Both the position numbers and the translations under genes were made by a program. Shown here piece after piece: positions 1 through 64,000 of a stretch of DNA of 64,000 nucleotides (position 1 is its first letter; the number at the start of each line of letters is the position of its first letter). Source of the DNA: an uncultured Gammaproteobacteria bacterium (GTDB taxonomy: Bacteria > Patescibacteriota > Microgenomatia > Levybacterales > UBA12049); NCBI GenBank assembly GCA_964408485.1, contig CAYOZJ010000004.1, forward strand, positions 8,685 to 72,684, given 5' to 3'. The notes beneath the pieces were generated by a model. That model did no database searches and was not told the DNA's origin. It was given only the letters and a program-made list of their open reading frames with translations.

Positions 1-1
1 C

Positions 2-571
2 ACTGAAATAAGACAATACTTATCTGATTTACCTTTGGAATTTGTTTCACTTAAAGATGTTGGGATAACACAAGAGGTGGAAGAAGACACTAATACGTAT
101 GAAGGAAATTCTCAGAAAAAAGCATGGGAGTATTCACGTCTTTCAGGACTACCTGCGATAGCAGACGATGGAGGATTGGAAATTGCCGCATTAGGAGGAA
201 TGCCTGGGGTAAATGCACGATACTTTGGTGATGAAAAAGGTACAGATGAAGCAATTATTGAAAAAATGAAGCAGGTCCTTAAGGATGCGCCTGATGATAA
301 TCGAAATGTAGTATTTATTGGCGTCAATACACTTGCCTTACCAACTGGTGAATTATGGAGTACGCGCGCCGAAGTGAATTTAGAATTGGCAAAAACTCCA
401 GATCTTAAGTTTGTTACGGGATTTCCTTTTCGATCATTTTTGGTTTTGCCGGGGACAAATAAGTACTTTCATGAGTCAGAATTTACCCAAAAAGAAAGAG
501 AAGACTATAACCATAGGTATAAATCGCTCATGAAACTGAAGAAGATTATTCAGGAAAAGCTTCTTGTTTGA
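2..571 (+). CDS. rdgB: RdgB/Ham1-family non-canonical purine NTP pyrophosphatase, 5' partial (reading frame open to window edge; the listed ORF start at 35 is an internal TTG)
   Basis: LPAIADDGGLEIAALGGMPGVNARY and KDAPDDNRNVVF motifs align with E. coli RdgB residues ~65-120. About 30 N-terminal residues are missing. Frame has no stop back to nt 2. Confidence 0.8.
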   Translation, partial: TEIRQYLSDLPLEFVSLKDVGITQEVEEDTNTYEGNSQKKAWEYSRLSGLPAIADDGGLEIAALGGMPGVNARYFGDEKGTDEAIIEKMKQVLKDAPDDNRNVVFIGVNTLALPTGELWSTRAEVNLELAKTPDLKFVTGFPFRSFLVLPGTNKYFHESEFTQKEREDYNHRYKSLMKLKKIIQEKLLV

Positions 572-596
572 CACAAAGTCTTATTGGACGTATAAT
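567..596 (+). promoter_or_regulatory. Candidate sigma70-type promoter TTGACA-18nt-TATAAT overlapping the rdgB stop codon
   Basis: TTGACA at 567-572 and TATAAT at 591-596, seen directly. Function not tested. Confidence 0.35.
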
Positions 597-688
597 TTCT
601 TTATGACAACATACAAAAGTTCTTCCTCTAGCACTAAGAAGAGTGTGGCTGGGGATGATTGCATATAAAAAGAAATAAAAGCAAAGTA

Positions 689-710
689 CCCCGCCAAGGC
701 GGGGTTTTTT
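689..710 (+). terminator. Intrinsic terminator-like hairpin CCCCGCC-AA-GGCGGGG followed by T6, 13 nt before the serS ORF
   Basis: Perfect 7-bp GC stem plus U-run, seen directly. Confidence 0.6.
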
Positions 711-722
711 AATGGCATTTCG

Positions 723-2021
723 TTGCAGAAAGAGAGAATAGATGATATTCTCAAAATAATTACTATGATTGATATAAAGTTATTACGAGAGGATCCAAAT
801 TATTTTAAAAAATCAGCAGAAGCAAAAGGCGTTACAGTTAACATTGATCACATATTAGAGATAGACGAAGAGTACAAGAAGCTTTCTCAAATCGTTCAGA
901 CAATTCGAGAAGAAAGGAACGTGCTTATTTCTGCAATGAAAGGTAAGCCGGAGCCTGCGCAAATTGAGAAAGGGAAAGAACTTAAGGAAAAGTTGGAAAA
1001 AGAAGATCATGCCCTCACAGCAGTGTATGAAGAGCTGCAGCGTGAGCTACGAAAAATTCCTAATCCAATCAAGCCGGATGTAAAAATCGGAAAAGATGAA
1101 TCAGAAAATGAAGTAGTGAAGAAAGTTGGGACACCAAGAGAATTTAGTTTTACTCCCAAAGATCATCTGCAGCTTGGTGAATCACTCGATATTATAGACG
1201 TTAGTATTGCTGCAGAGATAAGTGGAGCGCGATTTGGATATTTAAAAAATGATGGAGCACTTCTGGAATTTGCGCTCAAGCAATTAGCATTTGATGTACT
1301 TTTACAGGAAGGATTTGCACCAGTTATTCCCCCTGTCCTTATTCGCAAAGAAATTATGGACGATTTAGGGTATACCGCAATGGGAGAGGATGAAAATATT
1401 TATGAAATTGCGAAGGACAACTTATATCTCGTTGGTACATCAGAGCAATCAATTGTTCCAATGTATAAAGACAGAACATTGCAAAAATCGGAATTACCGA
1501 AGCGTTTTGTTGGATTTTCGACATGTTTTAGACGAGAAGCGGGAAGTTATGGAAAAGATACTAAAGGAATTTTTCGCGTGCATCAATTTGATAAGGTAGA
1601 AATGGTAAGTTTTGTTGAAGAAGGAAAAGACGACGAAGAACATAAGTACCTTTTGTCGCTTGAGGAAAAGTTTTTCCAATTACTGGAGATTCCTTATCAA
1701 GTAGTTGCTATTTGTAGTGGTGATTTAGGATTTAATGCAGCACGAAAATACGATATAGAAGCATGGATTCCCTCACAAAATACGTATCGAGAAGTTACAT
1801 CGACATCAACAGTTACAGATTTTCAATCCCGGGGACTTAATATGCGGTATCTTGATGGGAGTGAAAAGAAATATCTTCATGTGTTAAATGGTACTGCATT
1901 TTCTATGACGCGCCCAATTATTGCAATTTTAGAAAACTATCAACAAGAAGATGGTTCGATTATTGTTCCAAAAGTACTACAAAAGTATTTAGGAAAAGAA
2001 AAAATTGCTCCTCAAAAATAA
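723..2021 (+). CDS. serS: Seryl-tRNA synthetase (class II). ORF begins with TTG at 723. An in-frame ATG at 765 (MIDIKLLREDPNYF) is the more likely start.
   Basis: N-terminal coiled-coil arm, class II core motifs (FRREAGS, GSGDLGFNAARKYDIEAW) and typical SerRS length. Confidence 0.9.
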   Translation: MQKERIDDILKIITMIDIKLLREDPNYFKKSAEAKGVTVNIDHILEIDEEYKKLSQIVQTIREERNVLISAMKGKPEPAQIEKGKELKEKLEKEDHALTAVYEELQRELRKIPNPIKPDVKIGKDESENEVVKKVGTPREFSFTPKDHLQLGESLDIIDVSIAAEISGARFGYLKNDGALLEFALKQLAFDVLLQEGFAPVIPPVLIRKEIMDDLGYTAMGEDENIYEIAKDNLYLVGTSEQSIVPMYKDRTLQKSELPKRFVGFSTCFRREAGSYGKDTKGIFRVHQFDKVEMVSFVEEGKDDEEHKYLLSLEEKFFQLLEIPYQVVAICSGDLGFNAARKYDIEAWIPSQNTYREVTSTSTVTDFQSRGLNMRYLDGSEKKYLHVLNGTAFSMTRPIIAILENYQQEDGSIIVPKVLQKYLGKEKIAPQK

Positions 2022-2267
2022 ATTCCTCATTATATTGTTATTATTTTTCACAAAAATATACATCTAAATGTGTTATATGTTTTATTATTGTTGTTTTTAG
2101 TTATTATCATTTTGATGTGTTTAATTTTTCCTTCCGTACCAATCTAATCGAATTGTTTTGAAGCTAACAAAAACTATTGACAAAATAATAAAAATCTTTC
2201 ACGATGAATGTATCTTAATTCTGCCCAAATAAATTTTGTTGGGAGACAAAAAAAGGAGGTGAGTTAC

Positions 2268-2339
2268 ATGCCAGTAAAGAAAAGAAAAGTTGCAAAGAAA
2301 AAAGTTGCAGCAAAGCGAAAGACAAAGAAAAGAAAATAG
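2268..2339 (+). CDS. 23-aa Lys/Arg-rich micro-protein MPVKKRKVAKKKVAAKRKTKKRK with a strong SD (AAAGGAGGTGA, 7 nt spacer). Possibly a bS22/Thx-like ribosomal peptide or other basic micro-protein.
   Basis: Perfect SD plus ATG, seen directly. Composition resembles very small basic ribosomal peptides. No homology check possible. Confidence 0.35.
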   Translation: MPVKKRKVAKKKVAAKRKTKKRK

Positions 2340-2601
2340 TTTTTTGTTTTGATCTTTGTGAGATCAATACCAATTGATCGATTGGTACATCCCCCGTCAG
2401 CAATGATGGGGGATTACTTTTTATCTCCGTTGAAATATGTTAGAATAATAATGGTAGTAATTCGGGGGTCCTGCCAGGAATTCATTCCCGCAGATGCTCA
2501 CAAGGTGGTTCCAGTAGGTACCAATTGTTCCGCGTCAGCGGGATCCCTTTCTTCCTGTCACCCCTACATAATACTTACTACATACTACGTAATACATATT
2601 T

Positions 2602-5283
2602 ATGGTTTTTTCACTTCTCTCTAAATTATTTGACTCTAACGAAAAAGAAATTCAAAAACTTCAACCAATTGTTGATGAGATTACTAATCTGGAACCTAAA
2701 ATGCAAAAACTCAAAACAGAAGATTTTGCTAAGAAAACAGAAGAATTTAAAAAACGGATTGCAAAAGGGGAATCACTTGACGATTTGTTGCCCGAGGCGT
2801 TTGCGCTGACTAGAGAAGCTGCGAAAAGAAGTATTGGACAGCGCCACTTTGATGTGCAGCTTATGGCAGCAATTACACTTTCTCTTGGAAAGATTGCTGA
2901 GCAAAAAACAGGAGAAGGAAAAACATTATCTGCTGTGCCTGCGCTCTATCTTCATGCGCTAACAGGAAAGAATGTTCATTTAGTAACAGTCAATGATTAT
3001 TTGGCCAGGCGAGACGCAGGGTGGATGGGACCTGTCTTTCATCTTCTTGGAATTCGTGTGAGTGCAATTATTGGAGAAAAATCCTTTATCTACGATCCTA
3101 AGTTTACTAATAGTGCTGCAGGTGACTCTCGATTACTTCATTTAAAAGAAATTAGTCGTCAAGAGGCGTACAAAGCAGATATTGTGTATGGAATTAATTC
3201 TGAATTTGGTTTTGATTATCTTCGTGACAATATGGCGCAGGATGTAAATCAGTTAGTACAACGGGGATATTATTTTGCCATTGTTGATGAAGTTGATTCG
3301 GTTCTTATCGATGAAGCACGAACACCACATATTATTTCTGCTCCTGAGGCAGAGCCAACACAAAAATACTATGAATATGCAAAAATTGTTGAGAAATTAA
3401 ATTCCGAGACAGATTACAAAATAGACGAAAAGCTAAAAACAGTCCATCTTACCGAGCATGGCCTTGCAAAAATTGAAAAATTGTATGGTATTGCAAATAT
3501 TTATGAAAAAGATTTTGATACGGTATACCACTTAGAGGCAGCACTCAAAGCCAAAACACTTTTCCACCGCGAAAAAGATTACATTGTTAGGGACAACGAA
3601 GTTATTTTAGTGGATGAGTTTACCGGACGTCTTATGGTCGGAAGACGTCTTTCTGAAGGATTACATCAGGCAATAGAAGCAAAAGAAAATGTTCCAATTC
3701 AAAGGGAGTCCAAAACACTTGCAACTGTTTCTTTGCAGAATTATTTCAGAATGTATGAAAGACTAGCTGGTATGACTGGTACAGCAGTTACTGAGGCGGA
3801 AGAGTTTCATAAAATCTACAAATTAGATGTTATTGTTATTCCAACAAATAATCCAATTGCAAGAAAAGACTATGCAGACGCAGTATATAAAACAACTCCA
3901 GCAAAGATAACAGCAGTGGTAGAGGAAATTGCTCGTGTCCATGCAACAGGACAGCCAATTCTTGTAGGTACGACCTCCATTGATAAAAATGAAATTCTTT
4001 CACAGCTTTTAACTCGCAAAGGCATAAAACATGATGTGTTAAATGCAAAAAATCATCTGAAAGAAGCAGAGATTATTGCGAAAGCAGGAGAAAAGGGTGC
4101 TGTGACTGTTGCAACCAATATGGCAGGACGAGGAGTAGATATTGTTTTGGGCGGTTCTCCAGAGGAGAATGTGAAAGCCAAAAAAGAATGGGAAAAGAAG
4201 AATGCAGAAGTAAAGTCTCTTGGAGGACTTTATATTATTGGTACGGAAAGACACGAGTCACGCCGTATTGATAATCAGTTACGAGGACGAGCTGGGCGTC
4301 AGGGGGATCCCGGAACAAGTAAATTCTTTGTTGCTTTAGATGACGAAATAATGCGGCTTTTTGGTGGAGATACTATTGCAGGGCTTATGACGCGGTTTAA
4401 TATGCCCGATGATATGCCACTAGAGCATCCGTTGGTAAGTAGGGCAATAGAGCAAGCACAAGTAAAGGTAGAAGGGTTTAACTTTGATAGTCGTAAACAT
4501 TTAGTTGAGTATGACGATGTTTTGAATAAACAGCGAGAGATTATCTATGCACTTCGTAGAAAGGCCCTAGAGCAATCAGGAGATCCCTTAAAGGATGAAA
4601 TACTTGCAAAACTGGACAATGCACTTGCATCAATTGTTGCAATGTCTGAGACAAGTACTGTTGCGTCAGGAAAATCAGGAAATGAAATTATTCTTGAAGA
4701 ATTTACTGCAATAATTCCTTTCGACGAAGCGTCTCGCGAGCAGCTTCTTGCACAGTTGCAGCAGTTACAAAATCCTCAGGCAAAAACAGAATTTTTAAGT
4801 ACATTAGCTCACGATCTCTATACCAACAGAACAAAAGAGTTGGGAGAAGACCTGATGCGTCAAATTGAAAAATATGTAGTTCTTTCTGTTGTAGATGCGT
4901 TGTGGGTAGATCATTTAGATGCTGTTGACAATTTGAGACAGGGAATTGGTCTTCGGGGATATGGGCAAAGAGATCCACTCGTTGAATATAAGAATGAAGC
5001 ATTTCGTATGTTTGAGCAACTTGTTGCTGCGCTTGATAATGAAATAGTCCATAGGATATTCCGAGTTAATGTGCAGCCTGCGCCTGAGCACGAGCATGTA
5101 CACATAGATACTAATGTTGCTGCGGTAACCATGGGGCAAGAGAGTTCTAGCGTCATTGCGAAGAGTGAAACGACGCGGCAATCTAAATCTATAGATAAAA
5201 CTAAATTAGGACGCAATGATCCGTGTTGGTGTGGATCTGGGAAAAAATGGAAGAAATGTCACTATCCACAATTACCAAACTAA
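2602..5283 (+). CDS. secA: Preprotein translocase ATPase SecA (893 aa) with C-terminal zinc-binding CWCGSGKKWKKCH tail
   Basis: DEAD-like motor motifs (GEGKTL, DEVDSVLIDEARTP), wing/scaffold regions and the C-terminal metal-binding domain. Confidence 0.95.
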   Translation: MVFSLLSKLFDSNEKEIQKLQPIVDEITNLEPKMQKLKTEDFAKKTEEFKKRIAKGESLDDLLPEAFALTREAAKRSIGQRHFDVQLMAAITLSLGKIAEQKTGEGKTLSAVPALYLHALTGKNVHLVTVNDYLARRDAGWMGPVFHLLGIRVSAIIGEKSFIYDPKFTNSAAGDSRLLHLKEISRQEAYKADIVYGINSEFGFDYLRDNMAQDVNQLVQRGYYFAIVDEVDSVLIDEARTPHIISAPEAEPTQKYYEYAKIVEKLNSETDYKIDEKLKTVHLTEHGLAKIEKLYGIANIYEKDFDTVYHLEAALKAKTLFHREKDYIVRDNEVILVDEFTGRLMVGRRLSEGLHQAIEAKENVPIQRESKTLATVSLQNYFRMYERLAGMTGTAVTEAEEFHKIYKLDVIVIPTNNPIARKDYADAVYKTTPAKITAVVEEIARVHATGQPILVGTTSIDKNEILSQLLTRKGIKHDVLNAKNHLKEAEIIAKAGEKGAVTVATNMAGRGVDIVLGGSPEENVKAKKEWEKKNAEVKSLGGLYIIGTERHESRRIDNQLRGRAGRQGDPGTSKFFVALDDEIMRLFGGDTIAGLMTRFNMPDDMPLEHPLVSRAIEQAQVKVEGFNFDSRKHLVEYDDVLNKQREIIYALRRKALEQSGDPLKDEILAKLDNALASIVAMSETSTVASGKSGNEIILEEFTAIIPFDEASREQLLAQLQQLQNPQAKTEFLSTLAHDLYTNRTKELGEDLMRQIEKYVVLSVVDALWVDHLDAVDNLRQGIGLRGYGQRDPLVEYKNEAFRMFEQLVAALDNEIVHRIFRVNVQPAPEHEHVHIDTNVAAVTMGQESSSVIAKSETTRQSKSIDKTKLGRNDPCWCGSGKKWKKCHYPQLPN

Positions 5284-5284
5284 G

Positions 5285-7780
5285 CTATAAATCAAATCGT
5301 TTATAGAACCACAGTTTCTCCAGTTCGACGAAAAGCAAATATAACCCAACTTCTCCAAAGACAATGATAAGAAAAAGAATAGGAAGTTTGGTAAATTCAA
5401 ACACTGAGCGAATTGGTAGGAAAAGGAAAAGAAATCCTGCAACAATTGTTAGCAATGCGCTGATAACAAGTGGAATACCAGGTTTGCTCTTAAAAAATGG
5501 TACAACCTGAGTCCTGATGGCAAAAACAATAATTGTTTCCGTAACTATTGACTCAATAAACCATCCTGTTCTAAAAACTTCTGCTGTTGCATGAAATCCA
5601 AATAGAAGAATTGCAAAAGTGAGCAAGTCAAACAGCGAACTCATTGGAGCAAAAACAATCAAAAAGCGTTTCAGAAAATTCATATTCCATTCTCTTGGTT
5701 TGAGGATAAGATGTTTGTCTACATTGTCATTGGGAACAGTAATTTGTGACACATCATACAAAAAATTGATAAGAAGTATTTGGATGGGGAGAAGAGGGAG
5801 AAATGGTAAGAAAATAGACGCAACTGCAACAGTCATCATGTTGCCAAAGTTGCTCGACAAACTCATCATGATATATTTAAAGCTATTGGCATAGGTTTTT
5901 CTTCCCTCCACAATCCCATGTGTTATTGCAAGTAAGCTTTTTCGCATTAAGATAATATCTGCAACTTCCTTTGCAATGTCAGATCCATTATTTACGGATA
6001 TTCCAACATCAGCCGATTTTAGAGGAGGTGCATCATTAATGCCGTCTCCAAGATATCCTACAACATGCTTTCTCTTTCGAAGTGCTTTTATAATTTGTGA
6101 TTTTTGTTCAGGGGTAAGATGAGAAAAAATAGATATTTTCTCGACCTGGTTTTCCAATTCTTCTGTGGAGATGTTTGTAATTTGCTCGCCTGTTAATGAT
6201 GCATCAGCAGGAATACTTGCTTCCTCGCATACTTTTCTTGTTACGGCGTCGTTATCGCCTGTTAAGATTTTTATATCTACACCCAGTTTATAAAGTTCAG
6301 TAATCGTTTCCCGTACGCCAATTTTTACTGGATCGTGAAAAGTAATAAACCCAGCATAAATGAGGTCTTTTTCATCAGCAGGATCATAGGAGTTTTTCTT
6401 CTGTATTGTTTTGTATGCAACAGCAATAAGTCTATCTCCAGAATTATTTATTTTTTCTATTTTTTTAATGATTGCATCTTTATGTACCGTTGTCATTGTA
6501 TGAGTTTTATTTCCAATATAGTGACAATGATCTAAAATATTTTTTGCAGCACCTTTTGTGATAAGAAGCACTTGTTTATCTTTTTCAACAATTGCACTCA
6601 CTCTCTTTCTATCAAAATCGAAGGGGATCTCATCAATCTTTTTGTATGAAGCGATATCAATTGCCTTAGAAAAATCCAAAAGCGAAATATCAATAGGATT
6701 TTTAAAACCTGACTGGAAATGTGCATTTACTTTTGCGAGTGCCAAAATATTTTCATCCTTTTCTCCACTGCTGTTTTCAAAATTGTTTACTGTTATAACA
6801 CTTTCTGTTAATGTTCCTGTTTTGTCCGTACATAAAATATCCATGCTTCCTAAATTTTGGATGCTTGGTAAATACTTAACAATAACATCATGCTTGTCCA
6901 TCCGTATTGCGCCGTTAGAAAGTGTGACTGTTATGACAAGAGGCATAAGATCTGGGGTTAATCCTACAGCAAGTGCGACAGTAAACAGTAAGGAAAGTAA
7001 AAAATCATGATGGAGTAATACGTTGATTCCAAAGACAAAGAGACTTAAGGCTAAGACAAGCCACAAGATAAGAATACTAAATGATCGAATACCCCTGTCA
7101 AAGGAGGTTGCAGGTTTTTCGATAACGATTGTTTGGGAAAGAAGTCCTATTTTTGTTTTCTTGCCAATGGCAATAACTTTCCCTATGCCCTCTCCCGTTA
7201 CTACTTGCGTTCCTGCAAAAGCTTGCATTTGCGTCCCTTTATTTTTTGTATCTTTTTTCTCAGGATATGATTCACCGGTAAGCGTTGATTGATTAATAGA
7301 TAATTCTTTTGTTTCCAGAAGTTCAAGGTCTGCAGGAACAATATCGCCAACAGATAGAAAAACAATGTCACCAATTGTTACTTCAGAAAATGGAATTTCA
7401 CTATGTTTTCCGTCTCGAATAACTGATGCCTGAAGAAGTACCTTCTTTTTTAATGCCTCTGCTGCATGATCGGCTTTAAAGTGTTGGAAAAAAGTAATAC
7501 ATCCACTTGCAACAACAATAAAAAAAATAATTGCAAAATCAATGCGGTTACCAAGAAAAAGCGAAATAAAACTGGCGAAAAGCAAAATCGCTGTCAAAGG
7601 GCCAAAGAAACTGTTCCACAGTTGTTTGAGTATATAGAATCTGCTTCTCCCAGCAAGGGTATTAGTGCCATATTGCTTCAGTCGTTGAATTGCTTCTTTT
7701 TCCGATAGCCCTGTTATTTTTTCGTCCATACTAGTAGTATAGGTGGAGAATTGGGTATTGACCAGCGGTTTAGGAAGCAA
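5285..7780 (-). CDS. P-type cation-transporting ATPase, MgtA-like (type IIIB/II). Alternative start at 7729 (MDEKITGLSEKEA).
   Basis: DKTGTLT phosphorylation motif, TGDN, GDGINDAPPLKSADVGISV and TGES actuator motif. N-terminus TGLSEKEAxxRLxxYGxNxL is typical of MgtA-like pumps. Confidence 0.85.
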   Translation of the reverse strand: MLPKPLVNTQFSTYTTSMDEKITGLSEKEAIQRLKQYGTNTLAGRSRFYILKQLWNSFFGPLTAILLFASFISLFLGNRIDFAIIFFIVVASGCITFFQHFKADHAAEALKKKVLLQASVIRDGKHSEIPFSEVTIGDIVFLSVGDIVPADLELLETKELSINQSTLTGESYPEKKDTKNKGTQMQAFAGTQVVTGEGIGKVIAIGKKTKIGLLSQTIVIEKPATSFDRGIRSFSILILWLVLALSLFVFGINVLLHHDFLLSLLFTVALAVGLTPDLMPLVITVTLSNGAIRMDKHDVIVKYLPSIQNLGSMDILCTDKTGTLTESVITVNNFENSSGEKDENILALAKVNAHFQSGFKNPIDISLLDFSKAIDIASYKKIDEIPFDFDRKRVSAIVEKDKQVLLITKGAAKNILDHCHYIGNKTHTMTTVHKDAIIKKIEKINNSGDRLIAVAYKTIQKKNSYDPADEKDLIYAGFITFHDPVKIGVRETITELYKLGVDIKILTGDNDAVTRKVCEEASIPADASLTGEQITNISTEELENQVEKISIFSHLTPEQKSQIIKALRKRKHVVGYLGDGINDAPPLKSADVGISVNNGSDIAKEVADIILMRKSLLAITHGIVEGRKTYANSFKYIMMSLSSNFGNMMTVAVASIFLPFLPLLPIQILLINFLYDVSQITVPNDNVDKHLILKPREWNMNFLKRFLIVFAPMSSLFDLLTFAILLFGFHATAEVFRTGWFIESIVTETIIVFAIRTQVVPFFKSKPGIPLVISALLTIVAGFLFLFLPIRSVFEFTKLPILFLIIVFGEVGLYLLFVELEKLWFYKRFDL

Positions 7781-8759
7781 TCGTTGAGCGTACTTTCTTG
7801 AGTTTTGCTACAAAAAAACCTTCCATATTTTTACTTGGATAAATTCGAAGTGTCTTGGAAAGCCGGGGATCAAATAGTCTATTTTTGTATTTCGTTAACC
7901 CAGTATTGTGCTCCAAGCCTTCGATATGAATATCCTCAACTTCTAATGCGTCACCCTCTTTTTTAAGAATCCAATTAACTACTTCTTCATTTTCTTCAGG
8001 TGAAAGCGTACAAGTGGAATAGACAATTGTTCCGCCGACTCGTGTTGCACTTACTGCAGATCGAAGAAGCCATTTTTGCATTTCTGAGAGCATTTTCACT
8101 TTTCCTGGTGTCCAGTCTTTGTATGTTTTGGGATCTTCGGTATAAAATCTTCCTTCCATACTGCAGGGTACATCTACCAAGACTCTGTCAAAGTATTCTG
8201 GATATTTTTTCCATAAAAATTCTCCGGGCAAATTGAGAATCTGTGTATTAGTTACTCCTTGAAGTTGTATATTAGCTGACAGTCTAAAATTGCGTATTCT
8301 GGATTTATCATTGGCAATAAGAATTCCTTTATTGTGCATGAGGGCTGCAATTTGCGTTGTTTTGCTTCCTGGAGCTGCTGTTGCATCCAAAACAATGTCG
8401 TCCTCTTGTGGATCTAGTACAAGTGGGGGAATCATGCTGGAAAGACTTTGGATATACAGACACCCTTCTTTATAGAATGTGGTTTCTGCAAGTGTTTTTT
8501 GAGGTACGTTTTGCAGAATAAATGCGTCTTTGTACCAACTAACGCGTTTTGTCTCTATTCCAAGATCTAATAATTTCTTTTCCAGCTGGTCTGCCGAGAT
8601 TTTTATCGTGTTAGCGCGAAAGGTAGAGGGCTTGCGGGTAGTAAATGATTCTAAGACTTCCTGTTTTTCACTTGCCTTGCCGGCAGGCAGGTCTTCAGGT
8701 AAAAAACTATCTAGTTTTTCTAAGAATTTTTCAGGAAGCACGTCCCAAGGTTGATTCAT
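7770..8759 (-). CDS. rsmF: RsmF/RsmB-family rRNA (cytosine-C5)-methyltransferase. The listed ORF runs to 8942, but alignment to RsmF supports the ATG at 8759 (MNQPWDVLPEKF).
   Basis: RANTIKIS, LYIQSLSSMIPP, LDATAAPGSKTTQI, DVPCSMEG, IVYSTCTLSPEENE and EGFFVAKLKK match E. coli RsmF blocks in order. The upstream 180 nt is occupied by a repeat element. Confidence 0.85.
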   Translation of the reverse strand: MNQPWDVLPEKFLEKLDSFLPEDLPAGKASEKQEVLESFTTRKPSTFRANTIKISADQLEKKLLDLGIETKRVSWYKDAFILQNVPQKTLAETTFYKEGCLYIQSLSSMIPPLVLDPQEDDIVLDATAAPGSKTTQIAALMHNKGILIANDKSRIRNFRLSANIQLQGVTNTQILNLPGEFLWKKYPEYFDRVLVDVPCSMEGRFYTEDPKTYKDWTPGKVKMLSEMQKWLLRSAVSATRVGGTIVYSTCTLSPEENEEVVNWILKKEGDALEVEDIHIEGLEHNTGLTKYKNRLFDPRLSKTLRIYPSKNMEGFFVAKLKKVRSTIAS

Positions 8760-8788
8760 TTGATGATTATAGCACGAAGCAGTCAACA

Positions 8789-8914
8789 GTCTACCCAATT
8801 TCAGGTGACGCTCACAATCAAGTTCGCTAAGTGAAATTTGATTACCAGCTAAAAATAAACCGTATACACTTTCTGCAATCAAATTCCAATTCACCTGAGA
8901 ATTGGGAATAGCCT
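8789..8914. repeat. Copy 1 of a ~126-nt dispersed element (family E) with inverted termini CCCAATTTCAGGTGA ... TCACCTGAGAATTGGG. Second copy at 29662-29788.
   Basis: Blocks GTCTACCCAATTTCAGG(T/A)TGACGCTC, GTTCGCTAAGTGAAATTT and TTCAATTCACCTGAGAATTGGGA(A/G)TAGCCT are shared by both copies. The central part diverges. Confidence 0.6.
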
Positions 8915-8991
8915 GCTGCCTACTCACAAAACAGCAGAACAATGAGCATACATAACTTCACCCATTTCGATATTTGAATTTGGGGTTTGAT

Positions 8992-9068
8992 TAAAAATTT
9001 CAAATCGCCGCTTCGGGGAAGCTGACACCTCGGGGAGGATAATCCCGAGTCGGGAAGTACCCTTGGGG
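8992..9068 (+). repeat. GC-rich repeat family B (core CGCCGCTTCGG(G/C)GAAGCT..GTACCCTTGGGGT), long variant with an internal hairpin. An inverted long copy lies at 16778-16855.
   Basis: Near-identical 70-nt sequence found in reverse complement at 16778-16855. Shorter versions at 15727-15770, 41162-41200 and 35443-35480 (reverse). Confidence 0.55.
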
Positions 9069-9105
9069 TAAGAAATTTAAAATTCCACTATGATATAGTG
9101 GATAT

Positions 9106-9999
9106 ATGTTCCTCTTTGGTAAAAAGATAGCTCACAAACAAGTTAGCCACTTCGAGTCGCTTTCAGAAAAATGGACAGCGCGGCATAGGAGTTTACAGGA
9201 AAAGCTTTGGGAAAAGCATGCCAGGGCTCTTGAGCATCTAAAAAACAAAACAAAGCAATTTGCTGCAGGGTCTTTGGCAGCGGCTATGCTTATTGCGTCT
9301 CCTGGTGCAGCACTATCGACTGCTACTCCTCACACTGTAAAGGAAGTACATTTTAAAGATTTAGATACAGAGACAACCTTTCTTTTAACGCTTGGTTCTC
9401 TTGTTCCGAAAGAGGTACGCCCACTTACACAAGATGAGGAAAGTCATATTGGAAAGATTTTATCAGACCAACTAGGAGCAACGGTGAGTGCAGAGCTAGA
9501 AGGAATTCGTCTCAATCGTTCCTATGGATATATTGGTCAAGAGCAGCATTTAGCCCGTTACAAGGGAGACTCTATGGATACCCATTTCGCATCGGGAGAA
9601 GATGCGCAAAAATATTATGACTATGGCATGGCGCCTGGACTTGGTGCGTATGGATATTTTGCAAAGTCAGGTAATATGACAAAACTTGAAAGTGACCGTG
9701 AAAAATACTACATTGCAGTACAGACATTTTTAGCCCCAGGTTATTTGGAAAATACTAAAAAAATGAATGAGTTTTTTGCATTTCATAAAATGCTCGTTGT
9801 GAATCCGGAAAATGGAAAAGCAATTGTTGCAGATATTGGTGATAGTGGGCCTTCTGAATGGACAGGGAAATCTCTTGGTGGGTCTCCTGAGGTTATGCAC
9901 TACTTAGAGCGAGTTGATGGTGCACAAAAAGGGCCAGTTATTTATATGTTTATCGATGATCCACATGATAAAATTCCATTAGGGCCAGTACAGCTCTAA
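9106..9999 (+). CDS. Hypothetical membrane-anchored protein. The C-terminal region resembles an RlpA-like double-psi beta-barrel (DPBB/3D) domain.
   Basis: N-terminal hydrophobic segment AAGSLAAAMLIASPGAAL. C-terminal VVNPENGKAIVADIGDSGPS..SLGGSPEVMHYL fits the loose RlpA/3D pattern V.N..NG..v...i.D.GP....dlS. Confidence 0.45.
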   Translation: MFLFGKKIAHKQVSHFESLSEKWTARHRSLQEKLWEKHARALEHLKNKTKQFAAGSLAAAMLIASPGAALSTATPHTVKEVHFKDLDTETTFLLTLGSLVPKEVRPLTQDEESHIGKILSDQLGATVSAELEGIRLNRSYGYIGQEQHLARYKGDSMDTHFASGEDAQKYYDYGMAPGLGAYGYFAKSGNMTKLESDREKYYIAVQTFLAPGYLENTKKMNEFFAFHKMLVVNPENGKAIVADIGDSGPSEWTGKSLGGSPEVMHYLERVDGAQKGPVIYMFIDDPHDKIPLGPVQL

Positions 10000-10112
10000 G
10001 GGAATTCAATATTTTCCTTCTCCTTGTAGGAGAAGGTCAGGATGAGGTTTAATAAAGATATAACCTCACCACAATCCTCTCCTAAAAGGAGAGGAAGATC
10101 AGGGAGGAGTAT

Positions 10113-10445
10113 TTGCAGATGACAATATATTTTTATAGCAAACTTATTAATACCGATTCCATTGTCGCAGCGCTTAACGAATTGAATTTATCTGACGAAC
10201 AACGTGCGCATTTACTCGGTATTGTTGAGAGTAGTCTGCATCATGCTATTTTAGATGCCATTCTTTCTGAATTATCTGAAGAAGATAAGCAAGTTTTCTT
10301 AGAGCATGTTACTGAGGATGATCATAAAAAAATCTGGGACTTTTTAAATAAACATGTTGATAAGATTGAGGAAAAAATTATGGAGACAGCAGAGGGATTA
10401 AAAAAAGAGCTTCACCAAGATATTGTCGAGACAAAGGGAAATTAG
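10113..10445 (+). CDS. Hypothetical acidic 110-aa protein, preceded by GGGAGGAG SD
   Basis: ORF with strong SD. No recognisable motifs. Confidence 0.45.
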   Translation: MQMTIYFYSKLINTDSIVAALNELNLSDEQRAHLLGIVESSLHHAILDAILSELSEEDKQVFLEHVTEDDHKKIWDFLNKHVDKIEEKIMETAEGLKKELHQDIVETKGN

Positions 10446-10489
10446 CTTCACTTGTTTCATTTTTCATTGATTCTTACTATACTTATTCT

Positions 10490-11413
10490 ATGGCTATTTT
10501 AGATGTAAAAAATTTGACGAAAAAATTCGGTGAATTTACTGCTGTTAATGACGTTTCTTTTTCGTTGAAAGAGGGAGAGATATTGGGATTTCTCGGCCCA
10601 AATGGTGCTGGAAAAACAACGACACTGCAGATGTTGCTTGGTGTACTAACACCTACAAGCGGAGTGATTCGATATTTCGATAAAGAATTCCCAAAATACC
10701 GAACAGAGATTCTCGAACATGTTAATTTTTCTTCAACATATACAAATCTTCCGTGGTGGTTAACGGTGAAGGAAAATCTTCATTGGATTTCATATCTGTA
10801 TGACATAAAAAATAGAAAAAAAAGAATTGAGGAAATAGTTGAAGCATTTCGTTTAGAAGATATTTATAACCAGTCAATGACAGAATTGTCTGCTGGCCAA
10901 TTAACTCGCGTTAATCTTGCAAAAGCGTTCTTGAATTATCCTAGAATTCTTCTTCTTGATGAGCCAACGGCATCACTTGACGTTGAAATAGCGGAATATA
11001 TTCATGAGTTTTTACTGACACAACGGGAAAAATTTCAAGTTTCAATAATTATCACTTCCCATAATATGTCGGAGGTTGAAAAACTCTGTGATCGCGTTAT
11101 TGTTGTTAATGCAGGAAAAATTATTGCAGATGATACGCCACATGAATTGTCTCGACTCATTGAAAGTTCTAATATACAGCTTCTTATTGCAAAAGGAGAG
11201 GAAAATTTGTTGAAACTTCTAAAAAAAGAAAACATTGTGTATAAAAAGCGAAAAAATACATTTACTCTTGAAGTTGCGACAACAAAAATTGCACCTATAT
11301 TGCAGCAGTTGACACAGCATAATATCGTTTATGACGAGCTGACAATAGAAAAACCAAATCTTGAAACATATTTCTTGCATGCAATAAAAGGAGGTAAAAA
11401 TGAAGTGGCATAG
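10490..11413 (+). CDS. ABC transporter ATP-binding protein (ABC-2 exporter type)
   Basis: Walker A GPNGAGKTTTLQML, signature LSAGQLTRVNLAKAF, Walker B LLLDEPTASLD. Confidence 0.9.
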   Translation: MAILDVKNLTKKFGEFTAVNDVSFSLKEGEILGFLGPNGAGKTTTLQMLLGVLTPTSGVIRYFDKEFPKYRTEILEHVNFSSTYTNLPWWLTVKENLHWISYLYDIKNRKKRIEEIVEAFRLEDIYNQSMTELSAGQLTRVNLAKAFLNYPRILLLDEPTASLDVEIAEYIHEFLLTQREKFQVSIIITSHNMSEVEKLCDRVIVVNAGKIIADDTPHELSRLIESSNIQLLIAKGEENLLKLLKKENIVYKKRKNTFTLEVATTKIAPILQQLTQHNIVYDELTIEKPNLETYFLHAIKGGKNEVA

Positions 11414-12182
11414 GCTGTATGCAATGTTACTCAGGCATTTTTATATTTTTAAGCAAAGCCCAGATAGAATTAGTGAAGTCTTTTTTTGGCCGTTAGTAGA
11501 TATTCTTATTTGGGGAGTAACCGGACTGTATTTTGCCCAGGTGTCTCATTACCCAAACATAGTTGTTTTGCTTCTTTCAGGACTTATTCTATGGACGCTT
11601 GTTTTTCGTGGACAACAGGAAATACCAATGGCACTTCTTGAAGAATTATGGAATAAAAATCTTATTAACATTTTTACATCTCCCCTCACTTTCACTGAAT
11701 GGTTTGTTTCATCAATTCTTTTAGGAATTCTAAAGACAATAGTAAGCTTTATTTTTATTACGCTCCTTGCACTTTTTCTCTACAAACTCAATATACTTAT
11801 GTATGGATTCTATCTGATTCCTTTTACTCTGCTTCTTGTATGGTTTTCATGGACTGTGGGATTTTTTGTCACTGGACTTATTATGCGTTACAGCACAAGA
11901 GTTCAAACGTTAGCTTGGTCATTGATTGCGATATTGTCACCATTTTCGGGCATTTACTACTCGATAGCAATTCTTCCCCAGTGGGCACAGTTTATCGCTC
12001 GCTTTGTGCCAACAAGTTACATATTTGAAGGTATGAGAGAAGTGGTCGCCAAAGGGACAATCTCGCCAGATAAACTACTTATTGCATTTGCCTTAAATTT
12101 TGTCTACTTCATTTTTGCATTTTGGTATTTTAAGAAAAGTTTTCAGAAAGTTCTGCAAAAAGGATTGGTAAAAGTCTTCTAG
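11400..12182 (+). CDS. ABC-2 family transporter permease, overlaps the ATPase gene by 14 nt
   Basis: Six predicted TM helices, operonic overlap with the ABC ATPase. Confidence 0.8.
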   Translation: MKWHRLYAMLLRHFYIFKQSPDRISEVFFWPLVDILIWGVTGLYFAQVSHYPNIVVLLLSGLILWTLVFRGQQEIPMALLEELWNKNLINIFTSPLTFTEWFVSSILLGILKTIVSFIFITLLALFLYKLNILMYGFYLIPFTLLLVWFSWTVGFFVTGLIMRYSTRVQTLAWSLIAILSPFSGIYYSIAILPQWAQFIARFVPTSYIFEGMREVVAKGTISPDKLLIAFALNFVYFIFAFWYFKKSFQKVLQKGLVKVF

Positions 12183-12290
12183 CCGCTAAGTTAGCAGTCT
12201 TTTGACTATCCTGCTAAATACAGTATGACAATTTAGGAATGTGCAGAAAATGATAAAGTGATTCTCTAAACTGCTACACCTCTTTTGTAA

Positions 12291-13136
12291 ATGAATTTTC
12301 TTCCCATAACGATTGCTGCAATTCTATATGCAACATTTGGTATTTTCAATCGATTACTCGAGCCATACTTTGGACCGTTTTCTCAAGGAGTATTCAGGTT
12401 TATTATCCTTCTTCCTGTAGTAACTATTCTCTTTTTTGCAAAAAGTAAATTTAAGAAAATTGCAAAACCTCATATAAAAAACTTTATTTTCCTTGGACTT
12501 TTTAGTTTTTTATCGAGTGTTATCTTTTTTCTTTCATCAACAACGCTGACTTTAGGTATGGCGCTTTTTCTTTTCTATGCAGCATTTACATTAGTATCGT
12601 ATGCGTATGGATATATTTTGTTTCAAGAGAAACCAACACTGCTTAGAATTATTTCCTTACTCCTAGCATGCATAGGTCTTTTTATTATCTTCAATGTGTC
12701 TTTAGGAAAGGTAAGTATCCTTAATCTTCTTATTGGATTTGCAGCAGGTGCTTCATTTGCTCTTTATACTGCATCAACAAAAACACTCAGTAAAATCTAT
12801 CCAAAAGAGCAAATTACATTCCTGGAATATATACAAGTATTCCCTTTATTTCTCTTATTAACAATCTTTATTCCTCAAAAAACAATTGTAACTCCTTGGA
12901 GCGTAGGTGTCGCTGGAGTTTTTGGTTTGCTGCAGATAGCAACGTCACTTCTAACGGTTGTTGGATTTCGTAAACTTGATGCGCAAAGAGCCTCACTCAT
13001 TTTATTATTGGACCCTATTTTAGCAACAATACTTGGAATTTTTCTTTATGGAGAAAATATGTCTGCAGGTTTTATTGTGGGAGCAGTGTTTATTCTTGTT
13101 GCAATGATACTTTCAGAAATTAAGTTAAAAAAGTAA
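12291..13136 (+). CDS. Polytopic membrane protein, DMT/EamA-like (10 TM)
   Basis: Hydrophobicity pattern with two 5-TM halves. No specific motif. Confidence 0.5.
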   Translation: MNFLPITIAAILYATFGIFNRLLEPYFGPFSQGVFRFIILLPVVTILFFAKSKFKKIAKPHIKNFIFLGLFSFLSSVIFFLSSTTLTLGMALFLFYAAFTLVSYAYGYILFQEKPTLLRIISLLLACIGLFIIFNVSLGKVSILNLLIGFAAGASFALYTASTKTLSKIYPKEQITFLEYIQVFPLFLLLTIFIPQKTIVTPWSVGVAGVFGLLQIATSLLTVVGFRKLDAQRASLILLLDPILATILGIFLYGENMSAGFIVGAVFILVAMILSEIKLKK

Positions 13137-13140
13137 CTAT

Positions 13141-14004
13141 CTAATGCCAAACGGTTAAGAATAATCCTGCAATAACAATTAATGCCGCAATTAGTTTTCT
13201 CCATAGATCATTCGTTTCTTTGTGCACAAACATGGCTGTTAGGACATTAAATAGTACAGAAAGTGATGCAAGGGGGATAACGACAATAATGGGACCAAGT
13301 TGTGCTGCGCGTATAATGGAGAATGCTAAGATACTCCATGATGTGCCGGCAAGTATGTAATAAAGTCGCTGTTTTGGTACAAATTCTTTTTTTACATCGC
13401 TAAATTTTGTTTTGGTGATAAATTTTATTGTTATTGCTGAAAAAAGATAAGTAAAAGCAATATAAAAAGGGATGTTGAAGTTTTGAGAAAAACCAATATC
13501 CAGACTCAATGCGATAGCCAAGAATGTGCATGCGATAACCATAAGTGCTGTGTATTTGTTAACGACAAATTTGCCCTTTCGATACATCAAGAGAATATTA
13601 GCTCCAATAATACATAATGCTCCAATAACTTTTCCGATAACGAATGGTTGTTTAAAAACAAGAAATCCAATGATGATAATAAAGACACTCGTCATTTCAT
13701 TAAGAAGGGCTGCTTCGGATGCAGGAAGAAATTTTCGAGCAGTTGTTTTGAGTCTGTCTTGCATACCTGCGACAAAACAGCTTAATAAAAGAAAAATATA
13801 CAACACTGGATTTGTAGGGATAAGAAAAGGAAATAAAGGAATAAGGAAGAGAAGACCTATTGTGGCTATGATTTCCAAAAGCATTGTTGCGGCACTATCA
13901 TTTTTTGCATGCTGAACAGCAAGCTTATATGTCTGGGTAAAAATAACGTCACAAACAATGCTAAGGATTACATAAAATTGCCAGGAATTAAGCAGGTTGC
14001 CCAT
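13141..14004 (-). CDS. Polytopic membrane protein, DMT/EamA-like
   Basis: About 10 hydrophobic helices. Confidence 0.45.
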   Translation of the reverse strand: MGNLLNSWQFYVILSIVCDVIFTQTYKLAVQHAKNDSAATMLLEIIATIGLLFLIPLFPFLIPTNPVLYIFLLLSCFVAGMQDRLKTTARKFLPASEAALLNEMTSVFIIIIGFLVFKQPFVIGKVIGALCIIGANILLMYRKGKFVVNKYTALMVIACTFLAIALSLDIGFSQNFNIPFYIAFTYLFSAITIKFITKTKFSDVKKEFVPKQRLYYILAGTSWSILAFSIIRAAQLGPIIVVIPLASLSVLFNVLTAMFVHKETNDLWRKLIAALIVIAGLFLTVWH

Positions 14005-14056
14005 TTATAAAGCGTAGCATATTGTCAGAGGATTTTATATCTGGTACAGTTTTCCT

Positions 14057-14638
14057 ATGAATCTGCAAACTCTTCTGGTAATTCTCAGTTCTATTTTGGT
14101 TACAGTGGGACCCATTACCTATGCGGTAAGCATTATTAAAGGATCAACACGACCTCACCGTATGACGCGATTTATTCTCGCGTTTGTTTTGACATTGAAT
14201 TTTGTTAGCATCCTTGCAGCAAAGAGCAATCTCGGAGCAGAAGTATTCGCAGGAATTACTTGTATTCAGTCGCTCGCCATTTTTGCATTGAGTCTCTGGA
14301 AAGGTATGGGAGGAACAACTAAATTTGATTGGGTATGTTTAGGTATTGCGCTAATTGGATTAGTTGGTTGGAAAATAACAGGGGATCCCCTTTTAGGTGT
14401 TTGGTTTTCTGTTTTGGCAGATTTTGTTGCATATTTACCTGCATTTGTTAAGACATATTACCATCCTCATACAGAATCTCCTTGGTATTATTTGTTGAGT
14501 GGTTTGGCAGCGCTAATTAGTTTAGTGGCATATAAAATAGAATCAGCGTCAATATTTCAAATATATATACTTCTGTGTGTCATTATTATGACTATACTTA
14601 TCTATAGGAAGGATATTAAAAGAAAGTTTAGTTTATAA
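14057..14638 (+). CDS. Hypothetical 6-TM membrane protein
   Basis: Hydrophobic helices only. Confidence 0.4.
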   Translation: MNLQTLLVILSSILVTVGPITYAVSIIKGSTRPHRMTRFILAFVLTLNFVSILAAKSNLGAEVFAGITCIQSLAIFALSLWKGMGGTTKFDWVCLGIALIGLVGWKITGDPLLGVWFSVLADFVAYLPAFVKTYYHPHTESPWYYLLSGLAALISLVAYKIESASIFQIYILLCVIIMTILIYRKDIKRKFSL

Positions 14639-16762
14639 ATATTTTTTTACTTCCAGTTTATAGTCCTTTATTTTAAATTTTTTCCTCAGTTGGGCAATAG
14701 GAAGTGTAAGATACTGTTTTGCTAATTTTTGAGACTCTCTTTCATATTCTTTTGCGAGGGTTTTATATTTTCCAATACCTTTTTTTATAATTTTATCTTC
14801 CTGCTGTAATACGTCAACATAAAGAAGAAATTTTCCCAACCCTTTTTTCTGAAAATCTGACATGGATACGGGGTTGATGCGAATACTGGAGAATTTTTTT
14901 GAAAAAGTAAGACGATGCCTAAATGTTGCCACATTTTTTTCAAGAATTTCTTTGTCCTTTGCCAGAGATTGGTCGGGAAGTCCAAAGCTGTCAAACAGAA
15001 GAGAAAGAAAGAGTCGTTTTGTCCTGTCAATCATGCTTCCACCCATTTCGTCTTTTTCCGGAACAGCCACTCCCATAATTTCTGCTTGTTCACGAGCAAT
15101 ACTTGGCAATGCGCAGGAGATTGCTGCAATATATGTTTGGAGTGCTATCTTTTCATCTTCATGGACTCTTTTTTTGGCTCTTTGAAAAAGTTGCATAAAT
15201 TCCTTGGCACGGTCACTAAATCCATCAATCAAATGCCCAGCTGTATCTGGTATTACGTATTTAGTATTAAGTATATTTTGAGATTTTTCATCCATTCCAC
15301 TTTGTTCAGGATTCGAGATGACAGGATTTTCTTTACGCTTAACGCTTAACGCTTTACGCTGTCTTGCTCTAATCCCATCTAAGACATCGGTAAGATTGCC
15401 AAATGTATAGTGATACCAGCCTTTTGTTTTAGTAATAACGGATTTGTCATTAAGTTGTTTGAGTCCGAGAGAAAGTTTATTGAGTCCCAAAACAGAAATT
15501 TCATTTGGAGAAAGATTTTTATCAACGAGTCGATCTAAAGCCCATTCAAATTTACGAATAACATTTCGCGCTTTATTATTTTGTGCTGGTGTGAATTGCG
15601 ATTGTTTTATTGCTAAATTGTTAAATTGTTGAGATTGCTTCGCTTCAGTTCCTTCGCTCGCAATGACGGAAGTATTGTTGTTTGAGCTTGTCGAGAACCT
15701 TTGGCTTTCTTTTACGCTTGACGCTTGACGCGCCGCTTCGGCAAAGCTAGTACCCTTGGGGTGCTTTACCCTTAATTCCGGTCTGAGTGTCCATAAAATT
15801 TCCTTTGGTCCGTCTCCTTCGAGAATATGAATACTATTATTGTCTTTCATTTTTTCTTTGAGCATCTCGCGTGCAAGTGGTGTTGGATGGACGCCGTATT
15901 GAGAAAGAGTATAAGAGGTTGGGTCCTCCTTCATGGTAAGCATTGGAATATCAACAGTTGCATCGCCAAAAAGAAATGCATGGATACGCTTGTCATTGCG
16001 AGGAGTCGAAGGCGACGTGGCAATCTCATTAGATTGCTTCGCTTTGTTCGTAATGACATTTTCAGAACCAGAATGGCGATTGAGTTCGATCGCCAAATTT
16101 TTTAATACATACTGCACAGCTTTGTCTTTCCCTGCAGTACTTGGGGTAATAAGTAATTCTCCTGAGAATGTTTCTAGTGAGTTTTTCCATAACAACTTTT
16201 CTGTAAGAATAATGCGAATACCCTTTGGGAATAACTTGAGAACTTCCCTGCGAATAGCATCTACTTGTTTGAGTGGATACGTATTGAGTCTAATGCGTAT
16301 TAAATAGGTATTGCCTCTTCCCAAACGAAACATAAGACCATTGCTTTGTAAATACTGTGTGATGCCATCAGTTATTTCCGCTTTATTCCATGAACTAACA
16401 TTGCCTTGTGCATCAGTTACTTTTGTTGACTGCATAGTCCCTTGCCATGAAAAATCACTGATATATCCGTTTCGTGTCGCGAAGTAAATAATCGTCCCAT
16501 TTGCCGTGATAACAGCATCTGGCTTGGGTACGCCAAGAAGCTTTAAGTGATACTTATCAATCCGTCGCCAAAAAGATCGGCCAGTGACAATAATAAAAGG
16601 GATGCATTTTGCAGAAATATACGCTGCTGTTTGTAAATTAAAGAGAGGTGCAGTAAGAAGGTTAAGGTTGGGGCTAAAAAGCGTGCCATCAATATCGGTA
16701 AGCAACATCGTGGGTTTGTCTTGCTTTTCGAGTTTGGTTAAAATTATATCTGTATCAGACAT
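14633..16762 (-). CDS. 709-aa protein. N-terminal HAD-IIB sugar-phosphate phosphatase domain (SPP/MPGP-like), then a ~400-aa region of unknown function. The linker region passes through several GC-rich repeat elements in frame.
   Basis: HAD motif I LLTDIDGTLF, motif II IVTGRS, motif III lysine in AGKDKAVQYV and motif IV FGDATVDIPML. Repeat-derived segments RVKHPKGTSFAEAARQ, VIASEGTEAKQSQ and RKALSVKRK appear in the translation. Confidence 0.6.
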   Translation of the reverse strand: MSDTDIILTKLEKQDKPTMLLTDIDGTLFSPNLNLLTAPLFNLQTAAYISAKCIPFIIVTGRSFWRRIDKYHLKLLGVPKPDAVITANGTIIYFATRNGYISDFSWQGTMQSTKVTDAQGNVSSWNKAEITDGITQYLQSNGLMFRLGRGNTYLIRIRLNTYPLKQVDAIRREVLKLFPKGIRIILTEKLLWKNSLETFSGELLITPSTAGKDKAVQYVLKNLAIELNRHSGSENVITNKAKQSNEIATSPSTPRNDKRIHAFLFGDATVDIPMLTMKEDPTSYTLSQYGVHPTPLAREMLKEKMKDNNSIHILEGDGPKEILWTLRPELRVKHPKGTSFAEAARQASSVKESQRFSTSSNNNTSVIASEGTEAKQSQQFNNLAIKQSQFTPAQNNKARNVIRKFEWALDRLVDKNLSPNEISVLGLNKLSLGLKQLNDKSVITKTKGWYHYTFGNLTDVLDGIRARQRKALSVKRKENPVISNPEQSGMDEKSQNILNTKYVIPDTAGHLIDGFSDRAKEFMQLFQRAKKRVHEDEKIALQTYIAAISCALPSIAREQAEIMGVAVPEKDEMGGSMIDRTKRLFLSLLFDSFGLPDQSLAKDKEILEKNVATFRHRLTFSKKFSSIRINPVSMSDFQKKGLGKFLLYVDVLQQEDKIIKKGIGKYKTLAKEYERESQKLAKQYLTLPIAQLRKKFKIKDYKLEVKKYL
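15636..15770. repeat. Cluster of repeat fragments inside the same CDS: family A half-site 15636-15675, family D ACGCTTGACGCTTGACGC and family B 15727-15770
   Basis: Matches to copies at 18980-19012, 16853-16920 and 41162-41200, seen directly. Confidence 0.5.
16005..16070. repeat. 66-nt imperfect palindrome (family A: GTCATTGCGAG...GCAATCTC/ATTAGATTGC...CGTAATGAC) inserted in frame in the HAD domain. It encodes VITNKAKQSNEIATSPSTPRND between HAD motifs III and IV.
   Basis: The two halves are reverse complements. 66 nt equals 22 codons with no stop in the coding frame. Confidence 0.6.
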
Positions 16763-16777
16763 AGTGTAAGAAAGCGT

Positions 16778-16855
16778 TAAGGGGAAAGTACCCCAAGGGT
16801 ACTTCCCGACTCGGGATTATCCTCCCCGAGGTGTCAGCTTCCCCGAAGCGGCGCG
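16778..16855 (-). repeat. Inverted copy of the family B long repeat, followed by family D (CGTAAAGCGTTAAG...TTGACGCTTAACGCT) up to ~16920
   Basis: Reverse complement of 8992-9068 with only a few mismatches. Confidence 0.55.
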
Positions 16856-16957
16856 TAAAGCGTTAAGTTTATAAAGAACTTTTATCTTTACCCTTAACCT
16901 TTGACGCTTAACGCTATTCTCATTGTACCAAAAAATACAACGTGGTATTATATTTTT

Positions 16958-17788
16958 ATGGATAAATCCCCCCAGAAAATCCTCGCCGGTGCGTTAAAGG
17001 AAGCCTATTCATTTAGTATCCGTGGGATTGAAAAATTGCGAGATAAGTATATTTGGACAAAGGAAGAGATACAGGATGCTAGAGGCTATTTGATTTACTT
17101 TAGAGATCTTATGAAGACAGAGAATCCAAGTCTTTTCCAGGAGATTTTTGGTGAAGGAGAATTTTTTGATTTAGAGCCATTTGCGAGGGGCTATACATCC
17201 CATGTACTTGCTTTCCGTACTATTGTTGACAAGCGGATTAAGCGGTGGGTTATTAAAGTAGGATTTCGTTATACATTTGTGCCGGACAATGGTGACCCAT
17301 CCAATAGTGAATATCCAAAAGAATATCAAAAATATCTAGATATTTTGCGTGAATCTGTTAAAAAATATAGTCATTTAAATCAGTTGCTTCCAGAGCCACA
17401 GGCAGTTACCTGGGCATCACTTCTTGCAGAGGATGGAAAAAAACATGAAACAACACTTGCTATTCAACCTTGCATGAATGTGATTAAATCTTCCAAGCTT
17501 CGTCGCATCATTACAGGTCAGCAGAAAAAAGATTTACTTGTTGAATTAAGAGAATTTAAAGAATTGTCTGAGTATCTTATTAAAACTCACGAAGTACGGC
17601 CGGAATTAGTAGGGGAAGGGAATTTGGAGATTGTGAGAAAAGGAGACGAGTATCACATAATGCTTCTTGATATGGGGTGGATTGATTTAAAGAAAACACT
17701 TCCTATCACCCATGCAGTTGCACATTTTTCGGCTCAATATGCTGTTGCCAAGCTCGAGGATTGGTTAAAGAGTAGATCCTTTTTTTAA
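16958..17788 (+). CDS. Hypothetical 276-aa protein. The ORF opens at 16901, but the ATG at 16958 (MDKSPQKIL) is more plausible.
   Basis: No recognisable family. HIMLLDMGWIDL is weakly reminiscent of a kinase-like DxG segment. Confidence 0.45.
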   Translation: MDKSPQKILAGALKEAYSFSIRGIEKLRDKYIWTKEEIQDARGYLIYFRDLMKTENPSLFQEIFGEGEFFDLEPFARGYTSHVLAFRTIVDKRIKRWVIKVGFRYTFVPDNGDPSNSEYPKEYQKYLDILRESVKKYSHLNQLLPEPQAVTWASLLAEDGKKHETTLAIQPCMNVIKSSKLRRIITGQQKKDLLVELREFKELSEYLIKTHEVRPELVGEGNLEIVRKGDEYHIMLLDMGWIDLKKTLPITHAVAHFSAQYAVAKLEDWLKSRSFF

Positions 17789-17789
17789 A

Positions 17790-17910
17790 TTAACCTAATT
17801 CACCTAATTAACCTAATTTCTAAAGAAGCTCTAATAACACAATTAAGAAATTGATTTGCTCATTGGCGAATTTGGGATTTTTTAGGTTAATTAGGAATTA
17901 GAAATTTGTA
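17790..17910. promoter_or_regulatory. AT-rich inverted repeats (CTAATTCACCTAATTAACCTAA ... TTAGGTTAATTAGGAATTAG) between convergent genes. Possible bidirectional terminator or long hairpin.
   Basis: About 22-bp arms separated by ~50 nt. Related CCTAATTC(T)TAATT motifs occur at 22715-22745 and 29795-29830. Confidence 0.35.
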
Positions 17911-18208
17911 AAAGAGAACTCTTCAGGTCTACTTTATCCTTGTCAAACAATACTCCCTCTGCAATAAGCTTTGCCTTTTGTACGCTCTCTCCACCAAATG
18001 CATATCCAGGAGTTAGTTTGCCCGTTGCAAAAACAACTCTATGACACGGAATATTCTCTGGATCGGAATTTACATGCAGGGCAAAACCTACTACTCGAGG
18101 CGTTGCAACATTAGCAAGTATTGCAACTTGTCCATATGTCATTACTTTTCCTTTGGGAATTTTTTTGACAATATCATAAATTCGATCGTATGAATTATTC
18201 TGCTTCAT
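17891..18208 (-). CDS. MGMT-family methylated-DNA-protein-cysteine methyltransferase, single-domain (YbaZ/Ogt C-terminal domain-like)
   Basis: Active-site motif IPCHRVV is present and a catalytic Cys is retained. Confidence 0.8.
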   Translation of the reverse strand: MKQNNSYDRIYDIVKKIPKGKVMTYGQVAILANVATPRVVGFALHVNSDPENIPCHRVVFATGKLTPGYAFGGESVQKAKLIAEGVLFDKDKVDLKSSLLQISNS

Positions 18209-18209
18209 A

Positions 18210-18974
18210 TTAAGTAAGTTGTAAGTTTACAGAGCATAAGTAGTGATCACTGATACTCTTTTCCACTTCATAATCTACCACACCCCAGTGCTTGGAAACA
18301 AGAATATGGTCTTGTTGGCCACGCGTCGGTGTTGTGTCCTCATGAAAAATCTCAGTAAAGGTGGGAAAGAGCCCAGGAATTAGTTTTTCTAACCCATCGA
18401 TATTAAAATCAGCACCAATGATAGTTGGTCTATTACTCAATGGAACAAGAATATTCGTAATTGCTTCTCGAATAAAATCAAATGAACTTTCTGAAAAATT
18501 TCTTCCGTAATAATGAAATGGTACTAAATGTCCATTGACCACATAAATTGTTTGTCCTTTGTATTCAACTTCGGAAATAAGAAAACCACAATCGAGCGTT
18601 CTCCAAATTGCTCCATTCGGTCTGGTAACAGATAGGTTTGGATTAGGTGGTTTTTGGATTGTTGATTTTTTTATTGTCTGTTTGCTCAAGGTGACCATTG
18701 CCAAGTGTGAGCCTGGTTTTATATGCGAGTCATTATTATATGAATAGATTTGACTCGGTTTCATATGAAGGGCTTCGGATAATGTTGCAGCTTGTTGAGA
18801 TCCAGTGAGGCTTTCTGCATGTATTTCTTGAAGACAAATGACATCAGCATTATCTCTCTGAAGAGGTGGGATAAACGCTTCGATATTTTCTTGTGCATAA
18901 TCATTCCGCGACCATTCTTTGGTTCTACTAATAAGAGGAAAAGCGCCACCAATATTCCAAGAGATAAGTTTCAT
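18210..18974 (-). CDS. Endonuclease/exonuclease/phosphatase (EEP) family protein. ORF extends to 19007, but the extra N-terminal MLRFARNDEKY is translated repeat, so the start is probably MKLISWNIGG at 18974.
   Basis: WNIGG at the N-terminus, ICLQEI, and a C-terminal D..H pattern typical of the EEP fold. Confidence 0.7.
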   Translation of the reverse strand: MKLISWNIGGAFPLISRTKEWSRNDYAQENIEAFIPPLQRDNADVICLQEIHAESLTGSQQAATLSEALHMKPSQIYSYNNDSHIKPGSHLAMVTLSKQTIKKSTIQKPPNPNLSVTRPNGAIWRTLDCGFLISEVEYKGQTIYVVNGHLVPFHYYGRNFSESSFDFIREAITNILVPLSNRPTIIGADFNIDGLEKLIPGLFPTFTEIFHEDTTPTRGQQDHILVSKHWGVVDYEVEKSISDHYLCSVNLQLT

Positions 18975-19013
18975 ATATTTTTCGTCATTGCGAGCAAAGC
19001 GAAGCAATCTAAG

Positions 19014-19346
19014 TTATGGTTTTTTTTGATATTTCTCTTCAACTTTTTTTAATTTATCTTCTATAGCGCGTTCTATGTCTACATTTGCTGCATTGGCAAG
19101 TTGAATTGTTGTCATAATAACATCGGCAAATTCTTGATACACATTTCTCTTATCAAAATGATCAAGTTTTGCTTTTCGCTGAAGCTTAAGAATAGATAAA
19201 ATATCGTTACACAATTCTCCAACCTCTTCGTTGAGCTTTACTGTCCTGCTTAAAATCTCCTGCTCTTCTGGAGTACGGAGTTTGTACACAACAGCAGAAT
19301 TTTTTGCTAGTTCTTTGAGTCTTTCTTGAAGGTTCTTAACGTTCAT
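19014..19346 (-). CDS. MazG-like nucleotide pyrophosphohydrolase (small all-alpha NTP-PPase)
   Basis: EEVGELCNDI and EFADVIMTTIQLA helices with conserved acidic residues. Size 110 aa. Confidence 0.7.
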   Translation of the reverse strand: MNVKNLQERLKELAKNSAVVYKLRTPEEQEILSRTVKLNEEVGELCNDILSILKLQRKAKLDHFDKRNVYQEFADVIMTTIQLANAANVDIERAIEDKLKKVEEKYQKKP

Positions 19347-19490
19347 ATATCCATTTTAGCACATATCATTGTTCAAGCGAACCCTTCGATGCGATTTACT
19401 TACTCAGGGAAAATTTTGCCTGAGCGAAGTCGAAGGCTTAATAGTTACTCTCTCGAAGAATAATTAGGTATGTGCTACAATCATTTTGTT

Positions 19491-20267
19491 ATGAACTTTC
19501 TTCAGGCAATTATTGTGGGTATTGTCGAAGGCATAACAGAATTTCTTCCAATTTCTTCTACCTTTCATCAAATTTGGACAGCAAAGCTGTTAGGAATTCC
19601 TCAAACAGATTTTGTAAAACTTTTTGAAGTCTTTATTCAAGTTGGTGCAATTGCATCTATTGCAATTCTCTATTGGAAAATAATTAAGACTGACTTAGAT
19701 TTGGTTAAGAAAACTCTTGTTGCCTTTGTGCCCACAGCAATTATTGGCTTTGCAATGTATAAGGTGATTAAGAATGTTTTCTTTGAATCAGCACCTATTA
19801 TGCTCACTGTTTTTATTGGTATTGGAGCATTTTTTATTGTATATGAGTGGTATATAAAACGAAATAAAATAGACCTGCATAAGACACTTTCAGAATTTAC
19901 CTACAAGCAGGCACTGATTATTGGTGTTATTCAGGCGCTAGCAATTGTTCCAGGTGTGTCTCGCGCTGGAGCAGTACTTTTGGGTATGATGTTTTTTAGA
20001 TTTAAAAGAAGTGAGTCGGCAAAATTTTCATTCCTCTTAGCACTCCCAACTCTTGCTGCAGCATCTTTTTATGATTTATTTAAAATGAGAAGCTTACTCT
20101 CCGGGAATATTGACCACGTAGAACTTTTAGCGACTGGAACAATAGCGGCATTTATTAGCGCATATGTTGTGGTGAAATGGTTTGTGACCTATCTGCAACA
20201 GCATTCCCTCACAAACTTCGGTTGGTATAGGATAGTTGTTGGGATTCTCCTCATTTTTGTTAAGTGA
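19491..20267 (+). CDS. uppP: Undecaprenyl-diphosphatase UppP/BacA
   Basis: Signature GIVEGITEFLPISSTFH and second motif PGVSRAGA. Confidence 0.9.
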   Translation: MNFLQAIIVGIVEGITEFLPISSTFHQIWTAKLLGIPQTDFVKLFEVFIQVGAIASIAILYWKIIKTDLDLVKKTLVAFVPTAIIGFAMYKVIKNVFFESAPIMLTVFIGIGAFFIVYEWYIKRNKIDLHKTLSEFTYKQALIIGVIQALAIVPGVSRAGAVLLGMMFFRFKRSESAKFSFLLALPTLAAASFYDLFKMRSLLSGNIDHVELLATGTIAAFISAYVVVKWFVTYLQQHSLTNFGWYRIVVGILLIFVK

Positions 20268-20268
20268 T

Positions 20269-21189
20269 ATGTGGTATGGACTTCTTGCTATTATTCTTTC
20301 TGCTGCAATTGGAGGATCGATTAATTCCGCTGCCGTAAAAGTAGGGGGAAGAGAATTTACCCCACTTCTATTTACCTTTATTCGTTTTTTCTTTTCTACC
20401 CTTATCTTGTTGCCATTATTTCTTTCTCAAAAAGGACCAAAATTATATAAAGGAGATAGGAAAATACTTTTTCTTATGTCTATCCTTTTTGCAGCAAATA
20501 TTATTGTATTTAGTATCGGACTTCAATTTACTTCTGCACTCATGGGGCAACTTCTCTATGTAATATCACCAATTTTGGTAATTATTTTTGGCCATTTTCT
20601 TATTGGAGAAAAGTATACAAAAGAAAAAGGAATAGGACTCGTTATTACGTTAAGTGGTGTCGGATTTTTACTGTATCAATCAATTACCAAACAAGCAGTG
20701 CTGACCTTTGGTACACCACTAGGAAATTTTTTGGTTCTTCTTGGTGTTATTTTTACCGCACTTTATTTTGTTTTATCAAGAAGATTGTCTCATTCTTATT
20801 CATCGACAACGATTACATTCATGAATTTCTTTATTACATTTCTAAGTGTTATCTGTATCTTGCCACTGATTTTTTTATTTTCTCCACATACTTCTATTCA
20901 TATAGCAAAGACGGGAATTATTAGTGTTATTGCTATTGTTTTTTCATCAGTCTTTGCATATATGTTGCAGCAAATAACAGTTAAGCGAACAAGCGCATTT
21001 GTGGGATCACTGTCTTTATATATGTCACCATTTTTTGCTGGGCTTACTGCAGTATTCCTGCTAGGAGAAAAGATAACTGTTCCATTTATTGCGGGAGGGA
21101 TTCTTCTTGCTATAGGGGTTTTCTATGCAACGGCATATCATCATATAAAGAAATTGCTTACAAGCAGGGAGGAGTTAGCTGAAAATTAA
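20269..21189 (+). CDS. DMT superfamily (EamA-like) transporter, 10 TM
   Basis: Two EamA-like halves. Start taken at MWYGLLAII directly after the uppP stop. Confidence 0.6.
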   Translation: MWYGLLAIILSAAIGGSINSAAVKVGGREFTPLLFTFIRFFFSTLILLPLFLSQKGPKLYKGDRKILFLMSILFAANIIVFSIGLQFTSALMGQLLYVISPILVIIFGHFLIGEKYTKEKGIGLVITLSGVGFLLYQSITKQAVLTFGTPLGNFLVLLGVIFTALYFVLSRRLSHSYSSTTITFMNFFITFLSVICILPLIFLFSPHTSIHIAKTGIISVIAIVFSSVFAYMLQQITVKRTSAFVGSLSLYMSPFFAGLTAVFLLGEKITVPFIAGGILLAIGVFYATAYHHIKKLLTSREELAEN

Positions 21190-21190
21190 T

Positions 21191-21880
21191 ATGAAAATTC
21201 CACTTTTTGATGTTGATGGTACTCTGGTAAAAGGTTTTGTAGGGGTACATGGAGATGCATTAGATGAAGCACTAAAGACTGTTTTTGACATAGGTGCCCA
21301 TTTTGATGAAATAAATGTTCAGGGTAAAATAGATCCACAAATTTTAGTAGAAGTCGGAAAGCGACATGGTGTCGTGGAAGAAAAGGGAAAAACACTTCTC
21401 CCCAAATCTTTTGCTGTTATGAGGGAGTATATTGCTACACATAAGGATGAGGCACGATACGAAATATTGCCTGGAGCAAATGATTTATTTGAAGAGCTTC
21501 ATGCAAATGGCGTCCCCATAGGGCTTCTTACAGGCAATATTGAAGAAGCTCCAGAAATGAAATTAGGCCCATCAGGGTTGTGGGATTTTGTAAATTTTGG
21601 AGCATATGGCCCCGAAGCAACAAGCCTTAAGAGGGCTGAGTTAGTCAGCATTGCTCAGAGAAAAGCATCAGAGTTACTTAAGCGTCTAGTAGGTCTTAAT
21701 GAGCTTGTTATTATTGGTGATACCCCAAAAGATATAGAGTGCGCAAAAGACGGAGGAATTCTTTCCATTGGGGTTGCAACAGGCATGTATACCGAAGATG
21801 ATTTAAGAAATGCAGGCGCTAATCTTGTTGTATCCTCTTTGGAAGAGAGAGGAAAAATAATAGAATTTTTAGAAAAGTAG
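21191..21880 (+). CDS. HAD-superfamily hydrolase (phosphoglycolate phosphatase-like subfamily IA)
   Basis: Motif I FDVDGTLV and C-terminal IIGDTPKDIECAKDGG. Confidence 0.75.
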   Translation: MKIPLFDVDGTLVKGFVGVHGDALDEALKTVFDIGAHFDEINVQGKIDPQILVEVGKRHGVVEEKGKTLLPKSFAVMREYIATHKDEARYEILPGANDLFEELHANGVPIGLLTGNIEEAPEMKLGPSGLWDFVNFGAYGPEATSLKRAELVSIAQRKASELLKRLVGLNELVIIGDTPKDIECAKDGGILSIGVATGMYTEDDLRNAGANLVVSSLEERGKIIEFLEK

Positions 21881-21903
21881 CTCTCCTATGCTACAATAAT
21901 TTT

Positions 21904-22335
21904 ATGCCCAGAAAGAAACCAGAATTTGCAGAGGAGGTAGAAGAAAAATTTGAAGAGGTTTGGGATAAGAGAAAGATAATTGCAGGGATTTTTGTTTTAC
22001 TTCTTTTTATTGCTGGTGGTGTGATTGGGAAGCGAATACTTTTTCATGAATCTCTTGCTCCTGAGTCTTTCATTCCTACCTTCCCAAGCGTTAAGGGGAT
22101 AAGTACATTCAATGCGCCGGATGCAGCATCTCATGTAAAAATCTCACTTCCTTCTCAAGAAGACGTTACAAATCAACTTCATACTATTCAGACACAAGTA
22201 ACAAATTTAAATGTATCGGATATTGCTTCATCTAGTCCACAGGTGCAGCAAATCTTAAAGCAAATTGAAAATCTTCCATCAGGACCAGAAGGACAAGTAA
22301 AAGCAGCATGTATGAGGTTATGCAATAATCTTTGA
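21904..22335 (+). CDS. Hypothetical single-TM protein
   Basis: Charged N-terminus, one TM helix, Ser/Gln-rich tail. Confidence 0.4.
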   Translation: MPRKKPEFAEEVEEKFEEVWDKRKIIAGIFVLLLFIAGGVIGKRILFHESLAPESFIPTFPSVKGISTFNAPDAASHVKISLPSQEDVTNQLHTIQTQVTNLNVSDIASSSPQVQQILKQIENLPSGPEGQVKAACMRLCNNL

Positions 22336-22349
22336 TAGAATTAAGAAGT

Positions 22350-22739
22350 ATGAGTCAAGAATCAAGGAAGATAAAATCTTTTACTGACTTAACGGTTTGG
22401 CAACAAGGTCATACTTTTGTTTTGCAAATATATAAAATAACCCGAGAATTTCCTAAGGAAGAATTGTTTGGGTTAACAAATCAGATTCGTAGAGCATCAG
22501 TTTCTTTTACATCTAATATTGCTGAAGGTTTTAGCAGGAATTCATATAAAGAAAAGGTTCAATTTTATTCAATATCATTGGGTTCACTTACCGAAGTTCA
22601 GAATCAACTATTGATTGCAAAAGACTTGGGTTATGTATCCAAAGATATTTTTTCTTCTTTAGCGAATTTGACAGTAGATTTAAGTAAAATGATAAATGGC
22701 TTAATTAAGAAATCAAAAACCTTAATTCCTAATTCTTAA
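22350..22739 (+). CDS. Four-helix-bundle protein (TIGR02436-type, 23S rRNA intervening-sequence protein family)
   Basis: FTDLTVWQQGH..., LTNQIRRASVSFTSNIAEGFSR and SLGSLTEVQNQLLIAKDLGYV match the family consensus. Confidence 0.75.
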   Translation: MSQESRKIKSFTDLTVWQQGHTFVLQIYKITREFPKEELFGLTNQIRRASVSFTSNIAEGFSRNSYKEKVQFYSISLGSLTEVQNQLLIAKDLGYVSKDIFSSLANLTVDLSKMINGLIKKSKTLIPNS

Positions 22740-22767
22740 TTCATGACTCTTCATATACAATTAAATT

Positions 22768-24054
22768 ATGTTTAAAAATAAAGATAAACTATTACAAAAA
22801 GTAAGACGCTTGTTTAGCGTCTTGGGTCCTGGATTTATAACAGGCGCATCTGACGATGATCCATCCGGTATCGCAACCTATGCCCAGACAGGCGCGCAAT
22901 TTGGATATTCACAGTTATGGACTGCCCTCTTTGCATTTCCTTTTATGACCGTTATCCAAGAAATATGTGGGCGAATTGGTGTGGTAACAGGAGATGGACT
23001 CGCAGGGGTTGTCAGAAAAAATTATTCAAAACCTATTTTGTATGGAGCAGTGCTTGTGTTAATAGTCGCTAATACAATTAATGTCGGTGCAGATTTGGGA
23101 GCAATGGCAAGTAGTGCGCAGCTTATTTTAGGATTACCATTTTTTGTCTGGCTTGTTGTTATTACAGGTGGGTCAATTGTTTTGCAAATTGTCGTGCCGT
23201 ATCCGTTGTACGCAAAATTCTTAAAGTATCTTACCCTTGCTCTTTTTGCCTATATTATTGCTGCATTTATTATTAAGCAGGACTGGACAAAAATTTTTAC
23301 TGCAACGGTATTACCAACTTTTTCTTTTAACAAAGAGTACTTAATGAATATTGTGGCAATACTCGGGACAACAATTAGCCCGTATCTTTTCTTCTGGGAA
23401 GCAGACGAAGAGGTAGAGGAAGAAATAGAAAAAGGTGAGATGCAAGCAATTGGGCGAGGTAAGCCGAGAGTCCATGGTCATGATATTCGTGAGATGCGGC
23501 TGGATACCATAATTGGTATGTTTTTTTCCCAACTTGTTATGTTTTTTATTATCGTGACAACTGCTAGTACTCTTTTCCCACACGGAATGCATACTGTGCA
23601 GACAGCAGACCAGGCAGCTATTGCTCTTAAGCCACTTGCTGGAGAGTTTGCTTATCTTTTATTTGCAGCAGGGGTTATTGGGACAGGACTTTTGGCAGTG
23701 CCAATCCTTGCAGGTAGCGCAGGGTATGCATTGGCAGAAACCTTTAAGTGGAAAGCAGGATTAAGTAAAAAATTCCATCAAGCACGGCCATTTTATATAA
23801 CTATTGCGATTATTACAGTTGTAGGTTTACTCGTTAATTTCTCACCAATAAAACCATTCACGCTTTTGTATTACACAGCAATTTTAAATGGGATCTGCTC
23901 GCCAATACTTATGGTGTTAATTTTGCTTGTTGGAAATAATAAAAAAATTATGGGTACTCATACAAATCCATTATTTTCGAATGTCTTAGGATGGATTATT
24001 ACTGGGGTAATGGGTGTTGCTGCAATTGGACTTCTATATTCGTTGGTAAAGTAA
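22768..24054 (+). CDS. mntH: NRAMP-family divalent metal (Mn2+/Fe2+) transporter
   Basis: GPGFITGASDDDPSGIATYAQTGAQFGY N-terminal signature and 11 TM segments. Confidence 0.9.
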   Translation: MFKNKDKLLQKVRRLFSVLGPGFITGASDDDPSGIATYAQTGAQFGYSQLWTALFAFPFMTVIQEICGRIGVVTGDGLAGVVRKNYSKPILYGAVLVLIVANTINVGADLGAMASSAQLILGLPFFVWLVVITGGSIVLQIVVPYPLYAKFLKYLTLALFAYIIAAFIIKQDWTKIFTATVLPTFSFNKEYLMNIVAILGTTISPYLFFWEADEEVEEEIEKGEMQAIGRGKPRVHGHDIREMRLDTIIGMFFSQLVMFFIIVTTASTLFPHGMHTVQTADQAAIALKPLAGEFAYLLFAAGVIGTGLLAVPILAGSAGYALAETFKWKAGLSKKFHQARPFYITIAIITVVGLLVNFSPIKPFTLLYYTAILNGICSPILMVLILLVGNNKKIMGTHTNPLFSNVLGWIITGVMGVAAIGLLYSLVK

Positions 24055-24631
24055 GCCTTTGAACATCAATCGCTGAAGTAGACTTATTGGTATTAGACCA
24101 TAGTGAAAACGGTTTAGTAAATATCATTGTTATAAAGTAAAATACTAAAAATATCCAGATAAAGAGAACAGTATTATTACTTGTTCCCAGCGTTCTTGCT
24201 GACCAATCTTGTTGATATACTCTCCCATTAAATACCACACCATGTCCGTCTGAGAAATCTTTACTAATACCGCTTAACAATGTCCAGCCTTCACCAGATC
24301 TCCTTTTAAGAACTTCTTCTTTTGAACTTGCTTGTGCCATGCGTAATTCATACCATTTCCACCTCCGCCTAAAAGCAAAAAGCCATATGAGACTTGTTAA
24401 AAATCCCATTACCGCAAGCATAAACAAAGTAGAATTCCCCTTAAAAGAGAAGAAACTGAAGCCCCTATCTATTTGTTGAGACATGAAACCAATAATAAAT
24501 GTGTTTGCGAGTAAGAAGATTGTTGAAGAATTCCAAACTAGGTTTCCTTCATTTAGTACTTGATTAAAAGCAAATTCATATTGCTTTATTTCTCTTTTTT
24601 CTTTCTCTTGTTCTTCCGTAGTTATTGCCAT
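23999..24631 (-). CDS. Hypothetical membrane protein, convergent with the mntH 3' end and overlapping it
   Basis: Two or three TM segments. No motif. Confidence 0.35.
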   Translation of the reverse strand: MAITTEEQEKEKREIKQYEFAFNQVLNEGNLVWNSSTIFLLANTFIIGFMSQQIDRGFSFFSFKGNSTLFMLAVMGFLTSLIWLFAFRRRWKWYELRMAQASSKEEVLKRRSGEGWTLLSGISKDFSDGHGVVFNGRVYQQDWSARTLGTSNNTVLFIWIFLVFYFITMIFTKPFSLWSNTNKSTSAIDVQRLTLPTNIEVQLQQHPLPQ

Positions 24632-24742
24632 GATTTGGAGAATTATTAATCAAAGGTAATAAAATGTCAAGAAATAGCAAATTGCTCTTTTGTGAGTCCT
24701 TCGATTTCGCTCAGAATAAAAAAATAGGCTATAATACAACTT

Positions 24743-25753
24743 ATGGATGATTTAAAACACCGAGTTGAGAAAGTAATTGCCGCATTACGCGTGGAGGAGA
24801 AAAAACAGCAAATTAGAGAGCTAGAACTTGAGAGTTCAAAAAGTGGTTTTTGGAATGATCCAAAAGCAGCAAGTGAAAAAATGAAGCAAATGTCGTCTCT
24901 TCTTAAAGAAGTAGAAGAAGCGGATATGCTGCAACTTATGGTTGATGAGGAGCAGTGGAGAGACGCAGAAGAAAATGTTGGACGATTGGAAATGCTTTTA
25001 TATTTTTCCGGAGCACATGATGAATCCGGTGCAATTCTGGCAATTCATTCAGGCCAAGGCGGGACAGAGGCAATGGACTGGACAGAAATGCTTTTTAGAA
25101 TGTACACCCGATATGTAGAAAGAAAAGGATGGAAGTACGAAATTATTGACCAGACCCCAGGAGAAGAAGCAGGATTTAAAAGCATTACAATTCAAATAGA
25201 TGGCAAATATGCGTATGGCCACTTAAAATTTGAAGCAGGGACACATAGGTTGGTAAGGCAGTCACCGTTCAACGCCGATAAATTAAGACAAACATCGTTT
25301 GCTTTAGTTGAAGTGTTGCCAATTGTAGAAAATGATAGTGAAGTCCATATTGCAGATGATGAATTGGAATGGGATTTCTTTAGAGCTGGTGGACATGGTG
25401 GACAAAATGTAAATAAAGTATCTACTGCTGTTAGACTTACCCATAAACCATCAGGAATTGTTGTTACGGCATCCTCCGAGAGGTTTCAGGGAGCAAATAG
25501 AGAAATTGCGTTAAATTTACTTAAATCTAAGTTGTGGGTTATCCAAGAAGAAGAAAGAAAACAGGCAGAATCAGCATTAAAGGGAGGGTACAAAACCCCT
25601 GGGTGGAGTAATCAAATCCGCTCATATGTATTGCACCCATACCATATGGTAAAAGATCTTCGTACAGATGTAGAAACAGGGAATACAGGTGCAGTACTTG
25701 ATGGGGATTTGAATAAATTTATAGAAGAGGAATTAAGAAAGTTAAGCCAATGA
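24743..25753 (+). CDS. prfB: Peptide chain release factor 2, encoded in a single frame with no programmed +1 frameshift site
   Basis: SPF motif (RQSPFNAD) and GGQ motif (GGHGGQNVNKVSTAVRLTHKPSGIVV). Confidence 0.9.
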   Translation: MDDLKHRVEKVIAALRVEEKKQQIRELELESSKSGFWNDPKAASEKMKQMSSLLKEVEEADMLQLMVDEEQWRDAEENVGRLEMLLYFSGAHDESGAILAIHSGQGGTEAMDWTEMLFRMYTRYVERKGWKYEIIDQTPGEEAGFKSITIQIDGKYAYGHLKFEAGTHRLVRQSPFNADKLRQTSFALVEVLPIVENDSEVHIADDELEWDFFRAGGHGGQNVNKVSTAVRLTHKPSGIVVTASSERFQGANREIALNLLKSKLWVIQEEERKQAESALKGGYKTPGWSNQIRSYVLHPYHMVKDLRTDVETGNTGAVLDGDLNKFIEEELRKLSQ

Positions 25754-26319
25754 TTCGACCTGCAATACTGCAAGACTACGAGCAAGTAAAACATATTAAG
25801 AAGCAGTTGGGACTAAACAGAGAAAAACTCTCAGACAATTTGTATAAAGAAAAAATTGAGAAAGAAGGATTCCTACTGTATCCTGATTTGTCTTTAGAAA
25901 AATATACTTCCTATCTTTCAGATATTTTTCTTGTGTATGAAGAAAATAGAAAAATTTTAGGATTTATTCAAATAAGTAGTGAGCATGAAGTAAAAAAGGA
26001 TAGTCCTGTTGAATGGTACAAACCAGAAATGAAAGAAATCTATTTTTCCCAACCTCATGCAGGACTGCACCGTATCGCGCTCGATCTACGTGCAAAAGGA
26101 AAAGGGATTGCAACACAACTTTTGGAAGAAGCATTACAGAAAATCCCCCACGAAACAAAATATTTATTTTCTATCGTTGTTATTTCGCCTGCAAAGAATA
26201 ATGCATCTATTGTTTGGCACGAAAAACATGGATTTGAAAAAGTTGCGAGGATACGCTACACAGAACACGCGGAGCTAGAGGATTATCAGAGTATTTTATA
26301 TGCGAAGAAATTGAATTAA
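25750..26319 (+). CDS. GNAT-family N-acetyltransferase, 4-nt overlap with prfB
   Basis: RAKGKGIATQLLEEAL acetyl-CoA binding-like segment. Confidence 0.55.
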   Translation: MIRPAILQDYEQVKHIKKQLGLNREKLSDNLYKEKIEKEGFLLYPDLSLEKYTSYLSDIFLVYEENRKILGFIQISSEHEVKKDSPVEWYKPEMKEIYFSQPHAGLHRIALDLRAKGKGIATQLLEEALQKIPHETKYLFSIVVISPAKNNASIVWHEKHGFEKVARIRYTEHAELEDYQSILYAKKLN

Positions 26320-26337
26320 ATTTAAGAGTATTTGTAT

Positions 26338-27195
26338 CTACAATAAAAGCAATAGTAATCCCAAAGTTACACCAATTACCCCAAGTAATTTTCTTTTAGA
26401 AAATTCATCTTTAAACAATAGGATTGCAAAGACTGTTACTGCAGAAATTGAGGATGCATTGATTGCATTTACATATCCAACATTGGGTGCAGTACTGATT
26501 GCCAAAAATTGAAAAAGATTAAATCCTGTTGAAAAGATACCGATAAGAAATAAGATTCCAAGATTTTTTTGCATTCCTCCAAAAGAGACTCTTTTCTTAA
26601 TCATTTCCAATACAATACAGACATTCACGACAATATACATATAGGTAAGAAAAACATACACGCCTACGCCTTGATTAAAAAAATATTTTGAAGATAAAGA
26701 GAGAAGTCCCCAACAAAAAAATGAACCAAAAGCAAGTAGTACCCATTTTGTACTGGTTGTTTTTCTCACTGCTTTTTGAGAGAGCATGATAAGGCTGGAG
26801 AAACCAACAATAAGAAGAATTGCGATTATTTTTTGCAATGTAAGTTGTGCTTGGAAAAAAATAACTGCGATAACACTGGTGAAGACAACATAACTTTTTG
26901 ATATCACAAGACTATAACCAGGATTGGGAGCTTCTTCAATACTCATAAGCGAAAAAACATTTCCTAAATAACTAAACAATATTCCAACAAGTGCGATCAG
27001 AAGAAGAAAAAGAGGTGAGATAAGAAAATTCTGATGAGTAACAAATGCCATGATTACGAAAAGCATTAATGGAATAAAAAACATGGCAAAGTTATTGTAC
27101 TGTGTAGATATTTTGAGAAGACTAGCTTTTCTAACAAATAAATATAATGCAACCGAAGAGATAAACATGAGTAAACTTGCAGTAACCCAATTCAT
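26338..27195 (-). CDS. Polytopic membrane protein (DMT-like). Start probably MNWVTASLL at 27195.
   Basis: About 9-10 TM helices. Confidence 0.45.
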   Translation of the reverse strand: MNWVTASLLMFISSVALYLFVRKASLLKISTQYNNFAMFFIPLMLFVIMAFVTHQNFLISPLFLLLIALVGILFSYLGNVFSLMSIEEAPNPGYSLVISKSYVVFTSVIAVIFFQAQLTLQKIIAILLIVGFSSLIMLSQKAVRKTTSTKWVLLAFGSFFCWGLLSLSSKYFFNQGVGVYVFLTYMYIVVNVCIVLEMIKKRVSFGGMQKNLGILFLIGIFSTGFNLFQFLAISTAPNVGYVNAINASSISAVTVFAILLFKDEFSKRKLLGVIGVTLGLLLLLL

Positions 27196-27196
27196 A

Positions 27197-28726
27197 TTAT
27201 TTCTTCTTTGCAGGTCTGATGAAGATAAAAGAAACAATTGCTGCTAAAAATGCGAGTCCTGCATTAATTCCCATAGCCCAGCGGAATGAGTAAACAAAAG
27301 AATTATCTACTACTGCTTGTGCAACCTGTCTTGCATTTTCAGAAAAAGTATTTGGAATAGTAATGCCACCCAAGTCACCCTTCTGGACCATAATCTGTTG
27401 CTGTTCGACATTGCTCAAACTTGATGTTCGCACGGTTTGTTCCAATCTTCCTCCAAAAAGCGCTAGGACAATTGCACCAAGGAGTGCTACTGCCATAAGT
27501 CCTGCAACGCGCGCAACAGCATTATTGACTCCACTTGCGCTTCCTGAATATTTTGTATCTACAGAGAGTGCTGATTTAGTAAGTGGTGCAATGACAAGAC
27601 TCATTCCAAGACCAAATAATACAAGTCCGGGAAGAAACGTCGTAAAGTAATTTGCATGAGTCCCAGGAAGAGCAAGTATTGTCATGCCAATGCCAACAAT
27701 TGCTGGACCAACAATCATAGGGACGCGCGGACCAATCTTATCTGCCAATTGTCCGCCAGGTCCTGAGAGAAATGTGATGAGTAAGATTGTTGGGAGCATA
27801 CCTAGTCCCGCCATAAGTGGGGACCAATGTTGCGCTTGCTGAAGATTGAGTACTAAGAAAAATATGACTCCACTTAAAGCAAAATAGAGAAAAAGCGTTG
27901 CCAAATTTGCGCCAGTTACTAAATTGGATTTAAAAATTTCTATTGGGACAAGTGGATGTTTCACTTTAAGTTCAATAATGGCAAATGTTATGAGCAAGAT
28001 GATTCCTGCAACAAAGGTAGCCCAGACAAGTGGGTTGGTCCATCCAAGGGATGGTTGTTCTATAAGTGCATAGGTAAGTCCTAAAAGTCCCAAGAAAATA
28101 GTAATCGTCCCGCCATAATCAATTGCGCGAAATTCGTGATTTTTTGTTTCGGGGACAAATTTTAGTGTAATAAAAAGTGCCAAAATACCAAGCGGCACAT
28201 TAATAAAAAATATTGATGACCAGCCGAAAAGCTGTACAAGAAATCCTCCAAGAAATGGTCCTAATGCTGCAACTCCTCCGGCAAATCCAGACCAAAGACC
28301 AATTACGCTTCCCCTAACCTTTTCTTCGAATGATGCATTGATAATGCTCAAGGATCCGGGGACCATCATGGCAGCTCCCAATCCCTGCAACGCGCGGAAA
28401 AGAATAAGCTGGAATGTGTTTTGAGAAATTCCGCAAAGTAAAGAAAAAAGCGTAAAAACGCCTATGCCGTAAAGAAAAATTCGTTTGCGGCCAAATTTAT
28501 CGCCCAATGCGCCGCTAATCATAATGAGTGCAGACAAAATAAGAGCGTACGAATTAACAATCCATTGGATATCTCCGAGCGTTGCATGCAATTTTGCCTG
28601 GATTGCAGGGATGGCAATATTTACAACACTTCCATCCAAAAATGCCATGCCCGATGCAAGAATTGTGGCAAAAAGAATAAGCTTCCCTTCCCAGGATTTT
28701 AGACTATATTGATCCATCAATTTCAC
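27197..28726 (-). CDS. MFS transporter, DHA2 (EmrB/QacA-like, 14 TM) drug:H+ antiporter family
   Basis: N-terminal LDGSVVNIAIP and GALGDKFGRKRIF motifs. 14 hydrophobic segments. Confidence 0.85.
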   Translation of the reverse strand: MKLMDQYSLKSWEGKLILFATILASGMAFLDGSVVNIAIPAIQAKLHATLGDIQWIVNSYALILSALIMISGALGDKFGRKRIFLYGIGVFTLFSLLCGISQNTFQLILFRALQGLGAAMMVPGSLSIINASFEEKVRGSVIGLWSGFAGGVAALGPFLGGFLVQLFGWSSIFFINVPLGILALFITLKFVPETKNHEFRAIDYGGTITIFLGLLGLTYALIEQPSLGWTNPLVWATFVAGIILLITFAIIELKVKHPLVPIEIFKSNLVTGANLATLFLYFALSGVIFFLVLNLQQAQHWSPLMAGLGMLPTILLITFLSGPGGQLADKIGPRVPMIVGPAIVGIGMTILALPGTHANYFTTFLPGLVLFGLGMSLVIAPLTKSALSVDTKYSGSASGVNNAVARVAGLMAVALLGAIVLALFGGRLEQTVRTSSLSNVEQQQIMVQKGDLGGITIPNTFSENARQVAQAVVDNSFVYSFRWAMGINAGLAFLAAIVSFIFIRPAKKK

Positions 28727-28791
28727 TGTACAGGAAATTATATACGGCGTCTAGAAGAAAGTTGGCCTGGAAATGATACAATAGAGGCATT

Positions 28792-29631
28792 ATGTTGCAC
28801 ATTCGGCCAGTCACAGAAAAAGATGCTTCAGAGCAAACTCGCGTTGCTTACGAGGATATTAAAAAAACATTCAATATTCATTTTGTCCCGCTTCTTTTCC
28901 AATATATAGCGGGATTTGAAGAGTACTTTCTGTATGTTTGGGAGAAAATAAAAACCAATTTAGAGAGTGAATACTATATAAAGAGTACTGCTGAGCTTAT
29001 CCAACTTTCTCAAAAAAGTATTCACACCATCTATAAAGAGTCTCGGGAGATGTCTCAATCTATTCATGGAATGCATAGTGCAGAAAGGCAGCATATTATG
29101 CAGACAGCGCAGGAGTTGCAAATTCTTAATGCGAAATTACTTTTACTAACGATTGGACTGCGGGAAGGGGTAAAAGGGGTTATTGTTGGAGAGCAAGTAT
29201 TGCCTGATGTAGCACATGAAGAAACAGTTTTTGATCCGTTTATTAATGAAAAAATTATGCATGCAAATGTGAAGCAACAAGAAAAAGACATTGCTCCGGC
29301 AAGCAAAATGCTTGCTCCACTTTTTGGTGCTCAGTCACTTGTTGTGAGTAAATATCCTGAATTTTTTTCACGAGTTGCCGCGGAAATGGACGAGCTGACA
29401 AAATCCGAAAAATATTTACATGAGCGGGTTGTTATGGAGCAGCATACACTCGAAAAGTCGCTTCATTTAACACATCCCTTGGGGTGTACCTATGCGGAAA
29501 TTGCCAGATTTGCAGGGAAGAGGCCCTACTTTAGCGAACTTTTGTATATTTTGGCAGAAACATTTCCAACCCAATTCCCCAGACTTCTCCTTACCTCGAG
29601 TGTCATGGAAAAAGTTTTAAGCAGTAATTAA
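28792..29631 (+). CDS. Hypothetical 279-aa soluble protein
   Basis: No motif recognised. A TACAATAG box lies 8 nt upstream of the ATG. Confidence 0.45.
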   Translation: MLHIRPVTEKDASEQTRVAYEDIKKTFNIHFVPLLFQYIAGFEEYFLYVWEKIKTNLESEYYIKSTAELIQLSQKSIHTIYKESREMSQSIHGMHSAERQHIMQTAQELQILNAKLLLLTIGLREGVKGVIVGEQVLPDVAHEETVFDPFINEKIMHANVKQQEKDIAPASKMLAPLFGAQSLVVSKYPEFFSRVAAEMDELTKSEKYLHERVVMEQHTLEKSLHLTHPLGCTYAEIARFAGKRPYFSELLYILAETFPTQFPRLLLTSSVMEKVLSSN

Positions 29632-29661
29632 GGTGCGGTTATTTAATAGTGCTTGTTAGTA

Positions 29662-29788
29662 GTCTACCCAATTTCAGGATGACGCTCGCTACGGGTTCGC
29701 TAAGTGAAATTTAACACCATATCGCATTCATATAATCTCATGGTTTTCTGCATTAAATTTCAATTCACCTGAGAATTGGGAGTAGCCT
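29662..29788. repeat. Copy 2 of the ~126-nt family E element
   Basis: Shares both terminal blocks and the GTTCGCTAAGTGAAATTT block with 8789-8914. Confidence 0.6.
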
Positions 29789-29885
29789 ACTAATTTCTTT
29801 CTTAATTCTTACTTCTTGATTCATAATTCTCCCCGTAGGGTTGCGTAGCAACATAAAATATGCTTTACTAAATTGAGTATTCATT

Positions 29886-30335
29886 ATGGAAGAAAAAGGC
29901 ACCACATCGGTATTTCACTCACTCACTAATAGGAAATCTGTTAATGGAAGATTTCTACTCGTTAGTCTTGTTGTTGTTATTGCAGGATTTGTTGGTGGAT
30001 ACTTTTTAGTAAGCCTGCAAAGTGCGGCAAGTGTTGCGACCCAATCTGGCACAGCCGTTAACAAATCAAACCTGCAAAAAGGTGCTGCATATGGATCTGA
30101 TGACACAAAGACTTTTAAAGATACCGTAGAAGGACAAGTTGCAACAGGTGGAGTAAATGGGGAAGGACAATTTCATTTAGTCCGTCCTGGTGGAGATAGT
30201 CAGAATGTTTATATGACATCTAGCTTAGTTGATTTATCTCTTTTTGTTGGAAAAAAAGTAAAAGTGTGGGGACAAACCCAAAAAGCCCAAACTGCTGGTT
30301 GGCTTATGGATGTAGGACGGGTTGAAGTTGAATAA
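29886..30335 (+). CDS. Hypothetical signal-anchored protein immediately upstream of ftsE
   Basis: Single N-terminal TM, Gly/Thr-rich extracellular region. Confidence 0.4.
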   Translation: MEEKGTTSVFHSLTNRKSVNGRFLLVSLVVVIAGFVGGYFLVSLQSAASVATQSGTAVNKSNLQKGAAYGSDDTKTFKDTVEGQVATGGVNGEGQFHLVRPGGDSQNVYMTSSLVDLSLFVGKKVKVWGQTQKAQTAGWLMDVGRVEVE

Positions 30336-30337
30336 TC

Positions 30338-31111
30338 ATGATACATCTTCGTAATGTTTCAAAGGTTTTTGGAACCGGTGTTTCCGGTTTATCAGCTATT
30401 ACTCTTGATATCGATAAAGGAGAGTTTGTCTTTTTAGTGGGCAAAACAGGAAGTGGTAAGACAACGCTTCTTAAGCTTCTTATTCGGGAAATTCTTCCAA
30501 CAGAAGGAGAAATAACAATTGGCGAATGGGATATTGTGAATCTTCCTGAAAAACATATCCCACTTCTTCGAAAAAAAGTGGGAGTTATTTTCCAAGATTT
30601 AAAGCTTCTTATGGATAGGACTATTGGCGAGAATATTTTACTCCCTCTTCAGGTTGCCGGACGAAGTCTGCAAGAAGCAAATAATCGAGTCGATGAGTTA
30701 TTGGCAGAAGTTGGTATGACCGAACATAAAGAGAAATTTCCTGTCCAGTTGTCAGGTGGAGAATTGCAGCGTATTGCCATTGCCCGGGCATTAGCGCTAT
30801 CTCCAGAAATTTTACTTGCCGACGAACCAACAGGTAACTTAGATGAAGCAACTGCATTTGATATTGTTGACTTGCTCTCTCGTATTAATGAGCACGGGAC
30901 AACGATTGTTATGGCAACACACAATATGGATATTGTCAAAAAGCTTAAGCAGCGCGTTGTCGGACTTGAAAAAGGAGCGCTCATGGGAGACACCAAGAAA
31001 AGTTCCAAATCCCAAGAAACAAATCCTAAAGAAGAAGATAAAAAAAAGGAAGTTGGAGAAAAGAAAACAGACGAGAAAAAAGAAAAAGAAGAAGCGAAGG
31101 AGGATAAGTAA
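30338..31111 (+). CDS. ftsE: Cell-division ABC ATPase FtsE with Lys/Glu-rich C-terminal tail
   Basis: GKTGSGKTTLLK, LSGGELQRIAIARAL and LLADEPTGNLD. Followed by ftsX. Confidence 0.9.
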   Translation: MIHLRNVSKVFGTGVSGLSAITLDIDKGEFVFLVGKTGSGKTTLLKLLIREILPTEGEITIGEWDIVNLPEKHIPLLRKKVGVIFQDLKLLMDRTIGENILLPLQVAGRSLQEANNRVDELLAEVGMTEHKEKFPVQLSGGELQRIAIARALALSPEILLADEPTGNLDEATAFDIVDLLSRINEHGTTIVMATHNMDIVKKLKQRVVGLEKGALMGDTKKSSKSQETNPKEEDKKKEVGEKKTDEKKEKEEAKEDK

Positions 31112-31185
31112 TTATTGATGATTTATGATTGACCATTGAGTAGAAAATTAGGTTCAATAGTAAATTATCAATAATAAATAACGTT

Positions 31186-32049
31186 ATGCACTGGGATACA
31201 ATGTGGAATCATATTCGAAGATCGCCGTATCAGGCGCTTGCGGCAATTCTTATTATGATGCTGACTTTTTTGGCAGTATCTGTTTTTACCATTCTTATTA
31301 TTGGATCAAGCAGAGTTATTTCCTATTTTGAATCAAAGCCTCAGGTAACGGCATTTTTTAAAGACGATGCAAAGCAAGCAGATATAGATAGTCTCAGGGG
31401 TTCGCTCCAAGCAACAGGAAAAGTATCAGGTATTAAATTTGTGTCAAAGCAAGATGCGCTTAAAATTTATCGCGAACAAAATAAAAATGATCCACTTCTT
31501 TTAGAGCTTGTTACTGCAGATGTATTGCCTGCATCACTTGAAATTTCAGCAAATAACCTTACTGATTTACCTGATTTGTCAACGTATATTAAAGATAATT
31601 CGTCGGTCCAAGAAGTTGTCTATCAAAAGGATGTTGTGAAAGCGCTTACCGCATGGACGAATGCAGTAAAAATTATCGGCATTTTACTTATTGGTCTTTT
31701 GTCTCTTGTCTCTGTATTTATTATGAGCATTATTGTGGGACTCAAAATTTCCCATAAAAAGGATGAAATAGAAATAATGCAACTTATCGGCGCGACAAAA
31801 TGGTATATTAGCAACCCTTTTGTTATGGAAGGAATTTTTTACGGCGTTGTTGGTGCATTTTTTGGATGGTTTGTCAGCTCAGCTGTTCTTTTTGCAACTA
31901 CACCGCTTCTTGAATCATTCCTTCGTGGTATTCCAGTTGTTCCTGTTCCATGGTGGTTTTATGCAGGACTTCTCGGCGGGGAGTTAGTACTCGCAGTACT
32001 TCTTGGAATCTTTTCATCACTGTTGGCAGTCATGAGATACATCAAGTAG
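31186..32049 (+). CDS. ftsX: Cell-division permease-like protein FtsX
   Basis: TM1, large extracytoplasmic loop, then three C-terminal TM helices. Synteny with ftsE. Confidence 0.9.
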   Translation: MHWDTMWNHIRRSPYQALAAILIMMLTFLAVSVFTILIIGSSRVISYFESKPQVTAFFKDDAKQADIDSLRGSLQATGKVSGIKFVSKQDALKIYREQNKNDPLLLELVTADVLPASLEISANNLTDLPDLSTYIKDNSSVQEVVYQKDVVKALTAWTNAVKIIGILLIGLLSLVSVFIMSIIVGLKISHKKDEIEIMQLIGATKWYISNPFVMEGIFYGVVGAFFGWFVSSAVLFATTPLLESFLRGIPVVPVPWWFYAGLLGGELVLAVLLGIFSSLLAVMRYIK

Positions 32050-32094
32050 CATAGAGCGCAGCGCTTAGGGCATAGAGTTTGAAAAGTATGATAT

Positions 32095-33345
32095 ATGGTA
32101 AAAAAATTATGTTTATTGCTGTTTGTACTGATAACATTCGCTTCAGGTAGTTTTACTCAGACTGTTTTTGCACAGGAAACCCCAACGCCAACCACGGATC
32201 CAAATCAACAAACAAGTTCTATTTCGGACTGCTCAGCAAACCATATTAGCGTTGCGGATTGCCCTGGGTATCTGCAAAAGAAATTAAATGATCTTGCTGG
32301 ACAAGAGCAGACGCTTAACTCTCAAATTGCAGTTATGGATGGACAAGTTAAGTTAACCCAAGCGCGCATTTATGCAACAGAAAAACAAATAAGTGATCTA
32401 ACATTGGATATTGATACGGCAAATCAAAAAATTACAACAATTCAATCATCGCTCGATAGTCTCACTAATATTCTCCTTAATCGCGTTGTCGCAACATATG
32501 AAGTTGGAACAATTCAGCCGTTGCAGATGCTTCTTACATCAACTGATGTTGGAGATTTTTTAAAACGATTAAATTATCTTCGTATTGCACAGGCACATGA
32601 TAAGCGTGTTGTTTTTGATGCTGTGCAAGCAAAAAATGATTATCAAAATCAGAAGAATATTTTTGAAGACAAGAAAAAACAAATAGAAGCACTCAAATCC
32701 CAGCTTGATGCATACACAGCGCAGCTCAATCAAGAAAAAGCACAAAAGCAACAACTTCTTGTCCAAACACAAGGATCTGAAGCAACGTACGAAAAGCTTC
32801 TTTCTCAGGCAAGAGCGCAGCTTGCGGGATTTAAGAGTTTTGTTAGCGCGCAGGGAGGTGCATCAATTTTGACCAACCAAACAGTGTGTGATGGTTGGGG
32901 ATGTTACTACAATCAACGAGATGCGCAGTGGGGGAATATTGGTATTAATGGGACTTCAACTTCCATTGCCGAAGCAGGATGTCTCATGACATCTATGGCA
33001 ATGGTTATTTCTCATTATGGACATACAGTTACTCCTTTAGATGTTAACGCACCGGGTAATTTCTTCTCCTCAACTGCATATATGTTGTTTACTATTCATG
33101 TTGCTGGGACAACAGCAACACGGGTCAGCAGTGCGATTGATTCTACGCTTTCCGGTGGCAATCCAGTTATCGTTGGCATATCGTATGATGGCGGTCCTAT
33201 TGCAGATCATTTCGTTGTACTTATTAGTGGAAGTGGTGGAAGCTACATGATGAATGATCCATTTACTCCTAATGGACACAATATTCCATTCACCAGTCAC
33301 TATTCATTAGGTAGTATTGTAGAAATAGAACGAGTAAGTATATAA
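32095..33345 (+). CDS. Secreted coiled-coil protein with C-terminal papain-like (peptidase C39-like/CHAP-like) domain. PcsB/EnvC-type FtsEX partner by position.
   Basis: Signal peptide, ~200-aa coiled coil, C-terminal AEAGCLMTSMAMVISHYGH. A catalytic Cys is likely. Confidence 0.6.
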   Translation: MVKKLCLLLFVLITFASGSFTQTVFAQETPTPTTDPNQQTSSISDCSANHISVADCPGYLQKKLNDLAGQEQTLNSQIAVMDGQVKLTQARIYATEKQISDLTLDIDTANQKITTIQSSLDSLTNILLNRVVATYEVGTIQPLQMLLTSTDVGDFLKRLNYLRIAQAHDKRVVFDAVQAKNDYQNQKNIFEDKKKQIEALKSQLDAYTAQLNQEKAQKQQLLVQTQGSEATYEKLLSQARAQLAGFKSFVSAQGGASILTNQTVCDGWGCYYNQRDAQWGNIGINGTSTSIAEAGCLMTSMAMVISHYGHTVTPLDVNAPGNFFSSTAYMLFTIHVAGTTATRVSSAIDSTLSGGNPVIVGISYDGGPIADHFVVLISGSGGSYMMNDPFTPNGHNIPFTSHYSLGSIVEIERVSI

Positions 33346-33395
33346 ACTTCTTCTGGACAAATAAAAATCTCCACAGATACAATCAAGATACATAT

Positions 33396-34256
33396 ATGAA
33401 GGGTAAAATACTCCAAAGATTTTCTGTCGTGATTTTTTGTGCAGTTGTTTTCTTTACAATACACGCACTTGTACTCGCTGCATCTTTCTCTCTACAAAGT
33501 AATCAATCAGCAATTGGTACAGGTGATGAATATACTGTGAATGCAACACTTTCTATTAGTGCATCAGATGGGACACAGTATTTTCTTCGCGGAGTATTTT
33601 ATCAACCAGGAACATCTAACTACTGCGGCTATACATACAATGGATCATCCTACTACAACGGGCCATATACAACAAATAATGGGTGGCAAAATGTTTTGCC
33701 AATAACAGTCCAAAATAGTAGTTGGAGTGGTACATTAAAAGCAAAAATTGACTCGTCAGATAGTGGGTGTCAGTCGTCCGGTACGTATAATTTTAAAATT
33801 CAACGGTTTACGACATCGGGAAGCGGAACATTTGATAATCAGAATGAGCAAACAATTTCTGTAATAATTCCAACACCAACGCCAACGAATAGTCCAACAT
33901 CAATTCCTGCTGCAACGAGTACCCCTGTTCCAACGACCAAAATTACCTCTTCACCAACCCCGATTAAATCGGGGCCAACACCAAAGCCAACACTAACCCC
34001 CTTCCCGACAGTTCTTTCTGCAAGCACTTCGAGTCAGACAGATGATTCAGGCTTGTCCACAGAAAATACGCCTACAGGAGAGGGACTTGTTGCTGGAATA
34101 AGTGATGAGAGAAAGCCACTTGGTGGCTTTAATCCATTTGCTATTGCGCTTATTGTTATAGGAGTTGGAATCATTCTTACCTGTGGTATACTATTTTTTC
34201 GAGAATGGAAAAAGTCTCGGTTAAGAAAGGACACAGATGAAGTTACACACGAATAG
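33396..34256 (+). CDS. Cell-surface protein: signal peptide, ~150-aa globular domain, Pro/Thr-rich linker, C-terminal TM anchor with basic tail
   Basis: PTPTPTNSPTSIPAATSTPVPTTKITSSPTPIKSGPTPKPTLTP linker, then IALIVIGVGIILTCGILFF and KKSRLRK. Confidence 0.5.
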   Translation: MKGKILQRFSVVIFCAVVFFTIHALVLAASFSLQSNQSAIGTGDEYTVNATLSISASDGTQYFLRGVFYQPGTSNYCGYTYNGSSYYNGPYTTNNGWQNVLPITVQNSSWSGTLKAKIDSSDSGCQSSGTYNFKIQRFTTSGSGTFDNQNEQTISVIIPTPTPTNSPTSIPAATSTPVPTTKITSSPTPIKSGPTPKPTLTPFPTVLSASTSSQTDDSGLSTENTPTGEGLVAGISDERKPLGGFNPFAIALIVIGVGIILTCGILFFREWKKSRLRKDTDEVTHE

Positions 34257-34725
34257 TGCGTTGGAAACGCAAAAAACAGGTGCGGAATTTGCAAAACAAC
34301 TCCGTGGTGGAGATGTTGTTTTATTATATGGGGAATTAGGTGCGGGGAAAACAACATTTACCCAAGGAGTGGCATATGGACTTGGCATTGAAAGGCGAAT
34401 TATTTCTCCAACGTTTATTATTGTGAGAAAGTATGAAGTACCCAGTGTCATTCTGGGGAACGTAGTGACTCCAGAATCTGGTTCAAGAATAGATTCTGGA
34501 CAAGCCAGAATGACGGTTAAAACCCTCTACCACATAGATCTTTATAGAACTCAAACAGATGATGATTTAAAGGGATTAGGGTTACAAGAAATATTAGAAG
34601 AAAAAGATGCAATTGTTGTTATTGAGTGGCCAGAAAAATTGGGTTCTCTTTTCCCAAAGAAAGCATGGGAAGTAAAGTTTGTTGATGACCAGCACGATGA
34701 AAGGGATGTTACAATAGAGAAATAA
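34237..34725 (+). CDS. tsaE: tRNA t6A37 biosynthesis ATPase TsaE (YjeE) carrying an in-frame ~23-aa insertion encoded by a palindromic repeat
   Basis: P-loop YGELGAGKTTF, SPTF and YHIDLYR motifs. The insertion is SVILGNVVTPESGSRIDSGQARM, between SPTF...Y and YHIDLYR. Confidence 0.85.
   Translation: MKLHTNSALETQKTGAEFAKQLRGGDVVLLYGELGAGKTTFTQGVAYGLGIERRIISPTFIIVRKYEVPSVILGNVVTPESGSRIDSGQARMTVKTLYHIDLYRTQTDDDLKGLGLQEILEEKDAIVVIEWPEKLGSLFPKKAWEVKFVDDQHDERDVTIEK
34447..34515. repeat. 69-nt palindrome (family C: GTCATTCTGG...CCAGAATCTGG/..TCTGGACAAGCCAGAATGAC) inside tsaE
   Basis: Arms are reverse complements. Related copies at 38283-38342, 54608-54640 and 54917-54960. Confidence 0.6.
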
Positions 34726-34828
34726 AATTTACCCGTTCGACACTCGATTCAGTGTTTGCTTCGCCGAAGCGGCACAGCTCAGGGATAAATTTTTCCTGAG
34801 CGAATAGAATGAGTCGAAGGATAATCTA

Positions 34829-35407
34829 ATGAACAAAAATATACATAAAGCAATAAGCATTCTTAAATCTGGAGGAATAGTTCTTCTTCCAACAGATACC
34901 GTTTTTGGGATTTGCTGCAGGATAGATAATAAGGAAAGTTTGCAGCGTTTATTTGCAATTAAAAAACGCGATGAGCATCAAGCAGTACCAATACTTGTAA
35001 GTAGTACAGATATGGTAAAGCAGTATGTTGAAGAGTTGGATAATAATGTAGAGCGCCTTATGGAAGACTATTGGCCAGGAGGGTTAACAATTATTTTGAA
35101 AGCAAAAAAAGAAAAAGTTTTATCTCTGGTTAGAGGGGATGGAGATACTATTGGTGTACGAATTCCGGATTTATTATCACCATTTCAAATAATTGAAAAA
35201 TTGGGTGTACCCATTGTTGGCACATCTGCCAATTTTCATGGATTACCATCAGTAACCAAATTTAAAGATTTAGATCCTGAATTGGTTAATCTCGTTGATT
35301 ATGTTTTGGAAGAGGATACTCTTGGTGGAGTTGCGTCAACTGTTGTAGATTGTACTGTTAGTCCATGGAAAATCTTACGCCCAGGAGCTGTTAGCTTAAC
35401 TATTTAA
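34829..35407 (+). CDS. tsaC: L-threonylcarbamoyladenylate synthase TsaC/YrdC-domain protein
   Basis: YrdC fold motifs: LPTDTVFGI, KKRDEHQAVPILV and GTSANFHG. Confidence 0.85.
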   Translation: MNKNIHKAISILKSGGIVLLPTDTVFGICCRIDNKESLQRLFAIKKRDEHQAVPILVSSTDMVKQYVEELDNNVERLMEDYWPGGLTIILKAKKEKVLSLVRGDGDTIGVRIPDLLSPFQIIEKLGVPIVGTSANFHGLPSVTKFKDLDPELVNLVDYVLEEDTLGGVASTVVDCTVSPWKILRPGAVSLTI

Positions 35408-35490
35408 TATTCTTCGAGCAGAGCGAGAAGTTATTCCCCCAAGGGGACTAGCTTCACCGAAACGGCGTACTCCGTTCGAACAATAAATCT

Positions 35491-35787
35491 ATGAACACAC
35501 TTTTTATCGATACAACAAATAATAAAGAAATTATTATCAGATTAGCAATAGATCAAAAATCTTTTGAAGAAAAAGTTGCAATAGAAAATAATAGGACTCA
35601 AGTTGTTTTGCCAACAATCCAAAAGTTATTAAAACAACATGATCTTACGGTTAAGGACATTGAAAAAGTAGAAGTAAATCCTGGACCGGGAAGTTTTACT
35701 GGAGTGAGAGTTGGTGCAGCAATTGCTAATAGTATTATTTTTGCGCTAGGACTTTCGCAAGATCTCATTGAGCCGGTGTATACCTGA
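35491..35787 (+). CDS. tsaB: TsaB (YeaZ)-like protein, unusually short (98 aa, N-terminal subdomain only)
   Basis: EVNPGPGSFTGVRVGAAIANSIIFALG is typical of TsaB/TsaD N-lobe. The rest of the ASKHA fold is absent. Confidence 0.6.
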   Translation: MNTLFIDTTNNKEIIIRLAIDQKSFEEKVAIENNRTQVVLPTIQKLLKQHDLTVKDIEKVEVNPGPGSFTGVRVGAAIANSIIFALGLSQDLIEPVYT

Positions 35788-35811
35788 TGCTATACTAAAA
35801 AAGTACTGTCC

Positions 35812-36735
35812 ATGAATTTATTTAAGCACTTATTTCTTCCGGCATTTTCCAACAATCAACGTGCCAAACTTATCCATAGCCAGGTTATTTTCTTTGTTGT
35901 TTTGCTTCTCGGCGTAGCGTCTTTTGCTATTAGTATTGGAAAGACGCAGTATAAAAGTGTCTTAGGAGTTAGTGTTAATGTCTCTTCGTCAGATTTACTT
36001 GCTCAAACCAATCAAGATAGAATTAATGCAGGTCTTAAGCCACTTGCCTTAAATACACAGCTTTCCGGCGCAGCAGAGGCAAAGGCGCAAGATATGTTTG
36101 CCAAAAACTATTGGGCGCATTTTGGCCCAAATGGAGAAAGTCCGTGGGATTTTATTCATTCGGCAGGGTATAACTATATTTACGCAGGGGAAAATTTAGC
36201 GCGTGGATTTACCTCAAGCACAGATGTAGTGAATGCATGGATGGCAAGTCCTGAACATAGGGCAAATATGCTATCTAATAACTATACCGATGTCGGATTT
36301 GCTATAGAGGAGGGTCGACTTCCAGGTGACAGCAATACTGTTTTGGTTGTTGAGATGTTTGGGAGCACGAATGTCGTTGCAAAGTCAAATGTCCCACCAG
36401 TTGTTGTGCCGCAGGTAACAGAAGCGCCTGTAGCGGTAAGTTCTCCAGCAGGTAAAATTGCTGCTATACCATCCTCAGTTCCTGCTCAGCTAAAGCCAAG
36501 TATTGCACCAGTCTTGTCTGCAGTAAAAAATCAACCAATTTTTGACAGCGCATTTTATTCAAAAGTGCTTAGTCTTTCGCTTTTGTCACTTTTTGTTGTC
36601 ATCTTTGGTATGGATGTTGTGCTTACTGAAAGCAAAAAAACAATTCGTCTTGCCGGACATAGTTTTGACCATTTGCTTTTCCTTATCGCAATTCTTCTTA
36701 TTGCAGTAACATTGGGATTGGGGGTTGTTGGTTAG
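35812..36735 (+). CDS. CAP/SCP-domain (YkwD-like) secreted protein with Pro/Val-rich linker and C-terminal TM
   Basis: NQDRINAGLKPLALNTQLSGAAEAKAQDM, YWAHFGP and YAGENLARGF CAP motifs. Confidence 0.75.
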   Translation: MNLFKHLFLPAFSNNQRAKLIHSQVIFFVVLLLGVASFAISIGKTQYKSVLGVSVNVSSSDLLAQTNQDRINAGLKPLALNTQLSGAAEAKAQDMFAKNYWAHFGPNGESPWDFIHSAGYNYIYAGENLARGFTSSTDVVNAWMASPEHRANMLSNNYTDVGFAIEEGRLPGDSNTVLVVEMFGSTNVVAKSNVPPVVVPQVTEAPVAVSSPAGKIAAIPSSVPAQLKPSIAPVLSAVKNQPIFDSAFYSKVLSLSLLSLFVVIFGMDVVLTESKKTIRLAGHSFDHLLFLIAILLIAVTLGLGVVG

Positions 36736-36991
36736 TATGAAAAAACATTTAGGATACTATGTTTCATTTCTTGTAATTTGTTTTGCTGGAATCTTTCTTG
36801 TTTTTCAGAATAATGGGGACAAAAATCTTATTATTGAATTTGTTAGTCTTTTTGCGCTGTCATATATTGTGTGGGGATTGTTGCATCATTTGGTACATCA
36901 CAGCGTGACTTTACGGATTGTGATAGAATACATTGTCGTAGCGCTTCTTGGCGTTGCAGTTATTTTCTTTATCCTTAACGGAGGAGTATAA
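36725..36991 (+). CDS. Small 3-TM membrane protein (88 aa)
   Basis: Hydrophobic profile only. Confidence 0.35.
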   Translation: MLVSMKKHLGYYVSFLVICFAGIFLVFQNNGDKNLIIEFVSLFALSYIVWGLLHHLVHHSVTLRIVIEYIVVALLGVAVIFFILNGGV

Positions 36992-36998
36992 TTACTAT

Positions 36999-37733
36999 AT
37001 GAAAGGCGTTATTTTAGCTGGTGGACTTGGAACAAGACTATATCCTTTAACCTACGTTACCAACAAACATCTTCTTCCCGTGTATGACAAGCCAATGATT
37101 TTTTATCCAATTCAGACTCTGGTAAATGCAGGAGTAAAGGAAGTCCTTATTGTTACCAGTGGTCCTCATGTTGGTCACTTTTTAAGTGTATTAAAAAACG
37201 GAAAAGAGTTAGGACTTGATCACTTGGAATATGCATATCAAGAAAAGCCAGATGGAGGAATTGCTGATGCGCTTTCTTTGGCAAGAGATTTTGCAGATGG
37301 AGATAGTGTTGCGGTTATTTTGGGAGACAATACAACAGATGCAGATATTGCACCAGCTGTAAAAGGTTTTACAGAAGGCGCAATGGTTTTCTTGAAAGAC
37401 GTACCAGATGCACATCGCTTTGGCGTTGCTGTTTTTGATGAAAAAGATCCATCTCAGGTTATTGCAATCGAAGAAAAACCTAAGCAACCGAAGAGTAGTA
37501 TGGCAGTGACAGGGGTATATCTATATGACCATCATGTTTTTGAAATGATTAAAAATCTTAAGCCATCAGACAGAGGAGAACTGGAGATTACTGATGTAAA
37601 TAATGAATATATTAGTAAAAAGCAACTCCACTGGGCAGAGCTTAAGGGTTTTTGGTCGGATGCAGGCACATTTAAAAGTCTATATAGATCAAATAGATAT
37701 TGGGCTCAAAAAATGGAAAAAGACCTCATGTAA
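36999..37733 (+). CDS. rmlA: Glucose-1-phosphate thymidylyltransferase-like sugar nucleotidyltransferase (RmlA family, short form). Start at 36999 with GGAGG SD.
   Basis: ILAGGLGTRLYPLT signature. The ORF opens at 36948, but an SD-ATG pair is at 36999. Confidence 0.8.
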   Translation: MKGVILAGGLGTRLYPLTYVTNKHLLPVYDKPMIFYPIQTLVNAGVKEVLIVTSGPHVGHFLSVLKNGKELGLDHLEYAYQEKPDGGIADALSLARDFADGDSVAVILGDNTTDADIAPAVKGFTEGAMVFLKDVPDAHRFGVAVFDEKDPSQVIAIEEKPKQPKSSMAVTGVYLYDHHVFEMIKNLKPSDRGELEITDVNNEYISKKQLHWAELKGFWSDAGTFKSLYRSNRYWAQKMEKDLM

Positions 37734-37738
37734 TTTTC

Positions 37739-38281
37739 ATGGATACGCAAAAAATACTTTCCTCACAGGTTGTTTTTAAAGCAAAATTGTTTGATGTCAA
37801 AGAAGAAGTCTTAGAAGATCACAATAAAAAAATCCACACATTCCATACCGCGTATGAAAAACCGGCAGCAGGTGTTATTCCGCTTACTCCAAAAGGTGAG
37901 GTAATTCTTATTGATCAGTATCGATATGTTTTTGGAAAAAGAATATTGGGAATGATTGCAGGATTTATAGAAGATGGAGAGACTTCTCTGCAAGCTGCCA
38001 AAAGGGAGCTTAAAGAAGAAACAGGTATTGTTGCAGGACAGTTTGAGTTATTGGCAAAAGCAGAGCTTGCGAGAAGCGTTGCGACACAAACCTATTACAT
38101 ATTTTTAGCAAAAGACCTAGAAATTGGAGAGGCTCATCCTGACAGTGATGAGGATATTCGAGTTGTCCGAATGCCGCTTGCGGATGCAGTAGCAAAAGTT
38201 ATGAATGGAGAAATCTACCATTCTCCAAGTATGACTGCTATACTAATGCTTGATAAGTTAAAAAAGGAGAAAAAAATATAG
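37739..38281 (+). CDS. NUDIX hydrolase (ADP-ribose or nucleotide-sugar pyrophosphatase-like)
   Basis: Nudix box GFIEDGETSLQAAKRELKEETGI. Confidence 0.75.
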   Translation: MDTQKILSSQVVFKAKLFDVKEEVLEDHNKKIHTFHTAYEKPAAGVIPLTPKGEVILIDQYRYVFGKRILGMIAGFIEDGETSLQAAKRELKEETGIVAGQFELLAKAELARSVATQTYYIFLAKDLEIGEAHPDSDEDIRVVRMPLADAVAKVMNGEIYHSPSMTAILMLDKLKKEKKI

Positions 38282-38350
38282 TGTCATTCTGGCTTGTCCA
38301 GAATCTAGATCCTGGATGCACTACGCTTACCAGGATGACTGTTTAAAATT

Positions 38351-39373
38351 ATGAAATTACTTGTAACAGGTGGAGCAGGGTTTATTGGCAGCAATTTTAT
38401 TTTGTATTGGATGAAAAATCATCCGGAAGACGAAGTAGTCAATTTTGATAAATTAACCTACGCTGGGAATCTAGAAAATTTAAAAGCAGTTGAACATCTT
38501 CCAAATTATTCATTTATACGGGGTGATATTTGTGATGCTATTGCCGTTGAAAATGCAATGCAAGGCATAGACTTTGTTGTCCATTTTGCTGCAGAGTCTC
38601 ATGTGGATAGAAGCATTATGAATCCTTCAGATTTTGTTGAGACAAATGTCGGAGGAACACAAGTGTTGCTGGATGCAGCTCTTAAAGCGAATATAAAACG
38701 ATTTCATCATGTATCAACAGATGAAGTATTTGGTGCGCTAGAGGTAGGTTCGTCTGATCGATTTAACGAATCAACTTCATACAATCCTCATAGTCCGTAT
38801 TCTGCAAGTAAGGCTGGATCTGATCATTTAGTGAGAGCATACGCAGATACATACGGACTTCCAATAACCATTACGAATTGCTCAAATAATTTTGGTCCAT
38901 ACCATTTCCCCGAAAAAATAATACCTCTTGCGATTACTAATGTGTTGGAAGAAAAAAAAGTACCAATCTATGGAGACGGGTTATATGTGCGGGATTGGTT
39001 GCATGTAGAGGATCATGCGCGCGCAATAGAAGCAGTACTTCTTAAGGGAAAAGAGGGGGAAACGTATTGTGTAGGAGGGCTTAAAAAGGGTGCCGCAGAA
39101 ATAAATAATTTAGAAGTTGTAAAAGAAATTTTACGCATCTTAGATAAAGATGAAAGTTATATTGAACTTGTCAAAGATAGACCAGGACATGACAGGCGGT
39201 ATGCGATTGATTGGAGTAAAATTCATACCGAATTAGGATGGGAGCCATTGCATGATTTCTCAGAATGGTTAGAGCGGACAGTCCAGTGGTACAAAAATAA
39301 TGAGTCGTGGTGGAAAAATGTAAAGAATGGAAGTTATGAAGAATACTATAAAAAGCAATATGAACAAAGGTAA
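38351..39373 (+). CDS. rmlB: dTDP-glucose 4,6-dehydratase
   Basis: TGGAGFIGSNF, YSASK catalytic motif and NCSNNFGPYHFPEKIIP. Confidence 0.9.
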   Translation: MKLLVTGGAGFIGSNFILYWMKNHPEDEVVNFDKLTYAGNLENLKAVEHLPNYSFIRGDICDAIAVENAMQGIDFVVHFAAESHVDRSIMNPSDFVETNVGGTQVLLDAALKANIKRFHHVSTDEVFGALEVGSSDRFNESTSYNPHSPYSASKAGSDHLVRAYADTYGLPITITNCSNNFGPYHFPEKIIPLAITNVLEEKKVPIYGDGLYVRDWLHVEDHARAIEAVLLKGKEGETYCVGGLKKGAAEINNLEVVKEILRILDKDESYIELVKDRPGHDRRYAIDWSKIHTELGWEPLHDFSEWLERTVQWYKNNESWWKNVKNGSYEEYYKKQYEQR

Positions 39374-39734
39374 TAATGGAAAATACTTCTTTGGAAATAT
39401 AAAAGACAACCTTAAAGAAAACGGTTGGTTTTTTGGTCACTTCATGGATAATCCGCTCCTTAATTCAAAAGATGTAGAAGTTGCATGGCAGGATATTTCC
39501 AATAAACAAATCGAAGTAAAAGATAAGCACACTCATAAAGTTGCTGTTGAAATAAATATTATTCTCTCGGGTGCAATTCATTTAACAATGGATGGAAAAG
39601 AATTTACCGTTAAAGGCGGAGAGTTTTATGTTGTCTATCCCAATGTTGTTGTTGACAAGGTTTGGGCAGAAGACAATACGGTTGATCTTTGCATAAAAGC
39701 GCCAAGTATTCCGGGAGATAAATATTATTTATGA
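39327..39734 (+). CDS. Small cupin-like protein (candidate sugar 3,5-epimerase or isomerase replacing RmlC, speculative). Start may be the ATG at 39360.
   Basis: Beta-rich sequence with H..H..E pattern (KHTHKVAVEINIILSG..H). Located between rmlB and rmlD. Confidence 0.4.
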   Translation: MEVMKNTIKSNMNKGNNGKYFFGNIKDNLKENGWFFGHFMDNPLLNSKDVEVAWQDISNKQIEVKDKHTHKVAVEINIILSGAIHLTMDGKEFTVKGGEFYVVYPNVVVDKVWAEDNTVDLCIKAPSIPGDKYYL

Positions 39735-40216
39735 TTAATTGTACTTTTGAAGATGGTGGGAAAGCCAACCCTGGACTTCGGCACGTTACAGTTGGAGTCA
39801 TTGCATATAATGACAAAAACCAAGTTTTACTCGTGAGACGTTCTGCAAAATATAGTAGACCCAATACATGGACTGTTCCCGGTGGCTTTTTAGATAGAGA
39901 CAGAACAATAAAAGAAGCTATTCTAAAGGAATTACGTGAAGAAACAGGTATGTCGGGTGAGATTCAGCAATTATTTCATGTTAATGATTATCCCGATAGA
40001 CCAAATGAAGATAGACAGAATGTGGATTTTATTTTTCTGGTAAAAGTTGATGGGGGTAGTTTTTCTCATGATGATGAAATTACAAATATACAATGGTTTG
40101 ATAAAAATACGTTGCCAAATGAAAAAGAGTTTGCTTTCGATCATCACGCAACTATTCTAAAGTTTTTTGAATACATGGGGCATCCATTCACATTGCCACT
40201 TATTGGAAAAATATGA
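39731..40216 (+). CDS. NUDIX hydrolase
   Basis: Nudix box GGFLDRDRTIKEAILKELREETGM. Confidence 0.75.
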   Translation: MINCTFEDGGKANPGLRHVTVGVIAYNDKNQVLLVRRSAKYSRPNTWTVPGGFLDRDRTIKEAILKELREETGMSGEIQQLFHVNDYPDRPNEDRQNVDFIFLVKVDGGSFSHDDEITNIQWFDKNTLPNEKEFAFDHHATILKFFEYMGHPFTLPLIGKI

Positions 40217-41085
40217 AGATTATTGGAACAGGACTTTCAGGACTTGTTGGTTCGAGAATTGTTGAGCTGTTAAGTCCAGAATTTGAATTTGAAGATATTT
40301 CTCGCAAAACAGGAACAGATATTACAGACAAAGAAGCTGTATTAACGCGTCTGCAAAAATCAGATGCAAAATTTGTTGTGCATATGGCAGCATATACACA
40401 AGTTGATGAAGCAGAGAAAGATAAAGATCTCAAAGAAAATAGTGCTGCATGGAAAATAAATGTTGCTGGGACTAGGAATGTTGTGGAGGCTGCGGAAAAG
40501 ACGGGTAAACATATTGTGTATGTCTCAACTGACATGGTTTTCCCAGGTACTAAAAATCGACCAGAAAGATATAGCGAAGAAGACGAGACAAATCCTGTTG
40601 GATGGTATGCAATAACAAAAGCTGAGGCAGAAAAAGTAGTTGAGCAATCTTCAGTTCCCTGGACCATTCTTCGTATTGCGTACCCTTACCGTGCAAATTT
40701 TGAAAAAAAGGAATATGTACGGATTTTTAAATGGCTTCTTGAAGAAAAACGGGAAATAAAAGCAGTTGCAGATCATTTCTTTACACCAACATTTATCGAT
40801 GACCTGAGCCAAGTTTTCTCACTGATTTTTAAGCAAAATCTTACCGGAATCTATCACGCGGGAGGGCATACTAGTATTAGTCCGTATGAGGCAGCACTTG
40901 CTGTTGCAAAGGAATTTGGTCTTGATGCATCTCTTGTTAGTAAAACAACGAGAGAGGAGTATTTTGCAGGAAAAGCACCAAGAGCCTTTAATTTAGCGCT
41001 TAATAGTGATAAAATAGAGTCCTTAGGAGTCAAAATGCGTGGATTTGAAGAAGGGTTAAGAGAAATCAAAAAGCAGATTGGCTAA
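40213..41085 (+). CDS. rmlD: dTDP-4-dehydrorhamnose reductase-like (RmlD family SDR)
   Basis: N-terminal GTGLSGLVGSRI, YVSTDMVFPG and YAITK catalytic motif. Confidence 0.7.
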   Translation: MKIIGTGLSGLVGSRIVELLSPEFEFEDISRKTGTDITDKEAVLTRLQKSDAKFVVHMAAYTQVDEAEKDKDLKENSAAWKINVAGTRNVVEAAEKTGKHIVYVSTDMVFPGTKNRPERYSEEDETNPVGWYAITKAEAEKVVEQSSVPWTILRIAYPYRANFEKKEYVRIFKWLLEEKREIKAVADHFFTPTFIDDLSQVFSLIFKQNLTGIYHAGGHTSISPYEAALAVAKEFGLDASLVSKTTREEYFAGKAPRAFNLALNSDKIESLGVKMRGFEEGLREIKKQIG

Positions 41086-41161
41086 GAATAATTTCTCAGT
41101 TGTCAGTTCTCAATTTTCATTGAATTGAATAATGATCATTGAATCATTTATTGAAAACTGG

Positions 41162-41200
41162 AAATCGCCGCTTCGGCGAAGCTAGTACCCTTGGGGTAGT
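41162..41200 (+). repeat. Family B short repeat (AATCGCCGCTTCGGCGAAGCTAGTACCCTTGGGGTAG), 18 nt upstream of the ugd ATG
   Basis: Matches 15727-15770 and the core of 8992-9068. Confidence 0.5.
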
Positions 41201-41217
41201 AAATTGAAAACATCATT

Positions 41218-42528
41218 ATGACTATAACATTTCTTGGACATGGTTATGTAGGGTTAGTAACAGCAGCAGTTTTTGCCGATCTTGGCAATAAAGTGTGGGT
41301 TATTGGTCACACAAAAGAAAAAATTGAAAACCTTAAAAATGGTATTCTCCCAATCTATGAACCAGGACTTGAAGAATTGGTTGTTCGTAACGTAAAAGCA
41401 GGACGTCTCTTATTTACTCTTGATTACAAACCAGCAATTCCAGAATCAGACGTTGTCTTTATTGCGGTAGGTACACCACCGAAGCCAACAGGAGAAGCAG
41501 ATTTATCTGTTGTTTTTGAGGTTGCAGAAAAAATTGGTCAAAATTTAGATGGATATACAGTTGTTATAACAAAAAGCACTGTGCCAGTTGGGACAAATAA
41601 AAAGGTTGGGGAGATTTTGGCAAAAGTAAAACCTGCTAAGGCTGAATTTGATATTGCATCCTGTCCGGAATTTTTGCGGGAAGGTCAGGCAATTGGAGAC
41701 ACCCAGCATCCCGATAGAGTTGTTATTGGAGCAGATAGTAAGCGAGCAGAAGAGAAATTAGTTGAGCTCCATAAGCCAATTTTAGAGGGAAATGGAAAAT
41801 CAAAATTAGTTTTAACAAATATTTCTACAGCAGAAATGATTAAGTATGCATCGAATGCATTTTTAGCAACAAAGATTAGTTTTGCTAATGCAATTGCCCA
41901 ACTCTCTGAAAAAGTCGGTGCAGATGGTCCAGACGTCCTTACGGCAATTGGGCTTGATAAACGAATTGGAACATACTTCTTAAATGCAGGAGCAGGATAT
42001 GGTGGAAGCTGCTTTCCAAAAGATGTAAAAGCACTTATTGCAATAGCCGGAGAAAATGGATATGACTTTAAGCTCTTAAAAGATGTTGAGGAAGTAAATA
42101 AAGAAGCAATGCATGCTGTTGCAAAAAAAGTTAAAAAACTTCTTGGAGATGTAAAAGGAAAGCGAGTCGGCGTATTGGGTCTTACCTTTAAGCCGGATAC
42201 CGATGACATGCGCGATGCGCCAAGCAGGACAGTCTTGCCGGAGCTCTTAAAAGATGGGGCAAGTGTGGTCGCATTTGATCCTATTGCAACGAATGCAAAT
42301 AAGAAATTTCCAGAATTAGCAGGACTGGAAATGGCAAAAGATGCATACGATGTTGCAAAAAACGCGGATATTTTAGTTGTTATGACAGAATGGAACGAAT
42401 TTAAGCAAATGGATGTTGAGAAAATAAAATCGCTCATGAAATCCCCAGTAGTTGTTGATGGACGAAATATGTTTGACGCAAAGCAAATGCGTTCTCTTGG
42501 ATTTACCTATGTTGGTGTTGGAAGATAA
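41218..42528 (+). CDS. ugd: UDP-glucose 6-dehydrogenase
   Basis: GHGYVGL NAD-binding, catalytic GGSCFPKD and the C-terminal UDP-binding domain. Confidence 0.9.
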   Translation: MTITFLGHGYVGLVTAAVFADLGNKVWVIGHTKEKIENLKNGILPIYEPGLEELVVRNVKAGRLLFTLDYKPAIPESDVVFIAVGTPPKPTGEADLSVVFEVAEKIGQNLDGYTVVITKSTVPVGTNKKVGEILAKVKPAKAEFDIASCPEFLREGQAIGDTQHPDRVVIGADSKRAEEKLVELHKPILEGNGKSKLVLTNISTAEMIKYASNAFLATKISFANAIAQLSEKVGADGPDVLTAIGLDKRIGTYFLNAGAGYGGSCFPKDVKALIAIAGENGYDFKLLKDVEEVNKEAMHAVAKKVKKLLGDVKGKRVGVLGLTFKPDTDDMRDAPSRTVLPELLKDGASVVAFDPIATNANKKFPELAGLEMAKDAYDVAKNADILVVMTEWNEFKQMDVEKIKSLMKSPVVVDGRNMFDAKQMRSLGFTYVGVGR

Positions 42529-42780
42529 TTACTTTTTAGCATTTGCAAGCCAAGTCCGATAATCTCTTTCCGCATCCATTGCTCTTCGTACCTCATAATC
42601 TGCTCTTAATTGAGATCCTCCTCTTCTGACTAACGTTTGTATCGCACTTGCATGCTTATGACTCATCCGCGCCTCATCATTTCTTGAAACATATGCCATA
42701 ATGCTAAGAGCATAAATCTTTAAAGTAAAAGATGCAATAGTTTATTGTTCAATTTTCTCAAACCTGCTAGAATCGAAGTA

Positions 42781-43737
42781 ATGAAAAAAGTTCTCATAAC
42801 TGGCGCATCGGGATTTGTTGGAACCCATTTAGCACAACATCTTCTTAGCATAGGTGGAGCAGAAATTCATGGAACCTATTTGACCGATGAGAGTATGCAG
42901 CGCTCTTTGGTAAAAGATCAAATAACCTTCCATAAGGTAAATCTTCAAGATAAAAATCAAACAGACCAACTTATTAAAGACGTCATGCCTGACGAGGTGT
43001 ATCATTTGGCAGCGAATGCGCTGGTTACAGTGAGTTTTTCAGATCCATTGGGGACATTTCATAATAATGTTGATCCACAAGTTAACTTATTTGAAAGTTT
43101 GCGAGCTAATAATCTCTTGCAGACAAAGATTTTGATTACGTGTTCTTCAGAAGAATATGGATTTATTGATCCGAAAGATTTGCCAATGAATGAGAATACA
43201 TCTCTTCGTCCAGCAAATCCGTACGCTGTATCAAAAGTAGCACAGGATTTTTTTGGACTTCAATATTTTATTGCCTACAAAATGCCAATTATTCGAGTAC
43301 GATCGTTTACTCATGTAGGGCCAGGACAAGCACCTGGGTTTGTTGTTGCTGATTTTGCCAAACAAATAGCAGAAATAGAAAATGGTAAAAAAGAACCATT
43401 GATAAAAGTTGGGAATATGGAGACAAAAAGAGATTTTACCGATGTCCGTGATATGGTGCGCTTATACTATTTACTCATGGAAAAAGGAGTTGCAGGTGAC
43501 GTATATAATGCAGGATCTGGTGTATCACACGTTATTAGTAGTGTCATGGACCAGCTCATTCACTTGTCCAATACTTCAATAACACTTGAGAAAGATCCAT
43601 CTAAATTCAGGCCGGCAGATGTACCAGAAATCCGTGCAGATATTTCAAAAACGCAAGAAATTACCGGATGGAAGCCGGAAATTCCTTTTGAGAAAACTCT
43701 AAAAGATACTCTAGACTATTGGCGAAAAATTGTTTAG
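42781..43737 (+). CDS. rmd: GDP-4-keto-6-deoxy-D-mannose reductase-like (Rmd) SDR epimerase/dehydratase family
   Basis: ITGASGFVGTHL and PYAVSKVAQD...RVRSFTHVGPGQ resemble Rmd. The adjacent gmd supports GDP-D-rhamnose synthesis. Confidence 0.65.
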   Translation: MKKVLITGASGFVGTHLAQHLLSIGGAEIHGTYLTDESMQRSLVKDQITFHKVNLQDKNQTDQLIKDVMPDEVYHLAANALVTVSFSDPLGTFHNNVDPQVNLFESLRANNLLQTKILITCSSEEYGFIDPKDLPMNENTSLRPANPYAVSKVAQDFFGLQYFIAYKMPIIRVRSFTHVGPGQAPGFVVADFAKQIAEIENGKKEPLIKVGNMETKRDFTDVRDMVRLYYLLMEKGVAGDVYNAGSGVSHVISSVMDQLIHLSNTSITLEKDPSKFRPADVPEIRADISKTQEITGWKPEIPFEKTLKDTLDYWRKIV

Positions 43738-43754
43738 AATTTAATAATTGAATT

Positions 43755-44723
43755 ATGGCAAAACAAGCATTGATTACTGGTATTACTGGACAGGACGGAC
43801 CATATTTAGCAGAGCTTCTTCTTAAAAAAGGCTACAAGGTATACGGATTGACTCGAAGACTCAGTATCCCCAATACAGAAAATATTAAAGATCTTATTGA
43901 TAAGATAGAACTTATTTCTGGAGATTTACTTGACCAAGGGTCACTTCAAGATGCAATAGAAGAGTCCGAACCAGATGAAGTATACAATCTAGCAGCACAA
44001 TCTTTTGTTAAAGCCTCCTGGAATCAACCAGTGTTAACTGGTGAATTTACTGCACTTGGTGCAACAAGAATGCTTGAGGCAATCAGAACAGTTAATAAAA
44101 AAATAAAATTCTACCAAGCATCTTCTTCGGAAATGTTTGGAAAAGTAGTAGAAGTTCCGCAAAAAGAAACAACAAGATTTTATCCACGAAGTCCATACGG
44201 TGTTGCAAAAGCATATGCACACTACATGACAGTAAATTATCGGGAGAGTTATGACATGTTTGCCTGCTCAGGAATTCTTTTTAATCATGAGTCTCCACGA
44301 CGAGGCATAGAATTTGTTACCAGAAAAATTTCTAATGCTGTTGCAAGAATTCATTTGGGTAAACAAGAAATTCTTGAGTTGGGAGATCTTCGTCCAAAGC
44401 GGGATTGGGGATTTGCAGGTGACTATGTTGAGGCAATGTGGCTTATGCTCAATTACAAGCAGCCTGATGATTATGTTGTTGCAACGGGTGAGACACATAG
44501 TGTAGAAGAATTTGTTGAGCTCGCATTTAAGGTTGTTGGGATTACAGATTGGAAAAAATATGTTAAGGCAAATCACCCCAAACACATGAGACCAGCAGAG
44601 GTGGATCATTTGATTGGTGATCCAACCAAAGCACAAAAGGTATTAGGATGGAAAAGAAGTGTAAGTTTTCCTCAACTTGTAGAAATGATGGTAAAGGCAG
44701 ATTTGGAAAGAGAAAGTAAATAA
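43755..44723 (+). CDS. gmd: GDP-mannose 4,6-dehydratase
   Basis: ITGITGQDGPYLAELLL, SSSEMFG, YGVAKAYAHY and FNHESPRRG. Confidence 0.9.
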   Translation: MAKQALITGITGQDGPYLAELLLKKGYKVYGLTRRLSIPNTENIKDLIDKIELISGDLLDQGSLQDAIEESEPDEVYNLAAQSFVKASWNQPVLTGEFTALGATRMLEAIRTVNKKIKFYQASSSEMFGKVVEVPQKETTRFYPRSPYGVAKAYAHYMTVNYRESYDMFACSGILFNHESPRRGIEFVTRKISNAVARIHLGKQEILELGDLRPKRDWGFAGDYVEAMWLMLNYKQPDDYVVATGETHSVEEFVELAFKVVGITDWKKYVKANHPKHMRPAEVDHLIGDPTKAQKVLGWKRSVSFPQLVEMMVKADLERESK

Positions 44724-44726
44724 TGT

Positions 44727-45689
44727 ATGCAGACAGTATACGTTGCTGGGGGAGCAGGATTTATCGGCTCCAATCTCTGCAAAAGACTTCTTGATGACGG
44801 CTACGCAGTTATTTGTATAGATAATCTTGTTACCAGCTCAGAAAGTAATATTACAAAGCTAGAAAAAAATCCCAATTTTCATTTTATTAATGCTGATGTT
44901 ACGAATTTTACTGAGTCAACATTTGCAACGTTTTCAAAGCCTGATTTTATTTTTCACTTAGCATCTCCTGCCAGCCCAAATAAGAATGGGAAACGGTCTT
45001 TTATTGCGCTCCCTATCCAAACGCTTTTAGCAAATACACTCGGAACATATAAATTGCTTGAACTTGCCAAAGCTGCAAATGCACGACTTCTTTTTGCTTC
45101 AACCTCCGAAGTATATGGTGATCCAGAGGTAAGTCCACAACCTGAAACATACTGGGGGAATGTCAATCCTAATGGAGTTAGGTCTGTGTATGATGAAGGA
45201 AAGCGAGCAGGAGAAGCATTTGTCATGGGGTATGTGAGAAAATATGGTTTGGACGGGCGAATTGTGAGAATTTTTAATACATATGGTCCAAATATGCAGG
45301 AAGATGATGGTCGCGTTGTCTCTAATCTTATCTTACAAGCGCTCAAGAGCGAACCATTAACAATTTATGGCGATGGGAGTCAGACACGAAGCTTTTGTTA
45401 TATAGACGATTTGGTAGAAGGATTAGTGCGATACATGTTTGCAGACGGGCTACAGGGCGAGGTAATTAACATTGGAAATCCGGGCGAGAAATCTATTGCA
45501 GATTTTGCTACGATAATAAAAGAGATCACTGGTACCGCGTCTGAGATTGTTTATGAAGACCTACCAGAAGACGATCCAAAAAAGCGTAAACCAGATATTA
45601 CAAAGGCAAGAAAACTTTTAGACTGGGAGCCAAAAGTTGGTCTTGACGAAGGAATTAAGAGAACAATAGAGTATTTTAAAGCACGATGA
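44727..45689 (+). CDS. uxs: UDP-glucuronate decarboxylase (UDP-xylose synthase)
   Basis: YDEGKRAGEAF, RIFNTYGPNM and DGRVVSNLILQA closely match UXS family blocks. Confidence 0.85.
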   Translation: MQTVYVAGGAGFIGSNLCKRLLDDGYAVICIDNLVTSSESNITKLEKNPNFHFINADVTNFTESTFATFSKPDFIFHLASPASPNKNGKRSFIALPIQTLLANTLGTYKLLELAKAANARLLFASTSEVYGDPEVSPQPETYWGNVNPNGVRSVYDEGKRAGEAFVMGYVRKYGLDGRIVRIFNTYGPNMQEDDGRVVSNLILQALKSEPLTIYGDGSQTRSFCYIDDLVEGLVRYMFADGLQGEVINIGNPGEKSIADFATIIKEITGTASEIVYEDLPEDDPKKRKPDITKARKLLDWEPKVGLDEGIKRTIEYFKAR

Positions 45690-46810
45690 AAATAGTTGTT
45701 GTACCAGCTACCTATAACGAAAAAGAGAATATTGAAAAATTTATTCCCCTTGTGATGGATGAAGTTTTCCCCAAAATAAAGGGTCACGATATGGAGATTT
45801 TAGTTGCAGATGACGAATCTCCGGATGGTACAGGTGATGCGGTCAAGGCTCTCATGAAAAAGTATAAAAATCTGGGACTCAATTCTGGCCCAAAAAAGGG
45901 ATTAGGAGCTGCCTATATTCGTGCCATGACCTATGCAATAGAGCATCTTCATGCAGATGCGGTCATGAGTATAGATGCAGATTTACAGCACGATCCTCGT
46001 GAAATTCCTCATTTTGTAAAAAAGTTAGAAGAGGGATATGACATTGTGGTTGCAACTCGATATAGTCAGGGTGGGTCTATTCCGCAAAATTGGCCACCTC
46101 AACGAAAACTATTTTCCATAATGGGCAATATTATCGTTAGATGCATTACTGGTAGATTTGGTATTCATGATTGGACAGGTGGATTTCGTGCAGTAAAGAG
46201 CGAGGTTTTTATGAAAGAGAGAAGTAAAGTAATGCCTTTCCAAGGGTACACATTTCAGGTTGCCTTTTTGTATAAATCTGTTTTGGATGGGTACAAGATA
46301 GGGGAAGTACCAATTCACTTTATGGACAGGACGCTCGGAAGGTCTAAAATTGCACCGTTAGAATATATTATTAATCTTTTAAAATATGTTATTGGTGAAA
46401 GAATTCATGAACTTGTTACCGGATCCTTTGGAAAGTTTTTAGTTGTTGGAGGGTTGGGATTTGTGATTAATGCAGTGGTGCTTCGCCTTTTAGTAAATCT
46501 TGCTCATTGGGATCCTACATTTGCCAATTTAGGAGGTGCAGCTCTTGCTATTTTTTCTAATTATAATTTTAACAATTTGTGGACATTTAAGGAGCATAAG
46601 ATTAATGGGTTTGGGCAATATCTATGGAAAATGCTGCAATTTTACGCAACATCTGCATTCGGTGTTATTTTTATCCAGACCGGAACAATCTTTCTCCTCG
46701 ATCATCTATTTGGAACAAAATACTATTTCTACTATTTCCTTCTTGGAACTTTCTTTATTCTCATTTGGAATTATACAATTTATAATAAATTTATCTGGAA
46801 GAAAAAATAA
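45686..46810 (+). CDS. GT2 polyprenol-phosphate sugar synthase (Dpm1/Ppm1/ArnC-like) fused to a C-terminal GtrA-like 4-TM domain
   Basis: ATYNEKENI, DDESPDGTGD, DADLQHDP GT2 motifs. C-terminal hydrophobic GtrA-like region. Confidence 0.8.
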   Translation: MKIVVVPATYNEKENIEKFIPLVMDEVFPKIKGHDMEILVADDESPDGTGDAVKALMKKYKNLGLNSGPKKGLGAAYIRAMTYAIEHLHADAVMSIDADLQHDPREIPHFVKKLEEGYDIVVATRYSQGGSIPQNWPPQRKLFSIMGNIIVRCITGRFGIHDWTGGFRAVKSEVFMKERSKVMPFQGYTFQVAFLYKSVLDGYKIGEVPIHFMDRTLGRSKIAPLEYIINLLKYVIGERIHELVTGSFGKFLVVGGLGFVINAVVLRLLVNLAHWDPTFANLGGAALAIFSNYNFNNLWTFKEHKINGFGQYLWKMLQFYATSAFGVIFIQTGTIFLLDHLFGTKYYFYYFLLGTFFILIWNYTIYNKFIWKKK

Positions 46811-46880
46811 TTTCACTTTATTCTTCGAACGAAGTGAGAAGTTCTCCCTTTAGTTCTCGCCTTGCTCGAACAATAATCAT

Positions 46881-48452
46881 ATGTTCAAAAAATTATTTAC
46901 CAAAACAAACCTTTTGCTCATAGGCATTATACTTCTCGCTTCATTTCTCAGGCTTTATAAAATCCAAGATTATTTGACATTTTTGGGGGATGAGGGACGG
47001 GACATGTTGGTTGTGTACAACATTTTGCACGGACATCCAACACTCCTTGGGCCAACAGCAAGCGTTGGAGGGTTTTTCTTAGGACCAATTTATTACTACT
47101 TCATGGTGCCATTTGTGTGGGTTGCTGGAGGTAACCCTGTTGGGTCGGCAATAATGGTCGCGCTTTTTGGCATTGCTACCGTGTGGCTGACGTACTTTGT
47201 TGGATCTAAATTTTTTAATACGCCTTCAGGACTTGTGGCTGCACTTCTCTACGCTGTGAGTCCTCTCATTATTACCTATTCAAGGTCTTCTTGGAATCCC
47301 AACCCAATGCCATTTTTTGTGTTGTCTCTTTTATACTTTTTGTACCTGGGATTAGAAAAGAAAAATTGGAAATATATTCTTTTCTCTGGAATATTTTTGG
47401 GGATCGCAATGCAACTTCATTATTTAGCAACGTTTGTTGGGGTTATTGTTTTTCTGTACATTCTTTTTGATTCGCTTTATGATTTGATTACGAAATCGAT
47501 TAGAGGTTTGGGCTTTATATATAACCTAACTATACGCTATACGCTATACGCTATTGGCTTTATTCTAGGGTGGTCGCCATTTCTCGCATTTGAAGCGCGT
47601 CATGGATTTAATAACATTCGGGCAATTGTTGATTTTATTTTTCACTCCAAAGAAACAGGAGGAGGAGATATGTATAACGAAATTATCGGCAATGTTTTCT
47701 TTAGAGTATTTGGGAGAATAGTTACCGCTTTCCCTCCACCGGAAAATGTTAATATTCATACTCATCCAGAACTTTCTGTATGGTTTTATGGGACTCTTGT
47801 CGTTGCCATTTTGTCACTTCTTCTCTTAGCATACCTTTTGGTAAAAAACCTTAAAAATAGAAATAAATTTTTGCAGTACAGTCTCCTTGGCTTATGGCTT
47901 GCAGGCGGAGTTTTTCTTTTTGGATTTTATAAAAAACAAATTTATGATTATTATTTTTCATTTTTATTTCCGTTGCCAATTCTTATAGTGGGTGCTGCGA
48001 TAGGATGGACATTTACTAAGAAAATTTGGGTGAAAAGCATTGGTGCTATATTGCTCTTAACGTTACTTATCCTAAATCTTATTAACGAGCCAATACTTCT
48101 TCCTGCAAATCATCAAATGCAACAGGTTGCAGGAATTGCAAGAAAAGTTTTTGATGAGGCGCATGGTAAGCCGTTTAACTTCGCATTAATAACAGGAGGT
48201 AATTCAGATCACGCATATAGATATTTCCTAACAATTTGGGGCAATCCACCAGTTACTATTTTAAATCCAGATGTAGATCCGAAGAGAAAGTCAGTGACAG
48301 ATCAATTGCTTGTTGTCTGCGAAGAGTTGCCATGTCATCCAGAAGGCGCATCACTGTGGGAGGTTGCGGGATTTGGTAGAGCGCAAATTGTAGGAGAGTG
48401 GAATGTGAGTGTTGTACAAGTCTATAAGCTGCAGCACTATACAGGGAAATAA
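46881..48452 (+). CDS. GT-C fold glycosyltransferase of the PMT/ArnT type (GT39/GT83-like), ~12 TM
   Basis: First-loop acidic motif LGDEGRD. Multi-TM N-terminal region with a periplasmic C-terminal domain. Follows the polyprenol-P-sugar synthase. Confidence 0.7.
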   Translation: MFKKLFTKTNLLLIGIILLASFLRLYKIQDYLTFLGDEGRDMLVVYNILHGHPTLLGPTASVGGFFLGPIYYYFMVPFVWVAGGNPVGSAIMVALFGIATVWLTYFVGSKFFNTPSGLVAALLYAVSPLIITYSRSSWNPNPMPFFVLSLLYFLYLGLEKKNWKYILFSGIFLGIAMQLHYLATFVGVIVFLYILFDSLYDLITKSIRGLGFIYNLTIRYTLYAIGFILGWSPFLAFEARHGFNNIRAIVDFIFHSKETGGGDMYNEIIGNVFFRVFGRIVTAFPPPENVNIHTHPELSVWFYGTLVVAILSLLLLAYLLVKNLKNRNKFLQYSLLGLWLAGGVFLFGFYKKQIYDYYFSFLFPLPILIVGAAIGWTFTKKIWVKSIGAILLLTLLILNLINEPILLPANHQMQQVAGIARKVFDEAHGKPFNFALITGGNSDHAYRYFLTIWGNPPVTILNPDVDPKRKSVTDQLLVVCEELPCHPEGASLWEVAGFGRAQIVGEWNVSVVQVYKLQHYTGK

Positions 48453-48526
48453 AATATTTAACCCATTCGATAAGCTCAGGGATAAAATATTTTTTCCTGA
48501 GCGAGCAAAGCGAGTCGAAGGATAAT

Positions 48527-48667
48527 ATGAACCCACAAGATTATAGTTTGAGAAAAGATTTACGAACTCAACTGTGTCCTGTCTGTACGTCTCCAATGGG
48601 TGATATGCCAGGAAGTAGAGATGCTTATTGTTCTAACTGCGGCTACAAAGATCCGTGTTGTGAATAA
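48527..48667 (+). CDS. 46-aa zinc-ribbon micro-protein (CPVC...CSNC)
   Basis: Two CxxC pairs. ATG sits directly after a family A-type repeat that supplies an AAGGA SD-like sequence. Confidence 0.4.
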   Translation: MNPQDYSLRKDLRTQLCPVCTSPMGDMPGSRDAYCSNCGYKDPCCE

Positions 48668-48672
48668 TTGAC

Positions 48673-48942
48673 TTAAAATCGTGGAGGAACTTTAGGTTTT
48701 CTTCTTAAGTTTGCCAATAATTCTCTTGCCGCTTTTACTTCTCGAGCAGTAAATCTTCCCAGTTCATCAGGGTGTTCATTGAGAGCATTAGCAATTTCCT
48801 GAGCTGATAATCGTTTCCTTTTTTCTTCGATATGGCGAGATCCAGAATTTTTATCAAATCGACCTACTGCCTTTATTTTCGTTATATAGAGCTCATTTCT
48901 TTCACTGGCAGATAATGGAGCTAAGGTATCACCTTTGCGCAT
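48673..48942 (-). CDS. Hypothetical 89-aa basic/helical protein
   Basis: ORF only. Confidence 0.35.
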   Translation of the reverse strand: MRKGDTLAPLSASERNELYITKIKAVGRFDKNSGSRHIEEKRKRLSAQEIANALNEHPDELGRFTAREVKAARELLANLRRKPKVPPRF

Positions 48943-48993
48943 ATATGCATTTTACCACAAAGGCAATCTATCTGAGTTTTTCCCATACAAAAA

Positions 48994-49030
48994 CCCCCGC
49001 CTTCAAATGAGAATTAGCGAGGGGGTTTTT
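48994..49030. terminator. GC-rich hairpin flanked by A5 and T5 (AAAAACCCCCGC...GCGAGGGGGTTTTT), bidirectional-terminator-like
   Basis: Seen directly. Located downstream of the minus-strand micro-ORF 49047-49190. Confidence 0.45.
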
Positions 49031-49046
49031 GATATGCAATTGGCGC

Positions 49047-49190
49047 TTATGCACCAATTTTAAACATGCCTGTGCCACAAACTGGACACTTAGCTTTCTT
49101 TGCATGTTTGCCGTTTTTCATAACGACATCTTCTGCATCTTCAACATCTCTCTTAGCTCGGCATTTTACGCAATACATTGTTACTGTCAT
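49047..49190 (-). CDS. 47-aa zinc-ribbon micro-protein MTVTMYCVKCRAKRDVEDAEDVVMKNGKHAKKAKCPVCGTGMFKIGA (DUF5679-like pattern) with a strong SD
   Basis: CxxC...CxxC, SD GAAGGGGGGTGAAATACC then ATG. Not in the ORF track because it is under 60 aa. Confidence 0.45.
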   Translation of the reverse strand: MTVTMYCVKCRAKRDVEDAEDVVMKNGKHAKKAKCPVCGTGMFKIGA

Positions 49191-49313
49191 GGTATTTCAC
49201 CCCCCTTCGCCATCCGTAACTTTAGTGTAGGATGGTTTCACTCCTTAATTTTTACTACTGTGTTGTCTGTTTAAGGTTCAGGCTTCGGGGGGCACGCCCC
49301 CTATTTCCCCATA

Positions 49314-49598
49314 TTAATATCTTACAAATCCTATTGCAAGCATATGGTGACTAAGTAAAAAATAAAAAAGGAGTTCTAATCCAACAATGATTATAGAAAT
49401 AAGTGCAGTTTTGCGTAAATCATTTTGCGCAATAGATATCGTATTTCCTGATTCTTGGGCTTGTCCAATAGATGGAGAAATGTTTTTTGCAGAAAAAACA
49501 TACGTTGGGGATGTATGGACGTGTTGGGCAGCAAGAGTTGCAGAATTCCTAACATCCGAAACCTTTTTCTGCGCCCTTGTCTTTTTGTGCTTAGGCAT
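49314..49598 (-). CDS. Small membrane protein (94 aa), basic N-terminus and one C-terminal TM
   Basis: ORF plus hydrophobic segment ALISIIIVGLELLFYFLL. Confidence 0.35.
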   Translation of the reverse strand: MPKHKKTRAQKKVSDVRNSATLAAQHVHTSPTYVFSAKNISPSIGQAQESGNTISIAQNDLRKTALISIIIVGLELLFYFLLSHHMLAIGFVRY

Positions 49599-49657
49599 GA
49601 TCTTCAGGCAGATTACACCATTGACAGCGAGCCTGTCAAGAGGCTACCATAACTAGT

Positions 49658-50140
49658 ATGCTCGTCGTTGCATTTGTTCTTATTGGTCTTTTAACTGTTT
49701 GGGTTGCTGTATTAACCTATTTCTTTTGGTCTCTCTCTGCTCACTACAATAATTTGGTCAAGACAACAAATAAAAAAACAATGCAGCAAGTCCTTGACTC
49801 ACTTCTTGCTGACATCGCTTTCGCAAAAAAGGATATTGCCAATCTTTCCAAAACGTGTGATACAATCATTGAAGAGGGTAAGTTTCATATTCAGAAAGTT
49901 GGTCTTCTTCGATTTAACCCATTTAAGGAAACAGGAGGAGATCAAAGTTTTATTCTGTCTCTCTTAGATAAGCAAGATAATGGTATTGTATTATCTGGAT
50001 TGTATTCCAGAACAGGAATGCGATGGTATGCAAAGAAGATAAAAGAGGGAAAGGGACTCGAGCATACACTCTCTGAAGAAGAAAAAGAAGCAATTAGACA
50101 AGCCCGTCTGCCAGACGGTCACGAAGTTGTTTCAAAATAA
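49658..50140 (+). CDS. Hypothetical N-terminally anchored protein, possibly DUF4446-like
   Basis: N-terminal TM then a conserved-looking LLRFNPFKETGGDQSFILSLLD block. Confidence 0.4.
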   Translation: MLVVAFVLIGLLTVWVAVLTYFFWSLSAHYNNLVKTTNKKTMQQVLDSLLADIAFAKKDIANLSKTCDTIIEEGKFHIQKVGLLRFNPFKETGGDQSFILSLLDKQDNGIVLSGLYSRTGMRWYAKKIKEGKGLEHTLSEEEKEAIRQARLPDGHEVVSK

Positions 50141-50141
50141 T

Positions 50142-51293
50142 ATGAATAAACGCATTGTACTTCTTATTGTCCTTTTTGTTGCATCTCTTGGATTGTCCTA
50201 CGTATTCTTCACCTATGTCTACCCAATCAAAAAGGCAATTGTTATTACTCCTCCGCAAAAGCTAGCATCAGGAGAATTGGGATTTGATGACTCTCTTCCC
50301 AAGACGCAGGCATGTCCTCTTAACGGCGCATTATATTCAACACAACAAGAAGCATGGTGGCAAAAACATGCTCCTTTGGGTGTTATGGTAGAAAATAGTA
50401 CTGATGCACGGCCACAATCAGGCTTATCCAGTGCAGATATTGTTTATGAAGCGGTTGCAGAAGGCGGAATAACACGATTTTTATCAATATTTTACTGCCA
50501 GGACGCAAAAATGGTTGCACCAGTACGGTCAGCACGAGTATATTATGTTAATTGGGTTTCGGAATACGGTCCATCGCCACTCTACGCGCACGTAGGAGGA
50601 GCAAATACACCAGGACCAGCAGATGCACTAGGACTTATTAGTAGTCTTGGATGGGATGGATACAACGATCTCAATCAATTTGCCATAGGATTCCCAACAT
50701 ATTGGCGTGATTACGACAGATTAGGTCACGAAGTAGCAACAGAGCATACGATGGTAAGTACCACAACGAAGTTATGGGATTTTGCTAAAACGCGTGGGCT
50801 CACTAACGTGAATAAGGACGGTGACAGCTGGGATACTAAATTTGTTAAATATAGCTTTAAAGATGACGCGCCTGTTTCTTCGCGTCCTGCAAGTCAACAA
50901 GTGCATGTCGATTTTTCTTTTGACTCAAGTTATTCAGTTGATTGGTCCTATGATAAAGCAAGTAATACCTATTTGAGAAAAAATGGTGGGTCTGCGCAAA
51001 TTGATTTGAATAATAAAAAACAACTTGCGCCAAAAAATATAGTTGTACTATTCATGCCACTTTCTCAAGTGAATGATGGGTATACGGATAATGAGCATAT
51101 GGAGTATGGAAATAAAGGGAGCGGAAAAGCGCTTATCTTTATGGATGGAAAAGAAGTAAAAGGTACATGGAGTAAAGCATCTCGAACAGCACGAACGCTT
51201 ATCTATGATAATGCAGGGAGTCCAATTGCATTTGATAGAGGACAAATTTGGTTTGAAGCACAACCATTGGATGGTGTTGTAACAGTTAAGTGA
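50142..51293 (+). CDS. DUF3048-domain protein (YerB-like extracytoplasmic protein)
   Basis: GVMVENSTDARPQSGLSSADIVYEAVAEGGITRFLSIFY resembles the DUF3048 N-terminal signature. Confidence 0.55.
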   Translation: MNKRIVLLIVLFVASLGLSYVFFTYVYPIKKAIVITPPQKLASGELGFDDSLPKTQACPLNGALYSTQQEAWWQKHAPLGVMVENSTDARPQSGLSSADIVYEAVAEGGITRFLSIFYCQDAKMVAPVRSARVYYVNWVSEYGPSPLYAHVGGANTPGPADALGLISSLGWDGYNDLNQFAIGFPTYWRDYDRLGHEVATEHTMVSTTTKLWDFAKTRGLTNVNKDGDSWDTKFVKYSFKDDAPVSSRPASQQVHVDFSFDSSYSVDWSYDKASNTYLRKNGGSAQIDLNNKKQLAPKNIVVLFMPLSQVNDGYTDNEHMEYGNKGSGKALIFMDGKEVKGTWSKASRTARTLIYDNAGSPIAFDRGQIWFEAQPLDGVVTVK

Positions 51294-51360
51294 TTACTCC
51301 TGCTCGTATCAAACATAATACTTGTTCAATTGTGCTATAATTATTTCGTAATCAATACCT

Positions 51361-51936
51361 ATGTTGGCAGACTTCATTACATCAAAATCTCGCGTTAAAT
51401 TACTCAACGTTTTACTTGCATCTCCTTATGACATGTTTCATGTAAGAGAGCTCGTGAGAAGAACGAATGATGAAATTAATGCAGTCAGACGCGAGCTTGC
51501 ATTTCTAGAGGGTAAAGGAATATTGAATAAGGAAAAGCGTGCCAACCGTGTCTATTATTATCTTTCAAAAAATTATCCTTTCTATTATGATTTACTTCGC
51601 TTGGCAGCCAAAACCACAGGATTGGGATCAGAAGTTATTAAAAACCGCGCAAAATTAGGTAAAGTAAAATATGCATTTATTTCCGGACGCTTTGTCAGGC
51701 GTCTTGAAAAACTTCCCGAAATGGTCGATTTCCTTATGGTAGGGACAATAGTTTTGCCTGAAGTAGCGCTTCTTGTGAGAAATGAAGAGGCTCGCTTAGC
51801 AACGGAAATCAATTATACTGTTATGACAGAAGAAGAATTCAATTTTAGACGCGAAAGAAATGATCCCTTTATAGCAAAGGTATTGGCAGGATCCCGAATT
51901 ATGCTCCTGGGGGATGAAGAGGCAATGCTTGCATGA
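51361..51936 (+). CDS. Hypothetical 191-aa protein with N-terminal winged-helix-like region
   Basis: MFHVRELVRRTNDEINAVRRELAFLEGKGIL looks like a wHTH recognition-helix context. The remainder is unknown. Confidence 0.35.
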   Translation: MLADFITSKSRVKLLNVLLASPYDMFHVRELVRRTNDEINAVRRELAFLEGKGILNKEKRANRVYYYLSKNYPFYYDLLRLAAKTTGLGSEVIKNRAKLGKVKYAFISGRFVRRLEKLPEMVDFLMVGTIVLPEVALLVRNEEARLATEINYTVMTEEEFNFRRERNDPFIAKVLAGSRIMLLGDEEAMLA

Positions 51937-53282
51937 AATCACTGCGATTGTTTTTTCTATTTGTCCTATGTTTAACACTTCTCGCAGTGTATATTGTTGT
52001 ACTTCCTATTACGTTTCCTAAGACTCCTCTTTTTAAGAATCTTCCATCAATTCCCGGAGGAATTCATATTCATGCAGGACCTTTGCAAATTGATCGTGAT
52101 TTTCCATTTCAGCGTGGACTTGATTTACAAGGTGGGACAAGCATAACGCTTAAAGCAGATATGGCAAAAATAAAATCAGCTGACCGCGATAATGCCCTTC
52201 AAACAGCACAATCTGTTATTGAAAGGCGTATTAATTTATTTGGTGTCAAAGAGCCTGTTGTCCAGACAAGTCATGTGAATGGAGATTACCGTATTATTGT
52301 TGAGTTGCCTGGAGTAAATGTCCAACAAGCAGTACAGCTAGTTGGTACAACAGCGCAGCTAACGTTTTGGGAACCTGTTGCTAGCAGCTCGGCACTGGCA
52401 GTAGATCCTAATTTGTTACCCATTGGAATTCCTCAAACCATTGGCCCTTTTGCTCATGCAACAGATTTAACAGGGTCAGATTTACAAAATGCAGTCGTTG
52501 TTTTTGACAATAAGTCAGGGAGTCCTCAGGTACAACTTACCTTTACGAGCAGTGGGACAAAGAAATTTGGTGATATTACGCAAAGAAATGTTGGTAAACC
52601 TATTGCAATGGTTTTGGATAACGTTGTTTTGGAAGCGCCAACAGTAAATGAAGTTATCTTAACAGGAGATGCTCTGATAAGTGGTGGATTTACCACGTCT
52701 ACAGCTAACCAACTTTCTATTCAGCTTCGCGCGGGGAGTCTTCCTGTCCCACTATCCGTACTCCAACAGCAATCGATTGGTGCAACTCTTGGAGAAGGGT
52801 CTTTGGAGAAATCACTTTTTGCAGGATTTGTCGGATTTGCAGTTATTGTTGTTTTTATGACATTTTTATATGGAAGATTGGGTGTTATTGCAAGTGTTGC
52901 ACTTGCTGTTTATACACTCATAACGCTTGCTGTCTTTAAAATGATTCCTGTCACGCTGACACTTGCTGGTATTGCAGGATTTATTCTTTCTATTGGTATG
53001 GCAGTGGACGCAAATATTCTTATTTTTGAAAGAATGAAAGAAGAACTCAGGTCTGGAAAATCCAGTAAAAGTGCAATAGAGCTAGGATTCTCTAGGGCAT
53101 GGACTTCCATTCGGGATAGTAATATTGCAACAATTATAACAAGTGCAGTTTTGTATTATTTTGGGACAGGTGTTGTACGAGGATTTGCATTTACCCTTGC
53201 AATTGGCGTTATTATTTCGCTTTTCAGTGCGATTAGTGTAACACGCACCTTGCTTAGACAATTTTATAACAAGGAAGCGTAG
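51933..53282 (+). CDS. secD: Protein-export membrane protein SecD
   Basis: LDLQGGTSITLKAD periplasmic domain motif and C-terminal 6-TM SSD-like domain. Confidence 0.9.
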   Translation: MKSLRLFFLFVLCLTLLAVYIVVLPITFPKTPLFKNLPSIPGGIHIHAGPLQIDRDFPFQRGLDLQGGTSITLKADMAKIKSADRDNALQTAQSVIERRINLFGVKEPVVQTSHVNGDYRIIVELPGVNVQQAVQLVGTTAQLTFWEPVASSSALAVDPNLLPIGIPQTIGPFAHATDLTGSDLQNAVVVFDNKSGSPQVQLTFTSSGTKKFGDITQRNVGKPIAMVLDNVVLEAPTVNEVILTGDALISGGFTTSTANQLSIQLRAGSLPVPLSVLQQQSIGATLGEGSLEKSLFAGFVGFAVIVVFMTFLYGRLGVIASVALAVYTLITLAVFKMIPVTLTLAGIAGFILSIGMAVDANILIFERMKEELRSGKSSKSAIELGFSRAWTSIRDSNIATIITSAVLYYFGTGVVRGFAFTLAIGVIISLFSAISVTRTLLRQFYNKEA

Positions 53283-53370
53283 ACCACGACTAATAAGTCG
53301 TGGATGAAGCGCTATAATAGCTAAACAGTGCGTTGAAAACTTTTGCCTTAAGCGAAATGTTTTTATTATC

Positions 53371-53715
53371 ATGAATAAAACAACAGTTCAAAAACTTATC
53401 GATGCGGTTGCTCTATTTCGAGATGAAAGGGGTTGGGGAAAAACAGCTAACCCAAAAAACATTGCAATTGCAACGAGTATTGAAGCTGCAGAACTTTTAG
53501 AACATTTTAAATGGAAAACAGATAAAGAAATAAAAGAATATGTTACTAAGTATAAAAAAGAAATAGAAGAAGAGGTTGCGGATGTGTTATTCAATACAGT
53601 ACTTATGATTGATAATTTGGGAATTGATATGGATACAGTTTTCTTTGAGAAAATCGAAAAGAATAAGAAAAAATACCCAATTGAAAAAGTGAAAGGAAAG
53701 AATCCATATCTATGA
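53371..53715 (+). CDS. MazG-like nucleotide pyrophosphohydrolase (YpjD-like) inserted between secD and secF
   Basis: EAAELLEHFKW and EEVADVLFNTVLMIDNLGID helices with EExxD/E pattern. Confidence 0.7.
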   Translation: MNKTTVQKLIDAVALFRDERGWGKTANPKNIAIATSIEAAELLEHFKWKTDKEIKEYVTKYKKEIEEEVADVLFNTVLMIDNLGIDMDTVFFEKIEKNKKKYPIEKVKGKNPYL

Positions 53716-54596
53716 ATATAATTTCTAAAAAAAATTGGTATTTTGCTTTGTCACTTATTGTGATTATTCCTGGTGTTATTTCTCTTCTTTTGTTTGGTCT
53801 TAGACTGTCAATTGATTTTAGTGGAGGGACGCGCATTACTTTCTCTCATGTTAGTAAGTCCAACGCAGTGGTGAATGCATTTAAGGCAAGTAACATAGAA
53901 GTTGCATCTGTTGGGATTAATGGTACAACAGTGACACTTCGGACAAAGCCATTAGATAGTAAGCAAAATAGCGTAGTACTTGCCGAAATTCAAAAAAATG
54001 ATTCTTCAGTAAAAGAAGACGAATTTGCAACCGTTGGTCCAACAATCGGATCGGAGACAACGCGTAACGCACTCCTGGGAGTACTCATTGCATCGCTTCT
54101 TATTGTTGGATATATTACGCTTTCTTTTAGGCATGTCAGAAAGCCAGCAAATTCTCTTCAATTTGGTATTACAGCAATTGTTGCCTTACTTCATGATGCA
54201 CTTGTCTTATTAGGAGTATTCTCTATTTTAGGTCATTTCTACGGCGTAGAGGTAGATAGTTTGTTTGTAACAGCAGTGCTCACAGTTATTGGGTTTTCTG
54301 TTCATGACACAATTGTTGTTTTTGACAGAGTACGTGAGAATTTACAAAAAATGCCATTTGCAAGCTTTGGAGAAGTGGTCAATGCATCAATTATCCAGAC
54401 GCTTGGAAGGTCTTTAAATACATCTCTTACGGTCATTCTTGTTTTGTTTGCGCTTTTATTATTTGGAGGGGATAGTACAAAATGGTTTGTTGTAGCACTT
54501 CTTATTGGTATTATTTCCGGGACCTATTCATCGATATTTAATGCTGCACCGCTTCTTGTGTTATGGAATGAGTGGAGTCAAAGACGTAAAGTGTAA
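53712..54596 (+). CDS. secF: Protein-export membrane protein SecF
   Basis: IDFSGGT motif and 6-TM domain. 4-nt overlap with the preceding gene. Confidence 0.9.
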   Translation: MNIISKKNWYFALSLIVIIPGVISLLLFGLRLSIDFSGGTRITFSHVSKSNAVVNAFKASNIEVASVGINGTTVTLRTKPLDSKQNSVVLAEIQKNDSSVKEDEFATVGPTIGSETTRNALLGVLIASLLIVGYITLSFRHVRKPANSLQFGITAIVALLHDALVLLGVFSILGHFYGVEVDSLFVTAVLTVIGFSVHDTIVVFDRVRENLQKMPFASFGEVVNASIIQTLGRSLNTSLTVILVLFALLLFGGDSTKWFVVALLIGIISGTYSSIFNAAPLLVLWNEWSQRRKV

Positions 54597-54640
54597 AAGT
54601 AATATTGTCACTCTGGTAAGCGATAGCGCATCCAGAATCT

Positions 54641-54937
54641 ATGAAACAAGGTTTTGTTTACATAATGGCTAACGATAAACCAGTTATATACACTGGGGTA
54701 ACAAGTAATTTGATTCAAAGGGTTCATCAGCATAAAAATCATTTGGTTCAAGGATTCACTTCAAAATATAATCTTCATAAACTTGTTTACTACGAAACTT
54801 TAAATACTATAGAGAGCGCTATTACTAGAGAGAAACAAATTAAGGATATGGATAGAAAGGATAAATTACTTATGATTGAAAAATTGAACCCTGATTTTAA
54901 AGACTTGTATGGAGAGATTCTGGACAAGCCAGAATGA
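54641..54937 (+). CDS. GIY-YIG nuclease superfamily protein (98 aa), flanked on both sides by family C palindromic repeats
   Basis: FVYIMANDKPVIYTGVTSNLIQRVHQH GIY-YIG core. Repeats at 54608-54640 and 54917-54960. Confidence 0.75.
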   Translation: MKQGFVYIMANDKPVIYTGVTSNLIQRVHQHKNHLVQGFTSKYNLHKLVYYETLNTIESAITREKQIKDMDRKDKLLMIEKLNPDFKDLYGEILDKPE

Positions 54938-54975
54938 CAGAACGCTCAGGCAAGATTTGTTTACGCTTTTCGCTT

Positions 54976-55434
54976 TTAATTTTTTGCTTGTAAGGCTTCT
55001 TTAACGAGTTTGCTTACCAAAGATCCATCTGCTTTTCCTTTTACTTTTGGCATAAGAAGTGCCATAACTTTTCCCATATCTGCTGGTGTACTTGCGCCAG
55101 ATGCGGCAACTGCTTCATCAACATATTTCTTTACTTCTGTCTCACTCATCTGCTCGGGTAGGTAGGTTTCTAAAATAGTAAGTTCTGCTTTTTCTTTATC
55201 TACTAAATCCTGTCTTCCGGCATTTTGAAATTGTTCTATGGAATCTTTTCGTTGTTTAATTTCCTTATTTATTACAGTCATGACATCTTCTTCTGTTGCT
55301 TCATATCCTGCGCCACCTTTTTGAATTTCATAGTAGGTTATACCAGAGAGGATAAAACGAATAACAGCAGTCCTTAGCTCGTCTTTGGCAAGCATAGACT
55401 GCTTGAGTTGGTCTTTCAGTTGTTGCTTTTGCAT
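54976..55434 (-). CDS. GatB/YqeY-domain protein. The ORF extends to 55515 through repeat-derived sequence, and the start is likely MQKQQLKDQ at 55434.
   Basis: C-terminal block [31 protein letters not shown] is typical of YqeY. Confidence 0.75.
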
Positions 55435-55552
55435 AAAACAAGTATAGTCTTCTTGTTCGAGCTTGTCGAGAACTTCTCGGCTTCCCAGATTCGGGACTAG
55501 TGCTCGATTCAGCATTTTCCTCGCCGAGGTGGCGTTCGCCGAACCGCCGCAC

Positions 55553-56974
55553 TTACTCGCTCGAAGAATAAAGTTCGTGAACTCTTTTTAATAAGTGTTC
55601 TTTATTATTCAATTCTAAATTCTCATCAACTTCTTCAAATAATTTTTGTAAAAGCTCTCCCACTTGTCGTCCTGGTTTCATGTTCAGCTCTTTCATAATG
55701 TCATTACCATCGATTACAAGGTCATTAATAGAAAATGGACCTGGTGCTAATTCTTTCTCAATTCGCTCTCTAAATAACTTTAATCTCCAAGATTCTGCTG
55801 TTTGGGTACCACTTCCTAATCTATCACCAATACGAAGATCTATCATATCTTTTACATTTTCAACACCAATACGTCGTATAAATCTTCTTACTGCACTATC
55901 TGTAATATGCTCGTCAACGGTAAACATATGCCAGCGAATAAGGGTAATAATTTTTTTCTTGTCCTTTTTAGAGAAATGAAGCCTATTTGCAATATCGTAT
56001 GCAATTTGCGCCCCTGCTATTTCGTGATTGTAAAAAATAACTAGTCCACTTTTGTCCTCACTTCTCACGCGAGGCTTACCAATGTCATGAATAAGTGTTG
56101 CAAAGCGGACAATGGAATCTGTTGCAGGAGTAAGTTTGAGACTAAGCACATTGTGAGTAAATACATCCTCTGTGTGATGTCTTCCGGGACGTTCCTGGGA
56201 CATGCCCACTCCTTCTAAGAGTTCAGGCAAAATATATTGGAGTAAATTAGCATTTTTTAAAAGCATAATTCCCTCATACGGATAATCACTTGCAAGAATC
56301 TTCATAAGTTCATCCCGAATGCGCTCGTTAGAAATGAGAGGAAGGAGTTGAGAGTCTTCTAAAATTGCTTTCCATGTATTCTCTTCAATGGTAAAGCTCA
56401 ATTGTGTTGCAAAACGAATTGCGCGCATAAGGCGTAGTGTATCTTCTTTAAATCGTTCGTTTGGATTTCCAACTGCTCGAATAAGATGGTTTTCTAAATC
56501 CTTTTGTCCGTGGTATGGATCCACAATGTTTTCTCCATTAGTCAGGCTAAGTGCCATGGCATTAATAGTAAAGTCGCGTCGTTGCAAATCTTCCTCGATT
56601 GTTTTTCCCCAAGCGACAATTTCTGGATGCCTACTGTCTGTGTAATTTCGCTCTGTACGGTATGTTGTTATTTCAACGATCTGGTTATTAGTTATTGGTT
56701 CGTGGTTCGTGGTTTCTTTTTCTTGTTCCGAACCATCAGCTATTAGCTCTAAACTAATCGGTACTCCCACTGTTCCAAACTGATTATCGTAAAAACCATT
56801 TGGGAAAACTTTTAAAATTTCCTCAGGTGTTGCATTGGTTGTCATGTCCCAATCTTTAACACTCTTTTTAAGAAACATGTCTCTTACGCAACCGCCAACG
56901 AAGTACACTTCAAAACCTGCGCGAGAAAGAGTATGGTATACTGACAAGACTGACTCTGGAATAGAATTCTCCAT
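55553..56974 (-). CDS. cca: tRNA nucleotidyltransferase (CCA-adding enzyme) with C-terminal HD domain. Start likely MENSIPESV at 56974.
   Basis: [22 protein letters not shown] and HD motif IHDIGKP. Confidence 0.85.
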
Positions 56975-56991
56975 ATCGCTAAAATTATACC

Positions 56992-58674
56992 ATGAAAAAA
57001 GATACACAATGGGAAGTCCTTACAAAATCTCAAATACCAAATCTCAACCCTGAAAAGCTTCTTGAAATTCTTCTTCAGAATAGAGGATTAACAACAAAAA
57101 AAGACCAAGATGCATTTCTCCATCCAGATTTAGGATCTGTTACGACAGAGTCCGTTGGCATAAATAAAAAAAATCTCACGAAAGCTCTCTCTCGAATTCA
57201 TGGAGCTATAGAAAAGAAACAGGAGATTATTGTATTTGGTGATTATGATGTCGACGGAATTGCCGGGACAGCAATCCTTTGGGAAACACTTAATGCAATG
57301 GGAGCAAAGGTTATTCCCTATATTCCATCTCGGACAGAAGAAGGATATGGTTTGTCCATTGTTGGCATTAACAATATTCTAGAGAAAAATCCAAAGATAA
57401 AATTAATTATTACCGTTGATAATGGTATTGTTGCTAATGATGCTGTGGATTTTGCAGCCACAAAAGGAATAGAGGTAATTCTTACCGATCATCATGTACC
57501 AAGTGATAATTTGCCAAAGGCATACACTATTGTACATACAACTTCGCTTTGTGGGACAAGCGTAGCGTATATGCTTTCTATTGCATTAGGATCAACGAAT
57601 ACAGATCATTTAGCACTTGTTGCATTAGCAACAGTTGCAGATTTGGTCCCTCTGACAAATGGAAATAGAATTTTATTAACTGAAGGACTAAAGGTGCTTC
57701 GTACTACTAAGCGTCCTGGTATTCTGGCACTTTGTGAAGATGCACAAATTCGACAAGGTGATATCGATGTGTATGCAATAGGACATATTCTTGCTCCTCG
57801 TCTTAATGCAATGGGAAGAATTGCATCTGCGATGGATTCACTTCGCCTTCTTTGTACAAAAGATAGAATGCGGGCAAAGGCACTTGCAGAAAAATTGGGA
57901 ATAACCAATAGAGAAAGACAAGAGATGACAAAAAGTCTATCGCTGCATGCAATAGAAGAAGTAAAAAACGGCAAAGCGAAGCTTTCTGATTTACTTGTTG
58001 TGTACGACGAAATATACGATGAGGGAGTAATTGGACTTGTTGCAGGGAGGTTGGTTGAGCAGTTTTACCGTCCATCAATTGTTTTATCTGTTGGCAAATC
58101 TATAAGTAAAGCGTCAGCAAGAAGTGTCAGTGGATTTAATATTGTTGAGTTTATTCGTTCGGCTTCCCACCTACTTATTAATGCAGGGGGCCATCCTATG
58201 GCAGCAGGATTCACTATCTATACAGAAAAGATTGCCGAATTAGAAAGCCATTTTGCAGAGAAGTTAAAAGAATATATTACTGAGGAGTTATTTATTAGAA
58301 CAATAAAGATTGATTGTGAGTTACCCTTGCAGTTTGTCACTCAAGAACTCTACGAGAGTATTCAAGCTTTGGCGCCTTTTGGTATGGGAAATTCTGAGCC
58401 AACGTTTGTTGGAGAAGCAAAAATAGTTTCAATACGGCAGGTTGGGAAAGATAAAAATCATTTGTCTATGCAGTTTGCACCTCTTCCTTCAAGCAAAGAG
58501 AAAAGTTCTCGTGATGTTCGAACAATAAATTCCATTGCTTTTGGAATGGGGGATAGAATGAGTGAATTTAAGACAGGAGATAGTGTGGGAATTGTCTATA
58601 TCATAGATGAGAATGAATGGAATAATAGGAAAAGTTTACAATTGAAGATAAGAGATATAAAACTTATTGTCTAA
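56992..58674 (+). CDS. recJ: Single-stranded-DNA-specific exonuclease RecJ
   Basis: DHH motifs DYDVDGIAG, DHH and GGHPMAAG (DHHA1). Confidence 0.9.
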   Translation: MKKDTQWEVLTKSQIPNLNPEKLLEILLQNRGLTTKKDQDAFLHPDLGSVTTESVGINKKNLTKALSRIHGAIEKKQEIIVFGDYDVDGIAGTAILWETLNAMGAKVIPYIPSRTEEGYGLSIVGINNILEKNPKIKLIITVDNGIVANDAVDFAATKGIEVILTDHHVPSDNLPKAYTIVHTTSLCGTSVAYMLSIALGSTNTDHLALVALATVADLVPLTNGNRILLTEGLKVLRTTKRPGILALCEDAQIRQGDIDVYAIGHILAPRLNAMGRIASAMDSLRLLCTKDRMRAKALAEKLGITNRERQEMTKSLSLHAIEEVKNGKAKLSDLLVVYDEIYDEGVIGLVAGRLVEQFYRPSIVLSVGKSISKASARSVSGFNIVEFIRSASHLLINAGGHPMAAGFTIYTEKIAELESHFAEKLKEYITEELFIRTIKIDCELPLQFVTQELYESIQALAPFGMGNSEPTFVGEAKIVSIRQVGKDKNHLSMQFAPLPSSKEKSSRDVRTINSIAFGMGDRMSEFKTGDSVGIVYIIDENEWNNRKSLQLKIRDIKLIV

Positions 58675-58900
58675 AACCTTCTCTTCGAGATGGTATTCCG
58701 TGAAATCGTTTCATTGCCCTACTCATTTCTGCTTGTTGTACATTTTGTCTTTGATGTTTTGGTTTACGAGAAGGATTTTGTTTTGAAGATGATCCATTTG
58801 TAACCTTTCTTTCAGTTTTTCCCTGACGACTAGTATTCTTAAAAAGAATTACATCAGAAATGTTTGGAAGATATTTTTGTAAAACATTTCTTTCTAGCAT
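58664..58900 (-). CDS. Hypothetical 78-aa basic protein
   Basis: ORF only. Rich in K/R/Q. Confidence 0.3.
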   Translation of the reverse strand: MLERNVLQKYLPNISDVILFKNTSRQGKTERKVTNGSSSKQNPSRKPKHQRQNVQQAEMSRAMKRFHGIPSRREGFRQ

Positions 58901-58993
58901 AGTAGCAGCATTATAATAAATTCTTTTTAAGAAATCAAAAAATTAAGCGGTAAGATAATCTCCTACCGCCTATTTAGTCCTTAGCAATAAATA

Positions 58994-59152
58994 CTAATTG
59001 CCACTACCGTTACGGCTTCGTTGGCCTTTTTGTTGCAGACGTGCCCATCTTGTTCTTGGATCAGGTGCTGCATCTGTTCTATATTTCTTTTTAAGTTCAA
59101 CCTGTTGAGCTGTTCTTGGATCAACTGATTGATCTGCTTCACTTGTTTGCAT
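58994..59152 (-). CDS. 52-aa micro-protein MQTSEADQSVDPRTAQQ...DPRTRWARLQQKGQRSRNGSGN with a strong SD (AAAGGGGGTGAAAAAAT then ATG)
   Basis: The SD context is nearly identical to that of micro-ORF 49047-49190. Internal DPRT repeat. Not in the ORF track. Confidence 0.35.
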   Translation of the reverse strand: MQTSEADQSVDPRTAQQVELKKKYRTDAAPDPRTRWARLQQKGQRSRNGSGN

Positions 59153-59236
59153 ATTTTTTCACCCCCTTTCTTTTAGTATTTTCTTTCATAGTTTTGTTTA
59201 CTTGACTTCTTTTAGACATATTTCAACCATAAAAAA

Positions 59237-59275
59237 TCTCCCTATATCTAAAGGGAGATTGTACGCACTTTTTAC
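59237..59275. promoter_or_regulatory. 8-bp hairpin (ATCTCCCT/AGGGAGAT) followed by a T-run on both strands. Bidirectional terminator-like, between the micro-ORF and aspS.
   Basis: Seen directly. Plus strand gives ...GGGAGATTGTACGCACTTTTT. Minus strand gives ...GGGAGATTTTTTAT. Confidence 0.35.
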
Positions 59276-59412
59276 GCCAGATCTCCCCCTATTGAATAGG
59301 AAGATTACAAATGTAAATAAAGTGTCGGACGGAATTTGTCATATGACTACTTTATCATACCAAAGTTAGAAAACCCTTGTCAACAGGGTATTTAACCAGG
59401 TACAATAGCCAC

Positions 59413-60768
59413 ATGGCCCGAACACTTATTTTAAATACAACAAAAGAAGTTGGAAAAGATGTAACCGTTGTCGGTTGGATTCAAACAGTCAGAAAGCACG
59501 GCAAAATCGCATTTTTTGATTTGTATGATCGATCAGCCCTTTTGCAAGTTGTTGCAGTAGATTCTGGTGTTTTGGAAACAGTCAATAAGCTCGAGCAGCG
59601 AGCAGCAGTAAAGGTGAAGGGACATGTAAAAGAACGAGGAGAAAAATATATTAATCCTGATTTGCCAACTGGGAAGGTAGAGCTAGAGGCAACGGATGTG
59701 GAAATTCTTTCTTTGCCTGAAGCATTACCATTTGATATGGGGGGAAAAGAGCTAAATCTTGAGCTCCCAACACTTCTTGATTATCGTTCGCTTACTCTCA
59801 AACATGAAACACAGCGAGATATCTTTATTATCCAAGCAGCAATTGCTGAGGAATTTAGAAAAGCGGCAGAAAGCCTTGGCTGTATAGAAATTTTTGTTCC
59901 AACAATTGTTGCTGGTGCAACAGAAGGCGGAGCAGAGGTTTTCTCTTTGGATTATTTTGACAGAAAAGCATACATGTCTCAAAGTCCACAATTGTATAAG
60001 CAGATGATGGTTGGGGTATTCGAACGTGTTTTTACAATTGCTAAAGCATACCGAGCAGAGCCATCTGTAACAACACGCCATTTAACAGAAGCAACGCAAA
60101 TGGATGTTGAAATTGCATTTATAGAAAGTTTTGACGAGCTGTTGGATGCATTAGAATCTGTTGGCACCAGTGTTATCGCAAAAGTTGCAGAGAGATTTCC
60201 AAAAATTCTCCAAGCATTTGGTGTAGAAAACCCTCTCACCGGCAACGTGCCGCGGCTCACTCTTCGAGAGGCTCAAGAAATAGTTACAAAACGGACAGGA
60301 CGGGATTTGTCAAAAGAAAAAGATCTTAATCCGGAAGATGAGAAAGAGATTTGTCAGTGGGCAAAAGAAGAAAGAAAGTCTGATTTTGTTACCATTACCC
60401 ATTTTCCTATGGAGAAAAAACCATTTTATACCCATCCAGATCCAGAAAATCCGGAATACAGTTTGTCCTACGATCTTCTATTTAGAGGGCTGGAAGTGCT
60501 TAGCGGTAGTAGGCGTGTCGATAACTATGACTTATTGGTTAAGCAAATGAAGGATAAAAAGGTAAATCCGGAAAGTTTTCGTATGTATTTAATGGCATTT
60601 AAATACGGTATGCCCCCGGAAGGCGGATTTTCTTTTGGGCTCGAAAGACTTACAATGAAATTACTCGAATTATCCAATGTGCGAGAAGCATCACTTTTCC
60701 CACGAGATATGGAGCGAATTGATGAAAGACTTTCTGTTCTTTATAAAAACTCAGACGGTAAAAAATAA
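59413..60768 (+). CDS. aspS: Aspartyl-tRNA synthetase, archaeal/type-2 form (probably non-discriminating). Start at MARTLILNT (59413). The ATG lies 7 nt after a TTGTCA-18-TACAAT promoter-like pair.
   Basis: OB-fold N-terminus and class II motifs (FRGLEVLSGSRR, GGFSFGLERLTMKLLELSNVREASLFPRD). Confidence 0.9.
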   Translation: MARTLILNTTKEVGKDVTVVGWIQTVRKHGKIAFFDLYDRSALLQVVAVDSGVLETVNKLEQRAAVKVKGHVKERGEKYINPDLPTGKVELEATDVEILSLPEALPFDMGGKELNLELPTLLDYRSLTLKHETQRDIFIIQAAIAEEFRKAAESLGCIEIFVPTIVAGATEGGAEVFSLDYFDRKAYMSQSPQLYKQMMVGVFERVFTIAKAYRAEPSVTTRHLTEATQMDVEIAFIESFDELLDALESVGTSVIAKVAERFPKILQAFGVENPLTGNVPRLTLREAQEIVTKRTGRDLSKEKDLNPEDEKEICQWAKEERKSDFVTITHFPMEKKPFYTHPDPENPEYSLSYDLLFRGLEVLSGSRRVDNYDLLVKQMKDKKVNPESFRMYLMAFKYGMPPEGGFSFGLERLTMKLLELSNVREASLFPRDMERIDERLSVLYKNSDGKK

Positions 60769-61678
60769 AGTCCTTTTCCTTAGGTCTCATACAATCCTTT
60801 TTTATTTGTCTCTTTGTCTTATTCCCGTTATTCTTTTTTTGCTGTCATACGTAACAGGTGTATTTGCCAACAATCTTGCCCCGAAATCAGATCCACAATC
60901 TATTGTAAAAGCAGCAGATTATCCATTGCTTGAGCGCGCATTTTCTCCAATTGTTACGGCAAATGCTGCGTACATTTTAGACAATACGTCAAAGGTTGTT
61001 TTATTTGCTAAAAATGACCAATTACGATTCTCTCCTGCATCAACAACAAAAATCATGACTGCGCTTGTTGCTTTGGATTATTATAAACTGGATGACACGA
61101 TTTCTATAAAACGGTCAGGGGTCGAGCCTGTTGTTGTAGGATTTCCTTTGGGAGATAAAGCGTCATTTCAGGATATGCTGTATGCAATGCTTGTCCCATC
61201 AGGCAATGACGTTGCCTTTGCCATTGCAGATAATTATCCTGGAGGTGAAAAAGCATTTGTCGAGCAAATGAATAAAAAAGCAAAGCTTCTCCATTTAGAT
61301 AATACCCATTTTGGCGACCCTGTAGGACTTGATGATACCAATGACTATACAACAGTACGAGATATGGCACTTCTTGCGTCCTTTGCAATGAATCATCCAC
61401 TACTGTCTAAAATTGTTGGGACAAAAGAAAAAATAATTACTGATGCACTAGGTCAAAAATACGATTTGAAAACAACAAATAAATTACTTGGTTTGTACGG
61501 TGTAAATGGTGTAAAGACAGGATATACAGGAGAAGCAGGAGAAGTGCTCGTAACATCTGCTGTTATTCATGACCACACATTTATTACGGTTGTTATGAAG
61601 TCAGATGATCGATTTGCAGATACAGAAAAATTATTACAGCTTTTACAAAACGTTACTTTCGTACCCATTCGTCCGTGA
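60677..61678 (+). CDS. dacA: D-alanyl-D-alanine carboxypeptidase (peptidase S11, PBP5-like). Start uncertain, possibly an in-frame TTG near 60810.
   Basis: SxxK (SPASTTKIMTAL), SGN (VPSGNDVAFA) and KTG (VKTGYTGEAG) motifs. Confidence 0.8.
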   Translation: MCEKHHFSHEIWSELMKDFLFFIKTQTVKNKVLFLRSHTILFYLSLCLIPVILFLLSYVTGVFANNLAPKSDPQSIVKAADYPLLERAFSPIVTANAAYILDNTSKVVLFAKNDQLRFSPASTTKIMTALVALDYYKLDDTISIKRSGVEPVVVGFPLGDKASFQDMLYAMLVPSGNDVAFAIADNYPGGEKAFVEQMNKKAKLLHLDNTHFGDPVGLDDTNDYTTVRDMALLASFAMNHPLLSKIVGTKEKIITDALGQKYDLKTTNKLLGLYGVNGVKTGYTGEAGEVLVTSAVIHDHTFITVVMKSDDRFADTEKLLQLLQNVTFVPIRP

Positions 61679-62702
61679 GAGCAGCAATATACGCATAAAA
61701 TCCTTTATTTCCTTGAAATACAATAATTGGCCAAAGATACTGCTGAGATGTTGGATCTATAAAATATCCTAATGTAACATCGGTAATAGTAATATTTGTT
61801 TCTCCTGTTGGATTAGCGGCAATATACCCTTTTCCATCTTTTAATTCCGCAAAAGCCTGAGACGCACTTTTAATAGGATATGTTGCTTTATCGCTTGTAG
61901 TACTTCTGTGATAATATTGTGCTTCAATCAGTTGCGGGAAATCAGTTACCCCGGATGCAATAAGTGAATAAATAAGTGACTCAGCGGGGTTAACTCCAAA
62001 CACTGGAATTTTATCTATGTCTTTGGGGAAATAATCTACTCGAATCACTTGTGCATTGGATAGACTTGATGCGGGCTGTAGTCCACCTGGTCCAATAGAA
62101 AGAAGTGTTGTTTTAGTTTTGTTATCGTCAATAGAATTAGGAAGCGGCATAAATTTATCAAAGAATGTTTTACTAAATGTCCGTGCTGTTGCTTCGTCTG
62201 GCATATTTGCTGCATCTGTAACTGTTGTGTCATTTCTATATTGACTGGTTAGAGTAAAGTCAAATGACTGAATGTCCATATCAAGCGTTGAGGGTAATGG
62301 ATCAGTTTTGGTCCAGCGGTATGCAGTATCTGAAAGAGCAATGGGAGTGTTAGCAAATCCACCTGCTGCGGCGATATCCTTTGCTTTATCAAGTCCGAGT
62401 AAATTCGGTGTTGGCTGTTGCAACTTATATACATTCATACGGTCAGGTAGTGTAGGGAGACTTCCTGAAAGAGTATTAACTGTATACGAGTAATTTTTAT
62501 TATCTAAATTTTGAGGAAAGCTTACTAATGCAATTTTTCCAAATGCTACTGTTGGTGCTGGAAGAGGTGTTGGAGCAATAAGTTCTTTAACAAATGCGCC
62601 GACCTTAAAAAGGACAAAAAGTAACACAATTGCCGCGATACCAATTCCACCGATTTCAGCAATTTTTCTTGTAAGATCACTTACCTTGGACAGGGTAGCC
62701 AT
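61653..62702 (-). CDS. Hypothetical N-terminally anchored extracytoplasmic protein (349 aa). The ORF extends to 62912, but the start is likely MATLSKVSDL at 62702.
   Basis: TM helix IGGIGIAAIVLLFVLF follows the MATLSK start. No family recognised. Confidence 0.45.
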   Translation of the reverse strand: MATLSKVSDLTRKIAEIGGIGIAAIVLLFVLFKVGAFVKELIAPTPLPAPTVAFGKIALVSFPQNLDNKNYSYTVNTLSGSLPTLPDRMNVYKLQQPTPNLLGLDKAKDIAAAGGFANTPIALSDTAYRWTKTDPLPSTLDMDIQSFDFTLTSQYRNDTTVTDAANMPDEATARTFSKTFFDKFMPLPNSIDDNKTKTTLLSIGPGGLQPASSLSNAQVIRVDYFPKDIDKIPVFGVNPAESLIYSLIASGVTDFPQLIEAQYYHRSTTSDKATYPIKSASQAFAELKDGKGYIAANPTGETNITITDVTLGYFIDPTSQQYLWPIIVFQGNKGFYAYIAALTDEWVRK

Positions 62703-62810
62703 ATATTGAGTATAGCCAGGATTTGGACTACAATGCAAGACAGGTACCAGACGGTACCTGTCGCAGGTAGGTATAGAATTGTACCTACCAAGAAAGGATT
62801 TAACAAAATT

Positions 62811-64000
62811 ATGAAACAAGTCAGAGTCCGTATGGCGCCAAGTCCCACAGGGGAATATCACATTGGGCATATTAGGACCGTTTTGTATAACTGGGCATTT
62901 GCTAAGCAACAAAAAGGTGTCTTTATTATGCGTATTGAAGACACTGACAGAACGCGATATATAGAGGGAGCAATTGATAGGATTCTTGATGTTGTTGTAG
63001 ATTATGGATTCGACTGGAATGAAGGTCCACGTGTTGGTGGAGATTACGGGCCATATATTCAGTCAGAGCGATTAGATTTATATAAAAAATATGCACGTGA
63101 GTTAGTAGAAAAAAAAGCTGCATATTATTGCTTCTGTACAGCCGAACGGTTGGAGAAAATGCGTGAAGAGCAAAAAGCAAAAAAACTTATTCCAAAATAT
63201 GACAAATTATGCCTTTCACTTACACCAGAAGAGGTACAGAAAAATCTTGATGAGGCTACGCCATATGTTATCCGACTTAATGTACTACCAGGAAAGATAA
63301 TACATTTTCACGATGTAGTCTTTGGTGATGTAGCAGTTAACTCCGATGATATAGATGATCAGGTTCTTTTAAAATCAGATGGATTTCCTACATATCACTT
63401 GGGTGTTGTTGTCGATGACCACTTAATGGGAATAACGCATGTCATGCGAGGAAATGATTGGATTCCATCTACTCCAAAGCATGTTATTCTTTACGACGCA
63501 TTTGGCTGGGAGTTGCCTGTCTATGCACATTTGCCAAATTTAAAAGAATTAGGTGCTTTAAAAAAATTATCCAAACGATTTGGACCCGTGTCTGCGAGGG
63601 AGTTTTTAGACGCAGGATATTTGCCTGAAGCGCTTGTTAATTTTCTTATGTTTTTGGGGTGGAATCCGGGTACAGAAAAGGAAATCTATTCTCTAGATGA
63701 ATTTATTCGTGACTTTGATATTAAGAAAATTCACAAAACAGACTTAGTCTCTTTTGATAGGCAAAAATTGGATTGGATCAATGGATATTATATCCAACAC
63801 ATGGAGGATAGTGTTCTTTTAGAAAAATTAAAAACATATTATAAAAACGATACAGAAGTAATAAAAATTCTTGGTGACTCAGAAAAATTGCCACTTATTT
63901 CTCTTGCCAAAACAAGAATGAAAATTCTCTCTGAATTTAAAGATTTAGTATTATGGACAAAAGCAGATTTAACAACAGACGAAAAAGAAGTAGCTCAGAT
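62811..64000 (+). CDS. gltX: Glutamyl-tRNA synthetase, 3' partial (runs off the window end). Absent from the ORF track because no stop is reached.
   Basis: MKQVRVRMAPSPTGEYHIGHIRT (HIGH motif). Later KISKR-like region (KLSKRFG). Confidence 0.85.
   Translation, partial: MKQVRVRMAPSPTGEYHIGHIRTVLYNWAFAKQQKGVFIMRIEDTDRTRYIEGAIDRILDVVVDYGFDWNEGPRVGGDYGPYIQSERLDLYKKYARELVEKKAAYYCFCTAERLEKMREEQKAKKLIPKYDKLCLSLTPEEVQKNLDEATPYVIRLNVLPGKIIHFHDVVFGDVAVNSDDIDDQVLLKSDGFPTYHLGVVVDDHLMGITHVMRGNDWIPSTPKHVILYDAFGWELPVYAHLPNLKELGALKKLSKRFGPVSAREFLDAGYLPEALVNFLMFLGWNPGTEKEIYSLDEFIRDFDIKKIHKTDLVSFDRQKLDWINGYYIQHMEDSVLLEKLKTYYKNDTEVIKILGDSEKLPLISLAKTRMKILSEFKDLVLWTKADLTTDEKEVAQ

Follow-up and report, generated by a model that had tools for sequence, protein, structure and literature searches.

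Four Small Genes Between a GT-C Gene and a DUF4446 Gene in a Patescibacteria Genome: A DUF5679 Protein with an Extended Shine–Dalgarno Sequence and a Conserved Six-Cysteine Micro-Protein

Gene Content and Order of the Interval

The window, i.e., the whole 64,000-nucleotide stretch of DNA that was analysed, contains four small open reading frames flanked on the left by the gene of a PMT_2/GT-C protein (46881-48452, + strand) and on the right by a DUF4446 gene (49658-50140, + strand, 5e-36), both assigned with the use of Pfam. The DNA appears to come from a Levybacteria-like genome of the Patescibacteria. ORF1 (48527-48667, + strand) encodes a micro-protein of 46 aa with six cysteines, ORF2 (48673-48942, - strand) a basic, predicted all-helical protein of 89 aa, ORF3 (49047-49190, - strand) a DUF5679 zinc-ribbon protein of 47 aa (Pfam PF18930), and ORF4 (49314-49598, - strand) a putative tail-anchored small membrane protein of 94 aa. 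The ORF listing of the window confirmed all four, together with the repeat preceding ORF1, both hairpins and the strong Shine–Dalgarno (SD) sequence, at the coordinates given here and below. The earlier note took the four frames for genes; ORF1, ORF3, and ORF4 were found to be conserved, being kept in place in approximately 40 related genomes.

Conservation in place did not extend to the distances between the genes. Among relatives, the gap between ORF1 and ORF3 varies from approximately 60 to 5900 bp and is filled in other genomes by unrelated housekeeping genes, and in 28 of 80 related loci ORF1 lies outside the ORF3/ORF4 neighbourhood. ORF2 is missing from the closest relative (L002). These observations, together with the likely presence of three or four transcription units, speak against the earlier proposal that the four genes form one cluster; the "cluster" is an accident of gene order. 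The interval holds four real small genes, probably on three or four separate units, and not a single functional module.

Scans for other functions were negative: no tRNA was found in the window, and Rfam 15 gave zero matches at the gathering score. Lowering the Rfam threshold to E <= 1 for the repeat and the spacers in 48380-49700 yielded chance-level matches only. Neither PHROG nor PADLOC assigned any of the four ORFs to a functional family, and no match was better than E 0.005.

ORF4, ORF3, and Their Expression Signals

ORF4 is characterized by a C-terminal hydrophobic helix, predicted to span the membrane (Kyte-Doolittle 19-residue mean of 2.4), a basic N-terminus (MPKHKKTRAQKK), and a DLRKT motif. 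Only one homologue, of 51% identity, was detected in a large database; by position, a family of proteins of approximately 91 aa encoded on the same strand was recognized in 42 loci, and its alignment revealed the conserved motifs M[AP]KK.KTR.QK and DL.KT. Wherever detected, ORF4 adjoins ORF3 on the same strand at a distance of 39-124 nt. The two genes are probably co-transcribed with ORF4 as the first cistron, and they would constitute a bicistronic unit on the - strand whose promoter diverges from that of DUF4446. In the promoter scan, the spacer that separates ORF4 (-) from DUF4446 (+) came out as a predicted divergent promoter region (49599..49657), with the putative boxes TTGACA-18-TACCAT on the + strand and TGGTGTAAT on the - strand, the latter overlapping the -35 box of the former. 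This sequence block is also kept in L002 and in the second close genome, L005.

ORF3 matched PF18930 along the entire profile (positions 1-40 of 40; E-value of 1.5e-14; score of 54.3 bits, the cut-off being 27), in agreement with the guess of DUF5679 in the earlier note. Of the 80 related loci, 47 have a homologue, with identities of 62-100%. In the alignment of 15 of them 19 columns are invariant, among them all four cysteines of the two CxxC pairs (C7xxC10 and C35xxC38). NCBI names the 90%-identity cluster mate of ORF3 in the closest related genome "DUF5679 domain-containing protein". Judging from the sequence, ORF3 (net charge of approximately +5) is a full-length member of the DUF5679 family, and nothing sets it apart from the other members. 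The ribosomal zinc-ribbon models of Pfam and NCBIfam did not match it above the threshold (Ribosomal_S27, E 0.6), no significant relatives of DUF5679 were found in the PDB, and the search of the literature on DUF5679 returned nothing relevant.

The extended SD sequence of ORF3, GAAGGGGGGTGA (49197-49208, - strand), is located 6 nt before the ATG. Its duplex with the 16S tail has an energy of -15.0 kcal/mol, the strongest among 61 genes tested in the window, for which the median is -2.4 and only four reach -8; the corresponding energies for the other small genes are -6.0 (ORF1), -5.3 (ORF4), and -2.9 (ORF2). The sequence is conserved as GAAAGG(G/A)GGTGA in 47 of 48 loci, with energies from -15.0 to -16.6, whereas among 1286 genes of these related genomes only 0.3-0.5% attain a value of -15. 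Several other small genes carry the same extended SD. Of the 61 window genes, 13 have a -10-like box at a distance of 4-11 nt upstream of the start, in comparison with a background of 5.8% (p = 4e-5). Hence, starts that look leaderless are enriched in the window and SDs are rare, as had been noticed before. With most starts in the genome lacking a leader or an SD, ORF3 would be the promoter-distal cistron that relies for its translation on a near-perfect extended SD, and because of this signal its product is probably abundant. The earlier expectation that the tiny genes are highly translated is therefore only partly right: it is justified for ORF3, the only one with a strong SD, but not for ORF1, whose homologues usually have no SD, nor for the remaining two, with their weak ones.

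The spacer between ORF4 and ORF3 contains a hairpin, GGGGGGCACGCCCCC (49287-49301), that is unique in the window and not terminator-like. We rejected it as an intrinsic terminator, since it has no U-tract on the - strand (only TATTT follows on the + strand) and is not conserved. The spacer is 123 nt long here versus approximately 67 nt in L002 and L005, both without the hairpin. In the minimum-energy fold of the spacer a C-run pairs with the SD of ORF3. The spacer was nevertheless discarded as a regulatory RNA hiding the SD, as it folds no better than its shuffles (z 0.01) and the extra sequence is not conserved. This GGGGGCACGCCCCC hairpin is an insertion specific to the genome of the window and not a conserved signal.

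Downstream of ORF3, a run of A5, a CCCCCGCC...GCGAGGGGG stem, and a run of T5 (48988-49031) form a hairpin that folds on both strands (-25.9 kcal/mol on the - strand and -22.8 kcal/mol on the + strand, z -3.8 and -2.9, respectively). The hairpin was skipped by the simple terminator scan because its loop exceeds 8 nt. In L002 the same hairpin immediately follows ORF1, in L005 it follows the ORF2 homologue, and in most loci a GC hairpin followed by a T-run is found downstream of the DUF5679 gene. The element is a conserved bidirectional intrinsic terminator, as the earlier note had supposed. It would end the ORF3 transcript on the - strand and, on the + strand, a transcript of the GT-C gene and of ORF1 located downstream of it.

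ORF2 and the Repeat Preceding ORF1

ORF2 (net charge of approximately +9) is lineage-specific. The search of a 5.8-billion-protein database retrieved only the query itself, and one positional homologue, of 41% identity, was detected in L005. Pfam, NCBIfam, PHROG, and PADLOC gave no match above the threshold (best PHROG E-value of 0.027). The single-sequence AlphaFold2 model (pLDDT 68) consists of four helices and is uninformative; the PDB fold search with this model produced no match. An extended -10 box, TGGTAAAAT (48949..48957, - strand), predicted in the -10 scan as part of a promoter, is placed 6 nt before the ATG, and the ORF2 mRNA is apparently leaderless. The comparison of the two ORF2 sequences and their context suggests that the stretch separating ORF1 from the terminator is a variable slot: two close genomes retain the gene there, and a third has lost it. 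ORF2 may represent a leaderless gene for a helical, basic, possibly DNA-binding protein.

An intergenic repeat that forms a nested hairpin (-20.3 kcal/mol, z -3.5) is inserted after the stop codon of the GT-C gene, ahead of the start of ORF1 (~48457-48526, + strand). The 3' end of the repeat (GTCGAAGGATAAT) provides ORF1 with an SD-like AAGGA, to which the duplex energy of -6.0 is due; the AAGG lies within the outer stem. A second copy (~34728-34825) precedes the Sua5/TsaC gene, and the repeat core TCCTGAGCGA-N7-GAGTCGAAGG was found in at least 120 metagenome contigs of widely differing composition. Rfam did not contain a match for the repeat. The repeat is absent at the ORF1 site in L002, L005, and all 80 related loci; for this reason its role as a conserved ORF1 leader was rejected, and it is an insertion specific to the genome of the window. 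Both elements highlighted in the earlier note, this repeat and the GGGGGCACGCCCCC hairpin, are hence present as described but are genome-specific insertions that carry no conserved signal.

ORF1 Represents a Conserved Family of Six-Cysteine Micro-Proteins

The cysteines of ORF1 (net charge of approximately -1) are arranged as C17xxC20...C35xxC38 followed by C44C45, and the family shows the C-terminal pattern CxxC-x14-CxxC-x5-CC-E. The invariant tail GYKDPCCE places two adjacent cysteines at the free C-terminus. The strict cysteine spacing was found in 175 of 194 family members, and in 190 of the 194 only 0-3 residues extend beyond the last cysteine; the C-terminal core is strongly conserved and the N-terminus is variable. 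The database search revealed 60 homologues at 54-90% identity, the family is present in 223 species genomes, and the profile search of a 1.84-billion-protein set gave 153 representative clusters. The best match of this search, P0064 (2817 aa), turned out to be a cysteine-free repeat protein and was discarded as a false positive. The entropy at the three codon positions is 0.50/0.46/1.32, i.e., 2.6-2.9 times higher at the third position than at the other two, a clear indication, at the level of sequence, that the family is under purifying selection.

Neither Pfam nor NCBIfam contained a family matching ORF1 above the threshold (Pfam Zn_ribbon_NUD, E 0.037), and we regard ORF1 as a member of a conserved micro-protein family that seems to be absent from these two curated libraries. 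The exact sequence was not present in a 15-billion-protein collection that holds the neighbouring genes, so the source annotation probably missed ORF1. Proteins shorter than 50 aa routinely escape gene callers, and ORF1 is probably an example. Homologues of ORF1 mostly lack an SD (median of -1.25). The literature on the KDPCC motif, small zinc ribbons of Patescibacteria, and SufU provided nothing relevant.

The AlphaFold2 model of ORF1, of moderate quality (pLDDT 71), is zinc-ribbon-like. Foldseek found nothing significant with this model (best E-value of 0.64), the best folds being zinc ribbons, and the PDB sequence search with the ORF1 profile also gave no significant match (S27ae, E 1.7). 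With rubredoxin, desulforedoxin, and generic zinc ribbons (NudC zinc ribbon, TFIIB/TFS, eL43, ZifS) ORF1 shares two CxxC knuckles in a small beta-ribbon. The knuckles CPxC and CxxCGY are typical of rubredoxin, but in ORF1 they stand in the reverse order, and the loop has 14 residues. Adjacent cysteines also occur in desulforedoxin, whereas the extra invariant CC at the very C-terminus has no counterpart in rubredoxin, desulforedoxin, or the zinc ribbons.

The earlier note grouped ORF1 and ORF3 as zinc ribbons to be compared with DUF5679 and ribosomal ones; the two proteins proved to be unrelated. DUF5679 was rejected as the identity of ORF1, since the Pfam search gave no DUF5679 match at E <= 1. 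An hhalign comparison of the two families covered 13 columns with one knuckle only and out of register, the N-terminal knuckle of ORF1 being paired with the C-terminal knuckle of DUF5679. DUF5679 proteins scored 11-14 bits with the HMM of the ORF1 family versus at least 53 bits for true members. The ribosomal zinc ribbons (bL28, bL33, bL36, eS27/S27a) were likewise rejected, with no Pfam or NCBIfam match above the threshold.

The gene neighbourhood of ORF1 homologues differs between lineages. In 11 of the 80 loci sufS-sufU(-ferredoxin) is located directly upstream on the same strand, and a separate look at six distant members showed the same for two (L210, L211). In several other lineages of Patescibacteria, the ORF1 homologue is the last or next-to-last gene of predicted sufS-sufU-ferredoxin(-2-oxoacid:ferredoxin oxidoreductase) operons. 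NrdJ is encoded upstream of the homologue in three loci (L061, L064, and L078) and Bcp peroxiredoxin in four (L076, L077, L079, and L080), and a glutaredoxin gene lies downstream in five (L066, L068, L071, L072, and L075). No RNR (ribonucleotide reductase) gene was found among the window ORFs tested. In the window's own lineage, ORF1 adjoins the glycosyltransferase gene and not suf genes, and the remaining four distant members (P0160, P0200, P0130, and P0134) have unrelated neighbours with no shared partner; therefore, the redox/iron-sulfur link rests on a subset of lineages. The lineages with such neighbours are likely all Patescibacteria.

Discussion

The cysteine layout and the suf, NrdJ, peroxiredoxin, and glutaredoxin neighbours led us to infer a relay role of ORF1 in iron-sulfur-cluster or thiol metabolism. 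Our best guess is a metal-bound ribbon with a C-terminal cysteine pair acting in iron-sulfur or thiol chemistry. Four of the cysteines (CPxC ... CxNC) would make up a metal knuckle of the zinc-ribbon or rubredoxin type, the ribbon would dock on a partner, and the C-terminal pair would relay electrons or sulfur in a dithiol/disulfide or persulfide form. Since disulfides between neighbouring cysteines are strained and uncommon, the CC pair might bind metal instead. A more specific version, which we put forward tentatively as a possible and not the expected outcome, assigns the family to the minimal SUF/ferredoxin machinery for iron-sulfur clusters in Patescibacteria as a component that has escaped notice, a mini redox/sulfur shuttle of approximately 35 residues. 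Its ribbon would dock on SufU, ferredoxin, or OFOR (or NrdJ or a peroxiredoxin), with the vicinal cysteines at the C-terminus carrying electrons or persulfide sulfur.

One parallel among known systems is the Cys-rich C-terminal domain of class II ribonucleotide reductase (RNR). The NrdJ tail carries six cysteines at the extreme end of the protein, of which four are proposed to be zinc ligands and two a redox pair, and one NrdJ subclass has a gene of its own for this domain (Loderer et al. 2017, PMC5704485). ORF1 resembles it in the six cysteines at the extreme C-terminus, in the knuckles CPxCG ... CxxCG[YF], in the combination of a putative Zn(Cys)4 site with a redox pair, and in being encoded separately. 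It could be a free-standing Cys-rich tip of NrdJ, an electron shuttle re-reducing the RNR active site. The NrdJ tails of Patescibacteria end with ...CPSCG-x10-CKKCHSCGYSEC, reminiscent of CPxC...CxxCGYKDPCC in ORF1, three homologues are encoded just downstream of NrdJ, and the 4rvz zinc ribbon, the template used to model the NrdJ tail, was among the non-significant fold matches of ORF1. Nevertheless, we find this identity unlikely. All three adjacent NrdJ proteins retain their own tails and account for only 3 of the 80 loci; the HMM of the ORF1 family scored 0.6 bits on the L078 NrdJ and did not detect the other two tails. No protein of RNR size (~830 aa) was found among the best 150 of the 153 profile-search matches. 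The spacing differs as well (CX2C-x9/10-CX2CX2C-x4/5-C in NrdJ versus CX2C-x14-CX2C-x5-CC in ORF1), as do the redox pair (C933/C945 versus the vicinal CC) and the size (150-220 aa versus 46 aa). The likeness of ORF1 to the NrdJ domain appears to be an analogy and not membership.

The DUF5679 protein invites a comparison of another kind. In the SD-poor genomes of Flavobacteria, an extended SD is kept by one gene only, rpsU (bS21) (PMC9976891, PMC13000453). ORF3 is likewise a gene of a small basic protein with a near-perfect extended SD in a lineage mostly without SDs. Unlike the flavobacterial case, other genes here use SDs too, and the position of ORF3 as the second cistron provides a simpler reason for its SD. 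That DUF5679, by this analogy, is autoregulated like rpsU and works in association with the ribosome or the anti-SD we consider quite improbable, and less likely than the role of ORF1 as a SUF/ferredoxin component. In more general terms, the ORF3 product is probably abundant and probably binds nucleic acid or the ribosome.

Another view takes the four genes as a cluster with a common function, their micro-proteins being highly translated and the two zinc ribbons related mutually, to DUF5679, or to the ribosomal ones. It could draw on the adjacency of the genes in approximately 40 genomes, the extreme SD of a genuine DUF5679 gene, the two CxxC knuckles in both ORF1 and ORF3, and the ribosomal zinc ribbons among the best, though non-significant, Foldseek matches of ORF1. 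It is largely refuted, and we give it little credence: ORF1 did not match DUF5679, L28, L33, L36, or S27, is slightly acidic, usually has no SD, and lies at a variable distance from ORF3 or elsewhere, and ORF2 is dispensable.

That ORF1 is a precursor of a RiPP or of a peptide-derived cofactor, like SCIFF/ranthipeptides, PqqA, or MftA, is very unlikely. Six cysteines in 46 residues and a highly conserved C-terminal core behind a variable N-terminus would suit such a precursor, but no SCIFF or other RiPP precursor model of NCBIfam and Pfam matched, no radical-SAM, YcaO, or other maturase recurred among the neighbours in the 80 loci and six extra contexts, and the predicted fold is that of an ordinary metal-binding ribbon. 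Finally, the small ORFs might be read as fortuitous frames, with the hairpins serving only to terminate the flanking genes. The single homologue of ORF2, the absence of the exact ORF1 sequence from the 15-billion-protein collection, and the real terminator at 48988-49031 would speak for this. The idea has hardly any chance of being true in view of the 223 species matches and third-position entropy of ORF1, the ORF3 score at twice the Pfam threshold, the 42-locus positional family of ORF4 with its conserved motifs, and, for ORF2, the 41% identity in the same slot with a -10 box at the right distance; for ORF1, ORF3, and ORF4 it is refuted.

Recognition of the four-gene cluster as accidental guards against over-interpretation. 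The extended SD in 47 of 48 SD-poor genomes is the first quantitative clue to expression for the large DUF5679 family. The tiny genomes of Patescibacteria contain many conserved genes without an assigned function, and to our knowledge the route of reducing equivalents into the SUF system is still unsettled. The ORF1 family, present in more than 200 species and repeatedly found after sufS-sufU-ferredoxin, would offer a cheap and concrete candidate for the missing electron/sulfur relay in minimal iron-sulfur biogenesis.

Organization of the Small-Gene Region

The ORF listing returned four tiny genes, just as described in the earlier note: ORF1 (46 aa, 48527-48667, + strand), ORF2 (89 aa, 48673-48942, - strand), ORF3 (47 aa, 49047-49190, - strand) and ORF4 (94 aa, 49314-49598, - strand). 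They are flanked on the left by the PMT_2-type glycosyltransferase (GT-C) gene (46881-48452, + strand) and on the right by the DUF4446 gene (49658-50140, + strand) followed by DUF3048. Also found were the repeat that precedes ORF1, GAAGGGGGGTGA in front of ORF3 and two hairpins, a GC hairpin downstream of ORF3 and the GGGGGCACGCCCCC hairpin downstream of ORF4. These observations were confirmed and their interpretation was supported in part: the region is an ordinary run of small genes, not one module, with two points of real interest, the six-cysteine family of ORF1 linked to SUF/ferredoxin operons and the exceptional conserved Shine-Dalgarno sequence (SD) of ORF3, a DUF5679 gene.

A species scan with the ORF1 alignment as the query (one genome per species) revealed 223 genomes encoding a relative, and 80 loci were compared. 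The relatives of the AT-rich window (37.6% GC) are Patescibacteria, labelled mostly Levyibacteriota or Microgenomates. As shown by tblastn of the window proteins, a syntenic block recurs in approximately 40 of the 80 loci in the order GT-C(+), ORF1(+), a variable gap, DUF5679(-), an ORF of about 91 aa(-), DUF4446(+) and DUF3048(+). ORF1 lies on the + strand after GT-C, only 2 nt from it in the close relative L005.

The idea of a single four-gene cluster did not survive this comparison. Among the relatives ORF1 and DUF5679 can be as close as about 60 bp or as distant as 5.9 kb, the gap housing unrelated housekeeping genes in other genomes (e.g., endonuclease III, NTPase). ORF1 occupies a wholly different neighbourhood in 28 of the 80 loci, and an extended -10 box of its own (TGGTAAAAT) precedes the ORF2 ATG by 6 nt. 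ORF2 is nearly an orphan: a search of 5.8 billion proteins returned the query alone, a homologue of 41% identity occupies the identical slot in L005, and the gene is missing from the closest relative, L002, where the terminator directly follows ORF1. Its single-sequence model is all-helical (pLDDT 68) with no fold match found; DNA binding would be a guess from its charge and the RLSxxEIAxAL motif.

Wherever ORF4 was detected it neighbours ORF3 on the - strand at a distance of 39-124 nt, the pair diverging from DUF4446. ORF4 had one homologue only in a large word-indexed database, and neighbour clustering assembled its positional family from 42 loci, with one conserved motif at the N-terminus (M[AP]KK.KTR.QK) and another (DL.KT) preceding a C-terminal transmembrane helix. 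The 59-nt ORF4/DUF4446 intergenic region (49599-49657), kept in L002 (about 10694-10745) and L005 (about 10994-11045), resembles two predicted overlapping divergent promoters, TTGACA-18-TACCAT (+) and TGGTGTAAT (-), with the common block ACCATTGACA.

Hairpins and Intergenic Repeats

As had been proposed, the 48988-49031 hairpin makes a good terminator in both directions: with A5 and T5 on its flanks, it folds at -25.9 kcal/mol (z -3.8) on one strand and -22.8 kcal/mol (z -2.9) on the other, and it is shared by L002, L005 and most other loci. The GGGGGCACGCCCCC hairpin, which lacks a U-tract, sits in an extra spacer of about 55 nt, unique to this genome relative to L002 and L005; the whole ORF4-ORF3 spacer is no more stably folded than shuffled sequences. 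An extra conserved hairpin, (C)TTCTTGAAG...CTTCAAGAAAC, lies between the DUF5679 stop and the terminator in many relatives (L010, L013, L015, L020, L027, L042, L047, L049, L052, L055, L058, L060, L062) and is absent from the window, L002 and L005.

The repeat 5' of ORF1 (about 48457-48526) forms a nested hairpin (z -3.5) with an AAGGA SD-like sequence within the outer stem, and a second copy precedes the Sua5/TsaC gene at 34829. It had no family match in Rfam. A conserved ORF1 leader was ruled out, since the repeat was found at ORF1 in none of the 80 related loci and its 27-nt core, TCCTGAGCGA-N7-GAGTCGAAGG (48496-48522 and 34795-34821 in the window), recurs across at least 120 metagenome contigs (L082-L201), from AT-rich to very GC-rich. 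The element is thus an inserted copy of a widespread hairpin repeat. In the metagenome contigs the core often stands within ..GTCATCCTGAGCGAGCGxAGCGAGTCGAAGGATCTGC...

A second intergenic repeat family, ..TCGCCGCTTCGGCGAAGCTAGTACCCTTGGGGT.., was noticed at about 9003-9070, 15728-15765 and 41163-41200, in front of the genes at 9106 and 41218 and within the 14633-16762 ORF. Its GC core GCTTCG[GC]CGAAGC is also nested (34758-34770) in the 34726 copy of the ORF1-upstream repeat.

The Shine-Dalgarno Sequence of DUF5679

The assignment of ORF3 to DUF5679 (PF18930) held, the protein passing the Pfam threshold two-fold across the full profile. The protein is extremely conserved, with 19 invariant columns in an alignment of 15 sequences from related loci. 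No significant relative was found in the PDB, and a literature search on DUF5679 returned nothing relevant. The protein is basic (net charge of about +5) and may bind nucleic acid or the ribosome.

SD strength was calculated as the energy of the duplex that the 16S 3' tail forms with the 25-nt stretch preceding the start. Strong SDs are indeed rare in the window: the median for 61 long genes was -2.4 kcal/mol, near background, and -8 was reached by four of them. In 13 of the 61 genes (21%), versus 5.8% in the background (p = 4e-5), the start is preceded at 4-11 nt by a -10-like box, in line with the suggestion of frequent leaderless starts. The few strong SDs stand at promoter-distal cistrons (10113, 11400, 21191, 51933). 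Most simply, promoter-proximal genes here would be leaderless, and ORF3 would require an SD because it is a second cistron.

The earlier expectation that the tiny genes are highly translated is backed by a strong SD at ORF3 (-15.0, the strongest in the window) but not at ORF1 (-6.0), ORF4 (-5.3) and ORF2 (-2.9). The ORF3 SD is kept as GAAAGG(G/A)GGTGA in 47 of 48 related genomes (-15.0 to -16.6), whereas -15 is reached by just 0.3-0.5% of the 1286 genes of 100 aa or more in these loci. Elsewhere the same extended SD precedes mostly other small proteins (MscL, glutaredoxin, small secreted proteins). So strong and invariant an SD at ORF3 speaks for high output, and DUF5679 is probably highly expressed. 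A tempting parallel may be drawn with SD-poor Flavobacteria, in which rpsU alone carries an extended SD and is autoregulated via anti-SD availability (PMC9976891, PMC13000453). A 52-aa ORF (MQTSEADQSVDPRTAQQ..., 58994-59152, - strand) with an extended SD of the kind found at ORF3, AGAAAGGGGGTGAAAAAAT then ATG, was also seen where no ORF of at least 100 aa occurs.

A Family of Six-Cysteine Micro-Proteins

ORF1 is not a chance ORF. It has 60 close homologues (54-90% identity), and the excess of codon entropy at the third position (1.32 versus 0.50 at the first and 0.46 at the second) indicates purifying selection at the protein level. The homologues mostly lack an SD (median -1.25) and often have a -10-like box beside the ATG. 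The exact protein was absent from a 15-billion-protein collection in which ORF2, ORF4 and GT-C of the same 129,061-bp NCBI contig were present, so ORF1 was probably never called in the source annotation.

No family was found in Pfam and NCBIfam. When 1.84 billion representatives were searched in full with an HMMER profile, 153 clusters emerged, nearly all of 40-100 aa with the domain at the extreme C-terminus, and 175 of 194 members carry CxxC-x14-CxxC-x5-CC plus 0-3 trailing residues. In Levybacteria, MGDMPGSRDAYCxNCGYKDPCCE is nearly invariant. ORF1 thus belongs to an uncurated, strongly conserved family of six-cysteine micro-proteins.

The possible kinship of the two zinc ribbons with each other or with ribosomal proteins was not upheld. 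For ORF1, a ribosomal protein was ruled out by the Pfam, NCBIfam and PDB sequence searches, and DUF5679 by hhalign, which paired one knuckle over 13 columns. The AlphaFold2 model is zinc-ribbon-like (pLDDT 71), and the zinc-ribbon matches from Foldseek (NudC, eL43, TFIIB, RPA12, ZifS, 4rvz) are all non-significant.

A six-cysteine C-terminal tail was described for class II ribonucleotide reductase (Loderer et al. 2017, PMC5704485). In L061, L064 and L078 the Patescibacteria enzyme, NrdJ, ends ...DLCPxCGxAAxVxEEGCxKCxxCG[YF]S[EK]C, and an ORF1-family gene comes next, either immediately or with a Nudix or MazG-like gene in between. The tails (CPSCG-x10-CKKCHSCGYSEC) outwardly resemble ORF1 but differ in cysteine spacing and score only 0.6 bits with the family HMM; the likeness is an analogy and not demonstrable homology.

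The sole clue to function comes from the gene neighbourhoods. Directly behind sufS-sufU, and on their strand, stands the ORF1-like gene of 11 of the 80 loci; sufB and sufD come before sufS-sufU in eight of these, and a single-cluster ferredoxin is interposed between sufU and the ORF1-like gene in five of the 11. The 2-oxoacid:ferredoxin oxidoreductase (OFOR) alpha gene directly follows in L030, L033, L040 and L073; OFOR beta was also detected in L040 and L073. Where Levybacteria have suf genes between GT-C and ORF1, the latter forms the 3' end of the suf block. In other lineages, copies follow the Bcp peroxiredoxin gene (four loci) or lie upstream of glutaredoxin (five loci). Across several Patescibacteria lineages, the one-strand order sufB-sufD-sufS-sufU-ferredoxin(Fer4_13/15)-ORF1-like was seen in L030, L033, L040, L057, L073, L210 and L211, and without the ferredoxin in L045, L047, L052, L060, L062 and L034.

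Among six distant members looked up independently, two showed the suf order, Rieske-SufS-SufU-ferredoxin-ORF1 in L211 and SufU-ferredoxin-ORF1-GreA-OFOR in L210, where both the alpha and beta subunits of OFOR were detected. The link to iron-sulfur metabolism is partial, since the other four have unrelated neighbours and the window's own copy adjoins a glycosyltransferase gene. The neighbourhoods led us to propose, tentatively and with more doubt than confidence, that the Cys4 knuckle would bind Zn or Fe and dock ORF1 on a partner protein, and that the free C-terminal cysteine pair may pass on electrons or sulfur as part of thiol or iron-sulfur metabolism.
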